NCBI GenBank assembly: GCA_904502095.1
Contig: CAJGDG010000002.1
Coordinates: forward strand, 128 to 64,127
Length of the DNA stretch: 64,000 bases
Source: an uncultured Alphaproteobacteria bacterium
Lineage (GTDB): Bacteria > Pseudomonadota > Alphaproteobacteria > Rs-D84
Reading direction: 5' to 3'
A model generated the notes under the pieces. The model saw only the letters and a program-made list of their open reading frames with translations. It was not told the DNA's origin and ran no database searches. How positions within the stretch are numbered: the stretch's first letter is position 1; the number at the start of each line of letters is the position of its first letter. This document shows, piece by piece, positions 1-64,000 of the stretch. The position numbers and the translations under genes are program-made.

Positions 1-164
1 TTTGTGTTCGCGTTGCGAACATGGACCTAGGTTCCACGGTCAAGCCGTGGAATGACAGAGTTTTTTTGTTTATTTACCCAGGTTCCACAGGGCACCCGTG
101 GAATGACAGAGTTTTTTGTTTGTTCGCCTAGGTTCCACAGGGCACCCGTGGAATGACAGAGTTT
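1..164. repeat. Left copy of a ~165-bp direct repeat (partner 3235-3397); contains three tandem palindromic units at 26-60, 77-111 and 127-161
   Basis: TTTGTGTTCGCGTTGCGAACAT followed by three units CCYAGGTTCCAC-loop-GTGGAATGACAGAG. The same order recurs at 3235-3397 with about 9 differences. The copy is cut by the window edge. Confidence 0.9.
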
Positions 165-192
165 AATGAATTATTCATTCACTAACCACTTG
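165..192. repeat. Left arm of an inverted repeat flanking the two-gene cassette (partner 3072-3102); a third, direct copy lies at 3550-3575
   Basis: The reverse complement of AATGAATTATTCATTCACTAACCACTTG matches CAAGTGGTTAGTG(ATTAGTG)AATGAATTATT at 3072-3102. Confidence 0.75.
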
Positions 193-282
193 CCCCGGCG
201 CAGCACAGCAAAAATCCTGCCACTACTAACCACTTGTACTGACCGCTAATATAATTTTTTCCTTTTATATTTTTTTTATTTA

Positions 283-291
283 TGATAAAAT
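283..291 (+). promoter_or_regulatory. Extended -10 promoter element TGATAAAAT
   Basis: TTTATGATAAAAT lies 18 nt upstream of the ATG at 310. It belongs to the recurring TGATAnAAT motif family in this window. Confidence 0.45.
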
Positions 292-309
292 TTATCCATA
301 CAGAGAGAT

Positions 310-2283
310 ATGAAATTATTTAAGCGATTTTTATTGTTGGTTTTCTGCGCACTGCCGACCTTGGCGGTGGGGCAGGTTGCAACCACCGCGGGCAGTAATT
401 TAACCGCATGGAACGGTAATGCGGGGTCTACAAATAACAATAATTGGAACCAATTAATGAACAATCGTACCGGCGCGGCCACTGCGGCCAAGGCTGATTT
501 CGGCAACTGTAATTCATTGATTTTACGCTGTGCGCAACCAAAATGTGCTGCGTGTACAACAATGGAATTGGCGAAACCTGTTGTGTCGGGTTGTGTAAAT
601 TCGAACAAAGATTGTAAAAAACACGGTGATGATTTGATTGAATTTATCGCTGCGCAAATTGTTGCAAGTGCCGCACAAAAACAACAGGCGGCTGAATTGG
701 CGGCGTCCCAGGCCGCGGCCCAGGCGGCGGCTGCGCAAAATTCCCAACAAATGCAACAAATGCAAATGCAGATGCAGCAAATGCAACAGCAAATGCAACA
801 ACAAAACGCCAATCAGATGGCGCAAATGCAGGCTGCATTGGATGAACAAAAACAATTGGTTGCCCAGGCCCAGGCCGAAGCGGCCGCCGCCCAACAGGCC
901 AAGGCGGATGCAGAAAACGCCAAATCCGCGGCACCGGTTGGGGTGACCGCTGCGCAACAGAATGCGATTAACGCCGGGATCAGTGAAGATGTTTTATTCC
1001 GTCAACAGGCCAGTGGCGAAATCTTGACTGCGATTGAAAATGCAGAGGTGCAGTTAAAGGCGATGGAAACATCGTTAAAATCGTTGTTCGATTATGCGGG
1101 CTGTGATTCGCGTGGTGGAAACTGTGTTGGGCCAAAGCGGGTCAAGGTTTTTAAAGACAAAGCGCGCCCGATTTTTGACAATTTTGATAATGTCGCAGAC
1201 GAATTGTATGAAGCGTTGGAAACGGCGCTGATGCTGGGCGTTGATGTCAGCGATGTTTTAATGATGTTAAATGGTTCGTGTAATCGTTGGGGTCGTTATA
1301 TGTGTCAATCAGATGGTATTTGCACCGACGAAAACAAAGGTTGTACGAAGGGACAACCGTATCATGAGGTTGCAAAATATGATAGCAGCTCTTGTGTTGG
1401 TGGTAAGTCTGTGGCCATCGGCAATGTTAGAGGAAACATGGAATGTCGTGAAAAAACTGCTGTCCCTCCCCAGGACGATATTCGTTGCACAATGATTGGA
1501 TACTTTTCGGCTGATGATACCGATGAGGTTCGTCGTGAATGGATTGATGAAAATTACGAAGGTGACCGTATGGTGCGAATTGGGTGTGCGTCTTCGGCGT
1601 TGGATTCTATTGGCATCTTTTCGCGCCGCCGTGGCAAAAAGGCCAGTACGCTTGATTTGGATACGTTGGAACGCATTTTGGAACAAGACGCAACGGATAT
1701 GGGGGGCAGCAGATATAACGATAAAACCGTGCGCGACAATGAAAAATTACAATACTGTGCATTAAGTGTTGATGGATACAGAATTTTAAACAAAGCTATT
1801 AATACAAAAAAATTTAGTCAAAGCGATGTTTGTGTTGAAACGGCTGATTTGCGTAGCGATGTGCGAAATGGAAATTGGGTTCGCGCACTGGACAGTGATT
1901 CTGGGCGCTATTTAAACCATATCCCCGAAGCGTATGACAAAGGCTCATGCGAAAAGTTGGGAGAAAATCAAGCCTGTTGGGAAGAGGGGACCAAAAAGTG
2001 TTGGGTGCGTAAATGTAATAGCGGTAATTGTAGCGTTGCCACTGCGTGTACGGGGGAATGTGGAACCAATGAATGTGGTATGTGGAACTATTGGAATGGC
2101 GGAACGGTTGTGACGGTTGGTGCCAACGATAACGAGAACAAATGTAAAATGCATGGACATATATGGTATAGTAAGGATCAGCTAGCAGCAAATAAATTTA
2201 CAAACCAAGAAGCGTGCTGTAAGCAAAATGGAAACGGTCATTTTGATACTAATTTGGGGAAGTGCGTGCCTGCAAGCGGATGA
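310..2283 (+). CDS. Secreted Cys-rich protein with a Gln/Ala-rich coiled-coil region (hypothetical, 657 aa)
   Basis: Signal peptide MKLFKRFLLLVFCALPTLAVG; 31 Cys; low-complexity QQMQQMQMQMQQMQQQMQQQ; GAGAG SD upstream; no enzyme motif recognised. Confidence 0.75.
   Translation: MKLFKRFLLLVFCALPTLAVGQVATTAGSNLTAWNGNAGSTNNNNWNQLMNNRTGAATAAKADFGNCNSLILRCAQPKCAACTTMELAKPVVSGCVNSNKDCKKHGDDLIEFIAAQIVASAAQKQQAAELAASQAAAQAAAAQNSQQMQQMQMQMQQMQQQMQQQNANQMAQMQAALDEQKQLVAQAQAEAAAAQQAKADAENAKSAAPVGVTAAQQNAINAGISEDVLFRQQASGEILTAIENAEVQLKAMETSLKSLFDYAGCDSRGGNCVGPKRVKVFKDKARPIFDNFDNVADELYEALETALMLGVDVSDVLMMLNGSCNRWGRYMCQSDGICTDENKGCTKGQPYHEVAKYDSSSCVGGKSVAIGNVRGNMECREKTAVPPQDDIRCTMIGYFSADDTDEVRREWIDENYEGDRMVRIGCASSALDSIGIFSRRRGKKASTLDLDTLERILEQDATDMGGSRYNDKTVRDNEKLQYCALSVDGYRILNKAINTKKFSQSDVCVETADLRSDVRNGNWVRALDSDSGRYLNHIPEAYDKGSCEKLGENQACWEEGTKKCWVRKCNSGNCSVATACTGECGTNECGMWNYWNGGTVVTVGANDNENKCKMHGHIWYSKDQLAANKFTNQEACCKQNGNGHFDTNLGKCVPASG
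745..806 (+). repeat. Imperfect CAAATG/CAGATG microsatellite-like tract inside the CDS (encodes the QM repeats)
   Basis: caacaaatgcaacaaatgcaaatgcagatgcagcaaatgcaacagcaaatgcaacaacaa. Confidence 0.8.
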
Positions 2284-2287
2284 AACA

Positions 2288-3031
2288 ATGGTTAATAAAA
2301 AAAGTATCTTTTATGGTTTGATTGTGGCGGTGTTTACGGCTGTGTTTGTTATGCCGTCTTTTGCCGCAGATGACTCCTGTATGAGCGAAGATAAGGATAT
2401 GATTGCCGCGCCGTTCGCAATGTGTTCAACACATGCCTATAATATCGGTAAGACGGAAAATCCCGATTCCGCTGACCGCGCACTGATGAAGGAAGTTATT
2501 GGTTTGAAAACAACCTTTTTTACCCAGCAATTGTACAAGCAATATGATCAACTGGAATCGATGGTGCGTCGATTGAAAACGCAATTAAAAAAGGCGGTGT
2601 TAACGAATAATCTGAAAGCAGCCGGCGCAAAATCTGAAAAAGATGATGACAGTGGTTCTTCTTATTCTGCGTCCAAGGACGATTATGTTCAGATTTCTGG
2701 TGCAAAAGATTGTACAACTTCGTGGTCGAAAAAAGAGATTTTCGATTGTTTGGCGGGAAATTATATTCTTATCAAAAATGGCGACAAGTCAACTGCATAC
2801 AAAAAGCAACTGAAAACGGATTATAATTTGGCGTGTAAAAATGTTGCTGCAGACGATAAATGTTCGGATACATATAAATGTAAGAAATCTATCAGCGGCA
2901 ATAACTTTTCTGAATGTTTGAATGATTTATATAGTCTTATTGTTGCCGGTAAAGAAGCCGCCGCAGATACGGAAGCAAAGCGAAATAACCCGTTTCAACA
3001 TCTGATGAATAATAATAATAGTGGAAGCTAA
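2288..3031 (+). CDS. Secreted 8-Cys hypothetical protein (247 aa)
   Basis: In-frame ATG 5 nt after the upstream stop; signal peptide MVNKKSIFYGLIVAVFTAVFVMPSFAA; followed by a terminator. Confidence 0.7.
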   Translation: MVNKKSIFYGLIVAVFTAVFVMPSFAADDSCMSEDKDMIAAPFAMCSTHAYNIGKTENPDSADRALMKEVIGLKTTFFTQQLYKQYDQLESMVRRLKTQLKKAVLTNNLKAAGAKSEKDDDSGSSYSASKDDYVQISGAKDCTTSWSKKEIFDCLAGNYILIKNGDKSTAYKKQLKTDYNLACKNVAADDKCSDTYKCKKSISGNNFSECLNDLYSLIVAGKEAAADTEAKRNNPFQHLMNNNNSGS

Positions 3032-3033
3032 AC

Positions 3034-3059
3034 AAAAAACCGGCCCCGCCGGTTTTTTT
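3034..3059 (+). terminator. Rho-independent terminator
   Basis: AAAAAACCGGC-CCC-GCCGGTTTTTTT immediately after the stop at 3031. Confidence 0.8.
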
Positions 3060-3071
3060 ATTCCCAAGGGA

Positions 3072-3102
3072 CAAGTGGTTAGTGATTAGTGAATGAATTA
3101 TT
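3072..3102. repeat. Right arm of the cassette-flanking inverted repeat
   Basis: CAAGTGGTTAGTGATTAGTGAATGAATTATT is the reverse complement of 165-192 with a 7-nt internal duplication. Confidence 0.75.
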
Positions 3103-3234
3103 TTAAATATTAACATAATAAAAAAAATATTGCCGCTCTTTGTCATCCTGTGGCTTGACCACAGGACCCAGGTTATATTTCAATCCCTTTGTCATCCTGT
3201 GGCTTGACCACAGGACCCAGGTTATTTATGCAAA

Positions 3235-3397
3235 TTTGTGTTCGCGTTGCGAACATAGACCTGGGTTCCACGGTCAAGCCGTGGAATGACAGAGTTTTTT
3301 GTTTATTCACCTAGGTTCCGCAGGGCACCCGTGGAATGACAGAGTTTTTTGTTTATTCACCTAGGTTCCACAGGGCACCCGTGGAATGACAGAGTTT
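3235..3397. repeat. Right copy of the ~165-bp direct repeat
   Basis: Collinear with 1-164, with about 9 differences including one T indel. Confidence 0.9.
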
Positions 3398-3447
3398 TTA
3401 AGTTTTTTTACAAAAAAATTTTAAAACTATATATGTAAAGTTCTCTC

Positions 3448-3483
3448 TTTTGTCATCCTGTGGTCAAGCCACAGGATGACAAA
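3448..3483. repeat. Perfect palindrome unit
   Basis: TTTTGTCATCCTGTGG-TCAAGC-CACAGGATGACAAA; 13-bp or longer stem. Confidence 0.9.
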
Positions 3484-3576
3484 TTGATTGATATATGACC
3501 TGGGTATGAAAGTCAAGCCACAGGATGACAAAGAGCGGCAATATTTTTTATAATTATTTCACCACTAACCACTGGT

Positions 3577-4845
3577 TTATTCCTGATTTAACTCGTGCCG
3601 CAGTTTGTCCCAGTATTCCAGACGCTTTTTTATTTCACGTTCGAATCCGCGCTCGACCGGGATGTAATAACGTTCGCGACCCATCGATTCGGGAAAACAA
3701 TTTTGACCAGAAAAACTGTTCGGTGTGTCGGGGTCGTATATGTACCCGTCGTTATAGCCCATCTGTTTCATCATCTTGGTCGGGGCATTTAATATGTTTT
3801 TAGGGGGCATCAATGAACCTGTGGCACGCGCCGCCGCGTATGCGGCCTTTTGCGCTTTGTAATTGCCAATGCTTTTTGGCGCAGTGCCCAGATATATTAC
3901 CAATTCAGTCAAGGCCAAATCGCCTTCGGGACTGCCGATTCGTTCGTATAGTTGCCACGCAGACAGCGCAACCTGCATCGCGTTCGGATCAGCCAGACCA
4001 ATGTCTTCCATCGCAAATCGCGCCAGACGACGAAACAGGTACATTGGGTCTTGGCCCGATGTCATCATGCGCGCCGTCCAATATAATGCCGCATCTGTGT
4101 CGCTGGCACGCAGTGATTTATGAACCGCAGAAATTAAATTATAATGTTCGTCACCGTGACGGTCTGATAATGGCGCGCGCTTTTGTATCACTGAATCTAA
4201 ATCTTCAGATGTCAAAGGTTGTTTGAATTTCGCGTTTGTTAAATACTCGACCGTGTTTAATAAAAAACGCGCGTCGCCGTCCGCCATCTGGGCCAAGTGT
4301 GTGCGGGCAGATGTTTCCAACGGTAATTTTTTGCCGGTGAATTCTTCGGCGCGCGCAATCAATGTCAGTAAATCTTCGGTAGATAATGATGTCAGTACGC
4401 CAATGTGACAGCGCGATAATAACGCGTTGTTTAAATTAAAACTGGGGTTTTCAGTGGTCGCACCAATAAATACAACTGTGCCATCTTCTAAATAGGGCAG
4501 CAGTGTGTCCTGTTGTGTCTTGTTAAAGCGATGAATTTCATCAATGAATAATAATGTATTGCGACCAATGTCGCGATTCATGCGCGCTGCGTCCATCGCC
4601 TTTTTTATGTCGGATGTGCCAGAAAAAACCGCAGACATCGGAACAAAGTCCATGTCAACAGAATTTGCCAATGCACGCGCAATCGTCGTCTTGCCACAGC
4701 CGGGCGGACCCCATAATATCAAATTAGATAATTTTTGCCCGTCAATCATACGGCGAACCAGGCCGTTTTCGCCCAGCAATGTCGTTTGACCAACAATGTC
4801 GTCTATGGTCCCAGGACGCATTAAATCTGCAAGTGGTCGTGTCAT
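3577..4845 (-). CDS. rarA: Replication-associated recombination protein A (AAA+ ATPase RarA/MgsA)
   Basis: Walker A GPPGCGKTT; LFIDEIHRFNK; C-terminal MgsA signature HYNLISAVHKSLRASDTDAALYW. Confidence 0.92.
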   Translation of the reverse strand: MTRPLADLMRPGTIDDIVGQTTLLGENGLVRRMIDGQKLSNLILWGPPGCGKTTIARALANSVDMDFVPMSAVFSGTSDIKKAMDAARMNRDIGRNTLLFIDEIHRFNKTQQDTLLPYLEDGTVVFIGATTENPSFNLNNALLSRCHIGVLTSLSTEDLLTLIARAEEFTGKKLPLETSARTHLAQMADGDARFLLNTVEYLTNAKFKQPLTSEDLDSVIQKRAPLSDRHGDEHYNLISAVHKSLRASDTDAALYWTARMMTSGQDPMYLFRRLARFAMEDIGLADPNAMQVALSAWQLYERIGSPEGDLALTELVIYLGTAPKSIGNYKAQKAAYAAARATGSLMPPKNILNAPTKMMKQMGYNDGYIYDPDTPNSFSGQNCFPESMGRERYYIPVERGFEREIKKRLEYWDKLRHELNQE

Positions 4846-4875
4846 TTTACTTAACTTTTATTTGTGCTTTATTTG

Positions 4876-4884
4876 TGATATAAT
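4876..4884 (+). promoter_or_regulatory. Extended -10 promoter element TGATATAAT
   Basis: TTTGTGATATAAT lies 30 nt upstream of the mucR TTG start. Confidence 0.5.
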
Positions 4885-4914
4885 TATCTTAGAAAAATGT
4901 AAAGGAAATGGCAA

Positions 4915-5271
4915 TTGGTAAATAAAAATTCTGATTTTACATTGGCGGTCGCAAATCTGGCGGCGGCGGCAATCGCTGCTAATCCGGCTTTGTCAATGCA
5001 GGCGGCGGTTAAAAACGCGCGTGAAATTTTGCGCGGTACATCTGTGACTGATGAACAAATCCAAGATTCTGTTCAGCCCGATAAAATACAATGTCTGGAA
5101 GATGGAACGTGGCATATAATGCTGCGCCGATATATAAAACGAAAATTTAATCTGACACCACAACAATATCGTGAAAAGTGGGGACTGCCAGATGATTATC
5201 CGTTTGTCGCACCTGCATATGCGCGTAAACGCTCTAAAATCGCAAAGAAAACCGGATTGGGAAGGAGATAA
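4915..5271 (+). CDS. mucR: Ros/MucR family transcriptional regulator with a degenerate zinc site
   Basis: C-terminal LTPQQYREKWGLPDDYPFVAPAYARKRSKIAKKTGLG is typical of the family. The finger region reads CLEDGTWHIMLRRYIKRKF instead of CLECG..LKRHL..HH. TTG start with AAGGA SD. Confidence 0.85.
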   Translation: MVNKNSDFTLAVANLAAAAIAANPALSMQAAVKNAREILRGTSVTDEQIQDSVQPDKIQCLEDGTWHIMLRRYIKRKFNLTPQQYREKWGLPDDYPFVAPAYARKRSKIAKKTGLGRR

Positions 5272-5273
5272 GC

Positions 5274-7283
5274 ATGGCAGATAAAACGTTTGTTCAAAAT
5301 CGTGGCGATAGTGTTCGGTTGTTTGCAGACAGAATAAAAAAAATGCGTAAAGCTACTGTTGGTCAACAGGTGCCTGATACCGTTCGGTGGAACGAAATTG
5401 CCAATGTGTCGCAAGATGAAAAAGGTGATAGAAAATTAGAAATCGATTTGGATAAGTTGGGCGTCTGGTTAAAAGAAAATGCGCAACAGGGAAAAAAGTG
5501 GACGCAGGTTTCGGCTTTGTGGGTGTCTGAATATTTGACGCGCGCAATAAATAAATTGATGGTGGATAATGGGCTGTTGCGCGGGGGTGAATTTGCTTTT
5601 GAAAAAGGCGCCAAGTTGTCCGAAAATATTAAAAACAAGGAAGGCAAAAAAATCGGAGAAACATTCGTTTCGCGCATTGTTAAAAATCGCCCTTGGGTGT
5701 TCAGCTATTTGATGTATTATTTGATTGCAACAACCTTTGTCGCGGGCGCTGTAAAAGAACCCGTGCCAGAACAAGACAAAGAAGAAGTAAAAAAAGAAAA
5801 TGTCGAAAAAGAAACCGACTCTGTGCCAGAAAAAGAACAAGATAAGTTCGAAAACTTTGTCCTGAATCCAAACGCGTCAGAAGAAGAGTGGCAAAAACAA
5901 ATTGATGCTGTGCAACCCTATGTTTTGTCTCATATATTTTCCACCGAAGGCTATATTAAAAAGGCTTATTTTGATGTGGGAGCTTCTTCGGGTACATTGA
6001 CTTTTGGTGCCGGGTTTACAATTGCAGACAGACAACATCGCAGTTTTGCATCCAAGATATTAGGGCGCAAATTGGGGAATGGTTCGGAAATCTCGATACA
6101 AGAAACAAAGATTTTGGTAGACGCGTGGATGCGTGAAAAGGTTTACCCGCCAATGAAAAAAGCGTTTAAAAAACCTTTGCCTGCCAGATTGTTTGTGGGA
6201 TTGGCTGTGGCTGCATATAATGCAGGCGAAAGCACATATACTCTGGCGGGAAATTCGGGCGTGCCAGTAGTAGAGGCTGTAAACGCAGGCAAAAGCATTC
6301 AGGAAATTGTCGATGTGTATGTGCGCGCCTATGGGAAACAACGTGGAACCCAATGGGGCGGTATGCCAAATAAATACGGTGTGTGTGCGCTGTATATGTT
6401 GGGGCATATTTCTGAAAAGGCTATTTTAGAATCTGTTGGTGAAGCGCCCTATACAATAGAGCCGTTTGTTGCAGCTGTACAGAAACAGGATAGTTCTTTT
6501 AACGAACGGAATATGGTCCAGGGGCGTTTGTTGGTGTATGATGGAAATGCAAAAGAATCAAAGCCAATCGGGGTTAAATATTATGATAATCTTGATGGTA
6601 TGTTGACTAAAACAAAGTTCCGCAAAACCAAAGGTACAGTGCAACTGCCTGTGCAGGAATATTTTAGCACCCAAGAAGTTAAAACTATGTTGGCTGGAAA
6701 TTTGTTCCAGGGCAAGACTGCGGATTTTATGCGAGAATTTAATAAAAATGTTGTCATAGAACAAAGCGAGTCTGAAAAGCTTAACGAAGAGGGTGAATTC
6801 TTGTTCGTAGAAGGCAAATATGCCGATGCAGAAAAGAAGTTTAAAGCCGCAATAAAAGCCGATAAAAATAACTATATTGTTTATAGCAACTTGTCTATTT
6901 TGTATTATCATATGGGACGTTTTGACGATGGGTTAAAGATTGTTCAGAGCTTGATAAATTCTGATAAAATGAAATCTGTGCCAGATGAAATAAAGTCTTA
7001 TACATATTATAATGCTGCGTTGTGCCGTGAAGGTTTGGGCGACAAGGCCAAGACAAAGAAGCAAAAGCAAGAACACTATAAATTATCAGAACAAAATTTA
7101 AAGCTGTCTGAAAAGTATAGCGGTACAGAACACGGCATGCTTAAACAAAGACTGAAAGAAAAAATGAATAATCTGTCTGCAAAAAAACAGGTTGTCGCTT
7201 TTAATGACGGAATTAAAAAAATGGAATCTAAAAAAATACTTCAAATTAACAACAGGGATTTTTCAAATGAAGGTATATGTTGA
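5274..7283 (+). CDS. Membrane-anchored lysozyme-like protein with C-terminal TPR repeats (669 aa)
   Basis: One TM helix (WVFSYLMYYLIATTFVAGAV). T4-lysozyme-like motif STEGYIKKAYFDVGASSGTLTFGAG with E-9-D spacing. TPR-like YSNLSILYYHMGRFDDGLKIV. ATG lies 2 nt after the mucR stop. Confidence 0.5.
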   Translation: MADKTFVQNRGDSVRLFADRIKKMRKATVGQQVPDTVRWNEIANVSQDEKGDRKLEIDLDKLGVWLKENAQQGKKWTQVSALWVSEYLTRAINKLMVDNGLLRGGEFAFEKGAKLSENIKNKEGKKIGETFVSRIVKNRPWVFSYLMYYLIATTFVAGAVKEPVPEQDKEEVKKENVEKETDSVPEKEQDKFENFVLNPNASEEEWQKQIDAVQPYVLSHIFSTEGYIKKAYFDVGASSGTLTFGAGFTIADRQHRSFASKILGRKLGNGSEISIQETKILVDAWMREKVYPPMKKAFKKPLPARLFVGLAVAAYNAGESTYTLAGNSGVPVVEAVNAGKSIQEIVDVYVRAYGKQRGTQWGGMPNKYGVCALYMLGHISEKAILESVGEAPYTIEPFVAAVQKQDSSFNERNMVQGRLLVYDGNAKESKPIGVKYYDNLDGMLTKTKFRKTKGTVQLPVQEYFSTQEVKTMLAGNLFQGKTADFMREFNKNVVIEQSESEKLNEEGEFLFVEGKYADAEKKFKAAIKADKNNYIVYSNLSILYYHMGRFDDGLKIVQSLINSDKMKSVPDEIKSYTYYNAALCREGLGDKAKTKKQKQEHYKLSEQNLKLSEKYSGTEHGMLKQRLKEKMNNLSAKKQVVAFNDGIKKMESKKILQINNRDFSNEGIC

Positions 7284-9261
7284 TATCCATGATAAACGGT
7301 GGAAGAAATATAAAATAGATTTTGAAAAAATCGCCAATACGGCGGTTTCTGGCGTATACAAGAATTCTGAAGTGTCGATTGTTTTGGTCGATGATGATGA
7401 GATTAAGTCGATAAATCGTCAATATCGTGATATCGATAAACCGACAAATGTTCTGTCTTTTGAATTGGGCGATGATGTTCTGTTGGGGGATATTTATATA
7501 TCTTTGGATACTGTCGTGCGTGAAGCCCGCAATATGAATATTTCTGTGCACGACCATGTGGCGCATATGGTGGTGCATGGGGTGCTGCATCTGTTGGGAT
7601 ATGACCATATTACTGATGAAGAGGCCGCTGTTATGGAATTAAAAGAAACCAAGATTTTGAAAAAGATGAAAATAAAAAATCCATACGAAGAAGATGTAAT
7701 TGCCTGTGTTGATGGAGATTGTTGCCCAGGCGCTAAAACAATTGCGTGGTTAAAAAATATAAAAGTTCGTGAAAACGGATTTTTGCAATATTTGCTGTAC
7801 GGCGTATTTGGTGCTGTTGCGTCATTGGGGTTTGCGCCTTTTTATCAATGGTGGTGGACGCTGATTGGGGTTGCTGGTGCGTATTGGTTGACGGTGCGAA
7901 ACAAAAAGATTGGCGGTTTGTTGCACAGCTTTTTACGCGTGTTTCCGTTTGGGGCAATGTATGGGTTGGCTATGTTTTGGTGGGTCTTGCATTCTATTTA
8001 TGTTGCGCCAGAACTGGCGGCACAATATGCAATATGGACAGTACCCGGTGTGTTAGGATTGATGTTGGCAAGCGGGGTTATTTTTTCGTGGCCATTTGTC
8101 GCAATCGCAAATAAAAAAGCATCGCCTGCGTCACGAATATGGTTGTTCGCATGTGTCTGGGTGTTGGTTTTATGGATGCGCGAATGGGTGTTTACAGGGT
8201 TTCCGTGGAATCCAATTGCAAATATAATGATGCCATTTCCGGCGATTGCTAATTCTATGTCTGTTTGGGGGGCGTTGGGATTAAGTTTTGTGCTTGTTGG
8301 ATTAATTGCTGCTGTTGTTGAATTGTTGCGTAATATAAAAAGTAAATCTGTGTGGTGTGTTTTGTTGTTGTTCGTTGGGTTTGCTGTATACGGCGGATTT
8401 GCTGGTGTACATAATATGGCGTTGTCGGATAATGGGGCAGGTACAGATGCGACAATGTTGCGTATTGTTCAGCCTGCATCATCGCAATCACAAAAAGCAA
8501 CCCATAACAGAGCCGAAGCTTTACAACGTGCACAGTTTAACTTGAAATCATTAATGGATTTGGCAAGTGTTCCGGGTGAATATGATATTGTCATTATGCC
8601 TGAAACAACATATCCGTTTGTTGTTATGGATACAGATATTATTGATATGGCGATTGATTTGAAAAAGCCAGTTGTTTTTGGGGCAAATACAGTTGGCGCA
8701 GGTGGTGTTTATAATTCTATGGTGATTTCCTCGGAAAACGGCCGTATAGAAAGAATTTATAGCAAGTCGCATTTGGTCCCATTTGGCGAATATCGTCCAT
8801 TTGGTATATTGCCTGCGCCCGTTAATTTAGCGCGTGGAAATGGACCTGATTTGATTGGTGTCGAAGGTTTTGTTTTTGCGCCAGCTGTTTGTTATGAAAT
8901 TATATTTTCTGATTCATTGTTGCCGGAAAATTCAGGCGAAGTTCACGCGGTTGTAAATATTACAAATGACAACTGGTTTGGCAATACCCCTGGGGTTTAT
9001 CAGCATTTAGATATGGTGCGCAGATATGCGATTGAATCTGGTTTGCCTGTTGTGCGCGCTAATTATTCTGGTATCAGTGCATTTGTTGCGTCCGATGGTG
9101 AAATAATATCGTCTTTGCCCGTTGGTCAAGCTGGTGTGTTGGACGGTTTTGTTTGGGGGGCACATAAAACAATTTATCGCGCAATTGGTTTAAATATGTG
9201 GATGATAATTATATTAATTGTGTCGATTTTTGGTGTGCGTGCCTTTTCAAAAAAAGAATAA
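7267..9261 (+). CDS. ybeY/lnt: Fusion of endoribonuclease YbeY (N-terminal ~140 aa) and apolipoprotein N-acyltransferase Lnt
   Basis: YbeY zinc motif HMVVHGVLHLLGYDH, then polytopic Lnt with catalytic E (MPETT), K (KSHLVPFGEY) and C (VCYEIIF) in one uninterrupted frame. Start at MKVYVD with AGGGA SD. Confidence 0.85.
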   Translation: MKVYVDIHDKRWKKYKIDFEKIANTAVSGVYKNSEVSIVLVDDDEIKSINRQYRDIDKPTNVLSFELGDDVLLGDIYISLDTVVREARNMNISVHDHVAHMVVHGVLHLLGYDHITDEEAAVMELKETKILKKMKIKNPYEEDVIACVDGDCCPGAKTIAWLKNIKVRENGFLQYLLYGVFGAVASLGFAPFYQWWWTLIGVAGAYWLTVRNKKIGGLLHSFLRVFPFGAMYGLAMFWWVLHSIYVAPELAAQYAIWTVPGVLGLMLASGVIFSWPFVAIANKKASPASRIWLFACVWVLVLWMREWVFTGFPWNPIANIMMPFPAIANSMSVWGALGLSFVLVGLIAAVVELLRNIKSKSVWCVLLLFVGFAVYGGFAGVHNMALSDNGAGTDATMLRIVQPASSQSQKATHNRAEALQRAQFNLKSLMDLASVPGEYDIVIMPETTYPFVVMDTDIIDMAIDLKKPVVFGANTVGAGGVYNSMVISSENGRIERIYSKSHLVPFGEYRPFGILPAPVNLARGNGPDLIGVEGFVFAPAVCYEIIFSDSLLPENSGEVHAVVNITNDNWFGNTPGVYQHLDMVRRYAIESGLPVVRANYSGISAFVASDGEIISSLPVGQAGVLDGFVWGAHKTIYRAIGLNMWMIIILIVSIFGVRAFSKKE

Positions 9262-9264
9262 ATT

Positions 9265-9471
9265 TTATTTTTTTAGGGCTTGTTGTAAAATCCAAACGCG
9301 TATTGTGGATGATAAATTGCGATTGCCAGGACACGTGGAATCTATTTCATTTATAATCGATGCAATCGAACGATTCTGCTGTATAGCAAGTTTTTTCAGT
9401 TCGTTTATAAATTCGGTTTCCAATGTAATACTGGTTTGGTGTCCCGATAAAGATACAGATATTTTTTTCAT
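9265..9471 (-). CDS. Ribbon-helix-helix protein (PF13467/RHH_4-like)
   Basis: ISVSLSGHQTSITLETEFINELKKLA...NLSSTIRVWIL matches the S.rL.GH.TS..LE..FW..L...A......NLSSA.R pattern. Confidence 0.7.
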   Translation of the reverse strand: MKKISVSLSGHQTSITLETEFINELKKLAIQQNRSIASIINEIDSTCPGNRNLSSTIRVWILQQALKK

Positions 9472-9472
9472 T

Positions 9473-9907
9473 TTAAATTCTTCCTGATACAAGACAATCT
9501 GATAACGCTTTGTATGGGTCGTCATATCGACGCATTGGTGTCAGATTTAAATTGTCCAACATATAAAATGTGCCGAATGCATCAAATGCAAACCAGAACA
9601 AATCGTTTCTGCCAAAGATTGTTTTTCCAAGCGTTTTTCCAAATGGTGCAATGTCGTCGTTTATTTTTAATATGCTGGGAATTGGATATGTGCTGTCCCG
9701 CATAATTTCATTTGGACCAAATATATACGATGTATCCAAATTAATCGCGCCAACATTTTTATAAAGTTCAAGTATTACATGGGGCAACATAGCATATCTG
9801 CGTTGTTGCAATGCGCCGTTCAGCAGGCTTATCTGATTTGATGCCGCCGGGGGGAATAATTGCGCCCCGCGTGATTTTGCAAAAGATAAAAATTCTTCAA
9901 GAGTCAT
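9473..9907 (-). CDS. SMI1/KNR4 (SUKH)-like protein
   Basis: MLPHVILELYKNVGAINLD resembles the LP.d...ly...nG core of SUKH domains; 144 aa; AGAGG SD. Assignment is by eye only. Confidence 0.4.
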   Translation of the reverse strand: MTLEEFLSFAKSRGAQLFPPAASNQISLLNGALQQRRYAMLPHVILELYKNVGAINLDTSYIFGPNEIMRDSTYPIPSILKINDDIAPFGKTLGKTIFGRNDLFWFAFDAFGTFYMLDNLNLTPMRRYDDPYKALSDCLVSGRI

Positions 9908-9931
9908 AATTTTTGCCTCTGCTTTGTGTTT

Positions 9932-10438
9932 TTAAAAATCACGGTCTGCAACTATTTGTGATGCAGCAGTTTCTGTTAGTCTGTCTTCGGTTCCATTGCC
10001 ACCCGGACCGCCACCAAGTGTACTGATTGGCAGATATACTTTCTTGGCAGGGTTCGGCAGCCATATTATGCTGTTGCCACTTTGTGCTATTATAAACCTG
10101 TCAAGATTGTAAGAGTGTGGAAATGTTTTGCACATGAACATATTATCAATAGATAATTCGCCGCCCCATACAAGCGGTATCCGCAGGCGTATAGAAAAGT
10201 TTTCTGGTATTTTTTTTCCCATAATCATATTCATAAAATCATCTTGGGGCATACCTTGGATTGCAAAGGTGTCGACAGAATCTGTTAATGACATCATAAA
10301 TTCTTTGCATAACTTTTTGTATTGAACAAACCAATCGGCTGATACTGTTGTTGGTTTGGGTTCGTATTCGATAATGGGCATATCTTTGATGCCCAGTTCA
10401 ATAAGTTTTTTTTCTGCGATGCTGGAATTCATGTTCAT
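9932..10438 (-). CDS. Hypothetical protein with a degenerate HNH/His-Me-finger-like motif
   Basis: IRLRIPLVWGGELSIDNMFMCKTFPHSYN parallels the HNH pattern H.IP...GG.....N....C..CH but lacks the first His. The ATG overlaps the upstream stop (TGATG). Confidence 0.35.
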   Translation of the reverse strand: MNMNSSIAEKKLIELGIKDMPIIEYEPKPTTVSADWFVQYKKLCKEFMMSLTDSVDTFAIQGMPQDDFMNMIMGKKIPENFSIRLRIPLVWGGELSIDNMFMCKTFPHSYNLDRFIIAQSGNSIIWLPNPAKKVYLPISTLGGGPGGNGTEDRLTETAASQIVADRDF

Positions 10439-11334
10439 CAAAATGTTCCCAAATGCTTTATTACAGTTGATATGTAATTAGAATATGCTTCAAACCCTTC
10501 GCCGTCTGGATCGTCTTCGTCTGGTGTGTTGCGGTGGTCTTGCATATAATCGCGCAAATCGTCTATTGTTTTAAACAGCATTATGTCTGATGATTTTGGC
10601 GCATCTGCATCAGTTGCGTTTACCACAAAACCGTGTGTGTTGATTTCGATGTCTTCCAGCGTGTCGCGAAAAATGGCCGAAAACGCATCTATTATTCCTT
10701 GGACCGCATTGGTTCCAACTTCAACCGCGCCAACCCATAAAGTTGTGTTGTTGCCAATTGCAATCAAAGCGGGGCAAAAAGCGCCAATGTTTGTCGGTTC
10801 TTTGATTGTGTACCCAGCATCTTGGAATATCTGGGTTATTTCTGGATAGTCTTGGACGATGGTTGAATCTGTGATTTCTATTCTTTCGGATTGTGGTTTG
10901 TTGTGTGTGTAGGTGGTGCCGACAACGGGCGCAGGCGGAATGTCTGCGCTGTAATCAATAGAACCACGATTGTTCGTTATAATTGGTGGACGTGCAGACT
11001 CGCTGATGCTTGGTGTTGTGACAACCGGTGTTTCAGGTTGTGATGTTTCGGGTTGCTTTTTTTGTTTGTGTTTTTTTATCAATTTTATTCTGCGCAGATT
11101 TGGACGAATTAAAACATACAGACCCAAAATTATAAACGAAAATCCAATAATCAATGATACATAGAATATTGTTTTTACCGGTTGTTGGGACGCCTGCATA
11201 TATGCCAGATGACGCCAATGTGCAGCCGACAACAAATTAAACCCAAAATTTATGTTAAGCCAAAAGCACAACGCAAGGGTTGAAACTGTTGTCCATAAGA
11301 TTCCCAGTAAAAATTTGTTAAATTTTTCATTCAT
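10438..11334 (-). CDS. Membrane protein: two N-terminal TM helices, Pro/Thr-rich linker, ~150-aa C-terminal alpha/beta domain
   Basis: TM segments LLGILWTTVSTLALCFWL and IFYVSLIIGFSFIILGLYVLI; linker QPETSQPETPVVTTPS; first gene of a four-gene minus-strand operon. Confidence 0.6.
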   Translation of the reverse strand: MNEKFNKFLLGILWTTVSTLALCFWLNINFGFNLLSAAHWRHLAYMQASQQPVKTIFYVSLIIGFSFIILGLYVLIRPNLRRIKLIKKHKQKKQPETSQPETPVVTTPSISESARPPIITNNRGSIDYSADIPPAPVVGTTYTHNKPQSERIEITDSTIVQDYPEITQIFQDAGYTIKEPTNIGAFCPALIAIGNNTTLWVGAVEVGTNAVQGIIDAFSAIFRDTLEDIEINTHGFVVNATDADAPKSSDIMLFKTIDDLRDYMQDHRNTPDEDDPDGEGFEAYSNYISTVIKHLGTF

Positions 11335-11344
11335 TATGATTTTT

Positions 11345-11353
11345 ATTGTATCA
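11345..11353 (-). promoter_or_regulatory. Extended -10 element TGATACAAT (minus strand)
   Basis: The reverse complement of ATTGTATCA lies only 10 nt upstream of the ATG at 11334. Confidence 0.4.
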
Positions 11354-11359
11354 TATTTA

Positions 11360-11368
11360 TGATAAAGT
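11360..11368 (+). promoter_or_regulatory. Extended -10 element TGATAAAGT
   Basis: TTTATGATAAAGT lies 10 nt upstream of the ATG at 11379. Confidence 0.4.
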
Positions 11369-11378
11369 AAAAAGTACT

Positions 11379-12053
11379 ATGATTAATAAAAACGACTTTT
11401 TGAATAATTTGCACGGGAATGTGGCTTTGTGGTGTGGTGCTGATGCCGATTCGGGCGATTTGGCACGCGTTGCGGAGACTGTTATACAAAAGAAAATAAA
11501 GTTGTTGTCCGTTGCGCCGAATGCTATACATGTTGTCTGGCCGTGGGTCGAAAATATAAATACAAAAATAATTACCAGATTTTATTTCGCAGATAAAAAA
11601 ATAACAGAAGCGGAAATTTCGCAGATTACAGAGAATATAAATACCGCGTTTAAGCAGGGGGCGTATGGGGCTCAGGTTTTTTTGCAATATGTGGCTTTGC
11701 ACGATTTGGTTGCTCAAACACATGTTATCAGGGGCGACTTGTTTTTTAACAAGGATTTAACAATTGGTCTGGATATAAACGAAATCGATTCGTGTGATTG
11801 GGAAAGTTTGTTTGAAAATTTGCGAAAAATAAATGCGTCTGCTTTGCTGTTGGTTTTATCAAAAGATGCGGGGGACAGGTCTGATTTTGTCGGACGGATT
11901 TACGGTATGTTGGATAATTGGAATCCGGAAAATAAGTTTGATTTGCATTTCGCTTTTGGCCCTAATTTCCAGCGTATAGAGCAGACAAAACGATTGATTA
12001 ATGCGCTGCGTCCAGAATTAATAAAAGGTATGAAATTTTTTATTAATTTCTAG
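11379..12053 (+). CDS. Hypothetical protein (224 aa)
   Basis: Long ORF with no motif recognised. The start was chosen as the first ATG after the promoter-like element; an upstream TTG at 11346 is possible. Confidence 0.5.
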   Translation: MINKNDFLNNLHGNVALWCGADADSGDLARVAETVIQKKIKLLSVAPNAIHVVWPWVENINTKIITRFYFADKKITEAEISQITENINTAFKQGAYGAQVFLQYVALHDLVAQTHVIRGDLFFNKDLTIGLDINEIDSCDWESLFENLRKINASALLLVLSKDAGDRSDFVGRIYGMLDNWNPENKFDLHFAFGPNFQRIEQTKRLINALRPELIKGMKFFINF

Positions 12054-12670
12054 TTATGTAAAACCAGATATTTTGGTGCGGTTGTACCCGCTTTGTTTTT
12101 ATGCTGATAACGTGTTTGTATGATTTCCATTTCTGGAATTATAGCAGACAGGTTGGTTTGTTTTAGTTGTTCCAGAATCCAATCAAAATATTCCCAGTGG
12201 TCTGTGCCGATAATAATTTCGCCGTTATCGGTTAAATATTGCGATAAAGTATTTAAAAAATCTGCAGATAACAAGCGGCGTTTTTCATGTCTGGCTTTTG
12301 GCCATGGGTCGGGATGTAAGACCCAGATTTGTTCAAATTTCGAATCGGTTTTACGCAAGAAGTCACGAACATCATCTGCCCAAATTCGGATGTTTTTATA
12401 TTCGTCCAAAACAAGGTTGTTTTTTTCGTCTGTTATTGCAGACAGCAAACTTGCCACGCCGTTCATAAAGGGTTCGGCGCCAATGATGATTTTTTCTGGG
12501 TGTGTCGCGGCCAATTCGCGCACATGTTCGCCGGCACCAAAGCCGATTTCCAGTATGTCGCCACCTGTTGGCTTTAATGTGGGCAATACTTCGTCAATCA
12601 ATGTTTGTTGACGGGTGGATAATTTTTTGCCGTGACGGCGACCAAATGTTCTTATTTCTTGTTTTTCCAT
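12050..12670 (-). CDS. trmB: tRNA (guanine46-N7)-methyltransferase
   Basis: SAM motif ILEIGFGAGEH and HPDPWPKARHEKRRL. Start set at MEKQEIRTFGRR. Confidence 0.88.
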   Translation of the reverse strand: MEKQEIRTFGRRHGKKLSTRQQTLIDEVLPTLKPTGGDILEIGFGAGEHVRELAATHPEKIIIGAEPFMNGVASLLSAITDEKNNLVLDEYKNIRIWADDVRDFLRKTDSKFEQIWVLHPDPWPKARHEKRRLLSADFLNTLSQYLTDNGEIIIGTDHWEYFDWILEQLKQTNLSAIIPEMEIIQTRYQHKNKAGTTAPKYLVLHN

Positions 12671-12718
12671 ATATTTAGTATAGAATTGACTTTGATAAAA
12701 CACAAGGAATATATAGAT

Positions 12719-13276
12719 ATGACCGAATTTCCAAAACGAATCGATTGTGGTGACTTTGAACTGGTTAAGCCAGAGGCAACTTTTGACAAGGCACAAGAAT
12801 TCTTTGATGTTGTGACAAAAAATAGGGATTTTTTATCACAATGGTTAGAGTGGGCGGATTATTATTCCAAACCAGAAGATGCATATAATTATCTGAAAAC
12901 CATAGAGCCATTGAACGAGCCCTCATATTTGATTCAAGTTGGGGGAAAAGTTGTTGGTGGTCATGGTTTTGTTGGTTTTGATGAAAGATTTAAAACAGCA
13001 GAGATTGGATATTGGTTGGCGCCAAACTTTGGTGGTCACGGATATGTCACACGCGGTATAAAATTTATAGAAGATTTTGCGTTTGGTAAATGTGGGATGA
13101 ACCGTGTTCAAATCAGGGTAGATGTAAATAATTTGAAATCACAGGCGGTTGCTGTTCGGGCAGGGTATAAGAAAGAAGGCGTTTTGCGTCAATCGTATAT
13201 TGTGCGCGGTGCGCCATGTGATGTTATCATGTATTCAAAGTTAAAAGCAGAGTGGGAAAAGGAAAAAGTAAAATGA
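12719..13276 (+). CDS. GNAT family N-acetyltransferase (RimJ/RimL-like)
   Basis: GYWLAPNFGGHGYVTRGIKFIEDFAF...NRVQIRVDVNNLKSQAVAVRAGYKKEG is a typical GNAT core. Confidence 0.75.
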   Translation: MTEFPKRIDCGDFELVKPEATFDKAQEFFDVVTKNRDFLSQWLEWADYYSKPEDAYNYLKTIEPLNEPSYLIQVGGKVVGGHGFVGFDERFKTAEIGYWLAPNFGGHGYVTRGIKFIEDFAFGKCGMNRVQIRVDVNNLKSQAVAVRAGYKKEGVLRQSYIVRGAPCDVIMYSKLKAEWEKEKVK

Positions 13277-14862
13277 GAAATGGTTTGTCAAAAGATTTAA
13301 TCGTACGCGTTTTGGGCGGCGCACCAAAATATACATTGGATGAATTAGAAGCAAAATTCCCAGCACGCAATTTGCCAGAAGGTGCAATGGTGACGCGTGT
13401 TGCACCAAGCCCGACTGGTTTTATGCATTTGGGTACATTGTATCAAATGATGATTGCAAAAAAATTAGCACAACAATCAGATGGTGTTTTTATGTTGCGT
13501 ATTGAAGATACTGATACAAAACGTGAAGTGCAGGGCGCAGTTGATGTTATTTTAAAATGTGCAGATGCGTTCGGGTTGCAACCAGACGAAGGCCCGACAT
13601 ATGGTGGCGAATATGGTTCTTATTATCAATCGCAACGCAAAGATATTTATCATTCTGTGGTGGCAGACTTGTTGGCGCGTGGATTGGCGTATCCTTGTTT
13701 CTTGTCAGCAGAAGATATGGAAAAAATTCGCGAAAATCAAAAGGCAGCAGGTTTTGCAACAGGTATCTATGGCGAATTTGCACGTGATAGGGATTTGACC
13801 GAAGAAGATATTATCGCACATTTAGATAATGGTGAAGTGCCATCGATTCGTTTGTATTCAATGGGCAATAAAGAAAATAAAATATTTTATAATGATAAGG
13901 TTCGTGGACGTTTGGCGTTCCCAGAAAACGAAGAAGATATTGTTTTGATTAAATCAAATGATGGGTTGCCAACATATCATTTTGCACATTTGTGTGATGA
14001 CCATTTTATGCATACGACATTGGTACAACGTGGTGAAGAGTGGTTGTCTTCATTAAATTTACATTTGCAATTATTCCGTATGATGGGATGGCAAAATCCA
14101 GAATATATCCATGTTGCAACAATTAACAAACTGGATGAACAAACTGGTAATTCGCGCAAACTGTCCAAACGTACAGACCCAGAAGCAAATACAATGCATT
14201 ATTTGACAGCTGGTTGGCCAATAGAAGCCGTATTGAATTACCTGTACAATATTGTTGCGTCTGGTTTTGAAGAAGAAAAAAATAAAAAGCCAGATACAAC
14301 TATTTGGAATTATCCATTAAGAGTAAAAAAAATTCCAACAAGCAGTGCGTTGTTTAATACTGATAAACTGGAATGGTGGGCGAAAGAATTTATTGGTTCG
14401 TTGCCGGTGCCAGAATTGGTTGCACGTGTGGTCGCATGGGCAAATGAATATGGAACGGATGTCAACAAAATGCAGGTGGCGGATGTTCAATATCTGACAG
14501 GCGTGTTGGGTATCGAACGCGATAATCCAAAGCGTGTGCGTAAAGACTTTATTACTTGGTCCCAGACATTGGAAAATGTTGCGTTCTTCTGGGATGAATT
14601 GTTTGTTCCAAATACAGAATATGAATTTAATAGGGACGTGTTGCATGAATTTTTGGTAACATATAACGAATCGGATGATAAAGACACTTGGTGGGCTAAA
14701 ATTGTAGCGGTTGCAGAAAAATGTGGTGTTAAAAATGGCGATGTTGCAATGAATCTGCGTGTTGCGTTATCTGGCCGTACAAATACCCCAGACTTGTATT
14801 CAATAATGACTGTTATGGGTGGTGAACGCGTAATTAAACGAATCGAGGGAGCGATAAAATGA
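13273..14862 (+). CDS. gltX: Glutamyl-tRNA synthetase
   Basis: Class I motifs PSPTGFMHLGT (HIGH-like) and KLSKR (KMSKS). ATGA overlap with the GNAT stop. Confidence 0.88.
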   Translation: MRNGLSKDLIVRVLGGAPKYTLDELEAKFPARNLPEGAMVTRVAPSPTGFMHLGTLYQMMIAKKLAQQSDGVFMLRIEDTDTKREVQGAVDVILKCADAFGLQPDEGPTYGGEYGSYYQSQRKDIYHSVVADLLARGLAYPCFLSAEDMEKIRENQKAAGFATGIYGEFARDRDLTEEDIIAHLDNGEVPSIRLYSMGNKENKIFYNDKVRGRLAFPENEEDIVLIKSNDGLPTYHFAHLCDDHFMHTTLVQRGEEWLSSLNLHLQLFRMMGWQNPEYIHVATINKLDEQTGNSRKLSKRTDPEANTMHYLTAGWPIEAVLNYLYNIVASGFEEEKNKKPDTTIWNYPLRVKKIPTSSALFNTDKLEWWAKEFIGSLPVPELVARVVAWANEYGTDVNKMQVADVQYLTGVLGIERDNPKRVRKDFITWSQTLENVAFFWDELFVPNTEYEFNRDVLHEFLVTYNESDDKDTWWAKIVAVAEKCGVKNGDVAMNLRVALSGRTNTPDLYSIMTVMGGERVIKRIEGAIK

Positions 14863-15596
14863 CCAAGGAAAAAAGAGCCAGAATCAAGGCCGTAAAAAAA
14901 GACGAGCATGGTTCAAAGTTGTTAAAGGTTTTGCGTGCAACAGGGTTGTTCCGTTGGGAAAAGCCAAGTACCAAAGCAGAAGAATCGGTTAATATTTTAA
15001 CACAGGGTATTGGTATCGGGTTGGCGGTCGCAGCGTTAACATTATTGGTTGTGTTTGCGGGGCTGAAAGGTGACCCATGGGCAATCGTTTCGTGTGCGAT
15101 TTTTGGCGTGACGATGATAACTTTGTATTTTGGTTCAACAATGTGTCATGCAACAATCGGTAAAAAGCACGAGTGTTTCTTTGAAGTTTGGGACAGCGTC
15201 GCAATTTATGCCCTGATTGCAGGAACCTATACGCCGTTTTTGTTAGTAAATCTGCGTGGTTTTATTGGCTGGACTGTGTTTGCGATTTTGTGGGGAATTG
15301 TATTGTTTGGTTCTTATATGAAAATTCGCAATCCAAAACAACAGCCAAAATGGATGGTGGCATTATATGTTGCGATGGGGTGGACGCTGTTATTTATTTT
15401 GCCGGCAATGATTCGTAATATTCCAGTTCGTGGTCTGTGGTTTATCTTAGCCGGTGGGCTGGCGTATACAATCGGTGTAATATTTTATCTGTGGCGCAGG
15501 ATGAAGTTTTCACACGCGGTATGGCATTTATTCGTAATTGGCGGCAGTGTGTGTTTCTTTTTTGCTGTTTTGTTTGGTTGTATTTTTGATAAATGA
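14859..15596 (+). CDS. Hemolysin III / PAQR family membrane protein
   Basis: Seven predicted TM helices; C-terminal HAVWHLFVIGGSVCFF signature; ATGA overlap with the gltX stop. Confidence 0.8.
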   Translation: MTKEKRARIKAVKKDEHGSKLLKVLRATGLFRWEKPSTKAEESVNILTQGIGIGLAVAALTLLVVFAGLKGDPWAIVSCAIFGVTMITLYFGSTMCHATIGKKHECFFEVWDSVAIYALIAGTYTPFLLVNLRGFIGWTVFAILWGIVLFGSYMKIRNPKQQPKWMVALYVAMGWTLLFILPAMIRNIPVRGLWFILAGGLAYTIGVIFYLWRRMKFSHAVWHLFVIGGSVCFFFAVLFGCIFDK

Positions 15597-15600
15597 CAAG

Positions 15601-15625
15601 AAATCCGCCGTATGGCGGGTTTTTG
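15601..15625 (+). terminator. Rho-independent terminator
   Basis: AAATCCGCC-GTAT-GGCGGGTTTTTG directly after the stop at 15596. Confidence 0.75.
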
Positions 15626-15654
15626 TTGACTTTTATCTCATGTGGTAATACTAT
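15626..15654 (+). promoter_or_regulatory. Sigma70-type promoter TTGACT-17-TACTAT
   Basis: TTGACT (15626-15631), a 17-nt spacer, TACTAT (15649-15654). The leader ATG lies 7 nt downstream. Confidence 0.6.
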
Positions 15655-15661
15655 ATAAATC

Positions 15662-15718
15662 ATGAATTTGTTTAAAATTATCTTTACTACAACTACTACA
15701 ACCCCTTTGGGGGTGTAA
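15662..15718 (+). CDS. Candidate thrS leader peptide MNLFKIIFTTTTTTPLGV (18 codons, six consecutive Thr)
   Basis: ATG AAT TTG TTT AAA ATT ATC TTT ACT ACA ACT ACT ACA ACC CCT TTG GGG GTG TAA. The ORF lies 77 nt upstream of thrS. The last Thr codons form the left arm of the hairpin ACAACCCC-TTT-GGGGGTGT. Confidence 0.55.
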   Translation: MNLFKIIFTTTTTTPLGV

Positions 15719-15795
15719 TTTCTATTGCGGTGGTCCGCACAAATTTCTATAATAAATCAGTTAAAAAAATAAATAAAAAGTAAAGGTATTTTATT

Positions 15796-17529
15796 ATGTC
15801 TTATGATATTGAAATAATTCGTCATTCGTTGGCACACGTTATGGCGGCGGCTGTTAAAAAATTGCACCCTGATGTTAAATTCGCAGGGGGGCCAGCAATC
15901 GAAAATGGTTTCTATTATGACTTTGATACAGAATATCGCTTTTCCGAAGAAGATTTTGCAAAAATCGAAAAGGAAATGCGCGATTTAATTAAATCAAACG
16001 GTCGCTTTGAACAACGCAATGTTTCTGTTGATGAAGCCAAAGAAATATTCGCAAATCAGCCATACAAAATGGAATGGTTAAATGAATATGATGCCGCAGG
16101 CGAAGCGTTGTCTGTTTATGCTTTCCGTGATTTTGTTGATTTGTGTCGTGGTCCGCATGTGGAAAGTTCCAAAGACTTGCCAAGGGATGCGTTCAAAATC
16201 CGCAGTGTGGCCGGTGCATACTGGAAAGGAAATGCAAAAAATAAAATGCTGCAACGCATATATGTTGATGCGTTTGCCAGCAAAGAAGAATTGGACGCGT
16301 TCCTGAAAATGCAAGAAGAGGCTGCTGCGCGCGATAATAGAAAACTGGGGCGCGATATGGATTTGTTCCACTTTGAACCTGATTATGCGCCGGGGTCTGT
16401 TTTCTGGCATGACAAGGGATATAAAATTTATCGCAAATTGATAGAATACTTGCGTGCACGCCAGGAAAATGCTGGCTATATGGAAATTTGTACGCCTGCG
16501 GTTATGGACAGATGTTTATGGGAGCGCAGTGGTCATTGGGCAAAATATGGTGAGCATAATTATTCTGGGAAAACCCAAGATGGTAAAACATTTTGTATAA
16601 AGCCTATGTCTTGTCCGGGCGGTATGTTGGTGTTTGGTCATGGTATCAAGTCTTATAAAGATTTGCCTATGTATGTTGCGGAATTCGGTAAGGTTTATCG
16701 TTATGAAGCAGCGGGTGGTTTGTCCGGGCTGATGCGTGTGCGCGAGTTTACGCAGGATGATGCGCATATATTCTGTACAGAAGAACAGTTGGAATCAGAA
16801 GTTGTAAAGATTTTAAAGTTTATCAAAGATATTTATTCAAAGTTCGGCTTTGATAATATTTCAATGAAGTTGGCAACGCGCAAGGATTCTGAATTTCGTA
16901 TAGGTTCTGACGAAATTTGGGACAAGGCAGAAGGGGCATTGAAACATGCGCTGGATGCAAATGGAATTGAGTACGAGATTGCCGAAGGCGATGCAGCATT
17001 TTATGGCCCAAAGATTGATAATTATTTGAAAGATTCAATGGGGCGCGTATGGCAGTGTGGGACCGTGCAATTGGACATGAATTTGCCAGAACGATTCGAT
17101 TTGTCTTATGTTGGTGAAGATGGTGAAAAACATCGCCCAATTATGTTGCATCGTGCTTTGTTAGGGTCTATCGAACGCTTTATGGGCGTGCTGTTGGAAT
17201 CAACGGGGGGGCATTTGCCACTGTGGTTGTCGCCAGAACCGGTTGTTGTCACACCTATTTCTGAAAAGCATGCGGATTATGCAAACGAAGTTGTGGCCGC
17301 ACTACGTGGTGCCGGTGTAAATACACGTGCAGATTTGCGTGATGAAAAAGTGAACTATAAAATCCGTGAATTGTCGCTGGCAAAAACACCAATCGTTGCA
17401 GTTGTTGGCGAAAAAGAAATGGCTGATAAAACTGTGACATTGCGCAGACTGGGTGAACAAAAACAGGAAACAATTCCATTGGCAGAATTTGTTCAAATGA
17501 TGCAAGATGCAATTAAAATGCCATTGTAA
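15796..17529 (+). CDS. thrS: Threonyl-tRNA synthetase (577 aa, no N-terminal TGS domain)
   Basis: Starts in the editing domain (IIRHSLAHVMAAAV). Class II motifs FTQDDAHIF and HRPIMLHRALLGSIERF. Confidence 0.92.
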   Translation: MSYDIEIIRHSLAHVMAAAVKKLHPDVKFAGGPAIENGFYYDFDTEYRFSEEDFAKIEKEMRDLIKSNGRFEQRNVSVDEAKEIFANQPYKMEWLNEYDAAGEALSVYAFRDFVDLCRGPHVESSKDLPRDAFKIRSVAGAYWKGNAKNKMLQRIYVDAFASKEELDAFLKMQEEAAARDNRKLGRDMDLFHFEPDYAPGSVFWHDKGYKIYRKLIEYLRARQENAGYMEICTPAVMDRCLWERSGHWAKYGEHNYSGKTQDGKTFCIKPMSCPGGMLVFGHGIKSYKDLPMYVAEFGKVYRYEAAGGLSGLMRVREFTQDDAHIFCTEEQLESEVVKILKFIKDIYSKFGFDNISMKLATRKDSEFRIGSDEIWDKAEGALKHALDANGIEYEIAEGDAAFYGPKIDNYLKDSMGRVWQCGTVQLDMNLPERFDLSYVGEDGEKHRPIMLHRALLGSIERFMGVLLESTGGHLPLWLSPEPVVVTPISEKHADYANEVVAALRGAGVNTRADLRDEKVNYKIRELSLAKTPIVAVVGEKEMADKTVTLRRLGEQKQETIPLAEFVQMMQDAIKMPL

Positions 17530-17581
17530 TAAATCTGGGGCAGGGAACTGCCCCAAAAAATTAAATGAAAGGAAGGATAAT

Positions 17582-17725
17582 ATGAAGAAAGTTTTGATCT
17601 TGATTGCGCTGGTCTTGACACCGATGGTTGTTGCAGGTTGTGCAAAAAAATGCGAAGTAGAACCAATTGTAGAAGAAAATCATAAGTTGATTGTGCCTCC
17701 TAACTTTGGGCAGATGCCAAAATAA
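17582..17725 (+). CDS. Small lipoprotein (47 aa)
   Basis: MKKVLILIALVLTPMVVAGC lipobox; GGAAGGA SD. Confidence 0.55.
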   Translation: MKKVLILIALVLTPMVVAGCAKKCEVEPIVEENHKLIVPPNFGQMPK

Positions 17726-17763
17726 TTTTTTGATTATATCTGTTTGGCGGTTGGGCTTTTTTA

Positions 17764-17772
17764 TGATATAAT
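17764..17772 (+). promoter_or_regulatory. Extended -10 element TGATATAAT
   Basis: TTTTATGATATAAT lies 31 nt upstream of the ATG at 17804. Confidence 0.5.
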
Positions 17773-17803
17773 ACATGTATAATTTTACAGGGGGGATTAC
17801 GTT

Positions 17804-18586
17804 ATGAACGAAGATAACAGCTTGGATTTACTTGACTTAGATGATGCAGAATCTATGGATTCTTTGCCAGAGGCACCGGCGTTGGCTGCGCCAAGACCTA
17901 AAAAACCATGGCTGTTGTTGACGGTCGGTTTGGCGGTTATTGTGTTGGCGTCGTATGTGATTATTCGCGCAATTGGAACAGAATCTTCTTCGTCTGTGGA
18001 AATTGATTTAGATGCGCCTGTTATGATGGTAGATGAACAGGGAAAGCCGATCGATATGAATGTTATGCCGCCTGTAAAACCGGCTGCGCCTGTACAGCAA
18101 CCTGTTGTTCAGCCTGTTCAACAGACTGCGCCGGCTGCACAACCAAAACTGGCTGTGCAATCCGAGCCTGTGGTACAATCGGCGCCTGTACGCGTAATAG
18201 AAGACAGAAAAGAAGTTAAGTTTGAACCAGCCAATGTTGCAGAACCCACTCCTGTTGCAAAACCTGCGGCAAAGCCTGTGTCTAAACCTGTGGTAAAGAC
18301 GCAACCAAAACCAGTCGCTAAAAAGAAAGCTGTTACATCTGTATTCAGTTGGTATGTTCAATTTGGTTCATATAGCACGCGTGCATTGGCAGAAAGTGCG
18401 CAACGCAAGTTGGCGTCTTCTCACGCCGGTTTGTTTAGTGGTAAACAATTTGTTATTTTGGCGGCGCAGTTGAAAAATGGTACAACTACATACAGATTGC
18501 GTGTTGGATTTAATTCGTCAGGTGATGCAAACGGATTTTGCCGTAATGCCAAAGCTGATGGATTGGATTGTTATGTGACAAAATAA
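17804..18586 (+). CDS. SPOR domain protein with a TM anchor and Pro/Val/Gln-rich linker
   Basis: TM WLLLTVGLAVIVLASYVIIRAI; PVxQ and KPV repeats; C-terminal SPOR-like WYVQFGSYSTRALAESAQRKL...YRLRVGF. Confidence 0.8.
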   Translation: MNEDNSLDLLDLDDAESMDSLPEAPALAAPRPKKPWLLLTVGLAVIVLASYVIIRAIGTESSSSVEIDLDAPVMMVDEQGKPIDMNVMPPVKPAAPVQQPVVQPVQQTAPAAQPKLAVQSEPVVQSAPVRVIEDRKEVKFEPANVAEPTPVAKPAAKPVSKPVVKTQPKPVAKKKAVTSVFSWYVQFGSYSTRALAESAQRKLASSHAGLFSGKQFVILAAQLKNGTTTYRLRVGFNSSGDANGFCRNAKADGLDCYVTK

Positions 18587-18600
18587 TGTAAAAAGAGGAA

Positions 18601-18822
18601 ATGAAAATGTTTGGACGTTTTGGATGGGCTGAAATCTTAGTTGTTGTCGTCTTGGTTGTTATTTTGTTTGGTTCAAATAAAATCCCAGGCATGATGAAGA
18701 ATTTGGCTGATGGTTTGAATGTCTTTAAAAAAGAAATTAAAGATACGAAAAAGCCAGAAAAAAAAGAACAGGGAAAAAAGCCTGTTGCAAAAAAGACAAA
18801 AAAAGTCGTTAAAAAGAAATAA
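18601..18822 (+). CDS. tatA: Twin-arginine translocase subunit TatA/E with a Lys-rich tail
   Basis: FGWAEILVVVVLVVILFGSNKIPGMMKNLADGLNVFKKE. Confidence 0.88.
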   Translation: MKMFGRFGWAEILVVVVLVVILFGSNKIPGMMKNLADGLNVFKKEIKDTKKPEKKEQGKKPVAKKTKKVVKKK

Positions 18823-18851
18823 GAAAAAAACCGGCATTTGCCGGTTTTTTC
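18823..18851. terminator. Bidirectional rho-independent terminator
   Basis: AAAAAAACCGGCA-TT-TGCCGGTTTTTT between convergent tatA and dksA. Confidence 0.85.
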
Positions 18852-18867
18852 AGAACACAATCACCGA

Positions 18868-19299
18868 TTATATTTCGTGTTTTTCGCGTTCTTCTTGCTC
18901 TTCAATAGTCAGTGTAGCTAATGGACGGGCCATCATGCGTTTGATGCCAATTTCATCGCCAGATAATATGCTGTACCCAAAAGTGCCATTTTCAATTCTG
19001 TCCAGCGCGGCGTTTATTTTTTGCAATAATTTATTGTTTCGGTCAGATATACGCAAATCCATAGTGATGTCTTGGTTATATGTTGCATTATCTGATTCGT
19101 CACCAACGCCGGCGTTTTCGGTTTTTTCAGCCATTCGGACCGCGTTTAAAACAGAATCGCGTTCGCTTATTAATTCTTCTTTTTGTGCTGTTAAAATGTT
19201 GTAAAAATACGCCAACTGTTCAGGGCACATATAAGGTTCTGAAAGTTTTGGTTTGTATTTTTCCGGCAATTCAATGTTTTTATAATTCTTCTTGGCCAT
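18868..19299 (-). CDS. dksA: DksA/TraR family regulator lacking all four zinc-finger cysteines
   Basis: Coiled-coil with a DxxDxA-like tip (GDESDNATYNQD). The C-terminus GTFGYSILSGDEIG...ATLTIEEQE replaces the CxxC...CxxC motifs. Confidence 0.8.
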   Translation of the reverse strand: MAKKNYKNIELPEKYKPKLSEPYMCPEQLAYFYNILTAQKEELISERDSVLNAVRMAEKTENAGVGDESDNATYNQDITMDLRISDRNNKLLQKINAALDRIENGTFGYSILSGDEIGIKRMMARPLATLTIEEQEEREKHEI

Positions 19300-19301
19300 T
19301 A

Positions 19302-19622
19302 TTATGCCCCTTTTAATTCTTTTATCCAATCCAGTACTGTGTCTTCGTCCATCAGACCTGTGCGCGCTTCGACTAATTCACCATTTTTAAATGCCAGTAC
19401 GCTGGGAATGCTGCGGATGCCGTACTTTGCAGGTGTGCGGCGGTTGGATTCATCTATTTCAAATTTTACAAATGTTGTGTCTGACGCTTTTTCAGATGCA
19501 GATTCAAAAATAGGGCCAAACATTCTGCATGGACCACACCAAGATGCCCAGAAATCAACCAATGTGATACCGTTGCCAATAAAGCTGTCGAATGTTGCAT
19601 CGTTTGCGTGTTTTATTGCCAT
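19302..19622 (-). CDS. trxA: Thioredoxin
   Basis: WASWCGPCRMF active site; 106 aa from MAIKHAND. Confidence 0.92.
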   Translation of the reverse strand: MAIKHANDATFDSFIGNGITLVDFWASWCGPCRMFGPIFESASEKASDTTFVKFEIDESNRRTPAKYGIRSIPSVLAFKNGELVEARTGLMDEDTVLDWIKELKGA

Positions 19623-19696
19623 CTTTTTCTCCTTCTTTCTATTGATATTCGGGCAAAGTGTATTATAATCAGCACAAAATGCAAGAGAAAACATAA

Positions 19697-20785
19697 ATGA
19701 ATAAAATCATATACTTAGATGCGGCTGCAAGTTATCCTAAACCAGGGACTGTGATAGAGGCAGAAGTTGACTTTTTGCAGAACAAATATGCAAATGCTGG
19801 GCGTGGGGTTTGTGCGCGTGCAGGGGCTGTTGATGTGATGGTTGATGGGGTGCGTGAATGTGTGGCTGATTTTATAGGCGCGAAAAAAAATAATATCGTT
19901 TTTACATCTGGTACAACAGCAGCTATGAATATGATTGCCAGAATGTTAAATTTGGATGCAGGCAAAACAGTTGCGGTGTCTGATTTAGATCATCACAGTG
20001 CACGCTTGCCTTTTGTTCAGACTGGTGCACGTATAGTTTTATGCCCATTGGATGATAATTATAATATCGATTCGAAAAATATTCCGTATGCTGATGTTGT
20101 CGTTATAACAGCAATGTCGAATGTTATTGGTATGCCCCAAGATGTTGCAGCGATTGTTGGTTGCGCGAAACTGAAAAATCCAAATGTTATAACAGTGGTG
20201 GATGCAGCGCAATTTGTCGTACACAGCGAAATTGATGTTGAAAAATGGGGGTGTGATTTTCTGTGTTTTTCTGGACATAAAATTGGTGCCGATACCGGTG
20301 TTGGTGTTATGTATATAAAAAATCCGGATAATTATAAGCCCGTTTTTTTTGGCGGTGGTATGGTTAATAAAATTGTAGGTGGTGATATTATTTACAATTC
20401 TGCGCCAGATGTTTTTGAGGCCGGTACTTTGCCATTAACACAGATTGCTGGGTTGAAAAATGCAATTGCGGATATCAAGAAAAATAGACCTGATTTAAAC
20501 TTGATAAAATTTATGTATGACGAATTATCCAAAATTGAAAAAATTAAGATTTTGTCTGGCCGTGATTCTGCGTTGTTAACATTTGTTGTTGATGGTATGC
20601 ATGCGTTGGATTTTGGCGCGCTGATTGGTACGCGCGGTGTATGTGTGCGTGTCGGAAAGATGTGTGCCAGCTGGATTCATCAGATTATGGGTGTGCCAGG
20701 CAGCATAAGGATTTCTGTTGGGGCGTATAACTCAAAGGATGAAGTTAAAACGGTTATTGGGTATATAAAAGAAATTATAAAATGA
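19697..20785 (+). CDS. sufS: Cysteine desulfurase (short SufS/CsdA-like class V aminotransferase)
   Basis: PLP lysine in FSGHKIG; catalytic Cys in RVGKMCASW; 362 aa. Confidence 0.8.
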   Translation: MNKIIYLDAAASYPKPGTVIEAEVDFLQNKYANAGRGVCARAGAVDVMVDGVRECVADFIGAKKNNIVFTSGTTAAMNMIARMLNLDAGKTVAVSDLDHHSARLPFVQTGARIVLCPLDDNYNIDSKNIPYADVVVITAMSNVIGMPQDVAAIVGCAKLKNPNVITVVDAAQFVVHSEIDVEKWGCDFLCFSGHKIGADTGVGVMYIKNPDNYKPVFFGGGMVNKIVGGDIIYNSAPDVFEAGTLPLTQIAGLKNAIADIKKNRPDLNLIKFMYDELSKIEKIKILSGRDSALLTFVVDGMHALDFGALIGTRGVCVRVGKMCASWIHQIMGVPGSIRISVGAYNSKDEVKTVIGYIKEIIK

Positions 20786-21096
20786 GTTTTACAAAGCAAG
20801 ATATTATTGACGCGTTAAAGAAAATCTATGACCCAGAAATTCCTGTGAATATTTGGGATATGGGTTTGATTTATGATATTGATATCAGAAACGAAGAGGT
20901 CGTAATAAAAATGACTTTTACCAGTCCAACATGTCCGATGATGGAAGAGTTGTTGGGACAGGTTCGCGAATCGGTTAAGGGTGTTGTTGGCGATATGCCT
21001 GTGCAGGTCGATTTAGTTTGGGACCCACCATGGGATTTGTCGCGTATGTCAGATGCGGCGCGTTTGGAACTGGATTTGACAAATCAAGGGTGGTAA
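20782..21096 (+). CDS. sufT: DUF59/SufT-type Fe-S assembly protein
   Basis: IIDALKKIYDPEIPVNIWDMGLIYDIDI and TSPTCPM are typical of DUF59. ATGA overlap with sufS. Confidence 0.8.
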   Translation: MSFTKQDIIDALKKIYDPEIPVNIWDMGLIYDIDIRNEEVVIKMTFTSPTCPMMEELLGQVRESVKGVVGDMPVQVDLVWDPPWDLSRMSDAARLELDLTNQGW

Positions 21097-21098
21097 AC

Positions 21099-21461
21099 AT
21101 GAACTATGGTGATATAAAAAATATTCTGACCGCAATTGATGATGATGCGTTAAAGTTAGAAGTCGTTATGGATTTAGGAAAGGGGTTAGCCGCTGTCCCA
21201 GATAATGCGATATGTTCTGAGATTGTGGGTTGTTCGTCTTTTGTTGAAATTTGTCGCGCAGGGAATCGGTTTTATGGACGTGCGGATTCTGCGATTGTGC
21301 GCGGAATTGTTGCGATATTTATTGCTATGTTGGATTCCAAGACGTCGGATGAAATAAAAAAAATAGATATTGAATCTGAATTTAATTCGCTGAATTTGAA
21401 TCTGGGGGCAGGGCGATTAAATGGCGTGAATTCTATGATTCGTTTTTTTCGTAATTTATGA
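21099..21461 (+). CDS. sufE: Sulfur acceptor SufE
   Basis: VGCSSFVEI active-site Cys context; 120 aa. Confidence 0.7.
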   Translation: MNYGDIKNILTAIDDDALKLEVVMDLGKGLAAVPDNAICSEIVGCSSFVEICRAGNRFYGRADSAIVRGIVAIFIAMLDSKTSDEIKKIDIESEFNSLNLNLGAGRLNGVNSMIRFFRNL

Positions 21462-21467
21462 TAAAAT
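21459..21467 (+). promoter_or_regulatory. Extended -10 element TGATAAAAT overlapping the sufE stop
   Basis: TTTATGATAAAAT lies 33 nt upstream of the ftsL-like ATG. Confidence 0.4.
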
Positions 21468-21500
21468 AGATACATAATTTGTGGTTGTGGGGGGATTTTT

Positions 21501-21794
21501 ATGAACGATGATGAAAAAATGTTTCAAATAGGTGCGTGGGCCCTGGGGATTGTGTTGCTGTTGACTGTTGTGTTGCAGGTGTCTTTTCGTACTCAAAACA
21601 GACAAATAAATCGTGTTCGTCGTGATATTGTACAGACCCAACAAAAAGTCGCTGTTGCCCAGGCTAGTTTTGCATCGTTTGTTCGACCTGAAATTTTGCG
21701 CAGTATGGTGACGACAATTGCGCCAAAAACAGAAGTGATAAGTTTTAATAAATCAATCGCAATTAATGATTTAAAAGAAAAAGAAATAAAGTAA
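21501..21794 (+). CDS. ftsL: FtsL-like cell division protein
   Basis: A single TM (IGAWALGIVLLLTVVLQV) followed by a coiled-coil. It lies immediately upstream of ftsI and overlaps it (TAATG). Confidence 0.6.
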   Translation: MNDDEKMFQIGAWALGIVLLLTVVLQVSFRTQNRQINRVRRDIVQTQQKVAVAQASFASFVRPEILRSMVTTIAPKTEVISFNKSIAINDLKEKEIK

Positions 21795-23431
21795 TGTTCG
21801 AAGTCGGCAAAGATATTTTTAAACATGGGTTTACAGGCGCGCGCGCAGATACAATGACGCGCGGTCGGCTAAAGACGCTGTATACGGTGTTTTTGATTGC
21901 TTTTGTGTTGTTTGCAGGTCGTACATTGCAACTGGGAATTATGGGGCCAAACAGGGCGCGATTAGCGGGGGCGGATAACGAATGGTTGGTGCATCGTGCC
22001 GATATCGTCGACAGAAATGGTGATATTTTGGCGAAAAATGTTGCGTCCGGTCATATTATTTTGCGTAATAAGGCTGTGCGCGAAAAAGACCGAGAGGCTG
22101 TTGCGCAAACTATTCATCAGGCGTTGCCTTATGAATATTCTTTGGCTGATGCAATTGAATTGGTTAATTCGTCAAAAAGATTCATTCGATTGAAAAAATA
22201 TGCCAGTGATGCACAACGCGAAATAATTCAAAATGCAAAGCTGGAGGGTTTGGAAATTGAAAAAGTTCAGACCAGAAAATATCCAAAGCGCAGATTGTTC
22301 TCTCATGCTGTCGGCTTTGTTGGCGAAGATGGACGCGGGTTAGAGGGCGCAGAACGCGTATATAATGATTATTTGACAGAAAACAAAGATGCATTACAGC
22401 TGTCTTTGGATTCTCGTATCCAGTCTGTTTTTTATGAACAGTTGTCTTTTGCAATGCAAAAATATCAGACCAAGGCGGCAATGGGTATGCTGATGAATTC
22501 ACGAACAGGTGAAATTATCGCTATGGTATCTTTGCCGGATTTTGACCCAGAAAACCTGCGTGCAGACCCTGTGTCACATCGTTTGTTTAAGCCTATGCGC
22601 AGTGTTTATGAACTGGGGTCGATTTTTAAAATATTTAATACTGCGTTGGCGTTGGAAAATGGCATCAGTGAAGATAAAGAATATTATGTCGCAAAACCGT
22701 TTCCTATATATGACAAACACGGCAGAGTTGCAAAAAAAATTACAGACATTCGCAGTTTTAAGCCACCACGCCCCAGTTTGAATTTAGAAGAAATTATGAT
22801 GCATTCTTGTAATGTTGGCAGCGCCCAAATTGCACTTGAATTGCCAGATGGCGCGCAAAAAGAATTCTTTGAAAGATTGCATATGGACAAGGCGCTGAAC
22901 CTTGAATTTGGCCGTACAGAGAATTCTTTGCCACAACGAAAATGGGGGCCGGTGGAACGCGCGACTGTCGCGTTTGGTCAAGGGTATGCTGTGACCCCAA
23001 TGCATTTGTTGTTGGGTGTAAACGCTGTTGCTAATGGCGGAATTTATATTTATCCGACATTGCAAAAACGAAGTGTTGGCGTCGTTCACGGTGAACGCGT
23101 TTTGGCGGATGAAATATCCGCAAAGTTGCGCCCAATTATGTTGCGCGTTGCAGAAGAAACAAGTGGTAAAAGAGCGCGTGTCGCAGGTATTCAAATTGGT
23201 GGGAAAACATCGACTGCTGAAAAATATACGAATGGTAAAATTGATAATAAACGTAATGTGACTGCGTTTGTTGGTGTGTTCCCGGCAAATGCGCCACAGT
23301 ATACAATTTTGGTTGTTTTAGATGAGCCCCAGGGAACAAAAGAGTCATGGGGATGGCGTACAGCTGCGTGGAACGCTGTGCCGACAACTGGTAAAATATT
23401 GGATAGTATCCTGCCATTGCTATTTGAATAA
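21794..23431 (+). CDS. ftsI: Penicillin-binding protein 3-type transpeptidase
   Basis: SxxK (GSIFK), SxN (HSCN) and KTG-like (GKTST) motifs plus an N-terminal TM. Confidence 0.88.
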   Translation: MFEVGKDIFKHGFTGARADTMTRGRLKTLYTVFLIAFVLFAGRTLQLGIMGPNRARLAGADNEWLVHRADIVDRNGDILAKNVASGHIILRNKAVREKDREAVAQTIHQALPYEYSLADAIELVNSSKRFIRLKKYASDAQREIIQNAKLEGLEIEKVQTRKYPKRRLFSHAVGFVGEDGRGLEGAERVYNDYLTENKDALQLSLDSRIQSVFYEQLSFAMQKYQTKAAMGMLMNSRTGEIIAMVSLPDFDPENLRADPVSHRLFKPMRSVYELGSIFKIFNTALALENGISEDKEYYVAKPFPIYDKHGRVAKKITDIRSFKPPRPSLNLEEIMMHSCNVGSAQIALELPDGAQKEFFERLHMDKALNLEFGRTENSLPQRKWGPVERATVAFGQGYAVTPMHLLLGVNAVANGGIYIYPTLQKRSVGVVHGERVLADEISAKLRPIMLRVAEETSGKRARVAGIQIGGKTSTAEKYTNGKIDNKRNVTAFVGVFPANAPQYTILVVLDEPQGTKESWGWRTAAWNAVPTTGKILDSILPLLFE

Positions 23432-23475
23432 TTTTCGGTTATAATACGCTTGATAATAAGAAAAAAGAGTAGAGC

Positions 23476-25224
23476 GTGAAAAGAATAGTGGAAAAATCCA
23501 TGCTTGGAAAAGCGTGGGTGGCGGCGTACGATGGGTTTAGTGATACAGACGATTTGTTAAAAAATATATTGTTGGGGCGCGGAATAAAAACAGAAGAAGA
23601 AATGAAACTGTTTTTAAATCCAAGCATCAAAGAATATATGCCTGACCCATATGTTTTAAAAGATATGGAAAAGGCTGCGCAAATAATCGCAGACGCTGTT
23701 GAAAATAATCAAAAAATTGCAATATATGGTGACTATGATGTCGATGGAATTACATCGACTGCGGTGTTTGTAAAATATTTACGCGGTTTGGGCGTGGATG
23801 TTGTATGGCATTTGCCAACGCGTGAAGGCGAAGGGTATGGTCTGAATAATGATGCAATAAAAGATATTGCGGAAAGTGGCGCAAAGTTATTGGTGACTGT
23901 TGATTGTGGAATAAGCGGAAACAAGGAAGTTGATTATGCGAAACAACTGGGGTTGGGGGTTGTTGTGACGGATCATCATTCGCCTGACGCTGTTTTGCCG
24001 TACGCAGATGCGGTAGTTGATCCAAAGCGCGAAGATGATGAATCTGGTTTGTCTTACTTGGCGGGTGTTGGTGTTGCTTTTTTGACATTGGTTGCGGTTA
24101 ATCGCGAATTGAAGTCACGTAATTTGATGCCCGAATTATCAGCAAAATTAAATTCACAAAATTTGATGAATTATACTGATTTTGTCGCGCTGGGAACTAT
24201 TTGCGATACAATGCCTTTGATTGGATTAAATCGTGCATTTGTTGCAACCGGGTTAAAGGTTTTGGGGTTGCAACAAAATTTAGGATTGCGCGTATTGATG
24301 GATTTGGCAGGCATAAAAAAACCGTCTGTTTATGCCGCTGGATTTGCGCTGGGGCCACGATTAAATGCCGCCGGCAGATTGGATTCTGCTGCGCCGTCGT
24401 TGGAATTGTTGCTGACAGATAATCCTTTGATTGCGAATGATTTAGCAAATAAATTGCATCAAATGAATCAGGAACGAATTGATATTCAAAATGCAATTAT
24501 GTTGCGTGCAACTGAAATGGCTGAAAATTGTTGCAAGTCAGGCAAGTGCAGTTTGTTTGTTTGTGGCGATAATTGGCACGGCGGTGTTATGGGAATTATT
24601 GCAGGCCGATTGAAAGATAAATTTAATTTGCCGTCTTGTGTTGCTACAAAAGCAGATGGTCAGATTAATGGTTCTGGGCGATCGATAAATGGTGTTGATT
24701 TAGGTAAAATTATTCACGATGCATTGGCAGCAGGAATCGTCAGCGAAGGTGGCGGTCATGCAGCAGCAGCAGGTTTTTCATTAAGCGAAGAAAAAGAGGC
24801 TGCGTTTTGTGAGTTTTTAGAGAAGGCCGTCATTAATCAGCTGAATGGTCAAATCCCTGCACCAGAAGTTTTTGTCGATGCACAAATGGATGCAGGTGGC
24901 GCAAATATGCGCTTGGTGAAAAAGATGTCGGCAATGGAACCTTTTGGACAGGGAAATCAAGAGCCTGTTTTGGTTTTGACTGGGACTGTGTTAAGGTATG
25001 CGTCGGTTATGGGAAATGGCGCACATTTGCGCGGCAGCGTTTCAACCAGCAATGGAACACAGTTGTCGTTTGTTGGATTTAATCTGGTTGGTACGCCGGT
25101 TGGTGATTTTTTACTAGACGAAGCGAATACAAATACTAAAATGATGATGTTAGGTAAATTGAAAGAGAACGAATATAACGGGCGCACATCTGTTCAGTTT
25201 GTTTTGGAAGATATTGCGTTGTAA
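23476..25224 (+). CDS. recJ: Single-stranded-DNA-specific exonuclease RecJ
   Basis: DHH motifs IYGDYDVDGITS, TVDCG, VVTDHHSP; DHHA1 GGGHAAAAG. GTG start. Confidence 0.9.
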   Translation: MKRIVEKSMLGKAWVAAYDGFSDTDDLLKNILLGRGIKTEEEMKLFLNPSIKEYMPDPYVLKDMEKAAQIIADAVENNQKIAIYGDYDVDGITSTAVFVKYLRGLGVDVVWHLPTREGEGYGLNNDAIKDIAESGAKLLVTVDCGISGNKEVDYAKQLGLGVVVTDHHSPDAVLPYADAVVDPKREDDESGLSYLAGVGVAFLTLVAVNRELKSRNLMPELSAKLNSQNLMNYTDFVALGTICDTMPLIGLNRAFVATGLKVLGLQQNLGLRVLMDLAGIKKPSVYAAGFALGPRLNAAGRLDSAAPSLELLLTDNPLIANDLANKLHQMNQERIDIQNAIMLRATEMAENCCKSGKCSLFVCGDNWHGGVMGIIAGRLKDKFNLPSCVATKADGQINGSGRSINGVDLGKIIHDALAAGIVSEGGGHAAAAGFSLSEEKEAAFCEFLEKAVINQLNGQIPAPEVFVDAQMDAGGANMRLVKKMSAMEPFGQGNQEPVLVLTGTVLRYASVMGNGAHLRGSVSTSNGTQLSFVGFNLVGTPVGDFLLDEANTNTKMMMLGKLKENEYNGRTSVQFVLEDIAL

Positions 25225-25236
25225 TAAAAAAGAAAC

Positions 25237-26193
25237 ATGAAAGAAAAAATAAAAGAATTTTTAGAACGCGTAAAGAACGCAAAGTCAATCGCTGTTATGG
25301 GGCATAAAAACCCCGATGGCGATTCGTTGTGTAGTGTTTTGGCATTGGCGCGATTGATTGAAAAAAATTTTGGGACAAGTCCAGTATGTGTCTATGATGG
25401 AAATATTTCAGACAGTCTTGATAATGTTCCGTTGCGCACCAGAATTAAATACTTTGAACGCGTTGATATGACCCAGCCGTTCGACTTGGCGATTGTTGTG
25501 GATTATGGCAATCCTGTACATATTGGCGGGGCGCGTCCTATTTTGGATTCAGCAAAATTTATTGTTGAAATAGATCATCATATAAACGATAACCTGATTG
25601 GGAATCTTTGTTTGAACGATGAAAAGGCGGCTGCGACTGCTGTTATTATATATCAGATTATGCGTGAAGGGAATTTGCATATGGATTCCTGTACGGCGGA
25701 TTTGTTGGCGTTGGCTATTTTGACAGACACGGGTAATTTCAAATTTGTGCGCGATGGTAATGCGCTTCGTATAATGGCTGATTTGGTAGATGGCGGTGTT
25801 AATATTCGCAGCTTAATAGAATTAATGAATAACAAACAGCGCAAAGCTGTGCAGTTGGAGGCACGAACCGCAGCAAATGCTGAATTCTTTTACCATGGGC
25901 GTTTGGCGTTGGCAACTGTTTCTAAAAAGGACTATAAATATTTGGATGGGCGTGGTGAAACAGTTCTAAATTTGTTGGGACAAATTCAGGGTGTGGATTA
26001 TATAGTTTTGCTAAAAGAACAAAAGCCACAACAGATTGGCATATCTATACGCAGTCGCAGTAAGCCTATTGATAAAATTGCTGTGGAATTGGGTGGTGGC
26101 GGTCATGAAAGGGCGGCCGGTGCGATTGTGCGTGATAATATGGAAAATGTGCGTGCGCGTATATTGGAATTGTTTAAGGGAGAGATGAATTGA
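25237..26193 (+). CDS. nrnA: DHH/DHHA1 phosphoesterase (NrnA-like nanoRNase/pAp phosphatase)
   Basis: GHKNPDGDSLCS, EIDHHIND, GGGGHERAAG. Confidence 0.8.
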   Translation: MKEKIKEFLERVKNAKSIAVMGHKNPDGDSLCSVLALARLIEKNFGTSPVCVYDGNISDSLDNVPLRTRIKYFERVDMTQPFDLAIVVDYGNPVHIGGARPILDSAKFIVEIDHHINDNLIGNLCLNDEKAAATAVIIYQIMREGNLHMDSCTADLLALAILTDTGNFKFVRDGNALRIMADLVDGGVNIRSLIELMNNKQRKAVQLEARTAANAEFFYHGRLALATVSKKDYKYLDGRGETVLNLLGQIQGVDYIVLLKEQKPQQIGISIRSRSKPIDKIAVELGGGGHERAAGAIVRDNMENVRARILELFKGEMN

Positions 26194-26807
26194 TGAAAAA
26201 ATTATTTGCCTTTTGGGCTTCTGTATTTTTTTCTGTGTCTGCATTTGCGGGGGTTGATTCTGGGTTGGTAAAAAGCGCAGAAAAATATCTGAATTCAATT
26301 ACCGGACTGTCGGGTGATTTTGTGCAGACTGCAAATGGCAAACAAGAAAAAGGTACTTTTTCTATGTTGCGTCCAGGACGCGTCAGATTGGATTATGATA
26401 ATATGCCAATTCAATTGATTTCTGATGGTCAGGATTTGTATTTTTTTGATAAATCGCTGGATCAAATTACGACTGTGCCGTTGTCCAGTACACCTGCAGG
26501 TATATTGATAAGAAAAAATATAGACCTGCAAAACGCGGATATAAATGTGGTGGAAACGACAGATTATAAAAATTCATTTGCGTTGAAATTGAATTTGCGC
26601 GGTCAAGAAGGTTTAGGAAGTATGAGTGTCGTTTTTGATAAAAAGCCAATTAAATTAAATTCTTGGACTGTGGTTGATGCAACCGGCGCAACAACAGATG
26701 TTTCTTTTAAAGGACTGAAAGAAAAAACAAAGTTCGGTAAGGATTTCTTTCAGATTAGCCGACATAAAACAGTCAGCACCAGTGGTGGCGATGATTTTTA
26801 CGATTAA
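26193..26807 (+). CDS. lolA: Outer-membrane lipoprotein carrier protein LolA
   Basis: Signal peptide plus GDFVQTANGKQEKGTFSMLRPGRVRLDY. TGATG overlap with the upstream stop. Confidence 0.8.
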   Translation: MKKLFAFWASVFFSVSAFAGVDSGLVKSAEKYLNSITGLSGDFVQTANGKQEKGTFSMLRPGRVRLDYDNMPIQLISDGQDLYFFDKSLDQITTVPLSSTPAGILIRKNIDLQNADINVVETTDYKNSFALKLNLRGQEGLGSMSVVFDKKPIKLNSWTVVDATGATTDVSFKGLKEKTKFGKDFFQISRHKTVSTSGGDDFYD

Positions 26808-26809
26808 AA

Positions 26810-27109
26810 ATGTTTGGAATTAGTTGGGCAGAACTTTTTGTTATAATTTTGGTGGCGGTGTTGGTTATTCCATCACGGATGTGGCCCGATGTTGCCAGAT
26901 TTTTAGCCAAGGTCGTCAAAGCAATCAGAAGTATTGTTTGGAAAATTACTGATGCGTCTGAAAATATAAAGCAACAAATTGATTTAGAAAAACCAATTGA
27001 TGATTTAATTAAAACAACAACAGATGATGTGTTGGATGAATTTTCAACTGTATTGAAAAAGCCACAGAAAAAAACGATGAAAGCAAAAAAGAAAAGGACT
27101 GTGAAATGA
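26810..27109 (+). CDS. tatB: Twin-arginine translocase subunit TatB
   Basis: MFGISWAELFVIILVAVLVIPSRMWPDVARFLAKVVKAIR. Confidence 0.85.
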   Translation: MFGISWAELFVIILVAVLVIPSRMWPDVARFLAKVVKAIRSIVWKITDASENIKQQIDLEKPIDDLIKTTTDDVLDEFSTVLKKPQKKTMKAKKKRTVK

Positions 27110-27813
27110 AAAAAATGACACTGATGCAGCACTTTTCGGAATTGCGTCGTCGTATATTATGGTGTGCATTAATTTTTTTGTGTGCTTTTATATCAGGGTG
27201 GTATGTTTCTCCGTTTGTTCAGACTTTTTTGACAGCGCCATTGATTAACATATGGCCTGATGGTGCATTGCTGTATACGGGTTTAACAGATGGGTTAATG
27301 ATTCGTTTGTCGTTGGCTGCGATGGTTGGTTTGTTGGTTGTTTTGCCCGCAGTGCTTTGGCATATATGGGCATTTGTTGCGCCAGGATTAAAGAAGCAAG
27401 AACGTGGTTTTATATGGCCGATACTTGTGTTGTCACCGATATTGTTTTTGCTGGGGGCGGCGTTTGCGTTTTATTTTTTGTTCCCGATTGCGTTCAAATT
27501 TTTCATAGATTTAAATATGTCAGCAAATGTGCCAAATGTTTTGTTGCCTGCTGCACGCGATTATTTGCGATTCGCAATTGGATTGCTGAAAATGTTTGGT
27601 GTGGCATTTCAATTGCCATTGGTAATGGTTTTGTTAAACAAAATAGGTGTTTTACAAAGAAGCGTGGTTGTAAAGTCCAGACGATATGCAATTGTTTTTA
27701 TAGTGATTGCGGCAGCTGTATTAACACCACCAGATGTCGTTTCACAAATTTTATTGGCGCTGCCAATGTGGTTATTATTCGAATCCAGCATTTTGTTTAT
27801 GCGTCGTGACTAA
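27106..27813 (+). CDS. tatC: Twin-arginine translocase subunit TatC
   Basis: HFSELRRRILWCALIF and six TM helices. ATGA overlap with tatB. Confidence 0.92.
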   Translation: MKKMTLMQHFSELRRRILWCALIFLCAFISGWYVSPFVQTFLTAPLINIWPDGALLYTGLTDGLMIRLSLAAMVGLLVVLPAVLWHIWAFVAPGLKKQERGFIWPILVLSPILFLLGAAFAFYFLFPIAFKFFIDLNMSANVPNVLLPAARDYLRFAIGLLKMFGVAFQLPLVMVLLNKIGVLQRSVVVKSRRYAIVFIVIAAAVLTPPDVVSQILLALPMWLLFESSILFMRRD

Positions 27814-27818
27814 TTTTA

Positions 27819-27827
27819 TGATATAAT
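27819..27827 (+). promoter_or_regulatory. Extended -10 element TGATATAAT
   Basis: TTTTATGATATAAT ends 6 nt before the GTG start at 27834. Confidence 0.4.
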
Positions 27828-27833
27828 TGGTCT

Positions 27834-29183
27834 GTGAAAAAAATCATTTGCATTTTTTGTGGGGTTTTATTGACGCAATCTGCGTGTGATTTGCAACCAA
27901 AAGTTGTGTCGTTCCCTGATACAGTTGGTGACTTTATTTCTGCCAGATATCCAGCGTTGTTGGCAGATCCAAACACAAATCCTGAAATTTATAATTCTGC
28001 TGCCAGTGACTATGGGGTTTATGCGTCGCCTGAACTTTATGGTACTGTGTCTGATGATGATTATGTTGTTTATGCCAGCGTTGATGATTATACAATGCCG
28101 TCGCAAAACGAATCGGTTGCATTATATGGTCAGGATATTGCTGTAGAAAATACAACTGCTGATGATTATTTGCAGGTGCCAATGTACGGTGGAACAGACA
28201 CTGTTTCGTCAAGCCCAGATGAAATAATCGTTGCGCGTGGGGACACATTATATGGTTTGGCAAAAAAACATAATATGTCTGTTGATGCGTTGGCACAGGC
28301 TAATGGGTTAAGCGTGCCGTATCAGCTGTCTGTTGGTCAAAAGTTGAAATTGGTTGCGCAAAAACAAACAGAAAAAGAATCGGTTTCAGATGATGTCTTG
28401 GTTGTTAATAAACCGACCGCTGTGGCAACAAAATCGCCTGTGCGTGTGGATGTAAAAGAGATAACAGTTGTGTCTGGCGACACTTTGTATTCTTTGTCTA
28501 GAAAATATGCAGTCCCTGTTAATGATTTGGCTGTTATGAATAATTTAAAGGTGCCTTTTGTTTTAAGCCCTGGGCAAAAGTTGCGTGTGCCTGATTTAAC
28601 AGATGTGCCGGTGGCGGCTGCGAAAAAAGATACAGGTGTTGCATCGGCGGGGGTAAAAAAGTCTGGCGCCACAGCAAAAACAGATAAAACGGTTGAAGAT
28701 AAAGCACAAAAAAATAAAACAGAAGAAAAAAAGACTGTGGCTGTGCCTGCTAAAAAGATTTCGTCTGATCCGTCAAAGAAGTTGCCGACAATCAGTGCGC
28801 GTTCTTCGTCTATGTTCAGTTGGCCAGTTCGGGGAAAAATACTGTCTGCGTATGGTTCGAAGTCAAATGGTTTGTTTAATGATGGTATTAATATTGGTGC
28901 GGCGCGTGGTACGGCTGTCAAAGCCGCAGAAAATGGTGTTGTGGCGTATGCCGGCAATGAAGTAAAGGGAATGGGGAATTTAGTGATTGTTCAACACGCA
29001 GGTGGTTGGATGACTGTGTATGCCCATATGGATTCTATGGTCGTTAAACGTGGCTCGCGTGTGACGGTTGGTCAAAAGATTGGCGTTGTTGGCGAAACGG
29101 GCAAGGTTGATAAGCCTCAACTGCATTTTGAAATAAGAAAAGGTACCAAGGCTTATAATCCGTCAACATATTTGAAAAAATAA
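27834..29183 (+). CDS. LysM-LysM-M23 murein endopeptidase
   Basis: Two LysM repeats (GDTLYGLAKKHNMSVDALAQANGL and GDTLYSLSRKYAVPVNDLAVMNNL). M23 core GINIGAARGTAV...VIVQHAGGWMTVYAHM...LHFEIR. Confidence 0.9.
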   Translation: MKKIICIFCGVLLTQSACDLQPKVVSFPDTVGDFISARYPALLADPNTNPEIYNSAASDYGVYASPELYGTVSDDDYVVYASVDDYTMPSQNESVALYGQDIAVENTTADDYLQVPMYGGTDTVSSSPDEIIVARGDTLYGLAKKHNMSVDALAQANGLSVPYQLSVGQKLKLVAQKQTEKESVSDDVLVVNKPTAVATKSPVRVDVKEITVVSGDTLYSLSRKYAVPVNDLAVMNNLKVPFVLSPGQKLRVPDLTDVPVAAAKKDTGVASAGVKKSGATAKTDKTVEDKAQKNKTEEKKTVAVPAKKISSDPSKKLPTISARSSSMFSWPVRGKILSAYGSKSNGLFNDGINIGAARGTAVKAAENGVVAYAGNEVKGMGNLVIVQHAGGWMTVYAHMDSMVVKRGSRVTVGQKIGVVGETGKVDKPQLHFEIRKGTKAYNPSTYLKK

Positions 29184-29185
29184 TA

Positions 29186-29207
29186 GACCGCGAACGCGGT
29201 CTTTTTT
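29186..29207 (+). terminator. Rho-independent terminator
   Basis: GACCGCG-AA-CGCGGTCTTTTTT. Confidence 0.85.
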
Positions 29208-29272
29208 GTGAAAACTGTCGTATCAAATCTTTTTTGTGGTTGTGTTAAATTCTGATTAAAAGGAGCTTTACT

Positions 29273-30469
29273 ATGAAAAAGATTATTTTTGTAATGTGTG
29301 TTTTTTTGGTTGTGCTTTTGGTGATTTGGTTAGTTATGCACTTTAATCGCTATATCGCACCAAACTATAAATATAAAGCGCCAATGTCAGATACAGAAAT
29401 AACTATTTATGATATCGATGATTTAGAAAAACAGGCAGAATTAGTGATCCCAAGTGGTGGTTTTGACTATATATACGGTGGCGCAGAAACAGAAAAAACA
29501 ATGGCGCGAAATATTGATGCGTTTGATTGCGTTGATATTTATCCGCGTGTTTTGACCGGGGTTGTTGATCCTGATATCAGTACCAGTATATTAGGCATAA
29601 ATATTTCTTTGCCTGTTATTGCGGCACCTGCGGCTGCGCATGGATTGGCGCATGTTTCTGCCGAGGCCGGCAGTGCACGTGGTGCTGCGGTCAGCGGAAC
29701 AATAATGAGCGTCAGTAATTATGCCAGTTCTACATTGGCGGAAATCGCCGCTGCAGGTAAAGGGGCGCCACAGTGGTTTCAATTGTACTTGAGCAAGGAT
29801 GATGACTTTAATAGACAGATAATTAAACAAGCAGAAGATTTAGGTTATAAGGCAATAATATTAACTGTGGATGCGCCTGTTGGGGGAAATCGAATTCGGG
29901 ATGCAAAAAATGGTTTTAAATTTCCATTGGAATTACCAAATGTTGCAAAAAAAACTATAAAAACAAAAGGGCAGGGTATCAGCAGTATCTTTGCGGCATC
30001 TCAAAACAAATTAACGCCGTTTGATGTTTTGCGTGTAAAACAAATGACAAAATTGCCTGTGATCGTTAAAGGTATTCAGCACCCAGATGATGCGGAAATT
30101 GCAATCGCCGCTGGGGCAGATGCAATCTGGGTTTCTAATCATGGTGGACGTCAGTTGGATGGTGCGCCCGCATCAATAGAGGTTTTGTCCGATGTTGCAA
30201 AGCGCGTAGATAAACGTGTGCCAATTATATTTGACAGCGGTATTCGTCGTGGTACGCACATATTCAAAGCGATTGCCAGTGGTGCCGATGTTGTTGCAAT
30301 TGGGCGGCCTGTGATATATGGGCTTGCGCTGGGCGGATGGCGTGGGGTGGTTTCTGTGTTCGATTATCTGAAAAAAGACTTGCGTCGCGTTATGACTTTG
30401 GCAGGCACCAAGGATATTGCAGCAATAAAAAAGACAAAATTACATTTCAGAGATTGTGTGTGCAAATAA
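29273..30469 (+). CDS. FMN-dependent alpha-hydroxy acid oxidase/dehydrogenase (lactate-oxidase-like) with an N-terminal TM anchor
   Basis: SNHGGRQLD, IFDSGIRRGTHIFKA and PRVL motifs, preceded by MKKIIFVMCVFLVVLLVIWLVM. Confidence 0.85.
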   Translation: MKKIIFVMCVFLVVLLVIWLVMHFNRYIAPNYKYKAPMSDTEITIYDIDDLEKQAELVIPSGGFDYIYGGAETEKTMARNIDAFDCVDIYPRVLTGVVDPDISTSILGINISLPVIAAPAAAHGLAHVSAEAGSARGAAVSGTIMSVSNYASSTLAEIAAAGKGAPQWFQLYLSKDDDFNRQIIKQAEDLGYKAIILTVDAPVGGNRIRDAKNGFKFPLELPNVAKKTIKTKGQGISSIFAASQNKLTPFDVLRVKQMTKLPVIVKGIQHPDDAEIAIAAGADAIWVSNHGGRQLDGAPASIEVLSDVAKRVDKRVPIIFDSGIRRGTHIFKAIASGADVVAIGRPVIYGLALGGWRGVVSVFDYLKKDLRRVMTLAGTKDIAAIKKTKLHFRDCVCK

Positions 30470-30500
30470 AAAAAAACGGTCATAAAAAGACCGTTTAATT
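30470..30500 (+). terminator. Probable terminator hairpin
   Basis: AAAAAAACGGTC-ATAAAAA-GACCGTTT; the T tract is short. Confidence 0.5.
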
Positions 30501-30501
30501 T

Positions 30502-30577
30502 TGGTGGACGCGCAGGGACTCGAACCCTGGACCCACTGATTAAGAGTCAGTTGCTCTACCAACTGAGCTACGCATCC
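30502..30577 (-). tRNA. tRNA-Lys (anticodon CUU), CCA encoded
   Basis: The reverse complement GGATGCGTAGCTCAGTTGGTAGAGCAACTGACTCTTAATCAGTGGGTCCAGGGTTCGAGTCCCTGCGCGTCCACCA folds as a cloverleaf. Anticodon loop CTCTTAA. Confidence 0.9.
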
Positions 30578-30745
30578 GAAACAGACAGTGGGTATTATAA
30601 TATTTAATTTTATAAATGCAAGTTTTTATCAGGTGTTGCCGTTTTTAAAGGGAATCATACCTATGTAAAAAATAAAATAAGCTTGATAGAATCAAATTGT
30701 TGACATGAGACTTTGAAACTAAAAAAAAACTAAAAAGGAGAGAAA

Positions 30746-31360
30746 ATGAAAAAAATAGCAATTTCAACATTGGCTGTGTTGATGGCGTGTCCTGCGTTTG
30801 CTGGTATCAATCATCCAGACCAGGGCAGTTCTTGGCAAATGTGGGGTATGGACCCTTATGTTGGTCTGCGTGGCGGTTTAAGCTATACAAACTTGAACTA
30901 TAAATATGATGGGAACAAAGAATCTATTACAGATTATATTTTCCAGGGTCGTGCAGCTTTGGGTTTAGAAGTTTGTGATACAGTGCGTTCTGAATTGGAA
31001 TGGACTTATTATGGCAAAACATCTGACCAAGAAAACTTTGGTGCAGCAGGTGGTATTGATGTAGAAGCAAAGATGCAAACTGTGTTGTGGAACAGTTATA
31101 TGGAATTTGGTCCATATAAAATGGTTCGTCCATTCGCAGGTATGGGTGTTGGTATGGCGTTTGCCGATATTAAACGTGAAGGCGATTTGGTTCCACGTCA
31201 CAGCGAAAGCAAGACCAGATTTGCAGGTATGGGAACTTTGGGTGTCACATTTGATATGGAACGTTTCGCTGTTGATTTGGCGGCTCGTTATACATATATT
31301 GATGTACAGTCAGGATTCCATAACTTTGGTGGCGATGTCGGTATCAGATTTATGTTCTAA
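30746..31360 (+). CDS. Small outer-membrane beta-barrel protein (Omp25/OmpW-like porin family)
   Basis: Signal peptide ending AFAG; alternating hydrophobic strands; C-terminal GIRFMF. Confidence 0.7.
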   Translation: MKKIAISTLAVLMACPAFAGINHPDQGSSWQMWGMDPYVGLRGGLSYTNLNYKYDGNKESITDYIFQGRAALGLEVCDTVRSELEWTYYGKTSDQENFGAAGGIDVEAKMQTVLWNSYMEFGPYKMVRPFAGMGVGMAFADIKREGDLVPRHSESKTRFAGMGTLGVTFDMERFAVDLAARYTYIDVQSGFHNFGGDVGIRFMF

Positions 31361-31362
31361 TC

Positions 31363-31390
31363 AAAAAAACGCCCAATTGGGCGTTTTTTT
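31363..31390. terminator. Bidirectional rho-independent terminator
   Basis: AAAAAAACGCCC-AATT-GGGCGTTTTTTT between convergent genes. Confidence 0.85.
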
Positions 31391-31745
31391 AAACCAATTT
31401 TGCCAGTGCAAGTTTATTTAAAAATCCTTCCTCTATGTCACCAAGTAATGATGTTAACCCTTCGTTCAGGTCGTCGTCATTAATCAATTTTTCTAGATAT
31501 GAAATTATTTTTTCACACGCTTTTACAGGGTCGCGATTAACAAATTTTGGATTTAGTAAATCGCTTTTGAAAAAATCTTTTTTGCCTTCTGCCATAAAAT
31601 AAGTTTCGGCAATTTCATCAACCCATGTGTCGATGTCTTCGGTCAGACGGTCGTACAGCAAGTGTTTTGAATATTCATCTGTTGACCAATGATTTATTTT
31701 ACATGCGTATTTAAACGCGATTAAATGTTGCAACAGTTCATACAT
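31389..31745 (-). CDS. Short Dps/ferritin-like four-helix-bundle protein (118 aa)
   Basis: KINHWSTDEYSKHLLYDRLTEDIDTWVDEIAETY parallels the Dps pattern HW...G..F..H..f.e.......D.iAER. AAGGAG SD. Confidence 0.4.
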   Translation of the reverse strand: MYELLQHLIAFKYACKINHWSTDEYSKHLLYDRLTEDIDTWVDEIAETYFMAEGKKDFFKSDLLNPKFVNRDPVKACEKIISYLEKLINDDDLNEGLTSLLGDIEEGFLNKLALAKLV

Positions 31746-31933
31746 AATCTCTCTCCTTTTGTTATGGTTGCAAAATAAAAATATCATAATTGTTTTTTTG
31801 TGTGCATAGGACAGGTTTCAAATTGTTGTGTGCGGCGGATTTCTTGGTGTTCCTAGGAAATCAAACCTGCGGAAAATTTATAAAAACACTGTAAAGTGTA
31901 TTGTGTACCAACAACAAAAAAAGGAGAAAACTA

Positions 31934-32491
31934 ATGACAAATTTAACAAAAAAATTACTGACGATTGCTTCTGTATTGGGTGCGGTTGTTTTATTGGCGG
32001 GCTGTTCAGGCTGTCCAGCAAAAAAACATCATCAAAAGCCAATGCACAAAGTGCAATATGCACAACCTGTTGAAATGATTGAATCTGATACAATCGTTGT
32101 ATACCAAACTTATGAAGATGCAGATGTAAATCATTTGTATGCTAAAATGTACACTCACAGCAGCCGTGGCGGTGAATCAAAGATGGGACATATAAAATTC
32201 CGTGAAACAGATAATGGTCTGAAAATGATGGTTGATTTGAAAGATATGCGTCCAGGGGTCCAATATACTGTTCGTTTGTATCAATGCAGTTCGTGCTATA
32301 ACGATGCAAGATGCTGCAATAATTCTCACGCTTTGAATGTGAAGCTGCCAATCTTAGAAGCAGGCGAAAGCGGCCGTTTGGAACATACTTATATGATTCA
32401 AGGGCTTAGCGCGGCACAATTGAATGGCGCAAATATCTATCTGGAACGTGATGGTGGATATAAAGCGGGCTGGGGCAAATTAGAAAAATAA
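31934..32491 (+). CDS. Lipoprotein with a Cu/Zn-superoxide-dismutase-like fold lacking the metal-binding histidines
   Basis: Lipobox LLAGC. MGHIKFRETDNGLKMMVDLKDMRPGVQYTVRLYQCSSC aligns to SodC IGSVTITETDKGLEFSPDLKALPPGEHGFHIHAKGSC, with H replaced by Q, V and L. Confidence 0.5.
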   Translation: MTNLTKKLLTIASVLGAVVLLAGCSGCPAKKHHQKPMHKVQYAQPVEMIESDTIVVYQTYEDADVNHLYAKMYTHSSRGGESKMGHIKFRETDNGLKMMVDLKDMRPGVQYTVRLYQCSSCYNDARCCNNSHALNVKLPILEAGESGRLEHTYMIQGLSAAQLNGANIYLERDGGYKAGWGKLEK

Positions 32492-32505
32492 TAAACAGGC
32501 AGCAT

Positions 32506-32539
32506 AAAAAAAAGTCCCGAAGTTTTTCGGGGCTTTTTT
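32506..32539 (+). terminator. Rho-independent terminator
   Basis: AAAAAAAGTCCCGAA-GTTT-TTCGGGGCTTTTTT. Confidence 0.8.
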
Positions 32540-32568
32540 ATATTGTTGATTTAGGAAATATATCTTGT

Positions 32569-34152
32569 ATGCTGTTGTTTATGTTAGGGAAGTTAAGGTC
32601 ATTTTTATTGTTTCTGTTTTGTCCCATTTTTATGGCGGCCGCAGAAGTGGTGAATTATACACCTTTTAATCCAGACTATATCAATTCTGATGTGTTCGGG
32701 GTGGGTGAATGTTTCTTCGAAAATGATGTTGTTATCGCAGACGACAGTACGGTTGCGCCCGATGTTATTAAAATAACAGGGTCTGTTATTATTGAAAACA
32801 ACGGTACGATACAATCAGACATAGAAATTTGTAATGGGTGTGTGGTTGTAATCAGAAACAGTGGTCAAATAAATGCAAATTTTATTGTCGGTAAAAATGC
32901 GTTTGTTTATCATGTGATTTCTGAAGCAGATGAAATTGTGCCAATTAATTTTAATGCGCCTTATACGATGTTTGTGGAAAGCAATACCGCGCTTTCTTTG
33001 GCGGATGTTGTAGATGCCGCAAATGGCGCTGATAAAATAATTTTCAAAAATACAAAATTAAATATCGACAGATTACCTGCAAATAAAATGGCGGATATAG
33101 AAATTGGTGAAAATGTCGTGTTCGTTATGAACGGAGATATGGAATTAGAATCAGAAATCGTTTTGGGTAATGTTATAAGCGATTCGTCTGTGCGCTTTGA
33201 ATCAAGTGGTTGTGATAAAATGTATTCGTGCGTCGGCTATATCAAAGATGGAAAATTATATGTCGAACAAACACGAAACACAGAATATAAAGATATAATA
33301 GAAGACAAAGATAAAAGCAATCTTGTAGATAATTTGCCAGAAAATGACGCTTTGGTTGAAGAATTGGATTCTGCAGTTGATACAAATCAGATAAATAAAA
33401 TTATGTCAAAGTCAGCGCGTTTTAATCCAGATGTTTTACGCGTGCCCCTTAAAATCATAAATGAAATGGATATGATAGATTTGACGGTTCCAGAAAATAA
33501 AATTGTTGCAAAGCCGTTTGCAATTTTAAGCGATGATTTTTATTTATATGGGGCGGGGCTGACTATGGCCGGAAATGTGACGGAAGATTTAAATTTGTCT
33601 GTTGGTATCAGTGTTGCAAAAATGGAATATGCGTCAGATTATGATGAATTTTCAGGTATATTATACGGGATAAATTTTGGTGGAAATTATTCTGTTGTGG
33701 ACGATTGGTTTGTGCGGTTTAAAATAGGCGCCTCAATTGCGGATTTTGATATAGATTCTGTTTTATATGATGGAAAGTTAATCAGTGGCCCCAGTGCCAG
33801 ATTTGGTTATGGGTTGGTGGATTTAGGATACGATTTTAATGATTCTGATTCGTGGAAAATATCGCCATTTGTTGGCGTGTCTGCACAGTTTTATGATGTC
33901 GAAAATAATTTAAGTTATGAATATATGGGGCGCGTTGGTACTGCGTTTGAATATAAGTATAATGCATCTGGGTTGGAATATCATTATGGATTGGATTTGT
34001 TTGTAAATACCGACAGTACAATGGCGGCGACGGCGAATCTTGGTTTTACAAGTTTGATGGATTCGGTCGGCGGAAATGTGTCGGCAACGATTTTGCGCGC
34101 CGAGAATATTTGGAACTATAAATTATCAATCAGCGCAAAGTTATTATTCTGA
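32569..34152 (+). CDS. Autotransporter-like outer-membrane protein
   Basis: Signal peptide, ~270-aa passenger, C-terminal ~250-aa strand-rich domain ending SISAKLLF. Confidence 0.6.
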   Translation: MLLFMLGKLRSFLLFLFCPIFMAAAEVVNYTPFNPDYINSDVFGVGECFFENDVVIADDSTVAPDVIKITGSVIIENNGTIQSDIEICNGCVVVIRNSGQINANFIVGKNAFVYHVISEADEIVPINFNAPYTMFVESNTALSLADVVDAANGADKIIFKNTKLNIDRLPANKMADIEIGENVVFVMNGDMELESEIVLGNVISDSSVRFESSGCDKMYSCVGYIKDGKLYVEQTRNTEYKDIIEDKDKSNLVDNLPENDALVEELDSAVDTNQINKIMSKSARFNPDVLRVPLKIINEMDMIDLTVPENKIVAKPFAILSDDFYLYGAGLTMAGNVTEDLNLSVGISVAKMEYASDYDEFSGILYGINFGGNYSVVDDWFVRFKIGASIADFDIDSVLYDGKLISGPSARFGYGLVDLGYDFNDSDSWKISPFVGVSAQFYDVENNLSYEYMGRVGTAFEYKYNASGLEYHYGLDLFVNTDSTMAATANLGFTSLMDSVGGNVSATILRAENIWNYKLSISAKLLF

Positions 34153-35460
34153 TGTCTTTGCGAACTTTCCACGCAGTGACGCTTTGTTTGCAGCAGTAAT
34201 GCAAATGTTTGCCAGGACGGGTGCGGGTGTGTTTGTGTCCGGCTTTTCAACCACGCATTGTTGCATATATGGTGTGCGATAAATCAAATGGCGGCCTGTT
34301 TTGTCGTCGCCTTCTAGTAAACATTCCATTGTTTTATCAATACAATTGATGTTGAATTCGCGTTGAATTTCGTTCAGGCAATTATCCAGCGCTGCCAGAC
34401 GCGCAGCTTTTATGTTTTCTGGAATCTGGTCTGTCATTAATGCGGCGCCTGTGTGTGGTCGCGGAGAATATTTAAAAGAATATGAATTTATATATCTGAT
34501 TTGTTGGGCGATGTTCATTGTTTGTTCAAAATCTTCGTCTGTTTCACCGGGGAAACCAACAATGAAATCTGATGAAATTTGTATGTCGGGGCGCGCAACA
34601 CGTAATTTGCGAATTATTTCTGTGTATAATTCTAATGAATAAGGTCTGTTCATGCGCGTCAAAACATCTTGCGAGCCGCTTTGAATTGGCATATTTAAAA
34701 ATGGTAATAATTTAGGCTCGACCGCGAACATATCAATTAAATCATCTGTCATTTCAGTTGGATAACTGGATGTGAATCTGATGCGTTTTACCGATTCGAT
34801 TTTTGCGGCTTCGCGGATTAAATCAGACAGTCTGTATGTCTTTCCTTTTTCGTCGGTATATTTATAACCGTTAACATTTTGCCCCAGAAAACATATTTCA
34901 ATTGCGCCTGTGTTTGCTGCGTGTATTGTATCGCTAACACAGTCTTGAAACTTTCGTGATATTTCGCGGCCGCGTGTATATGGCACAATACAATATGTAC
35001 AACAATGGTTGCAGCCTTCTTGAATTGGGATATATGCAACGGTGGGAGATTTTTCCATCTGTGGTAATTCGTCGAATTTTTCCAGGCCGCCCAAATCAAT
35101 ATTCAATAGTTTGGCGTCAGGGTTATCCAGAATTTCTGGTAATTTATGGTAAGACTGTGGCCCCAGTACAAAGTTTAAATCGGGGATTCTGCGAAACGCA
35201 TCTGCGCCCGATTCGCGCGCGACGCAACCAACAATGCCGAACAGGGCAGAGGGCTTTTTTGCACGTCTAATTCGACCAAGGGCAGAAAATACTTTATCCG
35301 TTGCTTTGGCGCGTACAGCACATGTGTTTAATATGATGATGTCGGCATCGCTGACTGTTTCTGTACGGTGCATTCCGCGGTGCTCCAACATCGCGGCGAT
35401 ACGCCAACCATCATATACATTCATTTGACAGCCAAAGGTTTGGATAAAGAATTTTTTCAT
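34144..35460 (-). CDS. miaB: tRNA-i6A37 methylthiotransferase MiaB
   Basis: N-terminal TFGCQMNVYD; radical-SAM CNHCCTYC; TRAM C-terminus. Confidence 0.88.
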   Translation of the reverse strand: MKKFFIQTFGCQMNVYDGWRIAAMLEHRGMHRTETVSDADIIILNTCAVRAKATDKVFSALGRIRRAKKPSALFGIVGCVARESGADAFRRIPDLNFVLGPQSYHKLPEILDNPDAKLLNIDLGGLEKFDELPQMEKSPTVAYIPIQEGCNHCCTYCIVPYTRGREISRKFQDCVSDTIHAANTGAIEICFLGQNVNGYKYTDEKGKTYRLSDLIREAAKIESVKRIRFTSSYPTEMTDDLIDMFAVEPKLLPFLNMPIQSGSQDVLTRMNRPYSLELYTEIIRKLRVARPDIQISSDFIVGFPGETDEDFEQTMNIAQQIRYINSYSFKYSPRPHTGAALMTDQIPENIKAARLAALDNCLNEIQREFNINCIDKTMECLLEGDDKTGRHLIYRTPYMQQCVVEKPDTNTPAPVLANICITAANKASLRGKFAKTSE

Positions 35461-35464
35461 AGTT

Positions 35465-35632
35465 TTATTTATGTTTTGTATTGTTGTATTGCTTTTGTAT
35501 GTGTTTTATTTGTGCTTGTTTATATTGTTGCGCAATATAACGTTTTTTATATCGTTCTTCTTGACGATGTATTTTTGCGTTTGCCTCTACAGCACTCATT
35601 TCGCGCAGAGTTCTAATTAAATCATTAATCAT
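35465..35632 (-). CDS. Small basic ORF orf55b (55 aa) MINDLIRTLREMSAVEANAKIHRQEERYKKRYIAQQYKQAQIKHIQKQYNNTKHK
   Basis: Hand-translated. The ATG overlaps the orf55a stop (ATGA). The stop lies 4 nt before the miaB ATG. Below the ORF-track length cutoff. Confidence 0.45.
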   Translation of the reverse strand: MINDLIRTLREMSAVEANAKIHRQEERYKKRYIAQQYKQAQIKHIQKQYNNTKHK

Positions 35633-35796
35633 TTTTGTCTTGTATTGTTGTAGTAGTGTTTTGCTTTTGCAAGTTTTACTTGTTTTACAGTGTTGTTATA
35701 ATTTCTTTTTGTTTCAACTTCGTCATGCAATTCAACCAGGCCATATACAACACCGGTAATATGATTGTTTTCAATAATAGTCAAATGTTTTGTCAT
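35629..35796 (-). CDS. Small ORF orf55a (55 aa) MTKHLTIIENNHITGVVYGLVELHDEVETKRNYNNTVKQVKLAKAKHYYNNTRQK
   Basis: Hand-translated. AAGGA SD 6 nt upstream. Starts 13 nt after the gatB stop. Confidence 0.5.
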   Translation of the reverse strand: MTKHLTIIENNHITGVVYGLVELHDEVETKRNYNNTVKQVKLAKAKHYYNNTRQK

Positions 35797-35809
35797 TTTT
35801 TATCCTTTT

Positions 35810-37330
35810 TTATGCCAATTTATTGCGTAAAATCTCGTTTACAACTGCAGGATTTGCAGTGCCGCCTGTTGCCTTCATAACATTGCCGACAAAGAAGCCC
35901 AGTAACCCAAGTTTACCAGATTTGTATTGTTCAACCTGAGATGGATTGGCGGATATTACATCGTCTATTATTTTTTCGATTGCGCCCGTGTCAGTCATTT
36001 GTTTCATGCCGAATTTATCTGCGATTTCACGTGGCGTTCCCGATTCTCCATCCAGCATTTTTATAAAGATTTCTTTGGCCTGTTTTCCGTTAACTGCGTT
36101 TTCGGAAATCATATCTACCAATTCTGCCAAATCGGATGGCGTGATGATTCGCATGCCGTCAACAATGCCGCTTTTTTCATTTAAGATGTCATAGTTTTCT
36201 GGATGCGCAAACAGTTCGCTTATCATCCAGTTAGCAACAGATTTTGCGCGTTTTGTGTTGCCCATAACCGCTGCGTCAAACCAGCGAGATATATCTGTTG
36301 TTTCTGTTAATCTGGCAGCATCATATTCAGACAGCCCGAATTCCGCCGTATAGCGCGCGCGTGTTTGTGATGGTAGCTCTGGCATGGTGCTGCGAATGCG
36401 TTCGATTTGTTCGTCGCTGATTATGACCGGTAATAAATCTGGGTCTGGGAAATAGCGATAATCCAGTGCGTCTTCTTTGCTGCGCGCGACAGATGTTGTG
36501 CCTTCGCCTTGGTTAAAGTGCATTGTGTCTTGTGAAACAGTGCCACCGTTTTCATAAATTTCAATTTGACGACGCGCTTCATATTCAATAGCAGTTTTGA
36601 TAAATTTAAACGAAACCATATTTTTTGTTTCTGTGCGGGTTCTGAATTCAGAACTGCCAACTGGACGAACTGATACATTTACGTCTGCGCGCATAGAGCC
36701 TTCTTCCATATTTGCGCGCGATACGCCCAACGCGCGTGCAATTTCACGAATTTCGCGCAGATATCTTTCGGCTTCGTCAGGGGAAGTAATATATGAGTTG
36801 TTTTCAGGATTTTTTGTGTCCAGATATGTGACAATTTCCAGCAGACCAACGCCTGTACGATTATAATCTGCAAAGGATTTTGTTGGATGTACATCGTGTT
36901 TTAATTTGCCGGCATCTTGTTCCAAGTGTGCACGTTCGATGAATATTTTTTTGGGTTTCCCATCATCGCCCATAATTTCAATCCAACCGTGACCAACGAT
37001 TGGCGCTTCGTCCGCTGGTTGTGAAATTTGATAGCCTTGGGGCAGGTCAGGATAGAAATATTGTTTGCGGGCAAAACGACTGGTGCGGGAAATTTCGGCA
37101 TTTAATCCCAATCCCATTTTTATTACCTGTTCAACACAGAATTTGTTCAGTACAGGCAACATACCTGGCATTCCTGCGTCAATCATTGAAACATGGGTGT
37201 TTGGGCTGATGCTGGGGTTATAGTCCGCAGATGCGCCGCTGAAAACCTTTGAGTTTGACAATATTTGGATGTGTGTTTCCAAACCGATTACCAATTCCCA
37301 ATCACATGTTTTGCCTTTTATTGTAAACAT
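35810..37330 (-). CDS. gatB: Asp/Glu-tRNA amidotransferase subunit B
   Basis: WELVIGLETHIQL..SK.FS and the PDLP/YFPDPDLLP motifs; 506 aa. Confidence 0.92.
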   Translation of the reverse strand: MFTIKGKTCDWELVIGLETHIQILSNSKVFSGASADYNPSISPNTHVSMIDAGMPGMLPVLNKFCVEQVIKMGLGLNAEISRTSRFARKQYFYPDLPQGYQISQPADEAPIVGHGWIEIMGDDGKPKKIFIERAHLEQDAGKLKHDVHPTKSFADYNRTGVGLLEIVTYLDTKNPENNSYITSPDEAERYLREIREIARALGVSRANMEEGSMRADVNVSVRPVGSSEFRTRTETKNMVSFKFIKTAIEYEARRQIEIYENGGTVSQDTMHFNQGEGTTSVARSKEDALDYRYFPDPDLLPVIISDEQIERIRSTMPELPSQTRARYTAEFGLSEYDAARLTETTDISRWFDAAVMGNTKRAKSVANWMISELFAHPENYDILNEKSGIVDGMRIITPSDLAELVDMISENAVNGKQAKEIFIKMLDGESGTPREIADKFGMKQMTDTGAIEKIIDDVISANPSQVEQYKSGKLGLLGFFVGNVMKATGGTANPAVVNEILRNKLA

Positions 37331-37385
37331 TTTTTCTTTTTCCCTTGCTTTTTTGTTTTTTGTATCCTAATATTCACTCCGCGTT

Positions 37386-37461
37386 GGCTAGGTAGCTCAG
37401 TTGGTAGAGCAAGGGACTGAAAATCCCTGTGTCGGCGGTTCGATTCCGTCCCTAGCCACCA
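37386..37461 (+). tRNA. tRNA-Phe (anticodon GAA), CCA encoded, antisense to the gatA-gatB spacer
   Basis: GGCTAGGTAGCTCAGTTGGTAGAGCAAGGGACTGAAAATCCCTGTGTCGGCGGTTCGATTCCGTCCCTAGCCACCA. Anticodon loop CTGAAAA. Confidence 0.92.
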
Positions 37462-37473
37462 TCTCCTTTCTTT

Positions 37474-37495
37474 CGGCCGTTGCGGTCGTTTTTTT
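37474..37495 (+). terminator. Terminator of tRNA-Phe; its T tract overlaps the gatA stop codon
   Basis: CGGCCG-TTG-CGGTCG followed by TTTTTTT. Confidence 0.65.
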
Positions 37496-38960
37496 ATTTC
37501 CCCATAATTGTTGTTGGGCGGTTGTCGATGTTTGCCGCAGATTCGATATGTTTTGCCAATTGCAATACACGCATATCGTCAAAGCGAGCACCTATAACTT
37601 GCATCCCCAGTGGCAGACCGTTTTGTGCCAAGCCACATGGTACGCTGCACGCAGGAATGCCGACCAAATTCATAGCGACGGTAAATAAATCCAGCGCGTA
37701 ATATTCCAGCGGTTTTAAATCGGACGCCAAAGACATTGCAGTTCCAGCGCTGGATGGACATACGATTAAATCACATTTCTTGAACGCTGCGTTAAAAGCG
37801 TCGGAAATCAGACGGCGAACGCGTGCTGCCTGCATAAAATATACATCGTATGATTCACTGCTTAATACGGCGGTGCCGATAATCATACGGCGCTTTACTT
37901 CGTCACCGAAACCGGCAGCACGGCTTTTGTCAAATGTGTCATATATATCATTACCTTCGACGCGCAAACCATAACGCATACCGTCATAGCGTGCCAGGTT
38001 TGAAGATGCTTCGGCTGGGGCGATTATATAATATGCCGCCAATGCGTCCAGAATGTTTGGGATAGAAACTTCTACTATTTCTGCGCCCAAGGATTTTAAA
38101 TCTGCGATTCGTTTTTCAAACAATGTTTTCATATCGTCTGAAATTTCAACATTTGCAAATTCTTTGATAACACCAACGCGCAGTTTTTTGCCGTTGCCCA
38201 AAATTGCTTCCAATGGGCCGTTGCATTTAAAGCCGTTTTTCGCACTTGTCGAATCTTTTTCGTCGTGTCCTGCCATTGCTGCCAGCATTAATGCTGCATC
38301 ATCAACAGTGCGCGCGATTGGGCCTGGGGTGTCCAAACTGGATGCGTATGCAATACAACCCCATCTGGAACATAAGCCATATGTTGGTTTCATGCCAACC
38401 ATACCTGTAATCGCAGCGGGAAAGCGAATAGAACCGCCTGTGTCTGTGCCTGTTGCGGCGATTGCCAAACCACCCGCAACAGCCGATGTTGAACCACCAG
38501 ATGAACCGCCGGCGGTTAACCGTTTTTCCATTTGCCATGGGTTAATTGGTGCGCCAAAGAAACTGGTCTTGCTGAAAGTGCCCATTGCAAATTCGTCAAG
38601 ATTTACCTTGCCCAGTAAAACTGTACCCGCATTAATCAGATTTTGTGAAACGGTCGACTCGTATTCTGGTACAAAATTTTCCAGCATTTTTGATGCTGCT
38701 GTTGTGCGAATGCCACGTGTTGCAAACAAGTCTTTCATTGCAATTGGCAAACCGTCCAACGGCAGGGCGGCGCCAGCCGCACGACGCGCATCAGATGCGG
38801 CTGCATCAGCCATGGCGCGTTCCGGTGTGACAGTGATATAGCAATTTAAATCAGCACCATATTTTTCAATGCGGTCTAAATAGTCGCGTGTTAATTCAAC
38901 TGCGCTGATTTCGCCGTTGTTTAATTTTTTTAATGCTTCGGTTAATGTTAAGTTTATCAT
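37494..38960 (-). CDS. gatA: Glu-tRNA(Gln) amidotransferase subunit A
   Basis: Amidase signature GGSSGGSTSAVA and GTDTGGSIRFPA. Confidence 0.93.
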   Translation of the reverse strand: MINLTLTEALKKLNNGEISAVELTRDYLDRIEKYGADLNCYITVTPERAMADAAASDARRAAGAALPLDGLPIAMKDLFATRGIRTTAASKMLENFVPEYESTVSQNLINAGTVLLGKVNLDEFAMGTFSKTSFFGAPINPWQMEKRLTAGGSSGGSTSAVAGGLAIAATGTDTGGSIRFPAAITGMVGMKPTYGLCSRWGCIAYASSLDTPGPIARTVDDAALMLAAMAGHDEKDSTSAKNGFKCNGPLEAILGNGKKLRVGVIKEFANVEISDDMKTLFEKRIADLKSLGAEIVEVSIPNILDALAAYYIIAPAEASSNLARYDGMRYGLRVEGNDIYDTFDKSRAAGFGDEVKRRMIIGTAVLSSESYDVYFMQAARVRRLISDAFNAAFKKCDLIVCPSSAGTAMSLASDLKPLEYYALDLFTVAMNLVGIPACSVPCGLAQNGLPLGMQVIGARFDDMRVLQLAKHIESAANIDNRPTTIMGK

Positions 38961-39349
38961 TTTGTTTTACTTTCGTTTTGTTTTGCTTTTAATACAGCGT
39001 TTGTTGTTCTGATTTGTGTTTCGCACTTTGCTTTTTCGGCGTTTAATTTTTTTATTGCATCTTCTAGTGCCCGAATTTCTGCATCAATATTTTTTGATTT
39101 GTTTTCTAGGGTTTGTTTTTGCTGTTCAAGGCCAGAAATGTCATTTGTGTTAAAACTGTTTTGTTGCAGTTTTGTAATTGCGCTTGTTATTTCTTCATAG
39201 CCCTTGGCGCCAAGTTGGCGAATGTGTTTAATAAAGTTGGAATCGCTGTAATACAGGTCTAACAAGCTTGCAACAGAATCAATACCAAATGATTTTAATC
39301 TGTTTGATGTGCGAGTAGATAAATTCAAAGAGTCTAAATCGCGTTGCAT
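38957..39349 (-). CDS. Small protein with an RNA polymerase alpha-CTD-like helix-hairpin-helix domain plus a C-terminal coiled-coil (130 aa)
   Basis: LNLSTRTSNRLKSFGIDSVASLL...IRQLGAKGYEEITSAI matches L.LS.R..N.L...gI.tv..L......l....G.ks..EI. The stop overlaps the gatA ATG (ATGA). Confidence 0.5.
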   Translation of the reverse strand: MQRDLDSLNLSTRTSNRLKSFGIDSVASLLDLYYSDSNFIKHIRQLGAKGYEEITSAITKLQQNSFNTNDISGLEQQKQTLENKSKNIDAEIRALEDAIKKLNAEKAKCETQIRTTNAVLKAKQNESKTK

Positions 39350-39358
39350 TTTTAGTCC

Positions 39359-39760
39359 TTACTTTTGTTTTGAATAATATTCAGGAAACAGGTATATACC
39401 AATAGTGCTTTGTACAAATTTGTTTGTGCATTTACCTGATTTGATATTCCCCAGACATTGTGATTTATGACATTTGCATTTGCGACCAAAAGAGCAATTT
39501 AATGTGACATGATTGTGAATGTCTGTTTGGTAAAAATATTTTTCGTTTTCATTTGTTAAACAATGTGCGATATAGCCGTTCGATAATGAACCGGATATTT
39601 GTTTGATACAGTCTGTTTTTGTAGGGTTTGACTGCGCCAATGTCTGAAACAAATTTGTGATTGTTTCTTCGCTGTGACGACCTGTGTCAATAATGTGTTT
39701 TTTAAACAGGCCTTTCGCAACCAAATATACGCGAAAAAGTTGTGGTGATTGTTTGCTCAT
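39359..39760 (-). CDS. Cys-rich hypothetical protein (133 aa)
   Basis: C-terminal cluster CSFGRKCKCHKSQCLGNIKSGKC. The ATG lies 3 nt after the gatC stop. Confidence 0.5.
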   Translation of the reverse strand: MSKQSPQLFRVYLVAKGLFKKHIIDTGRHSEETITNLFQTLAQSNPTKTDCIKQISGSLSNGYIAHCLTNENEKYFYQTDIHNHVTLNCSFGRKCKCHKSQCLGNIKSGKCTNKFVQSTIGIYLFPEYYSKQK

Positions 39761-39763
39761 TTT

Positions 39764-40060
39764 TTATTCCCCGTCTTTTACTTTGGGGACCGCGAAATAC
39801 CCGCGTGATGTTCCCGCGTTGTCAGGAGTGTTCGCCAAAACCAGGTCACGAATGTCGCCGTCTGTGACAATGTCTTCACGGACGGGCGCACCGTGTTCTG
39901 CGGGCGTTAACATTGGCTCAACACCGGCAGTGTCAATTTGTTGTAATTTGTCCAGCCATTCAACAACGGAATCGATGTTCATTTCTTCCAATTTTTCGGG
40001 TGCGATTTCGATGTGAATCAAGTGTGCAAATTTTTGTAATTGTTGCTTGCTAAATGCCAT
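39764..40060 (-). CDS. gatC: Asp/Glu-tRNA amidotransferase subunit C
   Basis: IDTAGVEPMLTP...VREDIV...YFAVPKV. ATG with AGGA SD; the ORF track extends to a TTG at 40066. Confidence 0.88.
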   Translation of the reverse strand: MAFSKQQLQKFAHLIHIEIAPEKLEEMNIDSVVEWLDKLQQIDTAGVEPMLTPAEHGAPVREDIVTDGDIRDLVLANTPDNAGTSRGYFAVPKVKDGE

Positions 40061-40097
40061 TTTCAATCCTATATTTATAAAGTAAAGGAATTATACA

Positions 40098-40547
40098 ATG
40101 ATTTTGCCAGATTTCAAGGCTTTTCCGCGCAGCGGACGCATTTTGGGAATAGATTGGGGTGTGCGCCGCATTGGTGTGGCGGTGACTGACCCCGATATGA
40201 ACTTTGTTTTTGTGCGTGATACAATTTTGTTGCCGCGTGGTGCGAAAAATCATGCTGTGTTGGTTGCAGATATTGCTGAAGTGGAAAAGGTGCACGGAAT
40301 TGTTGTGGGCTTGCCCGTGCGCGGGGACGGTTCGGAATCTGAAACAACTGTGATGGTTCGTGAATTTGTTTTGCAACTGGAAAAGGAAACAGATTTGCCG
40401 ATTTGTATGCTGGAAGAAAATTTAACATCTGTGCAGGCGCAATCTGAAATGGGGCGGACCAGGGTATCCGATTTAAAGGAACGGTTGGATTCTGAATCTG
40501 CGCGTGTAATATTGGAAAATGCGATTGCAATGATAAAACGGGCATAA
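40098..40547 (+). CDS. ruvX: YqgF/RuvX putative pre-16S rRNA nuclease
   Basis: ILGIDWGVRRIGVAVTD...IVVGLPV. Confidence 0.88.
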   Translation: MILPDFKAFPRSGRILGIDWGVRRIGVAVTDPDMNFVFVRDTILLPRGAKNHAVLVADIAEVEKVHGIVVGLPVRGDGSESETTVMVREFVLQLEKETDLPICMLEENLTSVQAQSEMGRTRVSDLKERLDSESARVILENAIAMIKRA

Positions 40548-40559
40548 AGCCCGTTTTTT
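40536..40559. terminator. Bidirectional terminator overlapping the ruvX stop
   Basis: AAAACGGGC-ATAAA-GCCCGTTTTTT. Confidence 0.75.
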
Positions 40560-41604
40560 AATCTTCTTCTTTTTTGTCGGGGATGCTTCCGTCTGCTGAT
40601 AATAAAACAGCAATCCATCTGGTGGAATCAAACTGGGCACAAATGATATATGTTGCAACCAACAGAGGAACGCTGAAAAACATACCCGCTACACCCCAAA
40701 TCATACCCCAGAAAACCAAGTTAATCAAAATAGCAAGTGTTGACAGGTTTAATGTTTTGCCGGTTAACTTTGGTTCTAGTATATTGCCAAATAATATTTG
40801 CAGTGCGATTAGTCCCACCGCTGTTAATATAGGCTGTTGTAATGTGGGGGCTGTTATTAGCGAGTATAATATTGGCAATCCGCATGCAACGATTGCACCA
40901 ATTGTTGGTATATAACTGGTGACAAAAACGATAAATGCCCAAACCCCGGCAAATTCAATCCCAATCATTTGCAGCCAGAAAAAGGATATTATCGCGGTAA
41001 TGGCGGATATGGTTGTTTTTACAAATAAATACTTTTTCATATTGTAATCGATGCTGTCCAGTATATAGCGCGATTTTTTTGATTGGCGTTTGTTTGGAAA
41101 TAATGATGCAAATTTTTGATGAAATGTGCTTTGTTCTATAAACATAAATATCATATATACAATAACCATACCCATAGATGCGGCAATTGATGCCACAGAC
41201 GAACCAATGTTTGCCGCAATTTGTGTTATGTTCGGAATCATATTGGTATCAAATTTAAATCCAATGGAATTGGAAAGGTATGTGCTGAACCCTGTCAACT
41301 TTTCTTGTAATACAGGCAATACAGAAACCAATTCGGAAAACATTGGTTTAATTTGTGTGACAAACAGGAAACCAATAAAAAACAGTGTTGCGAATGCTGC
41401 TGTATAGGACAGCAAATTAAATGCACGAAACAAAATGTTTTCTTTTTTGTTTGTCGCTGTTTTATATGGTAATACTTTGCGATAATAATCTGCAATTGCG
41501 TTCATTAAGTACCATAAAAATGCGGCGACCAGTAAGGGGATCAATATAGAACGCCCAATCCATAGCAGCAATATTAGACCAATAAAAGTAATGATTCCTG
41601 TCAT
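40558..41604 (-). CDS. AI-2E family transporter (PerM/YhhT-like)
   Basis: Eight TM helices; IGAIVACGLPILYSL and NILEPKLTGKTLNLS motifs. Confidence 0.8.
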   Translation of the reverse strand: MTGIITFIGLILLLWIGRSILIPLLVAAFLWYLMNAIADYYRKVLPYKTATNKKENILFRAFNLLSYTAAFATLFFIGFLFVTQIKPMFSELVSVLPVLQEKLTGFSTYLSNSIGFKFDTNMIPNITQIAANIGSSVASIAASMGMVIVYMIFMFIEQSTFHQKFASLFPNKRQSKKSRYILDSIDYNMKKYLFVKTTISAITAIISFFWLQMIGIEFAGVWAFIVFVTSYIPTIGAIVACGLPILYSLITAPTLQQPILTAVGLIALQILFGNILEPKLTGKTLNLSTLAILINLVFWGMIWGVAGMFFSVPLLVATYIICAQFDSTRWIAVLLSADGSIPDKKEED

Positions 41605-42536
41605 TAAATATTTCCTGTGGTTTCGGTTGTTGTTATGTCTGATATGTTTATTTGGATGTTTGCAGGGCGTTGTGGCGCAAGTGCAAAAATAGTTGAAAGT
41701 ATGATAATCAGTGCAATGTTTATAATTACAGCGGCACTAGAATACTTGCCTGGGATTTGTTTTATAAAATTCTTTTTGCCGATTTGCATTATCCAAATGC
41801 CAAATAACATAGCAAAAGAAAGCGTCAGCAATACAGAATTCAGTCCAATCCCAATGCACGATAATAATGTGATAAACGCAAATGTGACAATTGTGTTTTG
41901 CGGTGCTGTGACTGTCCATTTTATGAATCTGGAATAAATCTTAGATTTTATTGGTTGGTTGAATTGTTTGGTGGACTGTTTTGATAAAAAGTAGCCCGGT
42001 ACCCATAATGCAGAAAACCCAAACGGTATGCTGAAAACGATTTTCCAGGTGGGTATGTTAAATTCCTGTATGCGGCGGATTTTAACATACAGATTGATAA
42101 TAGAAAGTCCAACCAGATAGAAAAGAAATATTGTTGTAAAGATTAGAGCTATTAATAATACGCCCGAGTGTTTTGCTTCCAGCATCATTAATTTGAATAA
42201 AATTGTTTGGTGATTTGCCAATATCAGAAATATGGATAATCCAACAAGCGCCGAAGATAAAATTGTCTGAGATGTGTGTATTGCAACGAATGACCCCTGG
42301 TCCATTTTTGGTGATGGTAATTTTCGTACAACTAAAAATACGCTTAATAAAAAGCCTAAACCCAATAGGAAAAATAAGGGCGTTTGCGGCATTTGTGCAG
42401 GTGTTTTATATATAAGGCTTGAAATAAAAGAATAGCCAAATATTATGGCAAAAGTAAATGCCGACATAATTAAAGATGTTTTAAGTGGCGCGGTAATCGT
42501 CCACAAAGATAATGATGGTTTGGTTTGGGTTTTCAT
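41604..42536 (-). CDS. Polytopic membrane protein, unknown function (310 aa)
   Basis: Start reset to MKTQTKPS (AAGGAA SD) because the 5' 99 codons of the tracked ORF overlap sufC. About eight TM helices. TAATG overlap with the next gene. Confidence 0.6.
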   Translation of the reverse strand: MKTQTKPSLSLWTITAPLKTSLIMSAFTFAIIFGYSFISSLIYKTPAQMPQTPLFFLLGLGFLLSVFLVVRKLPSPKMDQGSFVAIHTSQTILSSALVGLSIFLILANHQTILFKLMMLEAKHSGVLLIALIFTTIFLFYLVGLSIINLYVKIRRIQEFNIPTWKIVFSIPFGFSALWVPGYFLSKQSTKQFNQPIKSKIYSRFIKWTVTAPQNTIVTFAFITLLSCIGIGLNSVLLTLSFAMLFGIWIMQIGKKNFIKQIPGKYSSAAVIINIALIIILSTIFALAPQRPANIQINISDITTTETTGNI

Positions 42537-42562
42537 AGCTATTCCTTTCCTTTGTGTTGTTT

Positions 42563-43240
42563 TTATTTTATCATATTTTTGCCGTTGGATAAAGAAATTG
42601 TGTCGGTCGGCGAAACCAATTCGGTAAAGGCGGGTTGATGACTGATAAACATAAATGTTGTATCGGGCATAGATTTTATTGTGTCTGCGATAAGCTGTTG
42701 TGTTTGTGTGTCTGCGCCAGAATCTGGTTCGTCTAATATGGCAAATTTTGGCTTGGTCAATATCAATTGCAACAGCATTATTTTTTTTCGTTCGCCACCG
42801 GAAAATCCGACATTTATACTGCGGTTTAACCATTCGCGCGGTATGTTTAATTGTGCACAGGCGTTGTTAATTGTTTCTAAAAATTCAGGCATGGACAAGT
42901 CGCGACCTGTTTGAAAATGTGCGTGCGCAGCACAAGAGTGTTTCAGAAAACTTAATACAGTTAGTCCGGCAATTTCTGGAACGTGTTGTGAACCTAAAAA
43001 TATACCCATCAGTGCGCGCGTTGTTGCGTTTTCTGTTGTGATGTCTGTGTTATCAAAAATAATGTTGCCTGATTTTATTGTATACAGCGGATTCCCTGCG
43101 ATTGTGTTTGCCAGTGTTGATTTGCCGCTGCCGTTATGGCCGGACAATAAAACGCGTGCGCCGTGTGGTATGGATATGTTTATGTCGGACAGTAATTCGC
43201 GTTCGCCCAAAGATACAAAAAGATTTTTGATTTTCAGCAT
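42563..43240 (-). CDS. sufC: Fe-S cluster assembly ATPase SufC
   Basis: Walker A GHNGSGKSTL; signature FSGGERKK; Walker B AILDEPDSG. Confidence 0.9.
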   Translation of the reverse strand: MLKIKNLFVSLGERELLSDINISIPHGARVLLSGHNGSGKSTLANTIAGNPLYTIKSGNIIFDNTDITTENATTRALMGIFLGSQHVPEIAGLTVLSFLKHSCAAHAHFQTGRDLSMPEFLETINNACAQLNIPREWLNRSINVGFSGGERKKIMLLQLILTKPKFAILDEPDSGADTQTQQLIADTIKSMPDTTFMFISHQPAFTELVSPTDTISLSNGKNMIK

Positions 43241-43243
43241 TGT

Positions 43244-44572
43244 TTAATCCTTTGATAATGCCATTTGTATTAATTGTTTTGATTCAACCAAGAATTCCAT
43301 CGGCAGTCGTGATAATACAGGTGCAGCGGCCGCACCAATTATTAGTGCGGTTGCTGTGTCTGTGTCTATGCCTGCCATATTCATATAAGTTAATGTTGCT
43401 GTGTCAATCGTGCCGGTCGAAGCTTCGTGTGATTGTTGGTTGTTTTCGCCATTATGAATAATGCGGGGCAGGGTGTTTGCAGAGGTCTTGTTGCCAATAA
43501 GGCGACTGTCGCATTTTGATGCGTTTTTACAGTCGTTGCCACTGAAAGAAACCAGGCTGCGGAATGTTTGGTGTGATGCGTCTGTCACGGCGCCATATGA
43601 TACGATGTTTGATACTGTGCGGTTGCCAATGTGTATCATTTTTGTGCCGGTGTCTGCAATTTGTGCGCCGCGTGTTATTGATAGCGAATAAAAGTCGCTG
43701 TACGAATCGTCGCCGCGTAAAACAGTAGATGGGTATTTCCATGTCAGTGCAGAGCCAATTTCCATTTGTGTCCACAGCAGTTTTGCGTTTTTGTGGCATA
43801 CGCCGCGTTTGGTGACAAAATTTAAAATGCCGCCGTTGTTTTTTGTGCCGTCAAAGTCGCCTGCATACCAGTTTTGTACAGTTGCGTATTTTACTGTTGC
43901 ATCGTCGCATACAACGATTTCTACGACACCACTGTGCAGTTGGTGGTTTGGTTTTCGCGGTGCGCTGCAACCTTCCATGTATGTTAATTGGGCGCCCGTG
44001 TCTGCAATAATTAATGTGCGTTCAAATTGCCCGATTTTTGCGGTTTCGATTCTGAAAAAACTGGCTAAATCAATTGGGCATTTTGTGTGTGGTGGAATAT
44101 ATACAAATGTCCCATCAGAAAACACAGATGCGTTCAATGCGGCAAAGAAATTGTCGTCCGATGGAACAACTGAGCCCAGATATTTTTTTACCAAATCTGG
44201 GTGCTGTTTTACAGCCTCTGAAAAAGGCAGGAAAATTATGCCCAAGCGCGCTAATTCCGCCGTATAGGATGTGTGAACAGACCTGCTGTCTATGACAGTA
44301 TCTGTTGCCATTCCCATCAGTGCTTTTTTTTCGCTTTCTGGTAATCCCATTTTGTCATAAATGTGTGCCAGGTCAGAAGAGTCGACGGGTGGGGCTTCGT
44401 TATAATAATCCAGGCTGTCGTAATCAATTGGTGTGTATGTTGTTGCGCCCCAGTGTGGTTCTGTCATCGTTTTCCATTTGCGAAATGCGTTCAGGCGCCA
44501 CTCGCACAGCCAATCAGGTTCGTCGCGTTTGGCTGATATTTCGCGGATAAGATTCTCTGACAGTTTTGCCAT
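43244..44572 (-). CDS. sufB: Fe-S cluster assembly scaffold SufB
   Basis: FERTLIIADTGAQLTYMEGCSAP and the beta-helix region GDDSYSDFYSLSI...TKMIHIG. Confidence 0.88.
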   Translation of the reverse strand: MAKLSENLIREISAKRDEPDWLCEWRLNAFRKWKTMTEPHWGATTYTPIDYDSLDYYNEAPPVDSSDLAHIYDKMGLPESEKKALMGMATDTVIDSRSVHTSYTAELARLGIIFLPFSEAVKQHPDLVKKYLGSVVPSDDNFFAALNASVFSDGTFVYIPPHTKCPIDLASFFRIETAKIGQFERTLIIADTGAQLTYMEGCSAPRKPNHQLHSGVVEIVVCDDATVKYATVQNWYAGDFDGTKNNGGILNFVTKRGVCHKNAKLLWTQMEIGSALTWKYPSTVLRGDDSYSDFYSLSITRGAQIADTGTKMIHIGNRTVSNIVSYGAVTDASHQTFRSLVSFSGNDCKNASKCDSRLIGNKTSANTLPRIIHNGENNQQSHEASTGTIDTATLTYMNMAGIDTDTATALIIGAAAAPVLSRLPMEFLVESKQLIQMALSKD

Positions 44573-44578
44573 TGTGTT

Positions 44579-45121
44579 TTAATTGTTTTGTGTCGCCAAT
44601 TGTTTTGCCTGGGCAAAAAATGTTAATGATTGGCCCAATAAACCGTCTGTAAATGTTGATGCCAACAATCCGTCGGGTTCAGTCGAATTCAAATGATGTA
44701 AAAATGTGTCGCCGCGTCGCATATAATTGTCAATATTTCGTGCGACTTCGGTGTCCAGTTTTATGCTGCGACGAAGTTTTTCCAACACGAATGGGTTTTT
44801 TGCGTATTCGTCCATAATGCCGCCCAATGCACGCCACAGTGGATGCTCGGGGGTGTTGCGGGGCATAATGTCGATGGCGGCCATAACAGGAATCAGGCTT
44901 TGCAGCAGATCTTGGTAAATCATTTCTGCGTTTTCTGCGATGGCGTTGGTTGCGTATTTGTTTTTCAGTACAGACTGAATTTTTGCAATTAAATTATATT
45001 GGTGTTCCAGTGTTTTTGTTATGCTGGCAATGCGCGCGTTAATTTTGAAAATATATACGCCAACGGCGATAGTTGATAGTAAAAATATCCCAAAAATCAA
45101 ATATATAATAAAGTTTTGCAT
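44579..45121 (-). CDS. Single-pass membrane protein, unknown function (180 aa)
   Basis: N-terminal TM FIIYLIFGIFLLSTIAVGVYIF; helical remainder; GGGGGC SD. Confidence 0.55.
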   Translation of the reverse strand: MQNFIIYLIFGIFLLSTIAVGVYIFKINARIASITKTLEHQYNLIAKIQSVLKNKYATNAIAENAEMIYQDLLQSLIPVMAAIDIMPRNTPEHPLWRALGGIMDEYAKNPFVLEKLRRSIKLDTEVARNIDNYMRRGDTFLHHLNSTEPDGLLASTFTDGLLGQSLTFFAQAKQLATQNN

Positions 45122-45258
45122 AATCTTTTGCCCCCAGGTTTATATTGTGTTCGAGAGTTAGTATAGCATCTTTTTGCGATTCGTGCGATTTTATCTTGTG
45201 AAAATAATTTTTTCGTTGAAATAAGTGTTTTTTATGTCTTGCACAGATTCGGTCAAAT

Positions 45259-45267
45259 TGTTATAAT
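45259..45267 (+). promoter_or_regulatory. Extended -10 element TGTTATAAT
   Basis: AAATTGTTATAAT lies 44 nt upstream of the ATG at 45312. Confidence 0.45.
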
Positions 45268-45311
45268 AAGAACTAAATAAGATAAATAATATAGGGAAAG
45301 GAAGTCTTGAT

Positions 45312-46307
45312 ATGTTCCGTAAAGTATTGATTGGTGCAATGTTTGCAACTGCTGCTGGGTATTGTTTTGCTGCTGAAACGATGCCACAGGTCGTCACATC
45401 AGAAGTTTTTTATGAACAAGAGAAAACTGTTGATGAAAATCAGTGGGAATTGGTGGATACAACAACGGTCGATGTTGTTGAGACAGTGGAAGAATATACA
45501 GAAATACCTGCGTGGCCAATCGCAGGGAGTGAGGCAGACGTCGAAGTTTCTTGCGAGTCTGGTGTTTGTTCCAAGAAAAAACAGAACGATAATATTCGTA
45601 TCGTGTCCAAGATAGGTTCGGATTTGGTCGTTGAGAACAATATTAACTTGGGTGCGCGCGGTGATTATGGCGACTGGTCTGGTGGTGCAAATATGTTGCA
45701 CGGTACCCAGATTCCGGTTGGCTTTGACGATGAATGTAATTCGGGTGCCGAAATGGGGGTGTTGCATCGTGAAGCGCTGGAAGATGATGGCGGTAATGTT
45801 TTAACTGTTTCGCGCAGCGGCAGAAAAAATTGTGGCAAGTATGCAGACAACTATGATGCGTTTGCTGTCAAAATGAATATGAAGGCGGAACCAAAAGGTG
45901 CGGATAAGGCAAATGGTTTGTCTGGTGTTAAAACAGAAATAACAGAAATGTCGACAGAAACGGAAACTATCACGGAAACAATCACAAAAACAGAAACGGA
46001 AATTGTGGTCGATGCGTCTGCGGATGCCGAAGCGCCAGCTGTTTTGACAGACCAAGTTCGTTCATGGGTTGTTGCAAATGGTCAGACATTGCGTGAAGTG
46101 TTGCAAAATTGGTGCAATAAAGAAGGCTGGGATTTGGTTTGGACAACGCCACGCGAATATCCGATTGAGGCCAGCGCGGTATTCAAGGGTCGCTTTGTTG
46201 ATGTGGCGTCTGCGCTGGTTCGTAATTTTGGGCGCGCAACACCTGTGCCATATGCAAAGTTTTATAAAGGGAATCGGGTGTTGGTGATTTCAACAAACGA
46301 AGAATAA
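45312..46307 (+). CDS. Secreted protein with a C-terminal TcpQ/PilL-type domain
   Basis: Signal peptide and Thr/Glu-rich linker (TETETITETITKTETE). The C-terminus WVVANGQTLREVLQNWCNKEGWDLVWTTPREYPIEASAVFKGRFVDVASALV matches the TcpQ (PF10671) pattern W.v..G.tLr..L..W....GW.l.W. Confidence 0.6.
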   Translation: MFRKVLIGAMFATAAGYCFAAETMPQVVTSEVFYEQEKTVDENQWELVDTTTVDVVETVEEYTEIPAWPIAGSEADVEVSCESGVCSKKKQNDNIRIVSKIGSDLVVENNINLGARGDYGDWSGGANMLHGTQIPVGFDDECNSGAEMGVLHREALEDDGGNVLTVSRSGRKNCGKYADNYDAFAVKMNMKAEPKGADKANGLSGVKTEITEMSTETETITETITKTETEIVVDASADAEAPAVLTDQVRSWVVANGQTLREVLQNWCNKEGWDLVWTTPREYPIEASAVFKGRFVDVASALVRNFGRATPVPYAKFYKGNRVLVISTNEE

Positions 46308-46340
46308 TTTAAATATCAAGATGTCGTAGGAGAATTAGAT

Positions 46341-47969
46341 ATGATAAAGCCAGTAAAAATCTTTGTTGTGTGCGGTTTGGTTTTGGGGGCACTGGCAGGG
46401 TGTACAACCAAAGAATCCGCAAAAGTTGCGGCGTCTGTTGATCAGGATTTTGTTAATGCGTATGATGCCTTTGAAATGGCAAAAAATCCACGTGCCAAAG
46501 TTGCCAGTGGTGATACCGTATCTATGTCCGAAGGTGTTTGGTTGGGAAACAAGTCTGTTGTGTTGGAACACAAAAATAATTTGCCGTCACATTTTGAAAC
46601 AGATACTGGTGTGACAATATTATTAAATGAACCTGTGTCGTTACAGGTTTTGGCAAATGATATTTATTCTATTACAGGCATCCCTGTTAAAATTGATGGA
46701 CAGGTTTCTGGTGATAAATTAAAGAAGTTGGTTAATGTTGCCTATACAGGTAAATTATCTGGTTTATTGTCTCAGGTTGCGACAGATTTAGATTTGTTGT
46801 GGTATTATGATAAAAATTCAATTGTTTTTTATGAAACAGAAACCAAGACATTTACATTGTATGCCCTGGGGACCGAGGTTGCATATCAAACATCTGTTTC
46901 AACAGACGATGCAAATGAAGTGTCTTTGGAATCGACTTTGAAAGAATGGGATGAAGTTGAAAACGCTATATCTTCTATTATAGGTAAAAGTGAAAATGCA
47001 GATTTTACGGTATCGCGCAGTTTGGGAACCATTACTGTGACTGCATCGCCATCTGTACTAAGTCGCGTTGGTGAATATATCGACCGTCAGAACAAGCGTT
47101 TGTCACAACTGATAACAATTGATGTAAAAGTGTTGCAGGTGACTATTTCAAATGATTCTGCATTTGGGTTGAATTTGGCGGCGGCTATTAATTCTACATC
47201 TGGATTAAATATTGTTGCGAATCCAAAAAATAATTTGGCATCGACTGAAGCCAGCGCCATGAACATTGCTGTGTTGTCGAATGCTGTCTCGGCATTAACG
47301 GGTGCGACACATTTGGAAAATGGTCAGTTGGTCGAAGGCGCATATACCCAGGATAAAATTATGAACGGTTCTTTGTCAGGTGCTGCGGGCAGTAATGCCT
47401 TAATCGAAGCCTTGGCAAAGCAGGGCAAGGTATCGTTGGTGACAAATGTTGGTGTGACAACACGTTCAAACCGCGTTGCGCCGGTCAGCAATACTCGCAC
47501 CACAGGATATATCAAGCGTTTTGAATCCAGAAACTTTACAACTGTTGAATCCAGTACTGTTGACCAAGATGATTTGGAAACAGGGTTTACAATGCAGTTG
47601 TTGCCAAATGTTTTAGAAAACGGCAAGATTTTGTTGTTGTTCCGTATGTCGGTTCGTGAATTGTTGCGTATGTCGACTCAAACAATTGGCGAAGTGACAT
47701 TACAGTTGCCAGAGGTTGAAGAACGCAGCTTTATGCAAGAAGTTATCATGGAATCAGGTCAAATGTTGGTTGTATCAGGTTTTGAAAAACAAACAAACGA
47801 AGATACACGCTATGGTTTGGGTGATCCTGACTTTATGGCATTGTCTGGCTCGCGCGAGACATCGGCGACTCGTGAAGTTTTGGTTGTTATCTTGACACCG
47901 CAAGTATTGGTCAGCCCAATGGATGCAGAAAGAACGATACAGCAGCATTGGGGTGCACCACTAAACTAA
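46341..47969 (+). CDS. pilN: Lipoprotein secretin, type IVb pilus PilN (R64) family-like
   Basis: Lipobox LGALAGC. C-terminal secretin domain MQLLPNVLENGKILLLFRMSV...GQMLVVSGFEKQ...REVLVVILTPQVL. Confidence 0.7.
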   Translation: MIKPVKIFVVCGLVLGALAGCTTKESAKVAASVDQDFVNAYDAFEMAKNPRAKVASGDTVSMSEGVWLGNKSVVLEHKNNLPSHFETDTGVTILLNEPVSLQVLANDIYSITGIPVKIDGQVSGDKLKKLVNVAYTGKLSGLLSQVATDLDLLWYYDKNSIVFYETETKTFTLYALGTEVAYQTSVSTDDANEVSLESTLKEWDEVENAISSIIGKSENADFTVSRSLGTITVTASPSVLSRVGEYIDRQNKRLSQLITIDVKVLQVTISNDSAFGLNLAAAINSTSGLNIVANPKNNLASTEASAMNIAVLSNAVSALTGATHLENGQLVEGAYTQDKIMNGSLSGAAGSNALIEALAKQGKVSLVTNVGVTTRSNRVAPVSNTRTTGYIKRFESRNFTTVESSTVDQDDLETGFTMQLLPNVLENGKILLLFRMSVRELLRMSTQTIGEVTLQLPEVEERSFMQEVIMESGQMLVVSGFEKQTNEDTRYGLGDPDFMALSGSRETSATREVLVVILTPQVLVSPMDAERTIQQHWGAPLN

Positions 47970-47986
47970 AAATAAATTATAATAAC

Positions 47987-48057
47987 TTATCTAAAAGTAA
48001 ATCGGGAATCTCATGTAGCGTTATGTACACTACGATTCCCGATTTCCTTTTATCTAA
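47987..48057. mobile_element. 55-bp MITE-like element (47995-48049) with 16-bp terminal inverted repeats, flanked by a perfect 8-bp direct repeat TTATCTAA
   Basis: TTATCTAA|AAGTAAATCGGGAATC...23 nt...GATTCCCGATTTCCTT|TTATCTAA; 15/16 TIR match. It could also serve as the secretin terminator. Confidence 0.5.
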
Positions 48058-48177
48058 ATTATTCTAATTTATTTTCCGCTAATCACGGGGTATGGCGGTG
48101 CGTGTTTTTTGCCAAAATATTTTAGTTTATTTTAATGTTAATTAAACGCGCTTTGTTTAACATGTTGATTATACTTC

Positions 48178-48193
48178 TTTTTTTTTTTTTTTT
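48178..48193. repeat. Homopolymeric T16 tract
   Basis: Sixteen consecutive T residues, 34 nt upstream of the extended -10 at 48227; the longest homopolymer seen in the window. Confidence 0.95.
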
Positions 48194-48226
48194 GCGCAGA
48201 AAAAACTTCGTTTTATGCGGGTTTTA

Positions 48227-48235
48227 TGATATAAT
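48227..48235 (+). promoter_or_regulatory. Extended -10 element TGATATAAT
   Basis: TTTTATGATATAAT lies 30 nt upstream of the ATG at 48266. Confidence 0.5.
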
Positions 48236-48265
48236 TCACAGTAAATAGAAAAGGGAAGGGATATT

Positions 48266-48679
48266 ATGCAATTAAAGTTTTTATTTGTTGCTGTGTTAAT
48301 GGCAGTGGCGTCATTTGATGTTTCGGCGGCGACTATTGGTTCGGCTGGTGCGGGGAACGCTGGAAGCAATACGGTTTATGCAAATGGTTTGGTCGGTTCG
48401 GGTGGTATAAATGCGGACGACAGTGCAAAATTGCAGATGATTTCGACCTTGGAAAACGATATTACAATATTGGATGCTGAAATAAGAAAGTGTGAAAAGT
48501 CCAAAAAGGGTTGGATTGCGGCGACTGTTATTGGGTCGGCGGGTGTTGTGGCGACGGGCGTTGCCGCCGGTGTCCAGGGCGCAAAATTGTCCAAGAAAAA
48601 GGGCGAGCTGGAAGACATAAATGCTGACATTGCAAATAAACAAAAAGAATTGAATTCTATTAATGGCGGGGGAAATTAA
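48266..48679 (+). CDS. Secreted/membrane coiled-coil protein with a Cys-Lys-Ser-Lys motif followed by a glycine-zipper segment (137 aa)
   Basis: Signal peptide; GNAGS motif; ILDAEIRKCEKSKKGWIAATVIGSAGVVATGVAAGVQGAKL; AAGGGAAGGG SD. Confidence 0.7.
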   Translation: MQLKFLFVAVLMAVASFDVSAATIGSAGAGNAGSNTVYANGLVGSGGINADDSAKLQMISTLENDITILDAEIRKCEKSKKGWIAATVIGSAGVVATGVAAGVQGAKLSKKKGELEDINADIANKQKELNSINGGGN

Positions 48680-48680
48680 G

Positions 48681-50438
48681 ATGAAACGCGGTATTTTATT
48701 TTGTATGTGCACACTGTTTCCAATGGTTGCGGGTGCGGATTATTTGGACGATAAAATTGCGACATTGACCCAGCAAAAGTTGGATAAGATTGCAGAATTG
48801 GAAAAATGCCAAAAGTCGACCAAGGGATTAAAGATTGCGGGTATTACAACCCTGGGTGTCAGTACGATTGGTATTGCCGCCAATATTGGTGAAGCGGTTG
48901 CACTGAATAAAACCGAGGACAAGATAGAAACTGCACAAAAGACAAGTTCTGATTTGGATAGCCAAATCGCAGCAGCAAGAGAAGAAGCGAGAAAGAAAGC
49001 AGAGGAAGAGGCGAAAAAGAAAGCAGAGGAAGAGAAGGAAGAGAAGAAAGCGGAGGAAGAGGTTAAGAGTCCTGAAATAGAATCGGACACAAATATTCCA
49101 GATTGCCCAGCAACGGGTAGTTGTTCTATAAACGATTGTAAGTCAGATGCCGTTCTTAGGGGGTTGGGGGCTGCAAGTGCAGATTGTTATGACGGTGCGT
49201 GTATAGCGACCGAGTGTTCTGACCCCAGTGGAAATCATACGAAAAAACAATGTAAAAAACCAGACGGGACTATTTTCTCTTATTATTCAACGTGTATGGG
49301 CAAGGGTCAGAGTAAAAATACCGATAAGTGTGAGCTGACAGGGCATATTAATTCAAATCCTGGTGTTTGTGCTTGTGCTGAATATGCTTTTCTGATTCCG
49401 GGCTCTAACGAGTGTAAATGTCAAGGTGGAACAGACTGGAAAGATGACAAGAAAGAATGTGAATGGTTGAATATAACTGTGGAGGCTGAAGGTGTGTCGA
49501 GGCCTGATGGCCCAACCGCAGCAGAAGTTGCCGCTGGCTTGCCAAGGGGGCAAATGACGGTAGATACAACAGAATTGGGTATAAATCTTCCAGAAACAGA
49601 ATTGCAAAAATCTTTGAATGAAGTAAACGCGCAAAGCGACGCCCAAAAAGCCGATTTGCAAAGAAGATTGCAGGCGGGGCAATTGACCCAAGATCAATAT
49701 AATTCAGCAGTTGATTTGTTGGACGCGAATACCGCATCGCAACGAGCTGAAATGACCAAGAAAGCACAGAAAAAATTGCAGGAAGAACGACAGAAATCTT
49801 GGGAAAAGATAGCAAAAGAAGTGAATGAAATTGATGATTCAATAAAGAAAGCAGAAGCCAAGGCGGCAGAAGAAGCAAAGAAAAAACTGTGTGAGGATAC
49901 AAATGGAAGATGGCGTCCGGGCAGAAAAGATTGCGAATGCGACGATATCTATTCTTTTGTTGATGGCCAGGGTTGTGTTCTGGACCAGGCAAAGAAACAG
50001 GCACAGCTTGAAGAGCTGACGAAAAAACAGGAAAAGTTGACCGAGTCAAAGGTCGATAAAAAGACAGAAAGACAAACAGATAAATTGCTGAAAGATTTGC
50101 AGAAGCAAAAAGAAGAGGATGCTGAAAAAGCAAAGCAGGCTTTGTGTGAAAAGGCGGGACGCTGGAATCCTACTCTTAAACGCTGCAATTGTAATGATGA
50201 TTTGCACAAATGGGATGATGCGATGGGTTGTGTCGTAGACGAAGCAAAAATGCGTAAAGAAGCCGAAAGGCAAGCTGAAAAACAAAAAAAGGCAGATGAA
50301 AAAGCAAAAAAACAAGCTGAAGAAGATGCTTATGATAAAAGAGTGTCTGATGCGATGGCTGAATATGGTTTTAGTAAATCCAAAGCAAAGCAGTATATTG
50401 AAAACCAAGATAAAATAAATGCTTTGAATAGTCTTTAA
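48681..50438 (+). CDS. Large secreted coiled-coil / Cys-module protein, paralogous at its N-terminus to 48266 (585 aa)
   Basis: KIAELEKCQKSTKGLKIAGITTLGVSTIGIAANIGEAVAL; Glu/Lys-rich helices; a central Cys-rich region; two 4-Cys modules. The ATG lies 1 nt after the upstream stop. Confidence 0.7.
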   Translation: MKRGILFCMCTLFPMVAGADYLDDKIATLTQQKLDKIAELEKCQKSTKGLKIAGITTLGVSTIGIAANIGEAVALNKTEDKIETAQKTSSDLDSQIAAAREEARKKAEEEAKKKAEEEKEEKKAEEEVKSPEIESDTNIPDCPATGSCSINDCKSDAVLRGLGAASADCYDGACIATECSDPSGNHTKKQCKKPDGTIFSYYSTCMGKGQSKNTDKCELTGHINSNPGVCACAEYAFLIPGSNECKCQGGTDWKDDKKECEWLNITVEAEGVSRPDGPTAAEVAAGLPRGQMTVDTTELGINLPETELQKSLNEVNAQSDAQKADLQRRLQAGQLTQDQYNSAVDLLDANTASQRAEMTKKAQKKLQEERQKSWEKIAKEVNEIDDSIKKAEAKAAEEAKKKLCEDTNGRWRPGRKDCECDDIYSFVDGQGCVLDQAKKQAQLEELTKKQEKLTESKVDKKTERQTDKLLKDLQKQKEEDAEKAKQALCEKAGRWNPTLKRCNCNDDLHKWDDAMGCVVDEAKMRKEAERQAEKQKKADEKAKKQAEEDAYDKRVSDAMAEYGFSKSKAKQYIENQDKINALNSL

Positions 50439-50466
50439 AAAAACCGCCATTTGGCGGTTTTTTTAT
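50437..50466. terminator. Bidirectional rho-independent terminator
   Basis: AAAAAAACCGCCA-TT-TGGCGGTTTTTTT. Confidence 0.88.
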
Positions 50467-50876
50467 TTTGTTTTTTGTGCTGCTGCATTAATGATTTGCA
50501 TTCGTTTTTCAAGCTCGCGCTGAAAGTTTCGTTTTGATGCGTGGTTCAAGCGGTTAAGGAAATTTTCGTCGTCATTAAATACATAATAAGAACTTGGGTA
50601 TAACTGCACAACTGGTTCGTTTGTTTCTTTGTCCAGGTATTCAATAATTGTTGATGCAATTTTTTCGCCCATTTGGCTTGCTTTGTATGTGACAGCCATG
50701 TCGTATGCACATGGATTTGGAAATGGTTTAGATTTTATCCAGCCGGTGGCAGATGTTTGCTTTACACCGTTTTCGCATAATAATGGCAGCGGCGTTTCTT
50801 TGCATTCCGAGAATACATTGAAATTGCACATAACATTAAAGTTAATTAAATATGTGTTCTTCTTTTTTTTGCTCAT
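50463..50876 (-). CDS. Hypothetical protein (137 aa)
   Basis: ORF from MSKKKKNTYLINF with no motif recognised. Confidence 0.5.
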   Translation of the reverse strand: MSKKKKNTYLINFNVMCNFNVFSECKETPLPLLCENGVKQTSATGWIKSKPFPNPCAYDMAVTYKASQMGEKIASTIIEYLDKETNEPVVQLYPSSYYVFNDDENFLNRLNHASKRNFQRELEKRMQIINAAAQKTK

Positions 50877-50979
50877 TTTTATTATCTCTTTGTTCCTTTT
50901 ACAAACAATATTATAATACAAAAATAGCATTTGTCAAGCATTGGGTCGGTGTAAATGTGTTTTTTGTGTTTTGTGGCTT

Positions 50980-52944
50980 TTATACAAACAAGTCTTTTAC
51001 AAATTGGGCGTGTTCGGTTATGAATTTAAATCTGAATTCTGGCTTTTTCCCCATCAGTTCAGAAACAATTGTGCGCGTTTTTTCTGTGTCTTCGATTCCT
51101 TCTTCGGTGCGAGGAGGCAGGTCAACGCGAATTAAACGACGGGTTTTTGGCGACATAGTCGTTTCTTTTAATTGATTTGGCATCATTTCGCCCAACCCTT
51201 TGAATCGAGATATTTCAACCCGTTTGTTTTTATATTTGGTTGATTTTAATTCTTCCAGTTCTTCATCCGTGTCAACATAAATGGATTCTGTGCCGCATGT
51301 TAACTTATATAATGGTGGACATGACAAATACAGGTGGCCGCCATAAATCAACTGGGGCATATATTGATAGAAAAATGCCATCAGCAATGATGCGATATGA
51401 CTGCCGTCAACGTCGGCATCGGTCATAATGATGATTTTTTCATAACGCAGTTTGTCTTCGTTCCAATCTTTGGCAGTGCCTGCGCCAATAATGTCAATTA
51501 ACTCATTTAATTCTTTGTTTGCGCCAAAGCGTTCGTCTGAATTAGATATAACGTTTAACACCTTGCCGCGCAGTGGCATAATAGCCTGGGTCGCGCGGTC
51601 GCGCGCCTGTTTCGCAGTGCCGCCCGCAGATTCCCCTTCGACGATAAATAATTCTGTGCCGGCAATGCCGTGCTTTGAACAGTCTGCTAGTTTTGCAGGC
51701 ATACGAATTCGTTTCGTTGGAGTTTTGCGCGCAACATCTTTGACTTGTTTTGTCTTTATGCGCGCGTTTGCCAAATTGATTACAAAATCCAGTAATGCGT
51801 TTGCTGTTTTTGGGTCTGATGCCAAAAACATTTCCCATGGGTCACGCAATGCGTTTTCTGTATATCGTGCAATTTCAGGGTTGGATAATTTTTCCTTGGT
51901 CTGACCCAAAAATTGAGGCGTTTTGTAAAATACAGATACAATCGCAGCAACAGAATCAAAAACATCTTCGCCAATAATTGTGGCGGCGGCTTTGTTGTTT
52001 ACTTTTTCGCCGTATGCCTTTATGCCTTTGGTAATTGCAGATTTAAAGCCTGTTTCGTGGGTTCCACCATCAATTGTGGCAATTGTATTGCAATATGATG
52101 AAAAGAAACCATCGTCAGATGCAGCACCGTTTTCGTCTGTTAAAAATGTCAATGCCCATTCAACACGACCTGAATCGTCGGGAAAATCAACGCTGCCGCT
52201 GAATATGCGTGGCAAAATGCGCGGTTTAGAATCGGTCTTTTCTGCCAAAAAGTCTGCAACACCATTTGGATAATAAAATGTTTTTGTCGCAGGGATGTTC
52301 ATGTCTTCGGTCAATAATTCAGGATTGCATTGCCAATCGATTTTTATCCCGCGGGACAAGAAAGATTTTGCGCGCGCCATACGATAAATTTTTACAGGCT
52401 TGAATACCGCGTTCGCCCCAAAGATTTCGTCGTCAATTGTAAAACGAATTTTTGTGCCGTGTGATTTTGTCGGTTCGCCACGTTGCATCGGGCTGGTCGG
52501 CAGACCGCGTGAAAAAGTCTGGTGCCAATTGTATCCGTCGCGTGCAATATCAACAATCATTTCTGCAGACAGCGCATTTACAACCGCTGACCCAACGCCA
52601 TGCAAACCACCACTGGTTTTATATACATTATTGTTAAATTTTCCGCCGGAATGCAGTGTGGTCAGAATAACTTCCAGTGCGGATTTGCCAGGGTACTTTG
52701 GGTGTTCGTCCACAGGAATACCGCGACCGTCGTCCGCAATTTCAATTGTCTTGGAATCAATTAACTTTACAGTGATTTTTTTCGCAAAGCCGGCAACAGC
52801 TTCGTCAATCGAATTGTCCATAATTTCAATTGGCAAATGATGCCACGCCTTTTCATCTGTGCCGCCAATGTACATTCCAGGACGCAGACGAACAGGTTCC
52901 AGGCCTTCTAATACTTGTATGTCTGATGCATCGTATGTGTTCAT
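50980..52944 (-). CDS. parE: DNA topoisomerase IV subunit B
   Basis: GHKL ATPase LEGLEPVRLRPGMYIG; TOPRIM ELFIVEGESAGG and IMTDADVDGSHI. A length of ~654 aa fits ParE rather than GyrB. An upstream ATG at 52956 is possible. Confidence 0.85.
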   Translation of the reverse strand: MNTYDASDIQVLEGLEPVRLRPGMYIGGTDEKAWHHLPIEIMDNSIDEAVAGFAKKITVKLIDSKTIEIADDGRGIPVDEHPKYPGKSALEVILTTLHSGGKFNNNVYKTSGGLHGVGSAVVNALSAEMIVDIARDGYNWHQTFSRGLPTSPMQRGEPTKSHGTKIRFTIDDEIFGANAVFKPVKIYRMARAKSFLSRGIKIDWQCNPELLTEDMNIPATKTFYYPNGVADFLAEKTDSKPRILPRIFSGSVDFPDDSGRVEWALTFLTDENGAASDDGFFSSYCNTIATIDGGTHETGFKSAITKGIKAYGEKVNNKAAATIIGEDVFDSVAAIVSVFYKTPQFLGQTKEKLSNPEIARYTENALRDPWEMFLASDPKTANALLDFVINLANARIKTKQVKDVARKTPTKRIRMPAKLADCSKHGIAGTELFIVEGESAGGTAKQARDRATQAIMPLRGKVLNVISNSDERFGANKELNELIDIIGAGTAKDWNEDKLRYEKIIIMTDADVDGSHIASLLMAFFYQYMPQLIYGGHLYLSCPPLYKLTCGTESIYVDTDEELEELKSTKYKNKRVEISRFKGLGEMMPNQLKETTMSPKTRRLIRVDLPPRTEEGIEDTEKTRTIVSELMGKKPEFRFKFITEHAQFVKDLFV

Positions 52945-53032
52945 ATTCTTTCCCATAATTATCGTCTTATTATTAGAACATTTTTAAACTTTACGCAAGC
53001 CCAAAGAATTTAAGCATATTTATATTTCTGGG

Positions 53033-53060
53033 CTTGATTTTTTATAATATGGTCTTATAT
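53033..53060 (+). promoter_or_regulatory. Alpha-proteobacterial sigma32 (RpoH)-type heat-shock promoter
   Basis: CTTG (53033-53036), a 17-nt spacer, CTTATAT (53054-53060). This matches CTTG-N17-CYTATNT and lies 33 nt upstream of dnaJ. Confidence 0.55.
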
Positions 53061-53093
53061 ATTTGATAACAATAAAGTATATGGAATATCGAT

Positions 53094-54221
53094 ATGAATA
53101 AAAACCCGTATGAAGTTTTAGGTGTCGCACGCGATGCCTCTGATGCTGATATAAAAAAGGCTTATCACAAGTTGGTGATGAAATATCACCCAGACAGAAA
53201 TCCTGATAACAAAGACGCAGAAGAAAAGTTCAAGGAAGTAAATAATGCGTTTGATATCTTGAAAGACCCACAAAAACGGGCTGCGTATGACAGATTTGGG
53301 GATGCTGCGTTCGCAGGTGGTAATGCCAGTGGCGCAGGTTTCGGTGGTAATCCGTTCGGAAACGGCGGTTTCCATTTTGATATGGGTGGTGGTGCCGGTA
53401 TGGAAGATATATTGCGTGAAGCAATGCGTGGGTTTGGTTTTGGTGGCGGCTTTGGTGGGGCTCAGCGTGGTGCGCCACAACGCGGTGGACGCGATTTGCT
53501 GGACGAAGTGGTTATCGATTTAAAAGACGCTTATTTTGGGAAAACACATACGGTTAAATTTTCCAGCAATGTGACATGTGAAAAATGTCATGGAAATGGT
53601 ACTGATGATGGCAAGCCCGCACCAATATGTTCACGATGCGGGGGCAGTGGTTTTGTGCAAACGCGTCAGGGTTTCTTTGTGACAGAAAGCCCGTGTCCTG
53701 AATGTAATGGGCTGGGACGCAAAATATCAAAAAAGTGCAGTGAATGTGATGGCACAGGAACTGAACACAAACAAAGAACACTGGAAGTTAAAATCCCGGC
53801 AGGCATCGAAGATGGTGCGCGGTTGCGTCTGGCAGGACAGGGCGAAGCAGGCGCAAATGGTGGGCCTGCGGGTGATTTTTATCTGGATGTGCGTGTGCGG
53901 CCGGATAAACGATTTGTTCGCAATGGCGCAGATTTAATTATGCGTATTGATGTGCCTTTTACGACATTGGCGTTGGGTGGCGAAATAGATATAGAAACAA
54001 TTGACGATAAAAAATTGGCGGTCAAGGTGCCGGCTGGGACACAGGTCGGGGAAAAACTGCGTGTGCGTGGACACGGTATGCCGAATCCGCGTCGTAGTGG
54101 CGGTTTTGGCGATTTGTATATCGAAGTTGCTATTAAAATTCCAACAAAGTTGACGGATAAGCAAAAGAAATTATTAAATGAATTTGCCGGGGCAAAGTCT
54201 GATAAAAAGGGTTGGTTTTGA
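53094..54221 (+). CDS. dnaJ: Chaperone DnaJ
   Basis: J domain with HPD (KYHPDRNP), a Gly/Phe-rich region and four CxxCxGxG repeats. Confidence 0.95.
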
Positions 54222-54240
54222 GTGTCGATTTTTAAAATAC

Positions 54241-54264
54241 AAAACCGCCGTATACGGCGGTTTT
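54241..54264. terminator. Bidirectional rho-independent terminator
   Basis: AAAACCGCCG-TATA-CGGCGGTTTT. Confidence 0.85.
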
Positions 54265-54283
54265 GTTTCGTATAGCGCAATTT

Positions 54284-54883
54284 TTATTTTAATTTTTTCA
54301 GGTGACCAATAAATGTCATTGTGTATTGTGTTGCAGACCAAATTGATGCAACTAATGACAACCATAATCCCCAGACGCCAATGCGTGGCAATATATGTAT
54401 CAAGAACATTACAGCACGGCTTTCCAAGTCTGGTGTGATCAATGTGCCAATTGCAAAAATCAATAAAAACGCCGCAATGGATACCATTTGTAATGTGGTT
54501 TTGATTTTGCCCATTGAAAAGCGTGCTTTTGGTACAGGCATTTCAATTTTTTGAGTGCCCAGAAATTCGCGTAAACCAGAAATGTATAGCTCTCGGCAAA
54601 TCATTATGATGATTGGAATAACAATAAACCAAACTGGCATCATAATCGCCATCATTATAAATGTATTTACAACCAAAAATTTGTCGCCTATGTGGTCCAA
54701 TACACCGCCGATTTTAGAACATACATTATATTTGCGTGCCAAATATCCATCAAACCAATCTGATGCAGCGCCCAATGTGTACAATATAAATGTTGTCCAA
54801 TACATGTTTAGCATTAATGTTGGTATAATCGCAAATGATGCAGCAATGCGAAATGCCGATAAAAAGTTAACGAAAAATTTCAT
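54284..54883 (-). CDS. pgsA: CDP-diacylglycerol--glycerol-3-phosphate 3-phosphatidyltransferase
   Basis: CDP-alcohol phosphatidyltransferase motif DWFDGYLARKYNVCSKIGGVLDHIGDK. Confidence 0.85.
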   Translation of the reverse strand: MKFFVNFLSAFRIAASFAIIPTLMLNMYWTTFILYTLGAASDWFDGYLARKYNVCSKIGGVLDHIGDKFLVVNTFIMMAIMMPVWFIVIPIIIMICRELYISGLREFLGTQKIEMPVPKARFSMGKIKTTLQMVSIAAFLLIFAIGTLITPDLESRAVMFLIHILPRIGVWGLWLSLVASIWSATQYTMTFIGHLKKLK

Positions 54884-54911
54884 AGTTTCTCCTTTTTTGT
54901 TAATGTTCTTA

Positions 54912-56339
54912 TTATATCATTTCTGTATGAAAATGGGCATATATTTTTTTTGCAGCTGCGTTTCCTAAACCTGGGACACGACTTAATGCACGAATGTCCG
55001 CGTCCATAATTGCGCGTACGCTGCCAAAATGTTGTAATAATGCGCGTTTGCGGGTTGGTCCAATCCCGTCAATTTCATCCAGAACGGATGCCGTCATTTG
55101 TTTTGCACGCGTGTTGCGATGATATGTTATTACGAATCTGTGCGCTTCGTCACGAACTGTACGTAGCATTAAAAACAAAGGGCTGTCTTTTGGTAATGTG
55201 CGACATATGTTGCCGTCTGGCATAATAAAATGTTCGTCGCCGTCGCGTACTTCGCCTTTGGTGACGCCAATAACGGGAATTCCTTTTGCGTGACGCATGG
55301 CGATCCGCCATTGCGCAATGCCGCCGTCGACAATTATTGCGTCTAATTTTGGGCCGCGTGATACAGCGCGTTCAATAAACTCGCCCATCATTGCGATGTC
55401 GTTCCCGGCGCGCGATTTGTTATTTAGTTTAAAGTGTCTGTATCCAGATTTTTCAAATCCGTTATGCCCAAATGTTATCATTGCGCCAACGGGTTGTTTT
55501 CCAAATAGGTGCGAGTTGTCAAAAACGCCAACAAGGTTTATTTTGATGTTGGCCCATTTTTCAAAATCTGATACATTTCTGTTCCAGTCTAATTTTGGTG
55601 TATGCGGCGTATTCTGGCGTATGCCGCGATTTGATGTGTGTGTTAATGCGGCGATTTTGTCGCGTATAATCGCAGCGTTTTCATAATCCATTTGTTGTGA
55701 CAGTTTCGCCATTTGATTTGTTAAATCAGCGATTATGGGTTGACTGTCACCGGTTAGAATTTTCCGCGCAATACGCACATTGTCATTATATTTTTGTTTG
55801 TTTGGAAAGCAACATGGGGCGCTGCAACGACCGATTTGATGCAGTATACATGGTCGGCTTCTGTTGCGCATTTGTGTGTCCGTGCAGGTTCTTAATTGAC
55901 AGACTTTTTGTATTGTTTTTATTGTTTCGTTCAGGGCAGAAACAGAAGGGTATGGGCCGTATACATCGCGGCGTTGTGAAATTTTGCCGCGAAATTTTAA
56001 AAGGCGGGGAAAGTCGCCAACCGTCAAAGCTAACATCGGATACATTTTCCCGTCTGTCAGCATTATGTTATATTTTGGATGTTGAGTTTTTATAAGTTCT
56101 TGTTCCCGTAAGAGTGCATCTGATTCTGTGGGTACGGTTTCCCAATCAACCCGGGCGACCAGTGTGCGCATAATTTGTTTGTGTGTTTCCAATTTTGAAA
56201 TGTCTGTATATTGGCGCAGGCGGTTTAATAAATTCTTGGCTTTGCCCACGTACAGCAAATTGTCGTCTTGGTCGTACATTTTATAGACCCCAGGCGCGGC
56301 AGGTGCGTTCGCAATTAAATCAGAAAATTGAATATTCAT
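54912..56339 (-). CDS. uvrC: Excinuclease ABC subunit C (compact, 475 aa)
   Basis: GIY-YIG (GVYKMYD...LLYVGKAKNL), UVR (MDYENAAIIRDKIAAL), C-terminal HhH (IDGIGPTRKRALLQHFGS). Confidence 0.85.
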   Translation of the reverse strand: MNIQFSDLIANAPAAPGVYKMYDQDDNLLYVGKAKNLLNRLRQYTDISKLETHKQIMRTLVARVDWETVPTESDALLREQELIKTQHPKYNIMLTDGKMYPMLALTVGDFPRLLKFRGKISQRRDVYGPYPSVSALNETIKTIQKVCQLRTCTDTQMRNRSRPCILHQIGRCSAPCCFPNKQKYNDNVRIARKILTGDSQPIIADLTNQMAKLSQQMDYENAAIIRDKIAALTHTSNRGIRQNTPHTPKLDWNRNVSDFEKWANIKINLVGVFDNSHLFGKQPVGAMITFGHNGFEKSGYRHFKLNNKSRAGNDIAMMGEFIERAVSRGPKLDAIIVDGGIAQWRIAMRHAKGIPVIGVTKGEVRDGDEHFIMPDGNICRTLPKDSPLFLMLRTVRDEAHRFVITYHRNTRAKQMTASVLDEIDGIGPTRKRALLQHFGSVRAIMDADIRALSRVPGLGNAAAKKIYAHFHTEMI

Positions 56340-56347
56340 AATAAATA

Positions 56348-56356
56348 TGATAGAAT
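56348..56356 (+). promoter_or_regulatory. Extended -10 element TGATAGAAT
   Basis: ATATGATAGAAT lies 34 nt upstream of the pilin ATG. Confidence 0.45.
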
Positions 56357-56390
56357 ATAAATACATAAATAGCAAATAAGAGGTTTTTCA

Positions 56391-56855
56391 ATGTATCAAG
56401 AGTCAGGTCGTTCTATGATTGAAATGTTGGGTGTGTTAGCGATTATGGGCGTTATAACAGTTGGAGCAATCGGTATGATTTCAACTGCAATGCGTACTCA
56501 AAAATTGACAAGCGTTAATGACGAAGTTGTTCAGATGGTGACAATGGTTCGCAATATTCATGCTGAATACGATGATTTTTCAAATATGAATACAGAAACT
56601 ATCTTTTCTGTTATTGGTATGGCGGATAAAAATCCGTATGGTGGGAATTATATATTGTCTGTGGACTCTGCAAATCCCCGTCAGTTTGTTGTAAAAATAG
56701 ATGGTTTGACACAGTCTGAATGTAATGCGTTAACAACCAAGGCCTGGTCTGATTCTGTTGGGTACAAGATGTCTGATGGAAAATTGGGTGGCGCAACGGG
56801 TTCTTGTGCAGATGAAAACGGCAAGAATTTTGTTCAAATAACTTTTGGTGAATAG
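56391..56855 (+). CDS. Type IV pilin-like protein with an atypical +1 residue
   Basis: Class III signal MYQESG|RSMIEMLGVLAIMGVITV with Glu at +5 and a C-terminal Cys pair (SECNALTT...GSCADENG). Confidence 0.7.
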   Translation: MYQESGRSMIEMLGVLAIMGVITVGAIGMISTAMRTQKLTSVNDEVVQMVTMVRNIHAEYDDFSNMNTETIFSVIGMADKNPYGGNYILSVDSANPRQFVVKIDGLTQSECNALTTKAWSDSVGYKMSDGKLGGATGSCADENGKNFVQITFGE

Positions 56856-56860
56856 TTTTT

Positions 56861-57832
56861 ATGGCTGATTTTATTACTGTTTCCAAGGTTGAAGAGGGAG
56901 TGCGCTTGTTGCGTTGGTTTTTGCGTCAGTTTCCATCTATGCCACAGCGTGAATTTTATAAACTGTGTCGTGGGGGACAGATTCGTGTAAATTCAAAACG
57001 CGTCAGGGGAAACGAAATTTTGGCCGCTGGGGATGCTGTGCGAATCCCGCCAACTGTTTTGTCGTATGTACATACACGGGCGAAAAAAACTGAAAGCGGA
57101 GAACGGTTTACATTATCTGATTTAGAATCTTTGCGAAAGTGTATTATTCACAATGATGATGATATTGTGGTCTTTAATAAGCCGGCAGGGCTGGCAGTGC
57201 AGGGTGGTACTGGTATCAGAAAATCTTTGGATAAGATGGCGGCGGCATTGTTCCCGTATGATAAAATTTCATTGGTTCACCGTTTGGACAAAGAAACAAG
57301 TGGTGTTCTGGTTGTTGCAAAAAATCAGCGCGCAGCCCAAGTGTTGGCGGATGCGTTTCAAAACAAAAAAGCGCACAAAGAATATTTGGCGTTATTAAAT
57401 GGCGATATCAGCCCCAGAAAGGGTTGTATAGATAATTTTATGTTAAAAGGTCAGGTCTTTGATGCGCAGACAAGATTAAATAACGGTACAGGCCCCAGAC
57501 CCCAACGTGCAATTACTGATTACGAGGTTTTGTCCAGTGCCTCGTCGTGTTTGTCGTGGGTTAAGTTTTCCCCGAAAACAGGCCGTACGCATCAATTAAG
57601 ATTGCATAGTGCGTTGACTTTGGGGGCGCCAATTGTCGGCGATGATTTGTATGGACGCAAACAAAAAGTAGATACTGTATTGCAATCAGTGTTAAGTACG
57701 AATAATTTGTTTTTGTTTGCATATAAAATTACTTTTCAACATCCGTCCACAGGGAAAATGATGACGTTGCGTGCAGCTGTGCCAGATTTTATGTTGCCTG
57801 TGATGAAGTTTTTAGAATTTAATTTGCCATGA
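56861..57832 (+). CDS. rluC: RluA-family 23S rRNA pseudouridine synthase (RluC/RluD-like)
   Basis: N-terminal S4 domain; catalytic HRLDKETSGVLVVAK. Confidence 0.85.
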   Translation: MADFITVSKVEEGVRLLRWFLRQFPSMPQREFYKLCRGGQIRVNSKRVRGNEILAAGDAVRIPPTVLSYVHTRAKKTESGERFTLSDLESLRKCIIHNDDDIVVFNKPAGLAVQGGTGIRKSLDKMAAALFPYDKISLVHRLDKETSGVLVVAKNQRAAQVLADAFQNKKAHKEYLALLNGDISPRKGCIDNFMLKGQVFDAQTRLNNGTGPRPQRAITDYEVLSSASSCLSWVKFSPKTGRTHQLRLHSALTLGAPIVGDDLYGRKQKVDTVLQSVLSTNNLFLFAYKITFQHPSTGKMMTLRAAVPDFMLPVMKFLEFNLP

Positions 57833-59913
57833 TTGTAAGAAGAAGTTTGTTTTTTCCATTGGTTAGAATTTTTTGCCTGTTGATCGTCGGGCTGGTTGTT
57901 GCTTTGGTTGTGGCATTAAGTCAGGTTAATTTGGATACATTGCGTGGCAGTATTGTTAATGTGCTGCAAGATGCAACTGGGTTGCCCGTTCAGGTTGATG
58001 GCGATGTGTCTTGGCGATTGTCTTTGCGGCCAAGGATTGAATTAAATCAAGTGCGTGTTGCAAATGCGGATTGGGCAAAAAATAAATATGCGTACAGTGC
58101 GGAAAAAATTGATGTGCGGTTGAATTTGATTTCGTTGTTTCGTAATCGTCCGACTATTCAGAATGTTCGAATTTATGACGCAAAGATAAATATAGAAAAA
58201 AATCAAGATGGTAAAATTTCTGTGCCAAAAATAGCTGCAAAAAAAGAAGGTGCAGATACAAAAAAGACGCCAGATTTGTATCCTTTTAAAGATATGGGGT
58301 TGGGCAGTGTAGAGGTAAAGAATTTAAATGCAAATGTGTTTGGGAAAAAATATTCGTTGGATGGCTTGAATGTTCGTTTGGTTAAGCGCAGGGATAAACG
58401 CGAATATTCGGGTTGGATAAAATTTGATAAACGGGTTTCTTCTTTTATTGTTGCGTTGTCAGAATATAATGCGGACAGAAAAATTTATCCTGTTCAGGTG
58501 GCGATTTCAACCAAGGGCGAGGCGTTAATTGCAAATATTGCGCTGGAAGGAACCAGTAAATTGCCAATCGATTTTATTATCAAGGGTGATATGCCAGATG
58601 TCCCAACTGTTGGAAAATTCTTTGGCGTTGATTTGTCGTTGGTGCCTGATTTAAAAGTGAATATTGCGGGCGGGTTTGACGGAAATAAAATAAAAATCAG
58701 AAAGTCTTCTTTGTTCGGTAATGGAACAGATTTTACTGTGTCTGGCGATTATGATTTGAATGCAGAAAATCCAATTATAAATGCAGATGTTCATTCGTCT
58801 TATTTGAATTTGATGCATTTGTTCCCCAGTGCATTCGGAAGACAAAGCAAAAAACCAAATCGTGAATTAAATGTTTTTAAAGATACCCCATTGTTCGGCG
58901 ATTTTATGTATAACAAGACGATAAGTTTGCGTATTGAATTAGATGACTTTGTTATGTATCGAGATCTGAATATTCAGAATTTAGATTTGAAATTTAACCT
59001 GCGTGATAATCGGATTAGAATCGATTCGGATTTAAGTATCGCAGAAGGCGATGTTGATTTTGCAATTGATGCAGATGTTATGCCAGATGGGAATTTGGAT
59101 GCTGTTGTCGCGTTTGTTGGAAACGGGGTTCGTGTTGGTGAAATTTTGCATGAAATAAATAAAAATGATTTTATTTCGGATTTGCCCGTAAATATTGATT
59201 TTTATGTCAAAGCGCATGGTAAAAATCTGACGGAAATTATGCAGACAATAACGGGGCCGGTTAATGTGTATTCTGTGGATAAAGGTTATGCGCATTCTGA
59301 TTTAGTGGCATATATGTATGGAACAGATTTTTTAACATCGCTGCGACATAGCATCCAGGATTTATTCAGTTCAGAAAAAAAACATAATCAAATAAAGATT
59401 TCTTGTTTGGCTTTAAATGCAAAACTACGTGATGGGGTTTTTGAAACACAAAACGGTTTTGCAATTGAAACAAATGCAATTAATGTTCGTCTGGGGGGCA
59501 GTTTAAATCTGGGTGAAGAAGAAATGAAGTTGTTTTTAACGACCGTTCCTGTGCGAGGGTTAAAATTGTCGTTGACCGGAAATGTTGTTAATTCGGTGTC
59601 TTTAAGTGGTAGTTTGGCAGAACCTGATATAAAAATTAGCGGCGCGGCGGTTGCGGGCAAGGTTGCATCTGCAACGGGTATTGGGTTGTTGTTGGCGCCT
59701 ATTACAGGCGGTATCAGTTTGGTCGCAGGTGCAGGTATCGGTTTGGTCGCGGGTGATTTGTTGGAAAATTGGTTGGCAGACAGTCATCCGTGCGAAACAG
59801 CGATGACGCGTGGTGCGCCACTGTATCGCAATGATCCAGAATGGATGGGGACACCTGTTTCGGAATTGATTAATACAGTGATGCCAACAGAGGAAGACGG
59901 CAAAGGAGAATAA
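57829..59913 (+). CDS. asmA: AsmA family outer-membrane assembly / lipid transport protein
   Basis: N-terminal TM anchor, ~690 aa beta-rich, AsmA-like N- and C-terminal regions. ATGA overlap with the upstream gene. Confidence 0.7.
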   Translation: MIVRRSLFFPLVRIFCLLIVGLVVALVVALSQVNLDTLRGSIVNVLQDATGLPVQVDGDVSWRLSLRPRIELNQVRVANADWAKNKYAYSAEKIDVRLNLISLFRNRPTIQNVRIYDAKINIEKNQDGKISVPKIAAKKEGADTKKTPDLYPFKDMGLGSVEVKNLNANVFGKKYSLDGLNVRLVKRRDKREYSGWIKFDKRVSSFIVALSEYNADRKIYPVQVAISTKGEALIANIALEGTSKLPIDFIIKGDMPDVPTVGKFFGVDLSLVPDLKVNIAGGFDGNKIKIRKSSLFGNGTDFTVSGDYDLNAENPIINADVHSSYLNLMHLFPSAFGRQSKKPNRELNVFKDTPLFGDFMYNKTISLRIELDDFVMYRDLNIQNLDLKFNLRDNRIRIDSDLSIAEGDVDFAIDADVMPDGNLDAVVAFVGNGVRVGEILHEINKNDFISDLPVNIDFYVKAHGKNLTEIMQTITGPVNVYSVDKGYAHSDLVAYMYGTDFLTSLRHSIQDLFSSEKKHNQIKISCLALNAKLRDGVFETQNGFAIETNAINVRLGGSLNLGEEEMKLFLTTVPVRGLKLSLTGNVVNSVSLSGSLAEPDIKISGAAVAGKVASATGIGLLLAPITGGISLVAGAGIGLVAGDLLENWLADSHPCETAMTRGAPLYRNDPEWMGTPVSELINTVMPTEEDGKGE

Positions 59914-59915
59914 AG

Positions 59916-60677
59916 ATGTTTAGTTGGGTTGGGCTGATTCAAATCGTAATAATTGTTGGGATGATTTGGGTATTTTATCGCAGTTTTATCAAAAATACAC
60001 ATTCTGAAAAATTGGTGCGCGGATTGATTGGTTTGGCGGCGCTGTGGGTGTTAAGTTTTATTTGTTCGTGGGCGCACCTGGATTTGTTGGGGGCGTTTTT
60101 GCATGGTATGGCACTGTTTTTATCAATCAGTTTGATTGTCGTTTTTCAGCCAGAATTACGCAAATTTATCGCACTGATGGGAAATGTTGATGAATGGCGC
60201 AGGGTGTTAAAACGTGGTGAAATTAAAACCAAAGACACAAAAACATTGGATGCGATTGTTGGGGCGGTTGAATATATGTCGTCAAAACGTACAGGTGCAC
60301 TGATTGTTTTCCCAGGAACTATGGACGATACTGTTATTGAAAAAAAGGGCGTTTTGATAAATGGACGTGTAAGCAGTGAATTGTTGCTGACAATATTTTT
60401 TAATAAAACACCTTTGCATGATGGTGCGGTTATTATTGAAAAAAATCGGATTGCATATGCAGGGGCAATATTGCCTTTGTCACAAAATAATTTAAATTGG
60501 AAATATGGTACGCGTCATCGTGCCGCATTGGGAATGAGTGAGGTGTCCGGTGCGTCTGTTTTGGTTGTTTCCGAAGAAAGTGGCGATATATCTATTGCAG
60601 AAAAAGGGAAAATAACAAAATACGACGATGTAAAAAAATTGCGTGCTAAGTTGGAAAAAATTCTGCTGAAAAATTAA
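59916..60677 (+). CDS. cdaA: Membrane-bound diadenylate cyclase CdaA (DisA_N domain)
   Basis: Three N-terminal TM helices. DAC motifs TPLHDGAVII and GTRHRAALGMSEVSGASVLVVSEESG. Confidence 0.88.
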   Translation: MFSWVGLIQIVIIVGMIWVFYRSFIKNTHSEKLVRGLIGLAALWVLSFICSWAHLDLLGAFLHGMALFLSISLIVVFQPELRKFIALMGNVDEWRRVLKRGEIKTKDTKTLDAIVGAVEYMSSKRTGALIVFPGTMDDTVIEKKGVLINGRVSSELLLTIFFNKTPLHDGAVIIEKNRIAYAGAILPLSQNNLNWKYGTRHRAALGMSEVSGASVLVVSEESGDISIAEKGKITKYDDVKKLRAKLEKILLKN

Positions 60678-60796
60678 TTTTTATGTTTTTGTTTTTCGGG
60701 TTCTTTTGGTCTTGCACCGAATCGGTGTTTTTTGGTAAAGTTAAACCAACGAGTGTAGGAAACCACACATATAGATAAAGGAAACAGGAGCGTATA

Positions 60797-64000: not shown

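Follow-up and report, generated by a model that had tools for sequence, protein, structure and literature searches.

The operon of two exported, cysteine-rich proteins at the left end of the window, i.e., of the whole 64,000-nucleotide stretch analyzed here, is flanked by two arrays of Ssn-related motifs (SRMs). We consider it very probable that SRM arrays and a cognate nuclease around a fixed core operon explain the whole arrangement, an explanation that is partly built on analogy with Neisseria.

The source genome is a Candidatus Enterousia MAG of 846 kb, i.e., that of a tiny-genome gut bacterium. RecA, ComEC and DprA are all encoded in it (recA, comEC, dprA); ComEC and DprA are known also from non-competent bacteria. 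The contig ends only 127 nt before the window starts, and the window opens inside the left array.

ORF1 (310–2283, plus strand) encodes an exported protein of 657 aa with 31 Cys and a Q/A/M-rich helical tract. ORF2 (2288–3031, plus strand) begins 4 nt past the ORF1 stop and encodes an exported protein of 247 aa with 8 Cys. Both N-termini are hydrophobic; a previous sequence-only reading of this DNA had described the two as signal-peptide proteins with these Cys counts. A Pfam family was not found for ORF1, which is a genus-restricted core gene, and in seven more distant species ORF1 and ORF2 lie within one open frame. The same reading had assigned the pair its own promoter-like element and terminator, and both are present and kept in other species. 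L031, L032 and L038 have kept the sequence of the promoter-like site (264–291, plus strand; TG-extended TTTATA-16-TAAAAT), behind which lies the RBS AGAGAGA. The hairpin of the bidirectional intrinsic terminator AAAAAACCGGCCCCGCCGGTTTTTT (3034–3058) is nearly identical in L031 and has array-free equivalents in L038 and L044; it serves ORF2 and, prior to array insertion, also served rarA/mgsA (3577–4845, minus strand), the convergent gene for an AAA+ ATPase. The ORF1-ORF2 pair is single-copy in 23/24 genus genomes. Its commonest position in the genus is ftsK–geneZ–ORF1–ORF2–rarA, where it is also found in the source genome; ftsK lies ahead of ORF1 in 13/43 loci, and three further species also have ORF2 directly next to rarA. 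ORF1 has about 75% DNA identity to L031, in step with its flanks, and there is no allele swap. The pair is a conserved, vertically inherited operon for predicted envelope or secreted proteins.

The right part of the left array (AL, 1–164) consists of module L (1–24, the palindrome TGTTCGC-GTT-GCGAACA) and three hairpin units with a period of 50 (A1 25–60, A2 75–111 and A2 125–161) whose SRM heads lie on the minus strand. In full, AL spans about 500 nt and begins past the terminator of geneZ, a Cys-rich gene upstream. It is completely visible in the independent contig L096 (L096:1900–2450), which confirms the order geneZ, AL, ORF1. Module T, the boundary module of the mosaic arrays, follows on the plus strand at 165–192 (AATGAATTATTCATTCACTAACCACTTG) and 221–237 (CACTACTAACCACTTGT); species that lack hairpin arrays have it upstream of ORF1 as well. 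The right array (AR, 3065–3575) is a nested palindrome. Its left half contains T' (3068–3102), an AT-rich spacer, two B units (3138–3176 and 3187–3225) and L (3235–3258), its middle A1 (3259–3308), two A2 units (3309–3358 and 3359–3397) and S (3398–3447), and its right end B* (3448–3486, a head-to-head palindrome), B' (3497–3533) and T (3550–3575). The inverted repeat closing 3122–3549 is perfect over its 32 bp (32/32), and its arms extend to 97 nt at 89% identity (3119–3215 and 3456–3552).

The repeats on which the sequence-only reading had built its case were thus recovered, i.e., the mirroring of 165–192 at 3072–3102 (22 nt at 91%, 33 nt at 76%), the third, direct copy of T that closes AR, to which the copy at 221–237 adds a fourth, and the direct repeat 1–164/3235–3397, with 7 mismatches and 1 indel. 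The direct repeat extends leftward (C2:32–291 versus C2:3266–3524, 94.3% over 261 nt) and contains exact shared runs of up to 56–66 nt. It reflects the module order, B-B-L-A-A-A, that AL and AR share. The inverted pair, taken earlier as the bracket of a cassette, consists of the T modules with which AL and AR, two separate arrays, end on the side facing the operon.

All hairpin units follow one plan, with a head TGTCATYC, an 8-bp stem, a loop CTTGA and a tail CCYRGG, forming an oriented hairpin of about 31–36 nt. TGTCAT in the head is invariant across units, and the non-palindromic flank gives the hairpin its orientation. A whole-genome census found 16 intergenic arrays with about 68 hairpin units, spread over 11 contigs; seven arrays lie at contig ends, and arrays break assemblies everywhere in the genus. 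They are mosaics of hairpins and the few accessory modules L, S and T, the composition varying from site to site, and their sites directly follow terminators and precede promoters. The T motif CACTAACCACT occurs nine times in the genome (0.4 expected). Arrays are enriched next to genes for Cys-rich exported proteins in the source genome (8/40 versus 24/796, odds ratio 8), an enrichment that was not repeated in G019 (1/20 versus 14/116). Hairpins were found in 18/61 genus genomes.

We compared the units with the published SRM search pattern, HGTCWYN(0-2)YYVSBRHN(0-5)WNVSBRGN(0-2)RNCYNB (PMC11893778). The genome contains 27 matches, whereas 20 dinucleotide-type shuffles averaged 0.75 and never exceeded 4; the enrichment is about 36-fold, and the Enterousia hairpin family accounts for 24 of the matches. 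The strict pattern is matched by the A1 and Bg variants only, the B and A2 variants being off at one position. The reversed pattern, used as a control, gave no match among the 61 genus genomes. Folded as single-stranded DNA, single hairpins reach −9.1, −8.7 and −6.8 kcal/mol, and the B-L-A1 stretch of AR (3174–3307) reaches −32.8 kcal/mol (z = −8.9). The genus yields 22 distinct variants, and among these each of the four variable stem pairs shows compensatory changes in both arms; stem cells are paired in 96% versus 84.7% after shuffling, and 0/500 shuffles reached the observed value.

In head and tail, the Enterousia unit (TGTCATTCC-ACGG-CTTGA-CCGTGGAAC-CTAG) matches the NTS/SRM repeats described together with the GIY-YIG single-stranded-DNA nuclease SsnA (Chenal et al. 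2025, Nat Commun 16:2388, PMC11893778), for which the NTS consensus is CGTCATTCC-CGCG-MAV-GCGGGAAT-CYRG (PMC11893778). Both systems have oriented, intergenic and clustered hairpins, a gene order SRM-ssnA-SRM, arrays on either side of envelope-protein genes and a symbiont-type host. Unlike in NTS, the Enterousia units have their own loop (CTTGA) and stem, and together with the modules L, S and T they build long nested palindromes. Their host, a gut alphaproteobacterium with a genome of 0.85 Mb, is uncultured and belongs to the order Rs-D84; its nuclease activity and any influence on transformation are predictions. As far as sequence can tell, repeats and predicted nuclease are of the already published SRM/Ssn kind.

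The nuclease gene was found at C24:119–412. It encodes a single-domain GIY-YIG protein of 98 aa (Pfam PF01541, 8.4e-17, residues 3–77), in which the Pfam search gave no further domain and which, among solved structures, comes closest to small UPF0213 GIY-YIG proteins. Within 500 bp, SRMs lie on both sides of the gene (C24:7–114 and C24:435–556), and by coordinates the order SRM-gene-SRM recurs in G019, G063, G015, G064, G021 and G067. A close orthologue, defined by 70% identity or more, is present in 10/18 hairpin-bearing and in 0/43 hairpin-free genomes of the genus (Fisher p = 4.9e-7). At E ≤ 1e-5 a GIY-YIG homologue was not found in the hairpin-rich genomes G004 and G050, which MAG incompleteness may explain. 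The C24 protein is the putative cognate, SsnA-like nuclease of the SRMs in this genome. The earlier statement that no recombinase is visible holds only within the window; the genome has this nuclease gene on C24.

Because other species and strains hold array-free sites, the arrays appear to be recent insertions. ORF2|rarA sites free of an array are found in L038 and L044, the site of array A19b is empty in a strain of 97–98% identity, and module order differs in GCA_045645945.1; overall, presence or absence of arrays and their module order vary between strains of 97–99% identity. Insertion would have occurred recently, into terminator-proximal spacers on either side of ORF1-ORF2. AR would then sit inside a T palindrome with an 8-bp duplication at its ends: the direct repeat TTTATTCC flanks AR at 3057–3064 and at 3576–3583, where it overlaps the rarA stop codon, and is possibly a target-site duplication. 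A similar T-run duplication surrounds A19b when this array is set against its empty site.

A19b is a sister array on contig C19, in direct orientation and 63.9 kb from AR. An independent assembly of the same species, ERZ27234997 (99.4–99.9% identical), carries both reciprocal hybrids of AR and A19b. Hybrid H1 joins AR-left to A19b-right on one contig, in the order ORF2–H1–(C19:11517 downward), and H2 joins A19b-left to AR-right on another, in the order (257-aa gene, dnaA, dprA)–H2–rarA. From a four-way alignment and longest common substrings, both crossovers lie inside a stretch of 93 nt (3371–3463) in which AR is identical to A19b. Parental junctions are present in G000 and GCA_045645945.1. 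It is possible, if doubtful, that this crossover is real in some strains and that SRM arrays are active recombination hot spots, which would supplement the SRM explanation and not exclude it. Besides the reciprocal pair of hybrids and the parental junctions, this is favored by the switch of both hybrids in the same 93-nt stretch, which is shorter than the assembler k of 141, and by two ERZ27234997 contigs that tile the 64-kb block as a loop, save for a gap of 277 nt inside dnaN. The block, however, contains essential genes. GC skew stays positive from C6 across C2 and into C19; the block thus bears no sign of a replication origin or terminus, and a stable 64-kb replicon beside a deleted chromosome therefore looks non-viable. 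Also, the hybrids occur in one assembly only, from short reads, and a metagenome scan gave back only the source genome's own contigs. In Portiera endosymbionts, direct repeats lead to circular sub-genomes in a reduced genome; the possible 64-kb circle of Enterousia, in contrast, rests on one short-read assembly. The earlier view of the repeats as recombination substrates is in principle supported by RecA, the shared runs between AL and AR and the AR exchange in this one assembly, but the exchange partner is A19b, 64 kb away.

It is just as possible, if doubtful, that H1 and H2 are assembly chimeras instead, arising at the point of the de Bruijn graph that two near-identical arrays share. Exactly this reciprocal mis-pairing results when a two-in/two-out repeat node is resolved wrongly, the biological product of the exchange looks non-viable as outlined above, and arrays are break points of assemblies throughout the genus. 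Against a chimera, the identical stretch measures just 93 nt and distinguishing bases lie directly on both sides of it, so that, at a k of 99 or above, only real reads can bridge the join; moreover, the k141 assembly of G000 threaded both parental arrays.

That the arrays act mainly as RNA, i.e., as 3'-UTR stabilizers, terminators or WsnRNA46-like sRNAs for highly expressed flanking genes, seems unlikely. Their position just behind terminators and ahead of promoters would suit such a role, and the B-L-A palindrome matches Rfam WsnRNA46 (RF02625) on both strands with 36 and 25 bits (E 9e-6). The WsnRNA46 model, a palindrome of about 135–150 nt with two head-to-head TGTCATCC...GGAxCCAG hairpins round a central spacer, aligns end to end with 3174–3307. 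Yet 36.0 bits are too few for the Rfam gathering threshold (65.3), and the central parts show no relationship. SRMs are abundant in the genus Wolbachia (PMC11893778), and SRM hairpins common to both sides are the most likely reason for the match. The arrays also come after intrinsic terminators and are dispensable, as empty sites in sister strains and species show.

The sequence-only reading had seen ORF1-ORF2 as a repeat-bracketed cassette open to excision or inversion. As a full model, this would be a mobile or invertible cassette between MITE-like elements, leaving or flipping between AL and AR much as a composite transposon might. This we regard as very improbable. The pair does lie elsewhere in some species, e.g., after lnt in G006 and L034 and in a C19-like, otherwise colinear block in G016, and L031 and G021 likewise have SRM arrays on both sides of it. 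However, species with a moved pair have no SRM-type repeats beside it (an 8-nt spacer in G006), and in the source genome the single-copy pair occupies the majority position. AL and AR resemble each other (94%) no more than each resembles arrays on C19, C23 and C15 (96–99%), the 8-bp duplication surrounds AR alone and not the whole unit, and the divergence of ORF1 tracks that of its flanks. Excision or inversion of 193–3234 had been predicted; neither form was found in three other assemblies. The repeats are not private to the cassette and occupy 16 unrelated intergenic sites, and the pair is largely fixed and syntenic in relatives, some species with a moved pair excepted. Of the two observations named beforehand as speaking against a cassette, scattered generic units and a fixed, syntenic pair, the first was thus made in full and the second for the most part. 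With no bracket-linked polymorphism and no target duplication around the unit, a composite-transposon-like cassette is largely refuted.

Least credible is a spread of the units as REP/BIME elements by a RAYT (IS200/IS605-type Y1 transposase): the anatomy fits, as in E. coli and Pseudomonas REP/BIME, with oriented extragenic imperfect palindromes in mosaic arrays of both orientations, all intergenic and substrates for rearrangement, but the Enterousia head is GTCATYC and not GTAG, the units go together with a GIY-YIG nuclease, and Y1_Tnp (PF01797) was found in none of the source genome's proteins and in 1/61 genus genomes, with control genomes positive and no correlation with hairpin counts.

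SRM arrays with a cognate nuclease thus remain our preferred explanation. By analogy with Neisseria, the SsnA-like nuclease would cut the hairpins in single-stranded DNA, and the SRM-gene-SRM layout would make it rarer for transforming DNA to replace the genes in between. In Neisseria, dRS3-bounded 'minimal mobile elements' consist of genes between dispersed hairpin repeats that provide homology for exchange; unlike these, the flanked Enterousia genes are not swapped between strains. The arrays would also constitute dispersed homology for RecA, and if the crossover between AR and A19b is true, a 64-kb block with housekeeping genes (rarA ... dnaN, dprA, dnaA) would be excised or tandemly duplicated.

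The direct repeat that a sequence-only reading had placed around the two-gene cassette was borne out: 1–164 and 3235–3397 differ by 7 mismatches and one indel. By BLAST, the repeat measures 261 nt at 94.3% identity on the whole contig C2 (C2:32–291 versus C2:3266–3524), of which 127 nt, all repeat, remain left of the window. The T motif copies at 165–192, 3072–3102 (inverted) and 3550–3575 were likewise confirmed, and we found a further one at 221–237. The inverted repeat closing 3122–3549 is perfect over 32 bp and reaches 97-nt arms at 89% identity. The right array, AR (3065–3575), is a nested palindrome in which hairpin variants and accessory modules are ordered T' - B B - L A1 A2 A2 S - B* B' - T, where T' is inverted T. 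It is flanked by an 8-bp direct repeat, TTTATTCC, whose copy on the right overlaps the stop of rarA (3577–4845, minus strand). The left array, AL, is 94% identical to AR and 96–99% identical to arrays on contigs C19, C23 and C15; AL and AR share exact runs of 56–66 nt at most. As they are no closer to each other than to other arrays, we conclude that two independent mosaic arrays of the same modules account for the "nested direct and inverted repeats". A split T palindrome enclosing each array was considered and rejected, being true of AR only: the full left array (500 nt, contig L096 of another assembly) is without the outer-edge T' arm.

We analyzed the repeats across the genome (G000), a MAG of 846 kb in 32 contigs that is assigned to Candidatus Enterousia, within the order Rs-D84 (PMC12306168). 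BLAST and mismatch scans located about 68 hairpin units in 16 arrays on 11 contigs, all intergenic, with 7 of the 16 arrays at contig ends. The core unit has the head TGTCATYC, an 8-bp stem, the loop CTTGA and the tail CCYRGG. Its stems define the variants A1 (TTCCACGG/CCGTGGAA), B (TCCTGTGG/CCACAGGA) and Bg (TCCTGGGG/CCCCAGGA), besides a further hairpin variant, A2. Mixed with the hairpins are the modules L (TGTTCGC-GTT-GCGAACA), S (AT-rich, ...AAAACTATATATGTAAAGTTCT) and T (...CACCACTAACCACT), the T 11-mer occurring 9 times versus 0.4 expected in the genome. The stem-free pattern TGTCATYCNNNGGCTTGACCNNNGRAY was found in 18 of 61 genus genomes with 2–39 copies each; the reversed pattern, used as control, gave 0 matches in the same 61. 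In a set of 22 distinct variants, each of the four variable stem pairs shows changes on both sides; pairing holds in 96% of cells versus 84.7% after shuffling (0/500), and the units were computed to fold as single-stranded DNA. The nested repeats are real and not private to this locus. In the hairpin-richest genome sampled, G019, 15 of 16 hairpin loci lie at contig ends, and several adjoin genes of an exported family starting ...ASIVSRGFLDE, which has relatives in G000 at C19:497–1552 and C20:468–734.

We compared the hairpins with the degenerate pattern published for Ssn-related motifs, SRMs (PMC11893778). The pattern had 27 matches in G000 versus 0.75 in shuffles, and head and tail are common to the Neisseria counterpart, NTS (CGTCATTCCCGCGMAVGCGGGAATCYRG), and unit A1. 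Contig C24 encodes a nuclease candidate of 98 aa whose only domain is GIY-YIG (8e-17), and SRMs flank its gene on either side. Close orthologues (at least 70% identity) occur in 10 genus genomes, i.e., in 10 of the 18 hairpin-bearing ones versus 0 of 43 others (p = 5e-7), and coordinates give the same SRM-gene-SRM layout in six further genomes. A RAYT/REP model was rejected, with no Y1 transposase in G000 and a RAYT in 1 of 61 genus genomes. We class the array repeats as a new representative of the known SRM/Ssn type, with the C24 protein as the putative nuclease. More distant small GIY-YIG genes (45–59% identity) were seen in genomes without the CTTGA-loop family, and another species (locus L032) has different hairpin families at the same sites (12463–12560, TTTGTCATTGCGAGCG...CAATCC long palindrome; 9300–9420, GTCACCCCAGCGAAGGCTGGGGTCC), which suggests several nuclease/motif pairs in the genus. 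Separately, a second palindromic family with the core CGTAGTGTACAnnnnGCTACATGAG within 44–50-nt arms lies in G000 at the 3' ends of C1, C3 and C27 and at C23:6575–6600, and elsewhere at L012:2198–2320, L012:7296–7406 and L038:9750–9830. Within the MAG its place is at contig ends, and in G024 two copies flank a block of ORF1, ORF2 and barrel genes.

A recurring unit of about 110–135 nt consists of a head-to-head pair of SRM hairpins with the small palindrome L between them (3174–3307; C6:1734–1845; C18:321–432; C24:3246–3353; L031:3703–3790). The copy at 3174–3307, the B-L-A long palindrome, aligns end to end with the Rfam family WsnRNA46 of Wolbachia (36 bits, below threshold). Wolbachia is an SRM-rich genus (PMC11893778), and we explain the match by the palindrome being a head-to-head SRM pair. 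The Wolbachia 'sRNA 46' locus hence looks like an SRM pair, a resemblance that ties WsnRNA46 to SRM hairpin pairs and that is absent from the Ssn paper (PMC11893778).

The bracketed genes encode two putative exported proteins as described, ORF1 (310–2283; 657 aa, 31 Cys) and ORF2 (2288–3031; 247 aa, 8 Cys), with 4 nt from stop to start. The promoter-like element (264–291) and the terminator (3034–3058) also held up and are each conserved in other species. Of 24 genus genomes, 23 have a single copy of ORF1 and the one without it is 64% complete; ORF1 was not found in 16 other genomes of the order. ORF2 always follows it; in seven distant species (G001, G002, G007, G009, G012, G018, G020) its homologue shares one open frame of 742–865 aa with ORF1, and the pair therefore amounts to one protein that is split here and fused elsewhere. 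Their distribution shows the flanked secreted-protein genes to be core rather than cargo. Toward L031, the closest available relative, ORF1 diverges gradually (N-terminal 340 residues 75–88% identical, DNA about 75%), consistent with ordinary divergence, and an allele replacement between conserved flanks was dropped. Imperfect tandem repeats of 6, 12 and 21 bp (CAAATG, CAGCAAATGCAA), which are possibly slippage-prone, encode the Gln/Ala/Met tract of ORF1 (699–805).

Gene-order mapping gave ftsK immediately upstream of ORF1 as the commonest context (13 of 43 loci), within the recurrent order ftsK > ORF1 > ORF2 > (two outer-membrane barrel genes, fabD) < rarA; ORF2 adjoins rarA directly, as in G000, at L032, L038 and L044. 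A contig-end overlap search found no left neighbour for C2, which L096 later supplied. In G000, ftsK lies on C6, where two SRMs come next and then the 5' half of geneZ (C6:1–1575, minus strand), inside which the contig breaks; L096 runs from the 3' end of geneZ (L096:2–1870) through a terminator and the full left array to ORF1. The local order is therefore ftsK - SRM - geneZ - AL - ORF1 - ORF2 - AR - rarA. For geneZ, of which the MAG holds the 5' half only, the product is about 1100 aa long, putatively exported and rich in Cys, with a C-terminal ...CYIGSxKVGSYGxxIETSME; the gene lies upstream of the pair in G010 and downstream in L031. In a few species the pair has relocated alone, after lnt (G006, L034) or inside a C19-like block (G016), and no arrays were found beside it there. 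An exact-protein look-up for the gene at 14859–15596 found no record.

Several loci lack the arrays at the corresponding sites. The ORF2-rarA spacer of L038 and L044 is one bidirectional terminator only, and the same spot in L032 holds a T' module with a different palindrome family. The sister array on C19, A19b, is missing in a strain of 97–98% identity, with a single terminator at that site; GCA_045645945.1 has an array of other module order there, and the filled A19b site again has a duplicated T-run. Judging from these sites, the arrays are probably recent insertions. In L031 and G021, arrays flank the pair on both sides with the nuclease gene adjoining, and the ORF1-ORF2 neighbourhood may have housed the element for a long time. 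L044 had also been considered as a natural layout with an S-end next to the cassette and was set aside, its matches being 41–54% identical and probably paralogues of a dispersed family.

The SsnA of Neisseria cleaves single-stranded DNA that bears an NTS; DNA of the layout NTS-gene-NTS is less effective in transformation, and NTSs cluster beside membrane-protein genes (PMC11893778). The NTS-gene-NTS layout is the same as array-ORF1-ORF2-array here, and by this parallel we partly infer the function of the arrays. Arrays were enriched beside Cys-rich exported-protein genes in G000 (odds ratio 8, p = 6e-5); the enrichment was not reproduced in G019, and we therefore dropped it as a general preference. 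About 40 of the 836 genes predicted in G000 encode Cys-rich proteins with hydrophobic N-termini, of up to 1958 aa and 95 Cys; for a genome of 0.85 Mb this is a large share.

The predicted deletion or inversion of the cassette was seen in none of the assemblies examined; with the pair core in the genus and the repeats dispersed, a mobile or invertible cassette is unsupported. Unexpectedly, an apparent exchange of another kind was seen in the ENA assembly ERZ27234997, 99.4–99.9% identical to G000. Its contig L096 leads from ORF2 through a hybrid array (AR-left, A19b-right) to the genes that follow A19b in G000, beginning with a 115-aa gene, and L098 joins rarA, via the reciprocal hybrid, to the genes preceding A19b (dprA, dnaA, a 257-aa gene). 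Four-way alignment put both switches within one 93-nt stretch identical in AR and A19b (3371–3463), with distinguishing bases immediately either side. AR and A19b are direct repeats in G000, separated by 63.9 kb across a join of the C2 and C19 3' ends (141-nt overlap, confirmed by L098). Direct repeats with reciprocal hybrids make the junctions those of a deletion and of a circle, or tandem, of the 64-kb block, which two ERZ27234997 contigs tile as a loop except for 277 nt inside dnaN. RecA, ComEC and DprA are encoded in the genome.

A crossover of AR with A19b as real recombination over the block in some strains and an assembly artefact are two tentative readings that we regard as about equally probable; the identical stretch, lying well below k = 141, speaks against the artefact. 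A metagenome scan for further junction copies returned only the source contigs of G000 itself; the Logan contigs of run SRR11528972 are 100% identical to G000. A stable circle is opposed by essential genes inside the block and by GC skew, uniformly positive (+0.1 to +0.3) along rc(C6) - C2 - rc(C19) over at least 137 kb, dnaA and dnaN included; therefore no origin is visible in the block, and the replication origin is not beside dnaA in G000. That SRM arrays drive reciprocal homologous exchange over tens of kb, some strains carrying the rarA-dnaA block as a sub-genomic circle or tandem amplification beside a deleted chromosome, we consider unlikely.

These results add Candidatus Enterousia to the SRM and SsnA system, described in 2025, and test across the genus whether nuclease and hairpins occur together. 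If the hybrids are real, they would be direct evidence of SRM arrays reshaping a reduced genome on a strain time-scale. Were the sub-genomic circle or amplification true as well, the genome of a free gut bacterium would be in a multipartite state like that of plant mitochondria, arising at 93 nt within an Ssn hairpin array.

Follow-up and report, generated by a model that had tools for sequence, protein, structure and literature searches.

A short, threonine-rich ORF directly upstream of thrS in a Candidatus Enterousia-like gut alphaproteobacterium is almost certainly a sensor by which production of threonyl-tRNA synthetase (ThrRS) is matched to the supply of Thr-tRNA, because the ORF is real and is conserved in relatives and, beyond them, in no fewer than three bacterial lineages. 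On the comparative sequence evidence, we give about an even chance to the fuller reading, in which the leaderless 18-codon ORF acts in cis on thrS as a sensor of charged tRNA-Thr by the mechanism proposed below. The element lies in a window of 64 kb, by which we mean the whole stretch of DNA analyzed.

Anatomy and conservation of the thrS leader

The original prediction, made by inspection of the window, had placed a promoter, a short ORF, two hairpins, an hlyIII terminator, and thrS in this region, and each was recovered in place (Table 1). The upstream gene (14859-15596) belongs to the HlyIII family by Pfam match, and its terminator delimits the thrS control region on the 5' side. The thrS product carries the Pfam domains tRNA-synt_2b, HGTP_anticodon, and tRNA_SAD, is a ThrRS without the N-terminal TGS (N1) domain, and shares 76 to 96% identity with its relatives in Enterousia and related alphaproteobacterial MAGs. 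Linkage of the leader to thrS persisted where the upstream gene was not hlyIII.

Table 1. Features of the thrS control region, in window coordinates.
Feature	Position	Strand	Details
Intrinsic terminator of the upstream gene (hlyIII family)	15599..15624	+	terminator scan; d'Aubenton-Carafa +12.9, strong T tract
Promoter P1	15626..15654	+	-35 TTGACT 15626-15631, 17-nt spacer, -10 TACTAT 15649-15654
Putative leaderless leader ORF (thrL-like)	15662..15718	+	18 codons plus stop; encodes MNLFKIIFTTTTTTPLGV
Six-Thr-codon run, candidate sensor codons	15686..15703	+	ACT ACA ACT ACT ACA ACC
Hairpin 1	15701..15714	+	A-CCCC / GGGG-U, loop UUUG; only RNAalifold consensus helix
U-rich linker	15715..15724	+	GTAATTTCTA, with leader stop TAA (15716-18); runs on into TT of the next element
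Promoter P2, overlapping hairpin 2	15725..15753	+	-35 TTGCGG 15725-15730, 17-nt spacer, -10 TATAAT 15748-15753
Hairpin 2	15726..15739	+	TGCGG-TGGT-CCGCA; covariation
A-rich spacer and thrS ribosome-binding site	15754..15795	+	SD AAAGG at 15782-15786
thrS, threonyl-tRNA synthetase, regulated gene	15796..17529	+	577 aa; Pfam

The predicted TTGACT-17-TACTAT promoter, here P1, was the sole sigma-70-like match returned by a promoter scan of 15400-16000. In the alignment of Enterousia-type loci, its -35 (TTGAC/TTGAT) and -10 (TAnnAT) elements were invariant or nearly so, and the spacer measured 17 nt in 54 of 55 loci. The 18-codon ORF predicted to follow, with its ATG 7 nt past the P1 -10 and its six Thr codons, likewise held up, and an equivalent preceded thrS in all 55 Enterousia-type genomes, ranging from 17 to 26 codons (17 to 21 in all but one) and containing 4 to 8 Thr codons. 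Counting from 4 nt past the P1 -10, the earliest ATG shared its frame with the Thr run in 54/55 loci, where chance would give about one third. The distance from -10 to ATG was 6 to 10 nt in 54/55 loci and no SD was present, in agreement with the earlier suggestion of a leaderless mRNA. Because the ORF begins this close to a conserved promoter, the mRNA is probably leaderless, and promoter geometry would place its 5' end at the start codon. The leader ORF was absent from a sister clade (24 loci, ~61% identity, long ThrRS). The ThrRS encountered in the analysis included TGS-less and editing-less forms.

When the upstream regions of thrS from relatives were aligned, as had been proposed with the original prediction, the Thr run was retained in 55/55 Enterousia-type loci. 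Thr occupancy of slots -1 to -6 before the Pro codon was 100, 100, 92, 83, 75, and 77%, the Thr codons closest to hairpin 1 being the best conserved. Across these six slots, codon positions 1-2 (AC) were kept in 79 to 100% of sequences and in slots -3 to -6 each of the four bases was represented at position 3, a synonymous variation with 3-nt periodicity that marks coding constraint on the Thr codons. Thr accounts for 5.5% of codons in 19 window genes. Among ATG-started ORFs of 6 to 40 codons on both strands of the window, 122 had at least four identical residues in seven, and the thrS leader ORF was the sole one with six in seven. Over ~600 kb (window plus related loci), the combination of a promoter, an ATG 5 to 10 nt further on, and a short ORF with an amino-acid run occurred 51 times as the Thr leader and once otherwise. 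Two Phe-rich short ORFs (48135 and 60683) were rejected as cognate leaders, since they precede a Pfam-less uncharacterized ORF and dnaN, not synthetases; gltX had no leader, and the window yielded no further aaRS gene. Taken together, the alignments support a translated, Thr-sensing leader linked in cis to thrS.

Hairpin 1 takes its bases from the final Thr codon together with the codons for Pro and Gly/Val, and was found across Enterousia as ACCCC-N4-GGGGU, with all five pairs invariant (RNAalifold and CM-based alignment) and loops that vary between loci. Of the hairpin originally drawn at the end of the Thr run, the core A15701-CCCC/GGGG-U15714 stood; the longer ACAACCCC/GGGGGTGT version contains one mismatch. 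Gly was encoded by GGG and the last Thr by ACC in 52/52 distinct sequences, though synonyms exist. The linker that follows, TTTCTAT(T), was conserved in the Enterousia-type alignment, with extra bases between hairpin 1 and the U-rich stretch in ~8 of the 55 loci.

The second predicted hairpin, ahead of the thrS SD, is real and covaries; what had escaped attention is that in Enterousia it also sits within a conserved promoter. In the CM-based alignment, 27 cells of hairpin 2 were changed on both sides, a count equaled by 0/500 shuffles, and one pair occurred as GC (21), CG (12), AU (7), GU (4), UG (3), and UA (2). Its arms paired at a mean of -7.3 kcal/mol when cognate vs. -5.3 kcal/mol when non-cognate (p = 2e-9). 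Given this covariation, hairpin 2 acts as RNA; its loops span 4 to 9 nt and differ in sequence among loci. The overlapping promoter P2 (TTGCNN-17-TATAAT), absent from the earlier prediction, had a spacing of 17 nt in 46 loci, 16 nt in 7, and 18 nt in 2 (n = 55), kept despite the varying length of the hairpin-2 loop, and a perfect TATAAT in 36/55. Judging by these elements, P2 can drive thrS without the leader, and such leader-free expression would leave less control possible through P1 read-through. The spacer before thrS averaged 61% A, 12% C, and 5% G across loci.

Recurrence of the layout in other lineages

In the thrS-leader layout, the Thr codons of a leaderless ORF lead into an ACC-CC/GGGG hairpin, after which come a U-rich linker and a GC hairpin. 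This layout was found in 8/8 Bdellovibrionota loci, including that of B. bacteriovorus (L104, CP168968.1), where the leader lies ~166 nt from thrS on its upstream side, in 3/5 Patescibacteria loci, and, with six Thr codons, in one further lineage (L114). Going by this layout, the thrS leader is conserved in at least three bacterial lineages besides Enterousia. The Enterousia-built covariance model detected the other phyla weakly (E 0.02 to 0.7), and 2 of 23 metagenome pattern matches lay directly upstream of thrS.

All eight Bdellovibrionota leaders lacked an SD and had a -10-like hexamer 6 to 7 nt before the ATG. Their U-rich linkers measured 11 to 16 nt and ended in U|G (e.g., AATTCTATTTTGCAC in L113), and a clear local GC hairpin followed 12 to 16 nt past hairpin 1 in 7/8, L106 being the exception. 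A P2 with the Enterousia spacing was not evident by eye in the leader sequences examined. The only invariant Thr codons were the two abutting hairpin 1, and the terminal Thr codons of the putative family usually read T-T-P. The Bdellovibrionota ORF ends Pro-stop ahead of the GGGG arm, and because these bases fall past the stop codon, the constraint on hairpin 1 acts on the RNA. Among the Patescibacteria, L107 carried a weak T-box-like match followed by the Thr ORF and L108 a sub-threshold T-box-like match in place of it; the Thr ORF was absent from L108 and from the Dojkabacteria MAG L116.

Somewhat more tentatively than for the single-locus reading, and at a little under an even chance, the window element may belong to an unrecognized cross-phylum family of thrS leaders spanning Rs-D84 Alphaproteobacteria, Bdellovibrionota, Patescibacteria, one further lineage, and possibly the Streptomyces thrL. 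Members would operate without a terminator/antiterminator switch, the hairpin for pausing or termination being kept open by a waiting ribosome, which would also shield the RNA from a termination factor.

The recurrence also bears on whether the product is a functional micropeptide, or whether promoter and RNA architecture alone are maintained without a sensing role. The Enterousia leader peptide is indeed conserved in its hydrophobic N-terminal half and carries P-x-G-V at its C terminus, and in Sinorhizobium, attenuator sRNA and peptide by-products can act in trans (PMC6614838, PMC7298713). However, the association of thrS with Thr codons recurs in unrelated phyla with otherwise unlike peptides, and the P-x-G-V tail is accounted for by the hairpin bases, before which the Bdellovibrionota ORF stops. 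This explanation is extremely unlikely.

Candidate mechanisms of control

The original prediction likened the element to the thr, his, trp, and pheST leaders, a comparison that failed in its mechanistic part: neither a conserved antiterminator nor an intrinsic terminator was present. Under classical ribosome-mediated transcription attenuation, hairpin 1 would be the intrinsic terminator and stalling at the Thr codons would favor an antiterminator. A run of cognate codons in a short ORF immediately 5' of the gene fits this scheme, as does the U-rich stretch after hairpin 1, which a lenient scan called terminator-like. Yet d'Aubenton-Carafa scores were negative in 55/55 loci for both hairpin 1 (mean -34, T-tract score 1.7) and hairpin 2 (mean -67), vs. 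a mean of +27 and a T-tract score of 4.7 for the in-locus controls, genuine terminators just upstream of P1. In ~8 loci the U-rich stretch is shifted off hairpin 1, and no mutually exclusive second pairing was conserved. The search for alternative folds that had been proposed left hairpin 1 as the only conserved structure (RNAalifold, Enterousia-type alignment), and none of 28 segment pairs, drawn from eight segments of the P1 transcript, showed cognate-specific complementarity; with no pair of lineage-specific complementarity, there is no antiterminator. We consider classical attenuation distinctly unlikely.

Known RNA families were equally without trace. Rfam returned no match over 15655-15795 at E up to 10, including Thr_leader (RF00506) and T-box (RF00230); at gathering threshold, the whole window yielded two tRNAs only, and no leader, T-box, or other family matched in the Bdellovibrionota and L089 loci. 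A tRNA-mimic operator was rejected, the hairpin loops being variable and not anticodon-like and both hairpins lying more than 55 nt from the SD.

In translational attenuation of the ermC/cat or mycobacterial polycysteine type, the leader would pair with the thrS SD until a stalled ribosome freed it. This is the mechanism of polycysteine leaderless ORFs (bioRxiv 10.1101/834739), and in the MFE fold of the window, leader AAAAUUAUCUUUACU does pair with AGUAAAGGUAUUUU at the thrS SD (z = -3.6). Sequestration of the SD, considered on account of that fold, did not survive comparison: the pairing was not conserved, with the SD paired to the leader in the MFE fold of 19/53 loci. Mean leader:SD duplex energies were -7.2 kcal/mol for cognate, -6.9 for non-cognate, and -7.3 for shuffled pairs, values to be read knowing that an invariant CCCC facing purine-rich SDs is beyond the reach of a covariation test. 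No segment pair showed lineage-specific complementarity, and P2 transcripts would lack any leader to pair with. We regard this mechanism as very unlikely.

The model we favor invokes neither device. RNA polymerase starting at P1 would produce an RNA with the leader AUG at its 5' end, and a 70S ribosome would enter the Thr run, whose last codons double as the 5' arm of hairpin 1. With Thr-tRNA ample, the ribosome would pass, terminate, and depart, allowing hairpin 1 to form and leaving the G-poor leader RNA bare, and P1 transcripts would then pause or end prematurely upstream of thrS. Because a canonical terminator is absent, a factor is most likely needed; premature ending would most likely come about through a factor of Rho or Nus type at a pause that the hairpin stabilizes within the U-rich linker. 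Scarcity of Thr-tRNA would instead make the ribosome dwell on the Thr codons. Given the usual ribosome footprint, hairpin 1 cannot stay paired while a ribosome waits at the Thr codons beside it. With one of the final four or five Thr codons in its A site, the ribosome would keep hairpin 1 open and cover the leader, and P1 transcription would proceed into thrS. P2 would serve as a basal, leader-independent source of thrS mRNA. We infer which way the regulation runs, that it acts on transcription elongation or termination, that a factor takes part, and what hairpin 2 does.

Base composition is what points to Rho as a candidate: the leader ORF contains 23% C and 9% G, vs. 18% C and 25% G on the sense strand of the whole locus, the spacer contains 5% G, and by C minus G the leader region falls within the highest 10% of local windows, which is compatible with Rho loading and not diagnostic of it. 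No rho gene was present among the window ORFs scanned.

Several considerations weigh against the favored model. A ribosome that tracks RNA polymerase closely would keep hairpin 1 from forming even with ample Thr-tRNA; severe starvation should stop the ribosome at the first Thr codon, with its footprint barely at the hairpin; hairpin 1 is a poor intrinsic terminator without a conserved alternative structure; the U-rich stretch is set off from hairpin 1 in ~8 of 55 loci; and leader-free expression from P2 restricts what P1 read-through can control.

The logic could also be reversed, as in pyrBI, with a ribosome that keeps pace through hairpin 1 averting pausing or termination, so that P1 read-through rises with Thr-tRNA and falls on starvation while P2 sets the floor. 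The leader ORF passes through a lone hairpin and stops at or past it, and a basal second promoter exists, all of which suit such an arrangement. It would, however, mean positive feedback on a synthetase, to our knowledge the opposite of all aaRS controls (E. coli operator, T-box, pheST attenuator), and the best-kept Thr codons adjoin hairpin 1, exactly where a stalled ribosome must hold the hairpin open. Reversed coupling is, we believe, clearly unlikely.

Finally, the leader might act on the stability or processing of the mRNA. Queued ribosomes could guard the 5' end; alternatively, they could hide an RNase E-type site within the AU-rich linker that separates the hairpins, and hairpin 2 could be the protective 5' stem of a processed thrS mRNA. 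Several phyla retain a single-stranded AU-rich linker with a stable hairpin on either side, hairpin 2 covaries yet has no terminator features, and an ORF of 17 to 21 codons approximates two ribosome footprints. Against this, a ribosome stalled on the early Thr codons falls short of the linker, and the explanation appears rather improbable.

Relation to known leaders and thrS controls

The Enterousia-type gut lineage is genome-reduced and cannot make amino acids (PMC12306168). In this genome-reduced lineage the thrS leader is strongly conserved, and its architecture is shared with several unrelated phyla. Lacking alternative hairpins and a terminator, the element suggests a simpler and possibly widespread way for ribosomes to signal tRNA charging, and its presence in the culturable, manipulable Bdellovibrio bacteriovorus makes the mechanism directly testable.

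Like the proteobacterial attenuators (thr, his, trp, pheA, and E. coli pheST), the thrS leader places a short ORF of cognate codons directly upstream of its target, and ribosome dwell time is the presumed signal. Unlike them, it has no terminator/antiterminator pair, no canonical intrinsic terminator, and no Rfam leader match; its sensor codons lie within the only conserved hairpin, its ORF is apparently leaderless where theirs is SD-led, and a second promoter intervenes between leader and gene.

A closer parallel is thrL of Streptomyces lividans, which encodes an 18-residue leader peptide (MKRVRPFLETTPGFVPAR) ahead of thrS and was found by experiment to be leaderless; it was proposed from RNA-seq of one genome and reported with one hairpin and no U-rich tract (PMC8079986). 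Its peptide contains T-T-P-G, and it shares an aaRS target and, presumably, the leaderless start with the Enterousia leader, but it comes from another phylum and has two Thr codons only, the comparison being one of peptide and published description. Actinobacterial leaderless leader peptides also precede leuS, trpS, and alaS (PMC8079986; PMC1262725), and some of these synthetase leaders, e.g., that of leuS, have been described as classical attenuators. Like such leaderless sensors, the thrS leader has cognate codons, no SD, and a position directly upstream of an aaRS gene, with its 5' end deduced from promoter geometry.

The mycobacterial polycysteine leaderless short ORFs are amino-acid-responsive cis regulators for which two consecutive codons suffice (bioRxiv 10.1101/834739). 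Leaderless starts and consecutive cognate codons near the 3' end are common to both systems; the polycysteine ORFs act through Cys-tract:SD pairing, whereas the equivalent pairing is not conserved in the thrS leader. With tnaC-tnaA and other Rho-dependent leaders, the thrS leader shares the lack of an intrinsic terminator and a held ribosome that would mask RNA for termination. TnaC ends Pro-stop, as do the Bdellovibrionota thrS leader ORFs, although tnaC senses through its nascent peptide and free Trp at the stop codon, not through hungry codons.

Two other solutions for thrS itself are established, the E. coli operator, which mimics the tRNA anticodon arm in translational autorepression, and the Bacillus T-box. 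The leader peptide acts on the same gene and presumably in the same sense, low tRNA-Thr charging giving more ThrRS, but differs from both in that the window holds no T-box match and its hairpin loops are not anticodon-like. It would represent a third thrS strategy, one so far suggested only from a single Streptomyces transcriptome.

Conserved features of the thrS leader

The promoter (P1), 18-codon ORF, run of six Thr codons, and two hairpins that the original prediction placed upstream of thrS were all found exactly as described, and a second promoter (P2) overlaps hairpin 2. P1 was the sole sigma-70-like site detected by a promoter scan of 15400-16000.

Features of the thrS control region in the window
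Feature	Position	Description
hlyIII-family gene, 3' end	15596	
Terminator	15599-15624	Canonical, after the hlyIII-family gene
P1	15626-15631; 15649-15654	-35 TTGACT, 17-nt spacer, -10 TACTAT
Leader ORF	15662-15718	18 codons, ATG 7 bases past P1 -10; product MNLFKIIFTTTTTTPLGV
Thr run	15686-15703	Six consecutive Thr codons of the leader ORF
Hairpin 1	A15701-CCCC / GGGG-U15714	Loop UUUG; made of last Thr codon plus Pro, Leu, Gly, and Val codons
Hairpin 2	15726-15739	TGCGG-TGGT-CCGCA
P2	15725-15753	-35 TTGCGG, 17-nt spacer, -10 TATAAT
thrS	15796-17529	577-aa ThrRS without N-terminal TGS domain

The leader Thr run is no chance feature: across 19 genes of the window, 5.5% of codons encode threonine, and among ATG-started ORFs of 6 to 40 codons on both strands of the 64-kb window only the leader ORF has 6/7 identical residues. 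Searches against Rfam with E values as permissive as 10 gave no family match to the leader. In the leader ORFs of the window and of related loci L001-L055, ACT was the favored Thr codon and the final ACC was fixed; in window genes, ACA made up 55% of Thr codons. Provided that decoding follows the usual rules, the run would draw on more than one tRNA-Thr isoacceptor. Elsewhere in the window, in one 689-aa ORF (7192-9261), a YbeY endoribonuclease domain comes before the domains of an apolipoprotein N-acyltransferase (LNT_N, CN_hydrolase); this is either a fusion or two neighboring genes that share a frame from an upstream TTG.

One ThrRS-protein scan of species-representative genomes provided 80 loci. 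The closest relatives (76 to 96% identity) were gut MAGs of Candidatus Enterousia or unclassified Alphaproteobacteria, and a second group at ~61% identity had a long, TGS-containing ThrRS. The closest group belongs to the order Rs-D84, whose genomes are <1 Mb and lack amino-acid biosynthesis (PMC12306168). Both the leader ORF and, on alignment, the Thr run central to the original prediction were retained in 55/55 Enterousia-type loci having upstream sequence (window counted), including nine where the upstream gene is not hlyIII. The peptide consensus was M-(K/N)-x-F-x-x-F-F-(T)4-8-P-x-G-V-stop, with a length of 17 to 21 residues in all but one locus. In the sister clade (24 loci, long ThrRS) the leader ORF was absent and thrS lies close behind the upstream gene.

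P1 was likewise kept, its spacer being 17 nt in 54/55 loci, and in 54/55 the first ATG located 4 nt or more past its -10 shared the frame of the Thr run (one third expected). Since that ATG lies 6 to 10 nt from the -10 with no SD ahead of it, the leader mRNA is probably leaderless or nearly so, in line with what had been suggested for the window. Thr occupancy at codon slots -1 to -6 before Pro was 100, 100, 92, 83, 75, and 77%. The first two bases were conserved in all six slots and all four nucleotides occurred at the third base of slots -3 to -6, the pattern left when selection acts on the Thr residue itself. From these sequence patterns, the Thr-rich leaderless ORF tied to thrS is predicted to be translated. 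A functional micropeptide is one rival account of its product; we consider it likely that the leader is a cis-acting Thr-tRNA sensor for thrS.

Hairpin 1, hairpin 2, and promoter P2

Hairpin 1 is an RNA hairpin; the final sensor codon, together with the codon after it, makes up its 5' arm. Its bases were never exchanged for synonymous ones (last Thr ACC and Gly GGG in 52/52 distinct sequences), its five pairs were invariant in the Enterousia-type alignment, and RNAalifold recovered this hairpin and no other structure from a 53-sequence alignment. The window's own fold paired the leader with the thrS SD, but this pairing occurred in only 19/53 loci, and cognate duplexes had no advantage over non-cognate or shuffled duplexes. 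SD sequestration by the leader was consequently dropped; translational attenuation is the rival explanation that would require it.

Among eight P1-transcript segments, cognate-specific complementarity was found in 0/28 pairs. The same approach applied to the arms of hairpin 2 gave p = 2e-9, and the method therefore has power. The d'Aubenton-Carafa score of hairpin 1 was negative in 55/55 loci (mean -34, T-tract score 1.7) and that of hairpin 2 was lower (-67); as a control, the top-scoring hairpin immediately before P1 was positive in 19 loci, and in these the mean was +27 (T-tract score 4.7). The RNAalifold, segment-pair, and d'Aubenton-Carafa results therefore indicate that there is neither an antiterminator nor a canonical terminator. 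Regarding classical attenuation, itself one of the rivals, the leader-peptide sensor design of the original prediction stood, but the alternative hairpins and intrinsic terminator that define the classical mechanism were lacking. Past hairpin 1, the transcript continues with a U-rich linker and then hairpin 2, also an RNA hairpin; switch structure, canonical terminator, and conserved SD pairing are all absent.

Downstream of hairpin 1, the TTGCNN-TATAAT spacing was 17 nt in 46/55 loci, 16 in 7/55, and 18 in 2/55, and the TATAAT of P2 was perfect in 36 of the 55. This spacing was steady despite the hairpin 2 loop, inside the spacer, varying from 4 to 9 nt, a linear-distance constraint independent of the fold, which marks P2 as a DNA-level promoter. 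Judged from its position, P2 would yield a thrS mRNA without the leader and with an ~35-nt A-rich 5' UTR. Hairpin 2 also covaried, position 6 of the TTGCNN hexamer pairing as GC 21, CG 12, AU 7, GU 4, UG 3, and UA 2 times; both sides had changed in 27 cells, a count reached in 0/500 shuffles, and all slid controls collapsed, in an alignment that was CM-fitted and thus leans toward structure, the independent test being cognate versus non-cognate arms. As hairpin 2 can be RNA only in P1-started transcripts, these transcripts matter beyond hairpin 1. In a further rival explanation, ribosomes would govern the protection or processing of the mRNA, and hairpin 2 would stabilize its 5' end.

Single genomes carried insertions between P2 and thrS. 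In the Enterousia-type locus L055 (about 2810-2985), a ~120-nt palindrome (GTCATTCCCGCGCAGGCGGGAATAGGG ... CCCTATTCCCGCCTGCGCGGGAATGAC) resembles a mobile element of the miniature inverted-repeat or RPE-like type, and in L034 (about 2930-2960) a GC-rich hairpin (CCAGGCGGGTTGTCCCGCCGG) interrupts the otherwise A-rich spacer.

Occurrence in Bdellovibrionota and other lineages

Metagenome contigs were scanned for one exact pattern, three ACN codons followed by ACCCC-N4-GGGG and a stop. Two of the 23 matches lay directly upstream of thrS homologs of other lineages, and the wider distribution of the layout rests on this narrow pattern plus a dozen follow-up look-ups. The Bdellovibrio-like locus L084 (nearest named relatives Bdellovibrio spp.) encodes a 420-aa ThrRS without N1 or N2. 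All eight Bdellovibrionota loci examined, among them B. bacteriovorus CP168968 and, at 55% identity, a Pseudobdellovibrionaceae MAG, had a 17 to 21-codon ORF ending (I/T/L)-T-T-P-stop, save L112 with its Enterousia-like end L-T-T-P-P-G-V-stop. The other seven read ACC ACC CCG TAG/TAA GGGG, so that the loop of the hairpin contains the stop codon and its 3' arm lies beyond the ORF. Each leader had a TAnnnT hexamer 6 to 7 nt before the ATG and no SD.

Local folding revealed a clear GC hairpin starting 12 to 16 nt past hairpin 1 in 7/8 of these loci, with energies of -7 to -16 kcal/mol for the folded region, and no clear one in L106. The linker can closely match that of Enterousia (AAUUCUAUUUUGCAC in Bdellovibrionota locus L113 vs. 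AAUUUCUAUUUGCGG), and the Enterousia covariance model aligned L113 over both hairpins, weakly (E about 0.05). Inspection by eye revealed no P2-like spacing in the Bdellovibrionota sequences examined; therefore, hairpin 2 is primarily an RNA element, on which P2 was apparently overlaid in Enterousia. L104, L111, L084, L105, and L110 have in common an ATTGG(C/T) motif about 30 to 40 nt before the leader ATG and ahead of the -10-like hexamer; it may be a -35 region or a regulator site. Domain loss goes with the leader: Enterousia ThrRS lacks TGS/N1, Bdellovibrio-type ThrRS (405 to 425 aa) lacks N1 as well as the N2 editing domain (no match to tRNA_SAD; example L084 1648-2910, - strand), and the sister clade with full-length ThrRS has no leader.

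At another thrS locus, L114 (ThrRS 604 aa), TTGATT-17-TACACT is followed after 6 nt by the ATG of a 35-codon ORF ending TSTTTTTTRKG-stop, with hairpin 1 as ACCC-GCAA-GGGU and then a strong second hairpin. The Patescibacteria-like L089 has relatives L107 and L109 with ORFs FTTTPGGG... and STTTPSGG... and the same hairpin. L108 had a T-box-like element in place of the Thr ORF, and L116 had neither. Matches to the T-box upstream of thrS were sub-threshold (L107 1173-1308, 42.9 bits; L108 1011-1280, 27.2 bits; gathering score 93); in L107 the match precedes the Thr leader ORF, which would make two tRNA-charging sensors in tandem. Six OFE* metagenome contigs (L081, L087, L093, L095, L099, L101) shared a recurring ~200-nt stretch, near-identical with few bases differing, that contains ACAACAACCACCCCGAAGGGGGTGGTAA and occurs twice in three of them, 5.9 kb apart in direct orientation; the stretch, which is unrelated to thrS, has the appearance of a terminal or direct repeat belonging to a mobile or viral element.

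Proposed mechanism and known systems

The best-conserved Thr codons are those nearest hairpin 1, and these are the sole invariant Thr codons in Bdellovibrionota. Given the usual ribosome footprint, a ribosome awaiting Thr-tRNA there must keep hairpin 1 open. To our knowledge, every known aaRS control follows homeostatic logic, and hairpin 1 would therefore be a negative element removed by stalling; reversed pyrBI-like coupling is the rival. Our best candidate for the hairpin 1 event is that P1 transcripts terminate early with the aid of a factor, or undergo a long pause. A stalled ribosome would melt hairpin 1 and also cover the C-rich, G-poor leader RNA, and P2 would set an expression floor in Enterousia. 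The hairpin-to-U|G distance of 11 to 16 nt resembles a hairpin-stabilized pause and fits this proposal, and the leader (C 23%, G 9%) with its A-rich, G-poor spacer would suit Rho. We give this specific elongation/termination mechanism an even chance of being correct.

Sensing by a leader peptide is shared with the classical attenuator family, from which the thrS leader differs in having neither alternative hairpins nor an intrinsic terminator. Mycobacterial leaderless ORFs that sequester the SD differ in that defining property, which the thrS leader lacks. No other thrS leader peptides were found in the literature searched on this subject. The nearest described relatives are actinobacterial leaderless leader peptides for synthetase genes, a set in which thrL was reported in a single genome (PMC8079986; PMC1262725). 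In S. lividans, thrL (MKRVRPFLETTPGFVPAR) precedes thrS; mapping showed it to be leaderless, and a single hairpin without a U tract comes after it (PMC8079986). The sensing principle of the thrS leader is familiar; its architecture, its lack of a switch, the promoter overlaid on it, and its spread across phyla are not.

Follow-up and report, generated by a model that had tools for sequence, protein, structure and literature searches.

Lineage-restricted small-protein genes occupy two permissive junctions in the gatC-gatA and gatB-miaB array of 'Candidatus Enterousia'

The window, a stretch of 64,000 nucleotides, comes from an uncultured gut alphaproteobacterium with a reduced genome, 'Candidatus Enterousia'. 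Enterousia genomes are about 0.75-1.0 Mb in size and about 90% coding (PMC12306168). The array under study contains the following features, listed in the reading direction of the minus strand.

40090-40117, minus strand: promoter-like site upstream of gatC, TTGAAA-16-TATAAT, 11/12 matches (consensus match only)
39764-40066, minus strand: gatC as the longest ORF, with a TTG start; TIGR00135, 60.8 bits (cutoff 47.1)
39359-39760, minus strand: orf133, first cassette of the gatC/gatA slot; pI 9.4
38957-39349, minus strand: orf130, second cassette of the gatC/gatA slot, ending in an ATGA overlap with the start of gatA
37494-38960, minus strand: gatA, start overlapping the orf130 stop; TIGR00132, 525.8 bits (cutoff 481.1)
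37474-37488, plus strand: terminator-like hairpin and T-run, 6 pairs (5 GC) followed by TTTTTTTATT (consensus match only)
37386-37461, plus strand: tRNA-Phe(GAA), antisense to the gat genes; Rfam tRNA, 73 bits
37331-37385, no strand assigned: 55-nt spacer, near-invariant across the genus (alignment of 75 loci)
35810-37330, minus strand: gatB; NF004015, 631 bits (cutoff 628); TIGR00133, 481.5 bits
35629-35796, minus strand: orf55a, first cassette of the gatB/miaB slot; basic (pI 9.6), with its own AAGGA SD
35465-35632, minus strand: orf55b, small helical protein, very basic (pI 10.1), with an ATGA overlap with orf55a
34144-35460, minus strand: miaB (tRNA ms2i6A37 methylthiotransferase); TIGR01574, 438 bits (cutoff 355.3)

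This layout agrees throughout with the original prediction: all ORFs lie on the minus strand at the positions given, with gaps of 3, 9, 163, 13 and 4 nt and two ATGA overlaps (orf130/gatA and orf55a/orf55b), an AAGGA SD precedes orf55a, and tRNA-Phe(GAA) is located on the opposite strand between gatA and gatB. The proposed identities of gatC, gatA, gatB and miaB were borne out as well, as all four exceed the cutoffs of curated models. Gene callers start gatC at an ATG at 40060, which gives a protein of 98 aa. No other site in the region matches the promoter consensus as well as the one ahead of gatC, which sits within the 31 nt that separate gatC from ruvX, a divergent gene. The tRNA-Phe gene converges with gatA, diverges from gatB and is directly followed by the terminator-like hairpin, 5 nt from the gatA stop. 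The 55-nt spacer contains the gatB SD (AAGGGA) on one strand and, on the other, a candidate tRNA-Phe promoter (TTGCTT-17-TAATAT, then a GC-rich discriminator), which scored below the threshold of the promoter scan and was assigned by reading of the sequence.

We compared the array with that of 80 species-level relatives (78 species for the gatC/gatA slot, 66 for the gatB/miaB slot and 75 loci for tRNA-Phe). The backbone of gatC-gatA, antisense tRNA-Phe and gatB-miaB is fixed genus-wide; in 75/75 loci the tRNA gene keeps its place and direction, at a distance of 51-56 nt to the start of gatB. The order and orthology of the canonical contiguous gatCAB operon are retained, and in 21 related species gatA follows gatC after 2-4 nt. 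Unlike in the canonical operon, gatA and gatB are always split by the antisense tRNA-Phe gene, miaB always follows gatB, and additional genes are found at two junctions. About 17 kb of syntenic sequence contains 14 junctions, of which just these two, gatC/gatA and gatB/miaB, are hypervariable, with quantised lengths of 5-1641 bp for the former and lengths of 25-1016 bp for the latter across the 80 species. The comparison shows a conserved housekeeping backbone with two permissive junctions, both occupied by lineage-restricted small-protein genes.

On comparative grounds, all four small ORFs are real genes. They are called as such in independent assemblies, and matches to their families lie on the gat strand in all cases (74/74, 8/8, 60/60 and 55/55). 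An absence of positional homologues in relatives, which would have spoken against the original prediction, was not observed, since most of the 80 species carry homologues of the small ORFs at the same positions. The ORFs are under in-frame purifying selection: dN/dS ranges from 0.18 to 0.7 in frame, versus 0.8-1.3 in shifted frames and 0.05-0.09 for the flanking genes, and the rate of change of the small proteins (dN) is about 5-10 times that of their neighbours. One might read such ORFs as chance frames or decaying remnants in A-rich spacers, given that they are short, compositionally biased and very A-rich (A = 0.37-0.45), that Pfam and NCBIfam recognise no domain in three of them and that some slots contain fused or truncated units. 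This reading is largely refuted here and we regard it as very improbable: shifting the frame raises dN/dS to about 1.0-1.3, the slot ORFs run with the operon in almost every case, certain residues do not vary among more than 130 divergent sequences, and six conspecific contigs, obtained from independent samples, preserve every frame, with a sole indel of 45 nt that is itself in frame.

The first cassette of the gatC/gatA slot, orf133, is a member of an undescribed Cys4 small-protein family with at least 221 clusters at 50% identity. Each of the residues C51, C97, C102, C111, G109 and Y129 is found in 125-132 of 132 divergent representatives, and dN/dS amounts to 0.18-0.43. Searches of Pfam, NCBIfam, PHROGs, PADLOC and PDB sequences yielded no match, and the AF2 model, of modest confidence (pLDDT 66), yielded no fold match. 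The Cys4 domain is presumably metal-binding. An analogy is offered by the WhiB-like (Wbl) proteins of actinobacteria, small iron-sulfur transcription factors of the Cys4 type: like them, orf133 is about 130 aa long and cytoplasmic, has four cysteines that do not vary and ends in a basic tail, and orf133-like genes often precede a gene with a transcription-related domain. However, orf133 lacks sequence similarity to this family (no Pfam Whib match at E≤1), has a different cysteine spacing (C-x~45-C-x4-C-x8-C) and belongs to another taxon. Genes of the orf133 type are present in 54/78 species with a copy number of 0-4. Divergent orf133-like genes are also found outside gat contexts, adjoining an autotransporter/ACP-like ORF, an Mtd_N gene or a convergent queH.

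The second cassette, orf130, consists of a free-standing RNA polymerase alpha-CTD-like helix-hairpin-helix (HhH) domain at residues ~2-60 and, at its C-terminus, a coiled coil that may serve oligomerisation. It matches Pfam RNA_pol_A_CTD (PF03118; 32.9 bits against a cutoff of 23.8, E=5e-8), and the family profile matches alpha-CTD chains in the PDB (E ~1e-10). The original prediction could match none of the four small proteins to anything described; this does not apply to orf130, while orf133, orf55a and orf55b are indeed without known domains. It retains the residues that correspond to R265, N268, G296 and K298 of E. coli, which in that species are the UP-element DNA-binding determinants. 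In contrast to the polymerase subunit, orf130 is a stand-alone protein of 130 aa without the alpha N-terminal domain and therefore has no way to assemble into RNA polymerase as alpha does. It is not RpoA. Homologues are found in 8/78 species only, always behind an orf133-like gene, to which they are not related (hhalign probability 2.6% between the two families). Judged by these matches, the domain type belongs to transcription/DNA binding and not to tRNA.

The gatB/miaB slot holds orf55a and orf55b, two families that have only a basic C-terminal tail in common. Orf55a combines a conserved N-terminal beta-hairpin (KVIxIxENNxITGVxYGxVEIP) with a long basic helix; its AF2 model (pLDDT 81) predicts the hairpin motif confidently, with no fold or sequence match. 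The family is single-copy in 60/66 species and comprises 63 database clusters, annotated as 'hypothetical' in every case, with a dN/dS of 0.5-0.7. Orf55b, which ends 4 nt ahead of the SD-less miaB, has no PDB match; its family occurs in 53/66 species with a dN/dS of 0.44-0.53.

Turnover at the slots is rapid. The gatC/gatA slot is empty in 21/78 species, where gatA follows directly, and elsewhere also accommodates the unrelated cassette families F4 and F6. The number of cassettes differs from that of the closest relative in 38/66 species. As read from mosaic identity between MAGs from different studies, with cassette blocks 96-100% identical and flanks 72-88%, whole blocks are shown to have been exchanged between species with breakpoints in the conserved flanks. 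The slots resemble accessory hotspots flanked by core genes, such as genomic islets or defence-island hotspots, and integron cassette arrays: they are fixed in position between conserved genes, contain co-oriented small ORFs in varying numbers, which are not the same from one close relative to the next, and are exchanged horizontally through those flanks. They differ in lying inside essential operons, between genes that appear translationally coupled, rather than between operons, and in carrying a few lineage-restricted families without a match to known defence genes. No integrase, transposase or attC-like inverted repeats were found at the slots.

Rapid turnover, presence/absence polymorphism and core-anchored exchange are typical of conflict loci, and the two-gene units with ATGA overlaps might accordingly be taken for toxin-antitoxin or anti-phage modules lodged in an essential operon, with orf55a/orf55b as one pair and orf133/orf130 as another. 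Weak PADLOC matches of orf130 to PglW (E=1.3e-5) and coiled-coil proteins point in the same direction, but those to PglW, JetC and LmuB do not extend beyond the HhH and coiled-coil regions. No match to a toxin, antitoxin or defence family rose above noise in Pfam, NCBIfam, PHROGs or PADLOC, and no homologues were found in phage genomes or viral contigs. The supposed partners also occur apart (orf55a alone in nine species, orf55b alone in two, orf133-type without orf130-type genes in 46), and 15 species have orf55b ahead of orf55a. We consider such modules improbable.

The co-oriented, tight junctions fit the translational coupling that had been predicted; a single co-transcribed array is uncertain, because it is interrupted by the tRNA-Phe gene, which has a terminator-like hairpin of its own. 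No promoter is evident for the cassettes themselves, which may borrow the transcription of the operon together with coupled translation. The last codons of gatC (GAC GGG GAA TAA) contain an SD-like element, GGAG, which would serve whichever gene comes next. The first cassette of a slot would take this embedded SD or, after gatB, carry its own. Behind a cassette, gatA and miaB start at -4 to +12 nt and lack their own SD in 84-96% of cases, as does gatA here. A-rich tails are shared by cassettes of all types, whatever their family. Such a K/Q/N/T tail, for example AAACAAAAATGA, appears to close every cassette and would double as the initiation region of the SD-less next gene, so that gatA and miaB are proposed to remain expressed by re-initiation.

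These features would also fit a reading in which the ORFs act mainly as translational couplers, their translation delivering ribosomes to the SD-less gatA and miaB while the peptides matter little; the weak constraint on orf55a and orf55b (dN/dS 0.5-0.7) and an A content that would fit a spacer origin lend themselves to the same view. However, gatA would couple directly to gatC in the empty-slot species, so a spacer ORF is unnecessary. Four invariant cysteines, a glycine and a tyrosine across the 132 orf133 representatives, the bona fide folded domain of orf130, the beta-hairpin of orf55a and in-frame dN/dS clearly below the shifted-frame controls all argue for products that matter, and we hold this explanation to have little probability.

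The original prediction saw the four proteins as candidate accessory factors of a tRNA-centred module. If dedicated to such a module, they could for instance be basic adaptors handing tRNA to an acidic GatCAB or partners of MiaB on tRNA-Phe. All recognisable neighbours do act on tRNA, the junctions appear tightly coupled, and the small proteins are basic (pI 9.2-10.1) while GatC, GatA and GatB are acidic. Moreover, all copies of the four families in the 1.28 Mb of Enterousia DNA surveyed are located at the gat array, to which metagenome matches are essentially confined too; this positional fidelity could reflect a functional tie and not history. For the gatC/gatA genes, a fixed part in such a module is not supported in view of the empty slots, the 0-4 copies, the presence of orf130-type genes in 8/78 species only, the unrelated families, the blocks swapped between species and the transcription-type domain of orf130. 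Divergent orf133-like genes have neighbours other than gatA, the small genes have a dN 5-10 times that of their flanks, and two species are without any gatB/miaB cassette. Taken over all four proteins, the module is unlikely, although we give it some weight. The gatB/miaB pair is far more stable than the gatC/gatA cassettes and may have a more fixed role. A functional link of orf55a/b to GatB or MiaB is possible, because about 80-90% of species retain the pair, and retention at this level is more in line with a fixed role than with dispensability.

We find it reasonably probable that the small genes, fast-evolving and exchanged between species, are riders on the expression of an essential operon and not fixed parts of a tRNA machine. 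Their products, small basic proteins of the cytoplasm, probably bind either nucleic acid or RNA polymerase. Because turnover is rapid and exchange horizontal, the data suggest a dispensable, diversifying role, for instance in genetic conflict (for which PADLOC, PHROGs, phage genomes and viral contigs gave no supporting match) or in lineage-specific regulation, rather than one as core subunits of transamidation or tRNA modification.

The gatCAB genes form one of the most conserved and most compact operons of bacteria. In the window they share the minus strand with miaB, and two pairs of small ORFs interrupt the array, namely orf133 and orf130 between gatC and gatA (the gatC|gatA slot) and orf55a and orf55b between gatB and miaB (the gatB|miaB slot). 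Our ORF listing reproduced every coordinate, gap and overlap reported for this region in the original prediction:

39764-40066, minus strand, gatC (ORF listed from a TTG; gene callers start at the ATG at 40060)
39359-39760, minus strand, orf133
38957-39349, minus strand, orf130 (ATGA overlap with gatA)
37494-38960, minus strand, gatA
37386-37461, plus strand, tRNA-Phe(GAA)
35810-37330, minus strand, gatB
35629-35796, minus strand, orf55a (ATGA overlap with orf55b)
35465-35632, minus strand, orf55b
34144-35460, minus strand, miaB

GatC and GatA pass the NCBIfam equivalogs TIGR00135 (60.8 vs cutoff 47.1) and TIGR00132 (525.8 vs cutoff 481.1), respectively. GatB passes both NF004015 (631 vs cutoff 628) and TIGR00133 (481.5 vs 314.8). 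MiaB passes TIGR01574 over the full model (438 vs cutoff 355.3) and contains the Pfam domains PF00919 (UPF0004) and PF04055 (radical SAM). From comparative sequence analysis, the array is best described as a backbone of housekeeping genes in which two permissive, translationally coupled junctions harbour fast-evolving, lineage-specific genes for small proteins.

A GatA scan of species-representative genomes yielded a comparison set of 80 loci with a GatA identity of 80-90%, nearly all of them labelled 'Candidatus Enterousia' or Alphaproteobacteria MAGs and recovered from the guts of ruminants, horses and other hosts. Conspecific MAG contigs (GCA_045645945.1 and others) encode the same proteins. 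The literature search turned up no publication on small ORFs within gatCAB-miaB arrays and provided only the context of genome reduction: Enterousia genomes (order Rs-D84) are about 0.75-1.0 Mb in size and about 90% coding (PMC12306168). Across the set, the products of gatC, gatA, gatB and miaB are 70-93% identical and synteny is kept genus-wide over about 17 kb, with only two out of 14 junctions (gatC|gatA and gatB|miaB) being hypervariable. The gatA|gatB spacer normally measures 134-320 bp and contains the opposite-strand tRNA-Phe(GAA) gene in all 75 of 75 loci, invariably 51-56 nt from the gatB start.

Several features of the surroundings deserve mention. The 55 nt that separate the 5' end of tRNA-Phe from the start of gatB (37331-37385 in the window; L008-L087 in the relatives) are almost invariant in 75 species. 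They carry the gatB Shine-Dalgarno sequence (SD) AAGGGA on one strand and a possible tRNA promoter (TTGCTT-17-TAATAT followed by a GC-rich discriminator) on the other, so that the -35 element would overlap the gatB SD. Two species encode a 426-aa ORF between gatA and tRNA-Phe (L040:9471-10751 and L067:9471-11157; mutual identity 73%). Beside the tRNA 3' end of L067 there are about three tandem copies of a unit of about 120 nt that includes a segment resembling the tRNA 3' end. These repeats are reminiscent of the att-site duplications left by integration at a tRNA gene; an integrase was not seen. At the other end of the array, a 527-aa autotransporter-like ORF (32569-34152, plus strand; weak Pfam Autotransporter match, E=1e-4) runs convergently into miaB and shares 9 nt with the 3' end of that gene. 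The position of this ORF is kept genus-wide with only about 30% identity between species, making it another very fast-evolving neighbour of the array. The GC skew of the window is strongly positive (0.1-0.3) nearly throughout and drops to about zero over precisely the 34-40 kb interval in which the gat-miaB array occupies the minus strand and the AT skew is -0.16 to -0.19. This shift matches the strand of the array and indicates that coding strands here are purine-loaded, with A in particular; the cassettes, as we call the small-gene units filling either slot, represent the extreme (A = 0.37-0.45).

Between 5 and 1641 bp separate gatC from gatA, with lengths quantised at about 7, 430, 830, 1100-1200 and 1600 bp, while the gatB|miaB spacer measures 25-1016 bp. 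Family presence and copy number were derived from six-frame HMM hits, all of which (197/197) lie on the gat strand, hence co-oriented with the operon. The orf133 family occurs in 54 of 78 species with zero to four copies, and the orf130 family in 8/78, invariably 3' of an orf133-like gene. The orf55a family is present as a single copy in 60 of 66 species and the orf55b family in 53/66, with a reversed order relative to orf55a in 15 species; both are found together in 51/66. The enzymes themselves are encoded in all species, and co-occurrence thus fails for the idea that the small proteins are dedicated GatCAB or MiaB subunits. The gatC|gatA slot is empty in 21 species and the gatB|miaB slot in two. 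Further cassette types comprise the families F4 and F6, middle ORFs of 113-154 aa and the 426-aa ORF beside the tRNA; neither a Pfam match nor a mobility enzyme was found in these or in a 231-aa ORF. The number of gatC|gatA cassettes differs from that of the nearest-neighbour species in 38 out of 66 cases. The flanks of L076 and L077, for instance, share 98.3% amino acid identity, yet they enclose one and three cassettes, respectively. In L096, gatC is followed by at least four orf133-like units. Locus L049 contains three tandem orf133-like genes between ruvX and gatC (L049:5747-7132) besides the one in its gatC|gatA slot, and the head of the operon thereby amounts to a third insertion site.

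The cassettes and gatA show parallel synonymous divergence in most species pairs, as expected from vertical descent. In a few pairs, the cassettes are near-identical while gatA divergence is saturated. Sliding-window analysis delineated sharply bounded tracts of high identity: the cassette block is 96-100% identical between L062 and L066 and between L039 and L055, with 72-86% identity in both flanks, and L048 and L053 share the gatB|miaB cassettes and the 5' half of miaB at 96-100% identity with flanks of 84-90%. An assembly artefact is unlikely since, for some of the pairs, the two MAGs originate from separate studies or host animals. We read these tracts as between-species recombination anchored in the conserved flanks.

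The junctions suggest how such changes may be accommodated. The 3' end of gatC reads ...GAC GGA GAA TAA, with an embedded GGAG. In species with an empty slot, gatA starts 2-4 nt past the gatC stop; the first cassette of a filled slot begins 1-3 nt past this stop and is preceded by an SD in 76%. When gatA and miaB follow a last cassette, no more than 16% of them have an SD, and they start at -4 (ATGA) or at +4 to +12 nt. In the window, orf133, orf130 and orf55a have an SD (GGGGA or AAGGA) and gatA, orf55b and miaB have none. All cassette types end in a K/Q/N/T-rich tail (...KQK*, ...TKHK*) due to an A-rich junction such as AAACAAAAATGA. Junction spacing and SD pattern thus lend good support to the translational coupling proposed in the original prediction. 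With coupled junctions, an insertion does not necessarily switch off the essential gene that follows it, and gatA and miaB appear to stay expressed, presumably through re-initiation downstream of the cassettes. At the level of transcription, a sequence scan revealed no minus-strand terminator-like sites within the array, and its best promoter-like site lies upstream of gatC. The tRNA-Phe gene runs towards gatA and is followed by a terminator-like hairpin of its own (37474-37488); gatB may be transcribed by read-through from gatA or from a separate promoter within the antisense tRNA gene.

The small ORFs are coding, given that in-frame dN/dS values, computed from family alignments, are lower than those of shifted frames (0.8-1.3) and that the frames are intact. 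The values are 0.18-0.43 for the orf133 family, 0.5-0.7 for orf55a and 0.44-0.53 for orf55b, compared to 0.05-0.09 for gatC, gatA, gatB and miaB; the small proteins evolve at about 5-10 times the rate of the neighbouring ones. All frames are intact in six conspecific contigs from independent samples, with an in-frame duplication of 45 nt as the sole indel. This tandem duplication is located at the orf55a/orf55b junction of a conspecific strain (L002:12794-13006, GCA_045645945.1; compared with 35465-35632 in the window) and lengthens orf55b from 55 to 70 aa, a small case of duplication-driven slot change.

An exhaustive HMMER search expanded the orf133 family to at least 221 clusters (50% identity), with proteins that nearly all measure 120-150 aa. 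Residues C51, C97, C102, C111, G109 and Y129 of orf133 are each found in 125-132 of 132 divergent representatives, which points to a candidate metal-binding (Zn or Fe-S) Cys4 domain. The AF2 model (pLDDT only 66) has a beta-beta-alpha-beta-beta N-terminal half, which in the fold search resembled a beta-grasp no more than weakly. Its C-terminal half is helical and contains three of the four conserved cysteines. Proteins orf133, orf55a and orf55b have no match in Pfam, NCBIfam, PHROGs, PADLOC or PDB sequence profiles, and neither the orf133 nor the orf55a model has a PDB fold match at E<0.06. Divergent orf133-like proteins are encoded elsewhere: as a fusion with an ACP-like segment, downstream of an autotransporter (L088, L094), beside a gene with an Mtd_N domain (L089), and followed by a convergent queH (L095). 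The ACP-like fusion gene (L088:1888-2421, L094:1037-1417) precedes a conserved cysteine-rich ORF (MPFIQEKKNNVEKCSGC.EHCDLG...) without Pfam match. In L089 (L089:5277-6960, GCA_052839245.1), the orf133-like protein is 319 aa long and the Mtd_N domain (major tropism determinant N-terminal domain) of its neighbour is matched at E=7e-14. In Bordetella phage BPP-1, Mtd_N is part of the target protein of a diversity-generating retroelement; the examined stretch of L089 contains no reverse transcriptase.

The original prediction counted orf130 among four unknown proteins, which needs correction: it matches Pfam PF03118 (RNA_pol_A_CTD) at 32.9 bits, above the gathering score of 23.8. The family profile matches the alpha-CTD of PDB entry 1z3e_B at E=9.6e-11, along with about 50 other alpha chains, and orf130 keeps the residues aligned to R265, N268, G296 and K298 in E. 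coli numbering. Its C-terminal half is a coiled coil. It is not an RpoA, as it is 130 aa long instead of about 310-340 aa with an N-terminal dimerisation/assembly domain, and RpoA equivalogs match the last 60 or so residues only (17-32 bits vs cutoffs 228-523). By its sequence, orf130 is a free-standing alpha-CTD-like protein, of a family of 22 database clusters found mostly in this lineage. Our literature search found no paper on free alpha-CTD-like proteins. Single-linkage clustering and HMM iteration suggested that orf130 and orf133 are paralogs; hhalign gave a probability of only 2.6%, and the apparent link was traced to read-through fusions, L036 and P0018 among them. Three metagenomic proteins of 212-274 aa (P0241-P0243) combine an alpha-CTD-like PF03118 domain with sigma-70 region 4 (PF04545), an unusual fusion of two promoter-recognition modules.

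Protein orf55a combines a conserved beta-hairpin motif with a basic helix of some length (AF2 pLDDT 81); orf55b is helical and basic. They are not tandem duplicates: their likeness is confined to the basic tail, which alone aligns (25 columns, 62% probability).

All four small proteins are basic (pI 9.2-10.1), as opposed to the acidic GatC, GatA and GatB, and the cassette products putatively bind nucleic acid or RNA polymerase. Within 1.28 Mb of Enterousia DNA, all copies of the four families are located at the gat-miaB array, and metagenome matches and divergent orf55a-family members occupy the same positions. Such fidelity could reflect a functional tie to the array. Given the divergent orf133-like genes elsewhere, one ancestral insertion followed by in-place duplication and flank-anchored recombination would account for the fidelity within the genus as easily. 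The claim that the small ORFs encode accessory factors of a tRNA-centred GatCAB/MiaB module is not supported for the gatC|gatA cassettes, which are dispensable, variable and horizontally exchanged, one of them with a transcription-type domain. The gatB|miaB pair, which is more stable, judging from its distribution, may have an accessory role in such a module.

Other origins and roles fit the permissive junctions less well. Integron cassettes would be bounded by attC-type inverted repeats, which are missing at the cassette boundaries, and no integrase or recombinase lies in or beside the slots. There is no MITE-like structure either, as the cassettes have in common only a 26-32 nt direct repeat, rich in A, at their 3' ends, and the searches for mobility enzymes and cassette-end repeats gave no evidence for a transposon-like origin. 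The viral contigs and phage genomes searched contain no homologues that would indicate a phage origin. Toxin-antitoxin or known defence systems gave no specific family match in Pfam, NCBIfam, PHROGs and PADLOC, only HhH and coiled-coil noise, and toxin-antitoxin pairing is contradicted by members found singly in many species. Leader peptides sensing Asn/Gln-tRNA would be richer in N and Q than expected from base composition. The observed N+Q content of 11.6-13.7% is fully explained by the A-rich base composition (11.4-14.1% expected), and UNN codons are not enriched, as they would be in a leader or attenuator sensing MiaB-dependent decoding; a role in leader-peptide sensing is therefore unsupported. 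We regard it as an improbable, speculative reading that the slots form a new kind of conflict or immunity locus, in which recombination shuffles cassettes wired by coupling to an essential operon and the orf130 type acts as an alpha-CTD decoy or sensor. The alpha-CTD-like/coiled-coil protein, often paired with the Cys4 protein, would then decoy or sense factors that target the RNA polymerase alpha-CTD, for example from phages.

The description of the array as a backbone with two permissive junctions corrects the guilt-by-association reading in which every gene of a tRNA-related array acts on tRNA. It defines at least three undescribed protein families, a large one of which has four invariant cysteines, plus a free-standing alpha-CTD-like protein, all biochemically accessible. 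In a genome of less than 1 Mb, two junctions of the gatCAB array tolerate changing, horizontally exchanged small genes, providing a natural example of how new genes enter and are expressed in a streamlined genome with few promoters.
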